Assembly (NCBI RefSeq): GCF_001194135.2
Contig: NC_068989.1
Location: forward strand, 21,963,156-21,996,499
Reading direction: 5' to 3'
From: Octopus bimaculoides
Taxonomy: Eukaryota
Length of the DNA stretch: 33,344 nucleotides
Part shown: positions 1 through 33,344 of the stretch, piece by piece
Position numbering within the stretch: position 1 is the first letter of the stretch
Layout: each line of letters begins with the position of its first letter
Translations under genes and position numbers: made by a program
The notes under the pieces: model-generated
Database searches by the model: none
The model's input: only the letters and a program-made list of their open reading frames with translations
Told to the model about the DNA's origin: nothing

Positions 1-53
<53 letters not shown>

Positions 54-112
54 CAGACAGACAGACAGACAGAGACACAGGAAGAGAAACAGGGATAGAC
101 AAACAGAGACAG
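1..112. repeat. (AG)n/(AGAC)n microsatellite
   Basis: Directly visible tandem repeat. Confidence 0.95.
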
Positions 113-945
113 AAAGATGCAAATTATGCGATCTGGTGGCCTGGGCACTGGAGGTGGTGGGGATTTATCTCCCTGCTAGCAATATAAACAAGCGTACACT
201 TTGCACAAAAAGCCTACATGAGAGTTTCTCTCATGGTTTCTACTGCAGTAAAGTGTATCCTAACAGAACACCCACGTTTAAGTGAGGATAAATATCCCCC
301 ACTCTCGTAATATTACCTCTATTGCTAATATATAATTTCTAAAAGAGTTCCCTACAATCGTGTAGATTTGAAGATATTTTACGTTCCTTATTCCTCCGAT
401 AATAAAATTATCACATCTCTTACCTTCTGTTTATAAAATTCAGGCACTAAAACCTACCTTTACTGGCATTACAAATCTAATTTATACCCAGTTATTGGAA
501 TTATTCTCCTTTTGGACATATGCTTGGATTTATCATATATTTTTTTAAATTTTCGACGAACTATAAAATTTCATTATTCTATTCTCTCCGCTCCTCCAAA
601 CATTCCTCTCGATTTGTTTATCTTGTACTATAAAATAAAAGAAAGGAACAGCAATTCAACTTTTACCTTATCAAACAATTATACAACAAAGAGTCCCTAG
701 CTTCTATCTGTCTTATACATTTCCGTTAATACACAAACATAATTTCCCCAAAGTACCTAAGTTTTATCTTCTTTATCAACTAGTGAATGACTCATTGTTT
801 TATGCCCAGTATATGTAATACTTTGTATTATTGAAATATAGGTATATATTCAACAAAGGCTTAACTATAAGAAGATAAATTAACACTGAAAGAATAGAAA
901 TATTTAATAGATCGAAAAACGTATTTAGTTTTTAACTGCTTTTAT

Positions 946-1690
946 TTCTCTATATAACATTATTTGCGACACAATTCCACTAGTTGGTCCTCATGATTTT
1001 TTTGAGGCACCTTTGGTTGAATACATTTAGTTTTCTACCCGTCCTTATTTTCTTCTTCCAAGTCTCGCTGGCATAGATTAAGTAAAACGAAACGTAACCT
1101 TCTTGAGTTATGCCGACTCAAAAAAGGGCCGGTTTCCTGGTTTCCTTGACATATAAATTCCCCATCCGGACGGGAACGTTGGTCCGTCGCCGGATTACTC
1201 ATTTTTGCCAGTTGAGTAGCTGGAGCAACGTGAAATGAAATGTTTAGCTTCAGAACTCAACGCGTCGCCCTGTCCAGAAATCGAAACCACAATCTTGCGA
1301 TCATGAGTCCAATGCCCTAACCACAAGCCACACGCCTCCACCCTAGCATAGACTATAGTAGGCAGAACAATGAAGTTATATAGAGGAAATTTCCTATCAT
1401 TAATGATGTTTGCGGCCGCCTAAATAGAATGCATACACTGGAAAACTGCCACCGCCATACAAATCCTACAGCCTGTGTCCAGCTCCAAATTGCTAGTACT
1501 GCTTCCAACACTACCCAAATAGGCGAATCAGTTCATTACTGTCTTGTGTTGGCTGACTTTGGGAGTTACTTTTTAGTCCATGGTATTGCCCTTCTTAATC
1601 GCTTTTATCTTCATTGTACTGATCCTTAGACCGAACTTCTCCGCATTTCGTTGCAGTGCCATTCTCAACACTACGCTGTTTTTTTGCTAT
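946..1690 (-). pseudogene. RTE-clade LINE reverse transcriptase C-terminal remnant, interrupted by a SINE at 1081-1342
   Basis: Minus-strand manual translation: LQRNAEKFGLRISTMKIKA...FAYLGSV...CRICMAVAVFQ...LYNFIVLPTIVYA-[SINE]-IYASETWKK...KLNVFNQRCLKKIM...VANN. This matches the RTE RT thumb pattern (YLGS, LYxxxVLPTxxYxSETW, LNxFxxRCLxxI). Several in-frame stops. Confidence 0.85.
1081..1342 (-). mobile_element. tRNA-derived SINE (family 1) with target-site duplication
   Basis: Minus strand starts GTGGAGGCGTGTGGCTTGTGGTTAGG (A-box-like) and has GGTTTCGATTTC (B-box-like). It is flanked by ctggcatagatta (1068-1080) and ctagcatagacta (1343-1355), an 11/13 TSD. Removing it rejoins the RTE frame. 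Confidence 0.9.
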
Positions 1691-1964
1691 CAATGACGCA
1701 ACCTTTCAAAGTGACGGGTGTAACTTTTGATAAATTTATTACTTAAAGACTTCGTACTTTGTATCTAAAATTAAAATATTACTAATAATTTATCAATGTA
1801 ATAGTGCATACAACCCAACCTAAAATGATGTATCATAACCTATACATGCAGATAGTAAGTTGTATTACCAAACGTAATAACATTTTAAGATTATAAAAAT
1901 AGTTGTAAAAACATTAATTAAAAATAATAGAAATGTTTTTACAAAATTTAAAAATAATGTCATA

Positions 1965-2225
1965 AATGAGAAGATCCTGAAGAGATTGAGGTTACGACCA
2001 TTGCGAGAGATTGTAGCTATGCGCCGATTCCGCCTGGCTGGCTATATTCACTGTCTAGCCGATCGACGGCACCGGAAAACAATCATGACTTGGGCATCAC
2101 CTGACGGCATGCGTATAAGGAGCAATTAGTAGATCATTTGACAGAGGGCATTTCAAGATTACCTGAAGACAATCAACGGTCAACCAAAGCCGGTGGAAGA
2201 AGCTTACCAACCAACACACTGAACA
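1965..2225 (+). pseudogene. RTE-clade LINE ORF C-terminal remnant
   Basis: Plus-strand translation NEKILKRLRLRPLREIVAMRRFRLAGYIHCLADRRHRKTIMTWASPDG...RAFQDYLKT matches the RTE C-terminal pattern (NEEIL..RRLRxAGH..W.P.G). Confidence 0.8.
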
Positions 2226-2689
2226 ACACAAGAAACCCAAAGAAAAAATGTTCAACAATCCACAGACAGGAAATTTTGACAATTACTCAATGTCTGTGCG
2301 TACAATATTTAAAAATTTTTGTTTGCACAGTTGAGATGCCTATCACATCCTCATGGTATAGAAAATTGACTTTCACCAGCAAAAACCTTTAGGTTTGATG
2401 AACTCCCTACTCTACATAGATCAACATACAACTGATCATGTGTGATGTGAATATGTTAATAGTATTATAGAGAAAATAACATCGTCCTTTACAGGACTGC
2501 CACGTTATATTGGCATATAAACATTACTATCCGGTATTGTTACTGCATTTCACTCGCTCAGTGATTTAAAACATGTTTTTCTCGAAGCTTATTAAAATTT
2601 AAGAGAGAAAATCTAACATTTATTCCTAAGTTTTTTTAAAGACAAATTTACAGAACAGAGGCACATCATTTTATTTTATACGTGCATAC

Positions 2690-2908
2690 ATACAAACATA
2701 ATGCATTCATACATACATACATACATACATACATACATACATACATACATACATACATACATAAAGAGGTTGAGAGCGATAGAGAAGAGAAAGAGAGGGT
2801 GTGCTGAATAAGAGATTGAGTTTAAAAAGCAGTGATGGATAGCCAGATACAGAGACCAATAGATAGGTAGATACACACACACACACACACACACACATAT
2901 TAGTATAT

Positions 2909-2948
<40 letters not shown>

Positions 2949-3405
2949 GGTAGACAGGTAGACAGACAGACAGACAGACGGACGGACGGACGGACGGACG
3001 GACGGACCAACAGACAGACAGATAATCTATGTGAGAGAGAGAGACGGCATTTCTTATTGTGAAGTAATTTATTAAAATTGAACAGAGAAAAACAAAGTTT
3101 TATTTAGAGAAATTCAAAGAATAAAAATTCATTTTTCTTTCCAGTTTGTAATAAACATATTTCTTTTAAAGGAAGAAATTTATCATTTTCGAAAGTGGTA
3201 GCTTTGTTAAGAAATATGCATGTGCATCTGTGTAATACATACATACATACATACATACATACATACATACATACATACATACATTCATACATACATAATA
3301 CATACATACATAATACATACACACACACATACATACATATATACATACATTCATACTTACTTGCATGCATTCATACATATACACAGACAGACAGACAGAT
3401 AGGCA
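2690..3405. repeat. Compound microsatellite cluster (ACAT)n, (CA)n, (AGAC)n, (GGAC)n
   Basis: Directly visible; explains the YVCM/HTYI pseudo-ORFs. Confidence 0.9.
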
Positions 3406-3458
3406 GACATTACTATTGTCATATTCATACACAAGTATCTCTGTATGTTTGTCTACAC

Positions 3459-3994
3459 CAGGGGTGGGATGGGAAAACATTTTAGTGCAGCGGGCAAAAA
3501 TTCCCAATGAAAACGGTCCGCGAGTGGACCACAAGTTCTAACTCTTATACCTGTGTAAATCTTCTATATATCTATGTATAATTCGATATACATTAATAAA
3601 GATAAGCTTAACACATTAAATTAACTCGTAACAACTTCATTAACGCCACCACTGAATTTAGGACGCTTATATTATTTATGCGGTATTCTATATGTTTTAG
3701 CGAGAGTGTAGTTGGGTCTCAAATGGATGGTACAAACCTAGCAATTATGTGTTTTATAGTGAAAACAAAATATCTATTCAAATGGCAATTACCGGACGAT
3801 TTCTGTTCGAGTCTAACCATTTTAAGTCGTAGTGGAAATGCAAACTATGTTGAAAATAGGCATATGAATATTGTATAAATTTTGTAATTGAAAAGTTTAT
3901 TATATTTTGTACATACGAGTATGTCGGTCTGCGGCCACAATAAAATGTGCTCGCGAGCGCAATTGCGCCCGCGGAGGGGGTTTCCCCACCCCTG
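3459..3994. mobile_element. hAT-superfamily (Charlie-like) non-autonomous element / MITE
   Basis: Imperfect TIRs CAGGGGTGGG.. (3459) and ..GTTTCCCCACCCCTG (ends 3994). 8-bp TSD gtctacac (3451-3458) / gtctatac (3995-4002). Subterminal GCGGGC/GCCCGC motifs. No transposase. Confidence 0.85.
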
Positions 3995-4009
3995 GTCTAT
4001 ACGCATGTC

Positions 4010-4152
4010 ATTGTATATAAAGACAGAAAGAGAGAGAAGGAGAACGAGCGACAGAGGGGGAGGGAGAGAAAAAGAGAGACAAAGAGACAGAGAGGCAGAA
4101 AGAATAACAGAGATAGAGAAAAGAGAGATAGAGAAAAGAGAGAGAGAGAAAC
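4010..4152. repeat. AG-rich low-complexity/microsatellite tract
   Basis: Directly visible; explains the ERERRR/REKER ORFs. Confidence 0.9.
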
Positions 4153-4580
4153 ATGGACAAAATGTTTATATTTTTGTTGTAATGTCTTTAACGATAGTGT
4201 TGAGAAATATGTGTGCTGTGTACATACATGCACATGCATGATACTGGAGGAGAGGGAGTGGCGGTTGCGAACCAAACCGCAAGCTATGTTTCAGACAGAC
4301 AGATTCCACAAAAATTACAATGTTTTATATATTCTTTTTCCTCCATTCCGCATTTACTGTACCAATGATACGCACTATCTAATTTTTAACAGACGCCAAC
4401 ACAACTGTCAATTAGGAAACACCTGAATGTCTAATTTGCATTTTGTATTAATAATCCAAGTAGTAGATAGCAAAGATATCTTTCGCAATTGTATCTGTTC
4501 TCTCACAACAAGTAAACTGCTGTATTCTTTCTTTCTTTTCTTTTCTATTTTGGTGGGGATGGGAGTAGAGCAACAAAACA

Positions 4581-5863
4581 TTTATCTTTTATCTTTTACT
4601 TGTTTCATTCATGCTGGAGCACCACCTTGAAGAATATTTAGTCGAATGGATCGACCCCAATACTTACTTTTTAATATATATAATAATAATAATAATACAA
4701 AGAATATATATACATGTATACACACATATATGTACATACTTACATCTACATGTGTATATATACGCATATCAGGGTACAGGACGTTAGAACAATGAACTAC
4801 AGACAACGGAACGAACACATAGGAAAACGGAAAGCCACTTGGAATATTCCTTCATCAGCTGTCTCTATTCTAACCTGACGTTTCGAAGATAAGACATAAT
4901 GTACTCTAGAATAGTCTCTTTCTGAGTAGTGGAACAACTCACTACACAGAGGATTCCAAGGTGGCAAACACAAACCAAGACAGGAAAAAATGGACAGTGA
5001 AAACAACATTCAAAAGCCGTACGGCCAAACGCGAATCTGAGGTAGAACGCTAGTAGTTCGTCTTGCCTTCACAGCGGCTGGAGTGAAAAGAAAGCTGACC
5101 ACAGGTCACACGAGAACAGAGACGATGGTGGAGGGAGGAAGTGGAACAAGGAGGAAGAAACAGGAGTGTATAGCAGTGAAGTAGAAGTTAGAATAACAGA
5201 AAGAAGCAGAGCGAGACGGGGAGATGGGTAAGAAGAAAGATAGATAGGTAGATAGAGGGATAGATAGAAAGATAGAGGATGGTAGGGTGGGGAAGTGGAA
5301 CAAGGAGGAAGGGACAGTGTATAGCATTGAAGTAGAAGCCAAGATAACAGAAGGAAGCAGAGCGAGAGGGGGAGATGGATAAGAAGAAAGATAGATAGGT
5401 GGATAGAGGGATAGATAGAAAGATAGAGGAAGACAGATAGATAAATAGATAGAAAGATAGATAGATAGATAGAAAGATAGAGTCACGTCAGAATAATAAA
5501 GTAGACTTACTTGCAAAAAAGAACGTGTGCGTTCAATAATGTAATAATACAAAGAATATATATACATGTATACACACATAGATATTGTAAAGCCTGGCAC
5601 TTAGTGTATCGGTTTCTTTGTCGAACTGCTAGGTTATGGGAACATAAACACACCAGCACCGGCTGTCAAGTGATGGAGACAAACACAGACACAAGGACAC
5701 ACAGACACACACAGACACAGGCATACACACACACACGCACACACACACACATTTCAGTTTCTGTCTACCAAATCTACTCACACTTGCCCAAGGTGCCATG
5801 CAGTGGGACTGAACCTGGAACCATGTGTTTGGGAAGCAAGCTTCTTACCACACAGTCACACCT
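4581..5863 (-). mobile_element. tRNA-derived SINE (family 3, internal microsatellite) split by a ~0.9 kb insertion at ~4670-5584
   Basis: Head at ~5863-5745 (GTGTGGTAAGAAGCTTGC..GGTTCAGTCCC), CA-repeat middle, and tail pieces 5585-5680 and 4581-4670, all collinear with the copy at 27470-28055. Confidence 0.75.
4670..5584 (-). mobile_element. Non-autonomous Penelope-like (pLTR-type) insertion with 39-bp terminal direct repeat
   Basis: Identical 39-mer at 4690-4728 and 5542-5580. Minus-strand GAAACGTC (4877-4884) and CTGATGA (4852-4858) motifs. Internal 154-bp tandem duplication (gtggaacaagg at 5141 and 5295). Related copy at 13500-13763. Confidence 0.55.
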
Positions 5864-5864
5864 C

Positions 5865-6733
5865 TTTAAAAGTAAGCAAAGTGTATTGATTAATGCTCTT
5901 ACAACAACTAGTAAGGTATTAATATAATTCATTCCTTCAAAGTATTCTCCATTTGAAGCAATGCATCGGTCGAAGCAGTGCTCTTGTGAAGCGATGCCTT
6001 TTAAAGCCTCCGTCAATTTTTTCTTCACTTCTTCCACATCTGTAAATTTCGTAGCACCAGCTTTCATCACCAGTGATGACCTACGAAAAAAGATCCGGAT
6101 CAACTTCCAGCTGTTCTTTCAGTTCACGATACGCATTCAGCTGTGACTGCTTTTGAGCTTCCATGAACAAGCGAGGCACAAAAGTCTTGCTGTAACTCTT
6201 TTCATTCGCAATTCTTCGCTCAAAATTCGTTGGTAGGAATTCCAGTACACACCAGTCATATCAACAAGTTAGTCAATTGTTTGGTGACGGTCCTCCAAGA
6301 TCAGTTCATGAATTTTCATCATGTTTTCATTCGTTCGGGAGGGTCGACGATCGTCCTGTACGAAGTTGGTCTTCAAGCGACAAGTGATCATTCCTAAAGC
6401 GTGAAAACCACTCGTAAACTTGTGTTTTGCTCATGGCAACGTACCTGTAAGCTGTTTGAAGCATGACAATTGTTTCAGCCGCGTTTTTCCAAGCACAAAA
6501 CAGAATTTCACGGAAGCACGCTGTTCTTTTGTTTCGGCCATCACAAATCGTTGAACAGGGGAGAAGCACTGAAAAACAAAAACGCACCACGTGGAAGTAC
6601 GACATCAACCGACGACACCGATCGGCAGACTGGTTTCTGAGGGTCACATCAAAGGGATTCTAGCGGTGGAAGCCTAAACTACAACGGGTTTGTCCCACAA
6701 ATAAAGTTTCCGGTTACTTTTGGGTACACCCTA
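5865..6733 (-). mobile_element. mariner (Tc1/mariner) transposon, internally deleted and frameshifted
   Basis: ATG at 6541: MAETKEQRASVKFCFVLGK/NAAETIVMLQTAY..SKTQVYEWFSRF..GRSST, then FVPRL and VITGDESWCY, jumping directly to KFTDVEEVKKK..DRCIASNGEYFEG. TIR TTCCGGTTACTTTTGGGTACACCCT at 6708-6732. The other TIR survives only as AAAAGTAA at ~5868. Confidence 0.92.
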
Positions 6734-6759
6734 TGATTTACGTTCTCAGTTTAAATGAC

Positions 6760-6840
6760 CTGTAGAGCACTGGGGTCAATGTAATTGACTAGCCCTCCCA
6801 TCCAAAATTTCGGGCCTTGTGTCTATAGAAGAAAGGAATA
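6760..6840 (+). mobile_element. SINE family 2 3' fragment
   Basis: CACTGGGGTCAATGTAATTGACT..CAAAATTTCGGGCCTTGTG matches the tail of the 28900-29116 copy. Confidence 0.65.
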
Positions 6841-7544
6841 TAAATACAATTATGCAATAATTACCATCCAAGTTCTCGCATGTTTTATTCTTTATCAAAT
6901 AATTTCTATATCTTTTTATCCTTGTCAACATCTTTACTGAGTTATGCATTAAGCGTATGACAAAGCAAAAGCAATATTACATATCTAGATATTTAAACAC
7001 TAAAAAATTCCTACTAAACTTCTTTCCTCACATGACTTTTAATGTATTGTTTCCTGACCATTGACATAAGTATTAAATAGACGGAACTGTTTTTACACAA
7101 ATCTCATTAATTATACATAAAGAAGTATGTTCCGCGCAGTCTTTTCAAAACAACAGCCTTTATTATTTTATATTATTTTTATATTAATCACAGTTATTTT
7201 TACTTTATCCTGACATTTCTAATATTTCTTTCATTCAACCTCATTACTGGTCGCCATGAAACGTTCATCATGTCACAAACTTAGTCCCGTTAGATTTGAA
7301 ATTCCGCTGACATTATTGTTAACGACAACATTTCCTACTTTTCCAAGCACTTTCAGTGAAATTACTTCAAGTAATTTCCATTTCAGTCAATTGTATTGTA
7401 TATATTTATTAGATATTTATCTATTAATTATTTACCAGACATTTATTCCATTCTATTTACCCGCTATCTACATGCAGTCATTCATAAGTTTACATTTGTT
7501 TTCGATAGTTCCTAAATAATGTTTTATACAGTGTTTAAATATAA

Positions 7545-7611
7545 CCTCTGTGTGTGTGCGCTCATGTATGTGTGCGTGTGCTTGTGTGGGTGTGCGTGAG
7601 TAGATGTATAT

Positions 7612-7644
<33 letters not shown>

Positions 7645-7730
7645 TGTCTGTTTGTGCGCGCGGTGTGTCTGTTTGTTTGTGCGCGTGGTATGTCAGTCTG
7701 TTTGTCTATGTGCGCGCTCGCGCGTATGTA
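7545..7730. repeat. (GT)n-rich compound microsatellite
   Basis: Directly visible. Confidence 0.9.
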
Positions 7731-8031
7731 CACAACAGACATGGCAACTTCCAGCATCATTCACGTCCACCATATCATTCCGAAGAATCAGAAACACATA
7801 TCGCACAATTATGTTTGTGTGAATCTCAGAGTAATGATGGATTGAACAACCAGTGACTCTTTATTAACGTATGTGGTGTGGATTGTTTCTTTCATTGATC
7901 TATATCGGCGAAAAATATAACTACCGAGTGAAAAAAAAAAAAACGAAAAGTTAGTAGTTACTAGATTGTAATTCTCAATATTGTAAATGCAATTGGCCAA
8001 TGAGTTCTTCGTCCAGTAGTGGACTGAGCAT

Positions 8032-8093
8032 GTGCAGGTGTGGCTGTATGGTAAGAAGCTTGTTTCCCAACCACATGGTTCCGGGTACAGTCC
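8032..8093 (+). mobile_element. SINE family 3 head, running into an assembly gap
   Basis: GTGTGGCTGTATGGTAAGAAGCTTGTTTCCCAACCACATGGTTCCGGGTACAGTCC matches the head at 18157. Confidence 0.8.
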
Positions 8094-8360
8094 NNNNNNN
8101 NNNNNNNNNNNNNNNNNNNNNNNNNNNNNNNNNNNNNNNNNNNNNNNNNNNNNNNNNNNNNNNNNNNNNNNNNNNNNNNNNNNNNNNNNNNNNNNNNNNN
8201 NNNNNNNNNNNNNNNNNNNNNNNNNNNNNNNNNNNNNNNNNNNNNNNNNNNNNNNNNNNNNNNNNNNNNNNNNNNNNNNNNNNNNNNNNNNNNNNNNNNN
8301 NNNNNNNNNNNNNNNNNNNNNNNNNNNNNNNNNNNNNNNNNNNNNNNNNNNNNNNNNNNN

Positions 8361-8402
<42 letters not shown>

Positions 8403-8591
8403 CAATAAGAAAATGGAGAACAATATGCGGTATCCATCGACTTGCAGACAGTGTATTCCGTTGATTAATTTGTTTATTTTATAACTAAAATGACAAAAAC
8501 CACAATATACAGATGCTTATGACATACCATGTCATATTAACAATTAAGGTTACAAATATAAAGTACATTTAGCAATTGGAGAATATATACA

Positions 8592-8727
8592 GAAACTTAC
8601 AGCTGTTTCGACCTAGCGTTGGCATTCACCATTCTATCTCTATAGTTCCTCTGCGCCGGAGTAATTAGCAGATGAAAATGATGTAATGGGGGTGCATGCA
8701 TGATTCGCTAGGCCTCTTCAGAGATTC
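8592..8727 (-). ncRNA. Putative minimal type I hammerhead ribozyme, core intact
   Basis: Minus strand: GAAUCU-CUGAAGA-GGCCUAGCG-(87 nt)-CGCUAGGUC-GAAA-C-AGCU-G-UA-AGUUUC. Stem I 5/6 paired, stem II 9 bp, stem III minimal with palindromic AGCU loop, GUA cleavage triplet. Confidence 0.75.
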
Positions 8728-9170
8728 ACAAAATTCAATACAAATATAAAATAAAAAAATAAAAATAAAAATAAAAATAAGAATAAAGTAAAAATAAAAA
8801 TAAATGAAAAATGAAAATATAAAAATATAAGGCACATAAAAAGCCTACAAACAGTATATAAGGCCATATAAATAGTTTTAAACACGCCAATACACATGCC
8901 TGTGCCTGTGTACATAACCATACGTAGATATCTATGGATACAAAAGCATAGATAGATGAGTATATATGTGTGTCCATCTATCTATGGTTATGTACACAGG
9001 CACAGACATGTGTATTGGAGTGTTTAAAACTATTTATATGGTCTTATATACTGTTTGTAGGCTTTTTATGTGCCTTATATATTTATATTTTCATTTTTCA
9101 TTTATTTTTATTTTTACTTTATTCTTATTTTTATTTTTATTTTTTATTTTATATTTGTATTGAATTTTGT

Positions 9171-9306
9171 GAATCTCTGAAGAAGCCTAGCGAATCATGC
9201 ATGTACCCCCATTACATCATTTTCATCTGCTAATTACTCCGGCGCACAGGAGCTATAGAGATAGAATGGGGAATGCTAACGCTAGGCCGAACCAGCTGTA
9301 AGTTTC
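9171..9306 (+). ncRNA. Mirror copy of the hammerhead with mutated core (probably inactive)
   Basis: CTGAAGA at 9177-9183, but the G10.1-C11.1 pair is an A-C mismatch (9184/9288) and GAAA is GAAC (9289-9292). Confidence 0.6.
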
Positions 9307-10790
9307 TGTATATTCTCCAATTGCTAAATGTACTTTATATTTGTAACCTTAATTGTTAATATGACATGGTATGTCATAAGCATCTGTATATTGTGGTTTT
9401 TGACATTTAAGTTATAAAATAAACAAATTAATNNNNNNNNNNNNNNNNNNNNNNNNNNNNNNNNNNNNNNNNNNNNNNNNNNNNNNNNNNNNNNNNNNNN
9501 NNNNNNNNNNNNNNNNNNNNNNNNNNNNNNNNNNNNNNNNNNNNNNNNNNNNNNNNNNNNNNNNNNNNNNNNNNNNNNNNNNNNNNNNNNNNNNNNNNNN
9601 NNNNNNNNNNNNNNNNNNNNNNNNNNNNNNNNNNNNNNNNNNNNNNNNNNNNNNNNNNNNNNNNNNNNNNNNNNNNNNNNNNNNNNNNNNNNNNNNNNNN
9701 NNNNNNNNNNNNNNNNNNNNNNNNNNNNNNNNNNNNNNNNNNNNNNNNNNNNNNNNNNNNNNNNNNNNNNNNNNNNNNNNNNNNNNNNNNNNNNNNNNNN
9801 NNNNNNNNNNNNNNNNNNNNNNNNNNNNNNNNNNNNNNNNNNNNNNNNNNNNNNNNNNNNNNNNNNNNNNNNNNNNNNNNNNNNNNNNNNNNNNNNNNNN
9901 NNNNNNNNNNNNNNNNNNNNNNNNNNNNNNNNNNNNNNNNNNNNNNNNNNNNNNNNNNNNNNNNNNNNNNNNNNNNNNNNNNNNNNNNNNNNNNNNNNNN
10001 NNNNNNNNNNNNNNNNNNNNNNNNNNNNNNNNNNNNNNNNNNNNNNNNNNNNNNNNNNNNNNNNNNNNNNNNNNNNNNNNNNNNGAAAGACAGCTTGAGA
10101 AAGAGACAGACAGATAGACAGAGCTAGCAGTATTTTGTATTTAGTAGCTATTAGTATTTTACTTTAATGGACTATTATTACATAATACACCAGCCAGCTG
10201 AATAGTTAATAAATTCGGTATTTTAAATCAAGTGTAATGCTTTAACCATAAAGTTAAAAAAAAAAAAAAGCAGTGAGCGAAAAAAGGAGAAAAATATTAT
10301 ATATGAAGTTGCGAAAGGGCATATCTGTATTTAGAAACTAGTCTTGCTTTCAAGCTTGTCGATCATCACTAGTTTTTAGCTTCCTGGAGCCATAGGAACT
10401 CACATAATTTCTTACTATTATATGTTTGCATTATTTTTTTTATCTCATTGCGTTGGTTCGACAAAGTAAACGACTACAATTATATAATGCATAATTGATA
10501 CAATGCATTAGGATTAATTAGTAATGACTAGTTAGCAATGGTTTATGTAGTTCATTAAGTAGACGTGTTGAAATATAATTTTGCAGTGAAAAGTATTACA
10601 GTAACCGAAGACATCCATAGACATCAGTGTATCTCTCAATAGATTGTATTATTGTTGCGAGCATTCGTACATACGTACATTCATGCATACATACACGGCA
10701 CTAATACAATAAGTACAAAAATTTAAAAAGTAAGTCCTGTGATCGATTTGCTCGACTAAGCCATTCAAGATAGTCGATCAGTAAAGGAAG

Positions 10791-10897
10791 ATGCACACAC
10801 ACACACACACATACACACACACATGCACACATACACACACACACACACACATACACACACACACATGCACATATACATACATATATATATATATATA
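10791..10897. repeat. (CA)n(TA)n microsatellite next to a gap
   Basis: Directly visible. Confidence 0.9.
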
Positions 10898-11260
10898 NNN
10901 NNNNNNNNNNNNNNNNNNNNNNNNNNNNNNNNNNNNNNNNNNNNNNNNNNNNNNNNNNNNNNNNNNNNNNNNNNNNNNNNNNNNNNNNNNNNNNNNNNNN
11001 NNNNNNNNNNNNNNNNNNNNNNNNNNNNNNNNNNNNNNNNNNNNNNNNNNNNNNNNNNNNNNNNNNNNNNNNNNNNNNNNNNNNNNNNNNNNNNNNNNNN
11101 NNNNNNNNNNNNNNNNNNNNNNNNNNNNNNNNNNNNNNNNNNNNNNNNNNNNNNNNNNNNNNNNNNNNNNNNNNNNNNNNNNNNNNNNNNNNNNNNNNNN
11201 NNNNNNNNNNNNNNNNNNNNNNNNNNNNNNNNNNNNNNNNNNNNNNNNNNNNNNNNNNNT

Positions 11261-12317
11261 AATCCTTACCTTCAGTTCATCTTTGGCGTTACAAGGAGTT
11301 TTGTTGGTCTCTTACTCAACTGCACCCTTCATTTAATAATCTAGGGGGTTGGAGTCTGGGGAGCTAGATGGCCAGATGTTAGGAGTGATGTGATCACAGA
11401 AATTGTCTGACAGCTATGACTCTGTTCTCCTGCTTGTGTGGCATGGTGCAAAGTCCTGTTGCCAGATATAGGGGGTTCCAGCAGCCACCTTCTTGACCCA
11501 GGGCAGCTCTACCACCTCCAGGCACTTGATGTAGGCCTCCGTATTGAGTCTGAGGCCGTGTGGGAAGATGAACGGAGGCATAACGTCGCCATCACTAGTG
11601 ATCATTCCAAACACCATGATGATGCTTGATTTTTATCATTCTCGGTAGATGTTTTGGGGTCACGGCAAGCCAACGGTTGTTCTGCGTGTTCACCGTCTGA
11701 TCCTGGCAGAACTTTCTCGTCTGAGAAATACCAAAGCATGTTCGGCTGGAGGGAATGCTTGAGTTTGTTCAAAAGCTTCGTAGCGCGGTCTTACCTCCTG
11801 TCCTTGATGGTTTGGGATGAAAATTGGTCCTTTCTCATTTTGTATGAGGAATACCCAAAGTCTTCATGCACTACCTACCTGATAAGTAACTCAGACACTC
11901 CCATGTCCCTGGCGATGGATCTGATTGACTTGGAGAGATCGTTGTTAATCATGGCCTGGATCTCACCTACAAATTCCGTTCTTTTCTTATCAGAACGATC
12001 AGAGTGAGTTTTCCGTGCTGCCGTACCTTCGTAATCACCATTAGACTCATCCAACTCTTTCTGAATCTTCTGCATTGTCCTCAGATTGACACCCAAACAC
12101 TTTGAAATGTTCGTATTGGAGCTTCCGGCGCGAATGCCAAACAATACAGCATGTCATTTCCAAATTTTTCTGGCGGAGTGAATTGCGTCATGGTGCTATT
12201 TTTCTCACAGACGGGTGCCCAACTGACCCTACTATACTGTGTAGTCGAAAAAACAAACAAACAAACGATATGCATGCGTGAAATTAAAAATCTAAAATGG
12301 CGACAATTTACCCTGTA
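11261..12317 (-). mobile_element. DD37D (maT/Bmmar1-type) Tc1/mariner transposon, decayed
   Basis: ATG at 12191. Translation gives ..GIRAGSSNTNISKCLGV..SIRSIARDMGVSE.., WYFSDEK (D1), MVFGMITSDG, and YIWQQD-(37 aa)-NPLDY (D2 to D3 spacing counted as 37). Premature stops and frameshifts. TIR-like AAAATGGCGACAATTTACCCTG then (TA)n at ~12294-12340. The other end lies in the gap. Confidence 0.92.
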
Positions 12318-13499
12318 TATATATATATATATATATATATNNNNNNNNNNNNNNNNNNNNNNNNNNNNNNNNNNNNNNNNNNNNNNNNNNNNNNNNNNNN
12401 NNNNNNNNNNNNNNNNNNNNNNNNNNNNNNNNNNNNNNNNNNNNNNNNNNNNNNNNNNNNNNNNNNNNNNNNNNNNNNNNNNNNNNNNNNNNNNNNNNNN
12501 NNNNNNNNNNNNNNNNNNNNNNNNNNNNNNNNNNNNNNNNNNNNNNNNNNNNNNNNNNNNNNNNNNNNNNNNNNNNNNNNNNNNNNNNNNNNNNNNNNNN
12601 NNNNNNNNNNNNNNNNNNNNNNNNNNNNNNNNNNNNNNNNNNNNNNNNNNNNNNNNNNNNNNNNNNNNNNNNNNNNNNNNNNNNNNNNNNTATTTAGCGA
12701 AAAATACAGAACACGCCTAAATATGAACGCATAACCAACTTTGGTCTCAGTGCATATTTTAATTCATGATCACATACCCATCACTGGGCATATTTCAACT
12801 CAGTACTTTAGCTTTTGAGTTTTTGTATATTTATTTATTCCCCCACCCCACCCCAAAAATGAGCAATTACGTCCCCTGTCCCGAATAATAACAATCACCA
12901 ATTATCTCCCCTTAGATTTTTCTATTTCTTGATTCATTCACAAACTTCCATACAAGAACATGGACTAAAATCTTCTTAAGAAAACACGAAATTACAATAA
13001 TTTCAACGTCATGATTAGCGAAAGTGAAACCGGTTGACAAACTCATTACTCTTTCAATTATAAAATATATTAAAAAAATATGTTAAAACTATGTAAACTG
13101 TGTGCATTTTCTTTAATTTTATATATATTTTTTGCGTTACAACTAATCATGTGGGGATAATCGAAATTCTCCTCCTCCCTTTTCTTACTATATATACGTG
13201 TGTGTGGGTGCGTGTGTATATTATTCTTAAAGAAGAATGTTTTTGACAGTGACTTCGAAGTTTCGGACAGTTAAGCTGTAGTCGGACTGCGATGCATTTA
13301 AGTTAGTCTTGCCTTTATATAGTCTCTGTTGAGCTAAAATTTTCAATGCATATGTGGATTTGGATGGGGTGGCAATTTCAGATTTTTGGATGAGTTATTA
13401 AGGAGAGGTGTTTTAGAGAAATTTTTTTTATTAAATATGTTATTGCTTAGAATTTAATCATGTATCTAGAACTTTGTAAACGAGTGGGTAAGTGTTTCT

Positions 13500-13763
13500 C
13501 ATTTCGCGGAGTAGATGGAACAGGGACAACTGATGAAGGGAAATATTCTTTATGCTGCATGTCTCGTCTCTCTGTCTTTTTCGTTGTTCGAAAAAAAGTT
13601 CGTTTTCTGTCTTCGTTTTTATGTTTTCGTTTCTCATTGTGTTTAACGTTTTTTTGTTATGTCCTGTACCCATATATGCATGTATGTATACATATAGATG
13701 TAGGTATGTACATATATGTATGGATATATGCATATATTTATATATTATTTATATTATATTATA
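13500..13763 (+). mobile_element. Second copy of the pLTR-like family seen at 4690-4900
   Basis: CTGATGAAGGGAAATATTC (13530 onward) and GTCCTGTACCC..ATAGATGTAGGTATGTACATATATGT match the reverse complement of 4690-4860. Confidence 0.65.
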
Positions 13764-15193
13764 NNNNNNNNNNNNNNNNNNNNNNNNNNNNNNNNNNNNN
13801 NNNNNNNNNNNNNNNNNNNNNNNNNNNNNNNNNNNNNNNNNNNNNNNNNNNNNNNNNNNNNNNNNNNNNNNNNNNNNNNNNNNNNNNNNNNNNNNNNNNN
13901 NNNNNNNNNNNNNNNNNNNNNNNNNNNNNNNNNNNNNNNNNNNNNNNNNNNNNNNNNNNNNNNNNNNNNNNNNNNNNNNNNNNNNNNNNNNNNNNNNNNN
14001 NNNNNNNNNNNNNNNNNNNNNNNNNNNNNNNNNNNNNNNNNNNNNNNNNNNNNNNNNNNNNNNNNNNNNNNNNNNNNNNNNNNNNNNNNNNNNNNNNNNN
14101 NNNNNNNNNNNNNNNNNNNNNNNNNNNNNNNNNNNNNNNNNNNNNNNNNNNNNNNNNNNNNNNNNNNNNNNNNNNNNNNNNNNNNNNNNNNNNNNNNNNN
14201 NNNNNNNNNNNNNNNNNNNNNNNNNNNNNNNNNNNNNNNNNNNNNNNNNNNNNNNNNNNNNNNNNNNNNNNNNNNNNNNNNNNNNNNNNNNNNNNNNNNN
14301 NNNNNNNNNNNNNNNNNNNNNNNNNNNNNNNNNNNNNNNNNNNNNNNNNNNNNNNNNNNNNNNNNNNNNNNNNNNNNNNNNNNNNNNNNNNNNNNNNNNN
14401 NNNNNNNNNNNNNNNNNNNNNNNNNNNNNNNNNNNNNNNNNNNNNNNNNNNNNNNNNNNNNNNNNNNNNNNNNNNNNNNNNNNNNNNNNNNNNNNNNNNN
14501 NNNNNNNNNNNNNNNNNNNNNNNNNNNNNNNNNNNNNNNNNNNNNNNNNNNNNNNNNNNNNNNNNNNNNNNNNNNNNNNNNNNNNNNNNNNNNNNNNNNN
14601 NNNNNNNNNNNNNNNNNNNNNNNNNNNNNNNNNNNNNNNNNNNNNNNATTTGTAGCAGACGCTCTCTCGACATCGTTCACACGCGCCTGACTCACGCTCA
14701 GAAGTTACAGCCCGAGTTGTTATCTATAATCGTAAAAATGAAAAGAAATTCAAATTCAATGTTATCTTGAAACAACAAATTTCTATAGAGATTAGGATTT
14801 AAATTCCAATCTATGAAAAGTTTCCGTTCTACAATATTCTTAAAAGAACGAAAAAATATTCAGCAACTCGGGCTAATAAGAACGAGCCTGGTAGGTGTAA
14901 AAGACTAACTAGCATCTCTTGTAAAGTGTACAGGCGACAGTCAGATCAATGATTGTTTGTTGTGCACTCCGCTGTCGTTATTCGATTGCTGTTATTCTGT
15001 GCGTCTGTGTGTAAAGGTCAGTTGTGTTTTGCTGGGTTACTTTATTTTTACCCTTAACTTAGAAATGGAGAAAAACATAGTGCTCGATATAAAAAAATAA
15101 GCCATTTGGAGTTAGAAATAAAGCGAAAAAACGTGAAATTCTTCGAGCTGCATGGGACTTATGCAAAATCTGTGATGAGCCCGAGTGACGCTG

Positions 15194-15196
<3 letters not shown>

Positions 15197-15258
<62 letters not shown>
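15197..15258. repeat. (GT)n microsatellite
   Basis: Directly visible. Confidence 0.95.
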
Positions 15259-15259
<1 letters not shown>

Positions 15260-15881
15260 AAGAGCTATGACCCCCTAGCATATAGCATACACCATGCTTT
15301 CACTAATTGTTTTAGATACTATCTTGTGCCATGCTATATGTCCAACTGACTCTGCTTGAGAATTACTTTGATGGTGCAAGCGTCCGTGAAATATCCAGCA
15401 ACGTACACACTAACTTAATGACCCGACAGTTCGGATAATTGAACAACTCCACTTTCATCAACCGACGGAGAACCAATGCATTTCACGGTTCTAATCCGCC
15501 AGGGACTAAGATGATATTACTAGATGTCAAAATGTCATTTACAAATGCATAATCGTTTAATGTTGTTTATATTAAAAGTTTTTGAGATAATAGAACAAAT
15601 ACTGAATCAGGGTATGTTGATCATTATGAGATGGTAAAACATATGGTTTCTTATATCTAAATGGCTGTATATTGCGTTTAGAAAATACTGCTAACCAATT
15701 GGATTGCAGAATAGACAATAGAGCTAGATAACGGTGGTTTGTTTTATGCAATCATTGATGCTGCGGCAGAGCTGCAGATCTTTCTAGTGATAAAATGACT
15801 AAGTATACATGCATACAAACATACATACATACGCTGGCTAAAGCCTAATGATGCCTGTTGGTGTCGCACCGAGCTGTGCCA

Positions 15882-15884
<3 letters not shown>

Positions 15885-15948
<64 letters not shown>

Positions 15949-16175
15949 CCTTGAATGGAATTTATAGATATTTAATGCATTGCTATTGTCCAAGGATTGG
16001 ATGGATCATGTTCATGCGTTCATTTCATCAGGCGATACACCATTACCCAATGTCCAAGGATACTACGGGCTGCACTGTAATCATCCCAGAAATACGGACT
16101 ATGATCTTAAGAAACATGTGATTTGTGGAAACGCGCGTAGTGATGCATTAAAATAACTACAAATTCCATCGAAGG

Positions 16176-16232
<57 letters not shown>
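15885..16232. mobile_element. Small foldback element with ~35-bp imperfect TIRs extended by inverted (AAT)n/(ATT)n tracts
   Basis: Left ATCCTTGAATGGAATTTATAGATATTTAATGCAT (~15947-15980) and right ATGCATTAAAATAACTACAAATTCCATCGAAGGAT (16143-16177) are inverted repeats. (AAT)n lies outside the left TIR and (ATT)n outside the right. Confidence 0.7.
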
Positions 16233-16234
<2 letters not shown>

Positions 16235-16314
16235 ATACATACATACATACATACATAGACACACATATGTATGTATGTATGTATGTATGTACGTACGTAC
16301 GTATGTATGTATGT

Positions 16315-16800
16315 CATTATTCAGTTTATTTCAAGATTTCTTGCCAATAGAGAAAGAAACGGTTTCTAACCTCCTTCATTGGAATTTCAATATCAACAAC
16401 AGGTTATTGTTGTTTGTATTTTTGTATGTATGTATGCATGTATGTATGCATGTATGTATGCATGTATGTATATATGTATGACTTTTTCTTTGGGTTTGAT
16501 TTCCTTCTTGAGAGAGTTCAAGCCGGTTGCTAAGAGAGTGACAAGATTTTTTGAGTTAAAAGAATTTCCGGTGTTTGTAAATATGTGGCTGAGTTAGTCT
16601 GTTTGTTTGTTGGTTGGAAATATACACCCAAGTGTGTGTATCTATTCACATAAGAATCTCAGGTGAAGCGTTTTTGGAATGCCTTACAAGTCTTCATTTC
16701 TTTTGCTCTTTTTCTGTGAAACCGAGCATTTCTAAATTTTTGTACAAATTTGTTGGTACGTAACCTAATGCATCTATCATGATAGATACAAATAAGAGTT
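16315..16800 (-). pseudogene. Penelope-like element GIY-YIG endonuclease C-terminus and 3' end remnant
   Basis: Minus-strand translation with frameshifts: ..DSYVNRYTHLGVYF (YVG-R-T-x-HLxxR-like), SHIFTNTGNSFN, LNSLKKEIKP. AATAAA near 16325. Interrupted by (GTAT)n. Confidence 0.55.
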
Positions 16801-16934
16801 CTTAGTCTAAGTATGTATGTATGCATGCATGCAGGCATGTATGAATACATGTATATGTGCATGTATGTATGTTAGTATGTGTGTGTATCTGACATATATT
16901 TACATGCGCTCACACACGCATATATGGTAATTTT

Positions 16935-17850
16935 GGCATCCCTTAGTGTCGCGAGATCGTGGATCTACATCTAGAAAATGTTGCTCCGGTCTTGTTTGTT
17001 GAATAGCCTCTGCTGCGACTAAAGTCACAGCACAGTGACCGCATTTGAAAGCACTTTCTGTCAGTATTTTTCTAGTGCTGCTTATTTATAGAATCTTTTT
17101 TTTCTTTAACAACATTCCTGAACTTCTCTACTCTTCTCTTCATTTTTTTAAAACTCCCGCCTAGTTTGTGCTTTCACTTTTCGACGTTGATTTTCAGTGG
17201 ACTTCTTTAAAATGAAGTTGGAGTTACAGTTATGTTCCACAGCCGAAGTCCATCTCCCCGGACGAGAGAACATTTGAGATCCATCCTTGAGAGACGAAGG
17301 GCACGTGGAAAAGACACGATAAGGAGGTCGAGTATTTGGGCACAAATGAGGAAGGGTATCTGAGAGCAAATGAAAAGGCTAGCTTTCTGTGCTTAAGTCA
17401 CAACTTTATTGATGGTGGCTCGGTTACACCACTCGACGTCTAGAAAGTGTCACAGGTTGCGAAATAAGAAGACATTGAAAGTCGCTCTTATCTGATGAAG
17501 AGGTCCCTTGTCTTGCTGTCGTGAAACATTGAGCTGATGGTGCAGGCTATGTGGACTGCAATCTTGACGCTTGTCCTTAGCTTGCTATTCTTACAGACTT
17601 TTTTTTTGCCAGCTTAACAGTTGCTGCAAATGATCTTCTGATCTATCTTTTCATCTGAGACTTTAGGAAGAGGATATCTGTGAACGTAAGCTTAAGGACT
17701 TTCTCCAGTCCGCAGTTGTTGGTGATAGTATCAGATGGCTGCTCACTGTCTTGGCCCAACATTTTGGTTTTCTGCTGGCCGATTGTCTAACTGGCTCTTG
17801 AGTACCTATAACATGTTGCAGTAGCTCTTCAATGTGCATTACCTATGTCA
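16935..17850 (-). pseudogene. RTE-clade (BovB-like) LINE 3' remnant
   Basis: Frameshifted minus-strand translation: LGQDSEQPSDTITNNCGLEKV, KNSKLRTSVKIAVHIAC, NVFLFRNL*HFLDVEWCNR, GEMDFG..LQLHFKEV, and a C-terminal SAFKCGHC. 3' end GATCTCGCGACACTAAGGGATGCC. Confidence 0.75.
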
Positions 17851-18156
17851 CTTAGCTTACAAACATGTCCCTTTTGAGTACGTCACATATTTTGCGTTTC
17901 CGTCTCAGCCGGAATTGACTGAAGAGTCTTTCATACGGTCTAATGTGGAATAAACACCATTAATTGATACCTCAAAGATGTGCTCCAGTATGACGTCGAG
18001 AAAAATGCCGAACAAAGTGTAGGAAAGTACACAGCTCGTTTCACAACACAGCTGTAGATGTTGAAGGCCCCTGAAGAAGAGTGTAATACATGCGCGCGTG
18101 TGTGTATATTTACATACATATGTGTGTGGATATATATATATATATATATATATATA

Positions 18157-18337
18157 GGCGCAGGAATGGCTGTGTGGTAAGTAACTCGCTTACCAACCAC
18201 ATGGTTCCGAGTTCAGTACCACTGTGTGACATCTTGGGCAAGTGTCTTCTACTATAGCCTCGGGCCGACCAAAGCCTTGTGAGTGGATTTGGTAGACGGA
18301 AACTGAAAGAAGCCCGTGGTGTATATATATATATATG

Positions 18338-18380
<43 letters not shown>
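18157..18380 (+). mobile_element. SINE family 3 (head and body plus (TA)n(GT)n; tail absent)
   Basis: GGCGCAGGAATGGCTGTGTGGTAAG..GGTTCCGAGTTCAGTACC..GGCCGACCAAAGCCTTGTGAGTGGATTTGGTAGACGGAAACTGAAAGAAGCCCG, matching the minus-strand copies at 27890-28055 and 5745-5863. Confidence 0.9.
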
Positions 18381-18384
<4 letters not shown>

Positions 18385-18619
18385 AATATAACTAAAGTTA
18401 GATATGGCCGGCTTATAGTATTACCCTGAATTTCAAGTCCATAAAGCGTATCATCAGATCCCAAAACCTACTGGCTTAAGGCCTCACTAGCAAATGGCCT
18501 CTTTAGAATATACAGGAGGAAAGGACCTCGTTACTCAATGTCAACAACAGAGGATTGTCTCCCTTTGGCTATCGATCGTCAGTGAGACTGTTATCATGTA
18601 GGTTCCAATAGTCCAGTAG

Positions 18620-19165
18620 GAATTTCCTGAAATGAAAGCACGGTCCGAAGACCTCCGTTCTGGAGTTAAGGATGTTCCCCGGGCTCGAGGGAATCTTTTA
18701 GAATCCTCGTCCTTCCGCTATGCATAGTTTACTGCACTTGGTCCCGTTTATGTAGGGGCCTGAACGACATAAGGCGAACCACCAACCTTTTCTATGGCAT
18801 AGCACCAACGAGGTGATTGCATGGTTTAATACCAACAAGGGGGGAGGCAGAGCAAGGTTCACTTAGTTTGACATAGGCAATTTTTAGCCGTCTATACCAA
18901 AGGGATATTGATCAAGGCACTTTCCTTTGCTAGGGGCTTCACTGACGTTAGCGACAGGGATATAGATGTCATTATGCACGCCAGAAAAACAATGCTGTTC
19001 AATAAAGGTTCCACTTGCGTCAAGCAATCCAACTCCACAGACTCCCTATATGGCAGCTGAAAGACGACGGGATTCCATACACAATATCAAGGAGACTCCT
19101 AGAAAATCCAGGCCCCTCGTTAAGGACGTGAAACACAGAGTAATCCCATAAACCAGCCTTATCTA
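18620..19165 (+). pseudogene. Penelope-like element RT N-terminal part fused by deletion to a GIY-YIG C-terminal part
   Basis: Frameshifted translation: ..IRRTTNL/LWHSTNEVIAWF..RARFT*FDIGNF*PSI/LIKALSFARGFTDVSDRDIDVIMHARKTMLFNKGSTCVKQ, then IWQLKDDGIPYTISRRLLE. FDIxxFYPSI is the PLE RT motif. Confidence 0.85.
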
Positions 19166-19167
19166 AC

Positions 19168-19207
<40 letters not shown>

Positions 19208-20109
19208 NNNNNNNNNNNNNNNNNNNNNNNNNNNNNNNNNNNNNNNNNNNNNNNNNNNNNNNNNNNNNNNNNNNNNNNNNNNNNNNNNNNNNNNNNNNNN
19301 NNNNNNNNNNNNNNNNNNNNNNNNNNNNNNNNNNNNNNNNNNNNNNNNNNNNNNNNNNNNNNNNNNNNNNNNNNNNNNNNNNNNNNNNNNNNNNNNNNNN
19401 NNNNNNNNNNNNNNNNNNNNNNNNNNNNNNNNNNNNNNNNNNNNNNNNNNNNNNNNNNNNNNNNNNNNNNNNNNATATATATGGATGTATACACACACAT
19501 ATATATATTCTTTTGCTTTACGTTTTGTTTATTGTCGCTAGTAAATATTGTCTATGTGGCAACAAACATCGTGGTAATTGAATACGGTCACGTGTTTCTG
19601 GATTGTACTGGAATCGATCGTATCTATTATCAAGTAAAACGTGACGGAGGAGTCAAATTCCTAAATGCAGAGTTAGACCGCTGTCATAATCATTATACCC
19701 AGTGGTATTAGACAAATATTCCCTGTTGGATAAATCGTGTGACATTATTGATTTTAACTAATGGATTGAAGGTGTCGAAATTATGTCAACCTACGCATGT
19801 ATGTGTTTCGTTGTTTGTATGTGTATGTATATAAGACAGATCGATAGATAGAAGTTGATGGAAAGGAGAGGAAAAAGAGAGAGAGAGAGAGAAGTATGGA
19901 TGCAAGAGGGCTACGTCATGAAATTAGATTCATATAGAGTGTTTATGTATGGTTTTTGTGTGGTGTAATTGTATGCGATGGGATTAGGGCGTTGGCTTTT
20001 TTATTGAGCAAATACAGAGAGGTTGCTTAATATTAAGGTGTTTCACAGAGCTGGTAGATAGAGTTTGGTGGGACGTTACTGATATTCATGTACTATAGAA
20101 TATTTTTTA

Positions 20110-20250
20110 AAGAACAGTGAGAAAGAGAGAGAGAGAGAGAGAGGTGGGAAATGAATGAAAGACAAGGATATAGGGACATTAAATAAGACTGAGAATAATG
20201 AGAAACACAAAGAGATAAAGACAGCAAAAAGTGAGAGAGTAAGAAGACAG

Positions 20251-20284
<34 letters not shown>

Positions 20285-20301
20285 GTATGTATGTAGGTAG
20301 G

Positions 20302-20350
<49 letters not shown>

Positions 20351-20424
20351 GGATGGATGGATGGATGGATGGATGGATGGATAGGTAGGTAGGTAGGTAA
20401 AAAATAGATGGAATGCGAGAGAGA

Positions 20425-20486
<62 letters not shown>
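20110..20486. repeat. Compound (AG)n/(AGAT)n/(GGAT)n/(AGGT)n microsatellite
   Basis: Directly visible. Confidence 0.92.
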
Positions 20487-20493
<7 letters not shown>

Positions 20494-21051
20494 GCGTATT
20501 AAACAGAGGAAATGGAGCGTGGTAATAGATAGCTTCAGTACTTAATGGAAGGCAAGTCAAAAGTTTCAATATAACTAAAACCACCAAAGAAACTAATTGT
20601 AGAAACCTTGTAAGGATGGATCACTCTTGGGAGCGTTCGTAATGAAGAGTCCTTGATGTGGTTGTTGCTGTTTAGTCATGCGTCAGCTTTGATCGAATAA
20701 AACGTTTGATGAAAAACATTCCAGCCGTAATTATGCCATCTTTCTGCTTACCACAGCCTGACTAAACAGTTCTATATATGCTTCTGTATTTACAATGGCA
20801 GAGCCGTAATTGAGAGAAGTTAGAGCTGTTCTTTGAAGCAGGTCTCTGTCGGTAGACGAGAAAATGTCTTTCGTGTGAGAAGAACAGCTGTTAACGCAAA
20901 AAGAAAAACAATCTATCGTAAGAGGTGTGTTTGAACTTTGCAAGCTACTATTTAAGCCAAAGGTGGATAACCTCAACTTAACTCTCTGTCGAACGTGAAG
21001 TCACCCGCTTTAGAAATCTTTAAAACCATTCATGAATATGACTTTTTGTGT

Positions 21052-21351
21052 TTAACCCATTACCTCCCATAATTCTATTAACTGGAATTTTTTTTTATGA
21101 AACTTTGATTTCTAGCATAAAACAGCCTTAGAAACACGCTGGAATGATCAAAATAACATTTCAAAATAATATTTTAAATAGAAATAAGCGAGATATTGGG
21201 TGAAAAATTGGCAAACCTCATTTGAATATCAGAGAAATATACCTAGTAGATATAGCAAAAAGGTTAGATGTGTGTAAATATTGACATATAATTACGAAAT
21301 TTGTAATTTTTAAGTGATCTCATATGAGATCACTGGTAAGTAATGGGTTAA
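21052..21351. mobile_element. piggyBac-type MITE
   Basis: TTAA at 21052-21055 and 21348-21351. TIRs CCCATTACCTCCCA / TGGTAAGTAATGGG (12/14). Perfect 22-bp subterminal palindrome AGTGATCTCATATGAGATCACT (21313-21334). Confidence 0.85.
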
Positions 21352-21619
21352 AGACCAAACCTTAATATAAGCGGCATGTCTATAAATTTGTAAAATTAAG
21401 GATTCATTATCATTCTCAACACATATTCATGCGACACTTAAAATTCACTTCTCCATACAAATATTGAAATACGCACTTATCAGTGCCTTAAGACACCTAC
21501 TTTGATTAGCTTTAGTCCTATTGGAAACAACAAATTTATTTTTTTAATTTTAATTCTTGAGTTTGGACATAAACTACACTGTAACAGTGTTATAACTCTA
21601 CAAAAACTAATCTGTAACA

Positions 21620-21862
21620 TACATAATACATACATACATACATACATACATGCATACATACATACATACATACACACACTCAAACTCACATACATACATA
21701 CATACATACATGCATACATACATACATACATACATGCATACATACATACATACATACATACATACATACATACGTAGGTAGGTAGATAGGAAGGTAGGTA
21801 GGTAAGTAGGTAGGTAGGAAAGGTAGGTAGGTAGGTAGGAAGGTAGGTAGGTAGGTAGGTAT
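21620..21862. repeat. (ACAT)n followed by (AGGT)n microsatellite
   Basis: Directly visible. Confidence 0.92.
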
Positions 21863-22059
21863 CTCTTCTCAAGGACTTCTACGACTGCCTTCACAAATGC
21901 GATTGCACATGCCATACTGTATATTTCTTTTATTTAGCCACTTCCGGCTCAACACAGAGGGGATATCACAAGGACAGACAAATTAACATACAATGCGATG
22001 ACAGTGTGATGATAAATATAATGAAATAGACTAAAAATTCCAACGAAATCGAGTAATTA

Positions 22060-33344: not shown

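What the first reader, a model, noticed from the sequence alone, without database searches (positions are those of the whole stretch)
8592..8727. Apparently intact minimal hammerhead ribozyme with an 87-nt loop II in a pLTR-like sequence
Seen: every catalytic-core element is present in order on the minus strand. These are CUGAAGA, a 9-bp stem II (GGCCUAGCG/CGCUAGGUC), GAAA, a C-G closed palindromic AGCU tetraloop, a GUA triplet (predicted cut between 8598 and 8597) and a 5/6-bp stem I. A T-rich tract lies upstream and AATAAA about 110 nt downstream. Established: Penelope-like element pseudo-LTRs carry minimal type I hammerheads with a very short stem III and palindromic loop 3, thought to need dimerisation to cleave. 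Inference: this is a PLE- or retrozyme-type ribozyme, and the long loop II is unusual. No RT ORF is attached, so it could belong to a non-autonomous, ribozyme-only retroelement family in octopus.
Basis: partly seen in the sequence, partly recalled or inferred. Interest (0 to 1): 0.85.

Follow-up and report, generated by a model that had tools for sequence, protein, structure and literature searches.

The report
Hammerhead ribozyme relic in octopus palindrome
The sequence does contain a complete self-cleaving hammerhead RNA motif, but it sits in one arm of a 1-kb inverted repeat whose other arm holds a broken copy, so it is most likely a decaying fragment of an ordinary Penelope-type jumping gene.

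Summary
On the minus strand at 8727-8592 every type I hammerhead element is present at the stated coordinates. It is the only such motif in the window and is far beyond chance. Rfam's Hammerhead_1 model aligns full-length to exactly this interval, but below threshold (15.3 vs 34 bits) because of the 87-nt loop II.

The finding as written omits the main context. The stretch 8464-9432 is one near-perfect palindrome. The right arm (9171-9306, + strand) carries a second copy with two changes at conserved hammerhead positions (G10.1>A, A15.1>C). The hammerhead segment has diverged faster than its flanks. No RT or GIY-YIG coding sequence, tandem repeat or further copy exists in the window. The element abuts a (TA)n tract and assembly gaps.

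Divergent (head-to-head) inverted copies are typical of Penelope-like element (PLE) insertions. I saw hammerheads on opposite strands in a sea-star PLE locus and a head-to-head truncated copy in a beetle PLE locus.

Best reading (about 0.6): a head-to-head pair of 5'-truncated PLE-type 3' ends, now decaying. The ribozyme would work only as a dimer. A "ribozyme-only retroelement family" is untested, because no octopus genome could be searched. Interest is modest.

The parts
8592..8727 (-). Complete type I hammerhead ribozyme motif (136 nt) in the left arm
   Evidence: Sequence reading; own descriptor, the only hit in the window; Rfam Hammerhead_1 full-length sub-threshold alignment, 15.3 bits
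8722..8727 (-). Stem I 5' strand, GAAUCU
   Evidence: Pairs 5 of 6 with AGUUUC at 8597-8592
8715..8721 (-). Core box CUGAAGA (C3-A9)
8706..8714 (-). Stem II 5' strand, GGCCUAGCG (G10.1 = 8714)
   Evidence: 9 consecutive pairs with 8618-8610
8619..8705 (-). 87-nt loop II, predicted to extend helix II as a long imperfect hairpin
   Evidence: Fold. The stability of the whole 151-nt fold is not unusual (z = -0.65).
8610..8618 (-). Stem II 3' strand, CGCUAGGUC (C11.1 = 8610)
8606..8609 (-). Core box GAAA (G12-A15.1)
8599..8606 (-). Helix III, ACAGCUGU: an 8-nt perfect palindrome (A15.1-U16.1 and C-G closing AGCU)
   Evidence: Two copies are predicted to form an 8-bp intermolecular duplex of -13.1 kcal/mol. 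The 18-nt segment alone does not fold.
8597..8598 (-). Predicted cleavage site, after A17 (8598) and before A1.1 (8597)
   Evidence: Position follows from the hammerhead consensus. Cleavage was not tested.
8592..8597 (-). Stem I 3' strand, AGUUUC
9171..9306 (+). Second, degenerate hammerhead copy in the right arm. It differs at 8 of 136 positions, including G10.1>A (9184), U11.2>C (9287) and A15.1>C (9292).
   Evidence: Alignment. No Hammerhead hit at E<=10 in a 151-nt Rfam scan.
8402..8929 (-). Left arm of the palindrome. Reading 5' to 3' on the minus strand: unique sequence, T-rich tract, hammerhead, then a roughly 190-nt 3' region. Homology to the right arm can be followed only from 8464, because the right arm is cut by a gap.
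   Evidence: Self-BLAST: 8464-9432 against its reverse complement, 92% over 978 columns; the repeat finder; MAFFT alignment
8930..8975 (.). Roughly 46-nt non-palindromic spacer at the centre of the palindrome
   Evidence: I2: arms 8749-8929 and 8976-9156, 46 nt between
8976..9432 (+). Right arm of the palindrome, cut off by the N gap that starts at 9433
8742..8827 (-). Degenerate (TTTTTA)n tract upstream of the hammerhead; its mirror lies at 9080-9156
   Evidence: TRF
8361..8401 (.). (TA)20 microsatellite abutting the outer (3') end of the left arm, followed by the N gap 8094-8360
   Evidence: (TA)n is reported as a preferred PLE (Naiad) target in PMC8557442. (TA)n tracts are also common in this window.

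Best explanation
The 136-nt motif is a real hammerhead ribozyme sequence of the minimal type I kind, with a short palindromic helix III. It was inherited from a Penelope-like element (PLE) or a PLE-mobilised retroelement.

The locus is a head-to-head pair of 5'-truncated copies of that element's HHR-bearing 3' region. Each arm is at least about 520 bp, and the arms are separated by a 46-nt spacer. The pair lies next to a (TA)n microsatellite. It has no coding part and is decaying neutrally: the left arm still has the full catalytic consensus, and the right arm has lost it.

In an active source element the ribozyme would cut the transcript after GUA. It would work only when two copies pair through the ACAGCUGU palindrome to build an 8-bp helix III, which needs tandem copies or two transcripts. 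At this locus that is unlikely. The two copies are on opposite strands, so a read-through transcript would fold into a roughly 470-bp hairpin instead.

Shown here: the motif, the palindrome, the degenerate second copy, the absence of RT/EN, and the octopus-like repeat content. Inferred: the PLE origin, the dimer mechanism and the loss of function.
For: - The motif is complete and far beyond chance. Features that are not needed merely to spot a core are also present: the G10.1-C11.1 pair, a long helix II (9 bp), a short helix I (5 of 6) and a palindromic helix III. These are the signatures listed for PLE min-HHRs in PMC4209133.
- Rfam Hammerhead_1 aligns full-length to the exact interval.
- The region is a palindrome of 92% identity with the two copies reading outward from the centre. 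[quoted passage not shown] PMC4209133 reports dual min-HHRs 100-700 bp apart on opposite strands in S. mansoni. Here the two motifs are 443 nt apart.
- Control loci. A Patiria miniata PLE locus (L003) has an RT-EN ORF homology at 6736-8070. My descriptor finds a min-HHR at 8341-8386 (+) and an inverted 262-bp copy carrying the same HHR at 5741-5696 (-), which is the same outward-facing geometry. A Tenebrio PLE (L004) has an inverted 5'-truncated copy head-to-head with the full copy. Rfam detects nothing at the Patiria HHR even at E<=10, so a sub-threshold Rfam score is not evidence against.
- The predicted 8-bp intermolecular helix III is -13.1 kcal/mol, against no local fold for the monomer. 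The monomer's minimum-free-energy fold sequesters GAAAC with GUUUC.
- Octopus genomes carry many PLE families (PMC13282606). The window is octopus-like.
Against: - No PLE coding sequence is in the window. No homology of the arm to any known PLE could be tested.
- No other family copy was found anywhere I could search, so there is no evidence of conservation or covariation.
- An 87-nt loop II is outside published PLE-HHR descriptors. The usual unpaired nucleotide between A9 and 10.1 is absent.
- The Rfam score is well below gathering, and E = 0.38 even in the 151-nt search.
- The hammerhead segment differs between the arms more than the flanks do: 8/136 against 6/302, Fisher p = 0.04. So there is no constraint at this locus.
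- (TA)n tracts are frequent in this window, so that adjacency is weak evidence.
- The A-rich tract on the opposite strand could instead be read as the tail of an element running the other way.
Confidence: 0.6

Rival explanations
1. The motif is a chance hammerhead look-alike inside an unrelated foldback or long-TIR DNA element, or a local inverted duplication. On this reading the palindrome is the real feature and the ribozyme consensus is coincidental.
For: The Rfam score is sub-threshold. The 87-nt loop II is atypical. The second arm lacks the core. The motif shows no constraint between the arms. There is no RT or EN and no tandem arrangement. The element abuts a TA-rich target, as many DNA transposons do.
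Against: The full feature set is expected well under once per genome by chance (and my analytic estimate). At both core positions where the arms differ, the same arm keeps the consensus base. That is what decay from an intact ancestor predicts. G10.1-C11.1 and the 8-nt palindromic helix III are specific signatures of PLE-type and dimer-type hammerheads (PMC4209133).
Confidence: 0.15
2. One reading: this is a copy of a non-autonomous, ribozyme-only retroelement family (retrozyme-like, mobilised by PLEs) whose hammerhead carries a conserved long helix II.
For: The core is intact with no ORF attached. Animal non-LTR retrozymes are reported to be PLE-pLTR derivatives with many dispersed monomers. 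Octopus genomes hold many unclassified short retroelements.
Against: The window has no tandem direct repeat and no second unit in the same orientation. Published retrozyme hammerheads are canonical, with loop-loop contacts. No related sequence was retrieved from any collection. The local copy pair is diverging freely.
Confidence: 0.15
3. The palindrome is an assembly artefact: two diverged genomic copies of one repeat joined back to back in a small contig between gaps. On this reading the hammerhead exists but its inverted context does not.
For: The 1,072-bp stretch lies between two N gaps (8094-8360 and 9433-10084) and consists almost entirely of the palindrome. PMC8557442 notes that PLE structures upset short-read assemblies.
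Against: The arms differ by about 3% in substitutions, plus indels and a poorly aligned centre (92% overall). There is a distinct 46-nt spacer. This does not look like a collapsed or chimeric perfect hairpin. Inverted copies are a genuine PLE feature, as seen in two chromosome-level control loci.
Confidence: 0.07

Closest known systems
Minimal type I hammerhead ribozymes of Penelope-like element pseudo-LTRs (Cervera & de la Pena 2014, PMC4209133; Lunse et al. 2017, cited in PMC6765202)
   Same: Type I topology and full core. G10.1-C11.1 pair. Long helix II and short helix I. Very short helix III with a palindromic sequence, which implies action as a dimer. Copies on opposite strands a few hundred bp apart. 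The host genome is rich in PLEs.
   Different: Loop II is 87 nt, against a few nt in published examples (6 nt in the Patiria control). There is no unpaired nucleotide between A9 and 10.1. No RT-EN ORF or direct pLTR lies nearby. No family alignment is available.
Metazoan non-LTR retrozymes (Cervera & de la Pena 2020, PMC7229834; Li et al. 2026, bioRxiv 10.64898/2026.07.22.740005)
   Same: Non-coding, AT-rich unit a few hundred bp long that carries a type I hammerhead. Thought to derive from PLE pLTRs. Monomeric dead copies are common.
   Different: Retrozymes are defined by tandem direct repeats and by canonical hammerheads with loop 1-loop 2 contacts. Here there is an inverted pair, no tandem repeat, and no recognisable tertiary contacts.
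Newt and salamander satellite hammerheads (HHR_Amex1 type)
   Same: [quoted passage not shown]
   Different: Those have a 4-bp helix II with conserved loops and lie in 330-350-bp tandem satellites.
Discontinuous hammerhead of mammalian Clec2 3' UTRs
   Same: It shows that a hammerhead can tolerate a very long insertion in one helix.
   Different: There the insertion is in helix I of a type III motif within an mRNA. It is not in helix II of a transposon-borne type I motif.

Membership tests
Hammerhead ribozyme, type I (Rfam RF00163) | Conserved core: CUGANGA, GAAA, and a cleavage triplet NUH | tested here: met
   CUGAAGA 8721-8715, GAAA 8609-8606, GUA 8600-8598
Hammerhead ribozyme, type I (Rfam RF00163) | Three helices around the core with helix I open, plus the G10.1-C11.1 and A15.1-U16.1 pairs | tested here: met
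   Stem I 5 of 6 pairs, stem II 9 bp, helix III 2 bp plus a tetraloop
Hammerhead ribozyme, type I (Rfam RF00163) | Score at or above Rfam's curated gathering cut-off | tested here: not met
   15.3 bits against 34. No hit at gathering. The loss is mostly due to the loop II insertion. A genuine PLE-linked min-HHR control scored nothing at all, so this cut-off does not discriminate for this subclass.
Hammerhead ribozyme, type I (Rfam RF00163) | Conservation of the core and covariation of the helices across related copies | tested here: inconclusive
   Only two copies exist. The second has G10.1>A and A15.1>C, both disruptive, and U11.2>C, which turns a G-U into a G-C. No further copies could be retrieved.
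Hammerhead ribozyme, type I (Rfam RF00163) | Self-cleavage at the predicted site | not testable with these tools
   Needs in vitro transcription or RNA end mapping.
PLE pseudo-LTR minimal hammerhead | Lies in a terminal repeat flanking an RT-GIY-YIG ORF | tested here: not met
   No RVT or GIY-YIG in any open frame of 70 aa or more. A PLE probe run by tblastn was negative. Caveats: 2.9 kb of the window is N, and most genomic PLE-HHRs are solo truncated copies (PMC4209133).
PLE pseudo-LTR minimal hammerhead | Long helix II (6-8 bp), short helix I (4-5 bp), G10.1-C11.1 | tested here: met
   9 bp, 5 of 6 pairs, and G8714-C8610
PLE pseudo-LTR minimal hammerhead | Palindromic positions 15.2-16.2 and loop 3, allowing a dimeric extended helix III | tested here: met
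   ACAGCUGU is a perfect palindrome. The predicted intermolecular duplex is -13.1 kcal/mol.
PLE pseudo-LTR minimal hammerhead | Unpaired nucleotide between A9 and 10.1 | tested here: not met
   G8714 pairs directly with C8610. No alternative register gives a bulge.
PLE pseudo-LTR minimal hammerhead | Compact loop 2 | tested here: not met
   87 nt here, against 6 nt in the Patiria control.
PLE pseudo-LTR minimal hammerhead | PLE-style insertion architecture: 5' truncation, an adjacent inverted copy, and a microsatellite target | tested here: met
   Head-to-head arms with a 46-nt spacer and a (TA)20 flank. The same geometry is seen in L003 and L004. The right end is hidden in a gap.
Non-LTR retrozyme | Tandem direct repeats, each with a hammerhead | tested here: not met
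   Self-BLAST and TRF show no direct repeat of the unit.
Non-LTR retrozyme | Expression as circular or linear monomer RNAs | not testable with these tools
   Needs RNA data.
Foldback / long-TIR DNA transposon | Long terminal inverted repeats bounded by target-site duplications, in multiple copies | tested here: inconclusive
   Long inverted arms are present. The right terminus is in a gap and no other copy is available.

The most novel reading that the evidence does not exclude
Cephalopods may carry a distinct subclass of transposon-borne type I hammerheads in which helix II is extended by a conserved hairpin of about 100 nt. On this reading the subclass spreads as a short non-coding element mobilised by PLEs, and the left arm here is a still-competent copy.
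Probability: 0.1. Interest if true: 0.55.

Novelty: new variant of a known kind. Interest (0 to 1): 0.3.

Why it matters
If the family exists and conserves the long helix II, it would extend the known structural range of PLE and retrozyme hammerheads. It would also add cephalopods to the animals in which these ribozymes have been examined; my one literature search found no paper that links hammerheads with octopus.

As it stands, the locus is an ordinary example of a very widespread class, with thousands of PLE hammerheads per genome in many animals. Its main use is for annotation. It flags a PLE-type head-to-head insertion relic and a roughly 470-bp inverted repeat that could yield hairpin RNA.

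Tried and rejected
- Rfam at gathering over the whole window found nothing. A 701-nt E<=10 scan showed only weak miRNA-like hits caused by the hairpin at the palindrome centre.
- tRNA/SINE origin: ARAGORN found no tRNA in the window, and Rfam gave no tRNA hit.
- Search for family copies. Self-BLAST of the window found only the mirror arm and (TA)n. A composite query of all short open frames across the arm against 5.8 billion proteins gave no hit. Exact-pattern scans of viral contigs and of metagenome contigs, twice, gave no hit. Exact-ORF look-ups for six window ORFs, meant to find an independent assembly of the locus, found none on record. Two octopus loci fetched through a LINE homologue held no arm homologue.
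- Attempt to obtain an octopus PLE for direct comparison. A PLE RT-EN probe that I wrote from memory, used only as bait, retrieved 4,500 real PLE proteins. None of the 120 listed was from octopus. I used two of them as control loci instead.
- Supplementary files of the two key PLE papers are not held. Lunse et al. 2017 is not held.
- Coding potential of the arm: only low-complexity open frames.

Full report
**1. The observation**

- GAAUCU (8727-8722)
- CUGAAGA (8721-8715)
- GGCCUAGCG (8714-8706)
- an 87-nt loop (8705-8619)
- CGCUAGGUC (8618-8610)
- GAAA (8609-8606)
- C-AGCU-G, then U (8605-8599)
- A17 (8598)
- AGUUUC (8597-8592)

Stem II has nine consecutive pairs, one of them G-U. Stem I has five of six. 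Helix III is A-U plus C-G around AGCU, so ACAGCUGU is an 8-nt perfect palindrome. The predicted cut lies between 8598 and 8597. The T-rich tract is a degenerate (TTTTTA)n at 8742-8827. AATAAA lies at 8478-8473.

**2. Is it more than chance?**

A descriptor I wrote finds this as the only hit on either strand of the 33-kb window. It requires CUGANGA, a stem II of at least 4 bp with a loop of up to 120 nt, GAAA, a short helix III, UH, and a stem I with at least 4 of 6 pairs.

In 300 dinucleotide-preserving shuffles of the window, the loose descriptor gives 0.23 hits per window. Requiring stem II >= 6 bp and stem I >= 5/6 gives 0.003. Requiring stem II >= 9 bp gives none. From base composition I estimate the full feature set, including the palindromic helix III, at roughly 4e-7 to 4e-6 per window. 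That is below one per octopus-sized genome. This last figure is inference, not a simulation.

Rfam finds nothing at gathering or in a 701-nt relaxed scan. In a 151-nt scan, Hammerhead_1 (RF00163) aligns over its whole length to exactly 8592-8727 on the minus strand. The score is 15.3 bits against a gathering score of 34, with E = 0.38. All core positions match, and Rfam's alignment places an 83-nt insertion in loop 2. On its own this is not significant, but it is the only match and it coincides with the hand-derived structure.

**3. What the finding omitted**

The stretch between the two assembly gaps (8361-9432) is almost entirely one palindrome. The interval 8464-9432 matches its own reverse complement at 92% over 978 columns. 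The arms are 8464-8929 and 8976-9432, with a spacer of about 46 nt. The right arm is cut by the N run at 9433. The left arm continues as unique sequence to 8402 and then meets (TA)20 and the N run 8094-8360.

Each arm, read outward from the centre, contains unique sequence, the T-rich tract, the hammerhead, and a 3' region of about 190 nt. The right arm therefore carries a second hammerhead copy on the plus strand (9171-9306).

That copy differs at 8 of 136 positions:
- G10.1>A, which breaks the conserved G10.1-C11.1 pair.
- A15.1>C, which turns GAAA into GAAC and breaks A15.1-U16.1.
- U11.2>C, which turns a G-U into a G-C.
- Five changes in loop II. Two break predicted pairs and one is a C-G to U-G change.

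Rfam gives no hammerhead hit for this copy even at E<=10.

Substitutions between the arms are 8/136 in the hammerhead segment against 6/302 in the flanks (odds ratio 3.1, p = 0.04). The hammerhead segment is also the GC-rich part, at 46% against 25%. So nothing has protected the ribozyme since the two arms arose. At both core positions where the arms differ, it is the left arm that keeps the consensus base. That fits decay from an intact ancestor better than chance assembly of a core.

**4. Surroundings**

No open frame of 70 aa or more in the window matches reverse transcriptase or GIY-YIG. The only Pfam hit is a weak Mos1 HTH. A PLE RT-EN probe finds nothing by tblastn. There is no tRNA, no direct or tandem repeat of the unit, and no further copy in the window.

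Other transposon remnants are present. Read from the translations, there are mariner-like pieces at 5774-6647 and 11417-12153 on the minus strand. A LINE endonuclease ORF lies at 22906-23409 on the minus strand. Its best homologue is an Octopus bimaculoides protein with an Exo_endo_phos domain, at 68% identity. The window shares many interspersed repeats, at 72-94% identity, with a 20-kb O. bimaculoides chromosome segment. An octopus origin is therefore well supported.

**5. Comparison with real PLE loci**

Using PLE proteins retrieved, I fetched two loci.

In the sea star Patiria miniata (L003), RT-EN homology spans 6736-8070 on the plus strand. My descriptor finds a min-HHR 271 nt downstream (8341-8386, +). 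It also finds the same HHR on the minus strand at 5741-5696, inside a 262-bp inverted copy that is 98.9% identical. The two ribozymes face outward, as in the octopus palindrome. That HHR has a 6-bp helix II, a 6-nt loop 2, a bulged U after A9, and ACGU as helix III. Rfam does not detect it at gathering or at E<=10. A low Rfam score is therefore normal for this subclass.

In Tenebrio (L004), a 1,031-bp inverted 5'-truncated copy lies head-to-head with the full copy. No canonical core was found there. That would fit the atypical variants that PMC4209133 describes in Drosophila and mosquitoes.

The literature says the same. PLE insertions are highly 5'-truncated and often have an inverted truncated copy immediately adjacent. 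They upset short-read assemblies, and Naiads favour (TA)n (PMC8557442). Dual min-HHRs 100-700 bp apart on opposite strands occur in S. mansoni, and most genomic min-HHRs are solo remnants of truncated PLEs (PMC4209133).

**6. Mechanism**

As a monomer the RNA is predicted not to adopt the hammerhead fold. The minimum-free-energy structure keeps stem II and extends it through loop II. However, it pairs GAAAC with GUUUC, which removes the core, helix III and stem I. Forcing the hammerhead pairs costs 5.9 kcal/mol. The overall fold is not unusually stable (z = -0.65).

Two copies can pair through ACAGCUGU to give an 8-bp helix III (-13.1 kcal/mol). This is the dimer mechanism established for newt, viroid and PLE hammerheads (PMC6155905, PMC6765202, PMC7229834). 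In a source element with tandem copies, this would release unit-length RNA cut after GUA.

At this locus the second copy is on the other strand and is mutated. A transcript crossing the centre would instead form a hairpin of about 470 bp. I therefore regard the local copy as a relic with an intact consensus, not as a working ribozyme. This is inference.

**7. Classification and novelty**

The motif meets the sequence and topology definition of a type I hammerhead. It shares the specific signatures of PLE min-HHRs: G10.1-C11.1, a long helix II, a short helix I and a palindromic helix III.

It fails three features of that subclass as published. No ORF is linked to it. No nucleotide is bulged after A9. 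Loop 2 is 87 nt long. It also fails the defining tandem arrangement of non-LTR retrozymes.

I therefore describe it as working like a PLE-type dimeric hammerhead and most probably derived from one, but as a variant and not a proven member. The idea of ribozyme-only non-autonomous elements derived from PLEs is already published (PMC7229834; bioRxiv 10.64898/2026.07.22.740005). It is not supported by anything at this locus.

**8. Limits**

No eukaryotic genome collection was available. I could not count copies, test linkage to octopus PLEs, or measure covariation. Every indirect route failed. The right end of the structure and any neighbouring PLE body may lie in the gaps.

Arm divergence, counting substitutions in the alignable part, is about 3%. 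On the calibration quoted for O. vulgaris (PMC13282606), that would put the inverted pair at a few million years old. This assumes no gene conversion between the arms and is only a rough inference.

Noticed in passing
window 8894-9000: Weak sub-threshold Rfam hits to several miRNA precursor families on both strands (22-25 bits against gathering scores of 65-101). They coincide with the centre of the palindrome. They most likely reflect only the hairpin that any palindrome centre forms.
   Followed up: partly
window 5774-6647 (-) and 11417-12153 (-): Remnants of mariner/Mos1-type transposases. There is a weak Pfam HTH_48 hit at about 6330-6659. The translation at 11417-11632 shows a DDE-like motif ('QQDFAPCHTS').
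   Followed up: partly
window 22339-23409 (-): LINE-type apurinic-endonuclease ORF fragment. It is 68% identical to Octopus bimaculoides LOC106873154 (Exo_endo_phos). A Logan contig (L002) from run SRR11869384 carries a related copy.
   Followed up: partly
window 5782-5859, 8031-8093, 18149-18346, 27893-28055; L001 5117-5286, 17938-18120, 18624-18761: One short interspersed repeat family recurs at least four times in the window and three times in a random 20-kb O. bimaculoides segment, at 76-87% identity. One copy ends at the gap just left of the palindrome. It is probably an abundant octopus SINE.
   Followed up: no
window 26587-26840 vs L001 7628-7882: A 255-bp repeat that is 94.5% identical between the window and an unrelated O. 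bimaculoides locus. This points to a young, recently active repeat family.
   Followed up: no
window N runs 8094-8360, 9433-10084, 10898-11259, 12341-12690, 13764-14647, 19208-19474, 27752-27844, 32690-32709: There are eight assembly gaps, 2,895 N in all. At least five of them are bordered directly by (TA)n-type tracts (for example 8361-8401, 10871-10897, 12316-12340, 19172-19200 and 32710-32748). The assembly appears to break at microsatellites, so sequence next to the palindrome is missing.
   Followed up: no
L003 5696-5741 (-) and 8341-8386 (+); L003 5539-5798 vs 8284-8545: A Patiria miniata PLE carries identical minimal hammerheads on opposite strands inside 262-bp inverted repeats that flank the RT-EN ORF. 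The hammerhead has a 6-bp helix II, a 6-nt loop, a bulged U and an ACGU helix III. Rfam does not detect it even at E<=10.
   Followed up: yes
L004 4755-5785 vs 6991-8021: A Tenebrio molitor PLE has a 100% identical inverted 5'-truncated copy lying head-to-head with the full copy. No canonical CUGANGA...CGAAA core was found in this locus.
   Followed up: partly
window 8592-8727 vs 9171-9306: The hammerhead segment is the GC-rich island of each arm (46% against 25%). It has diverged about three times faster between the arms than the AT-rich flanks have (8/136 against 6/302). The cause is unknown.
   Followed up: partly
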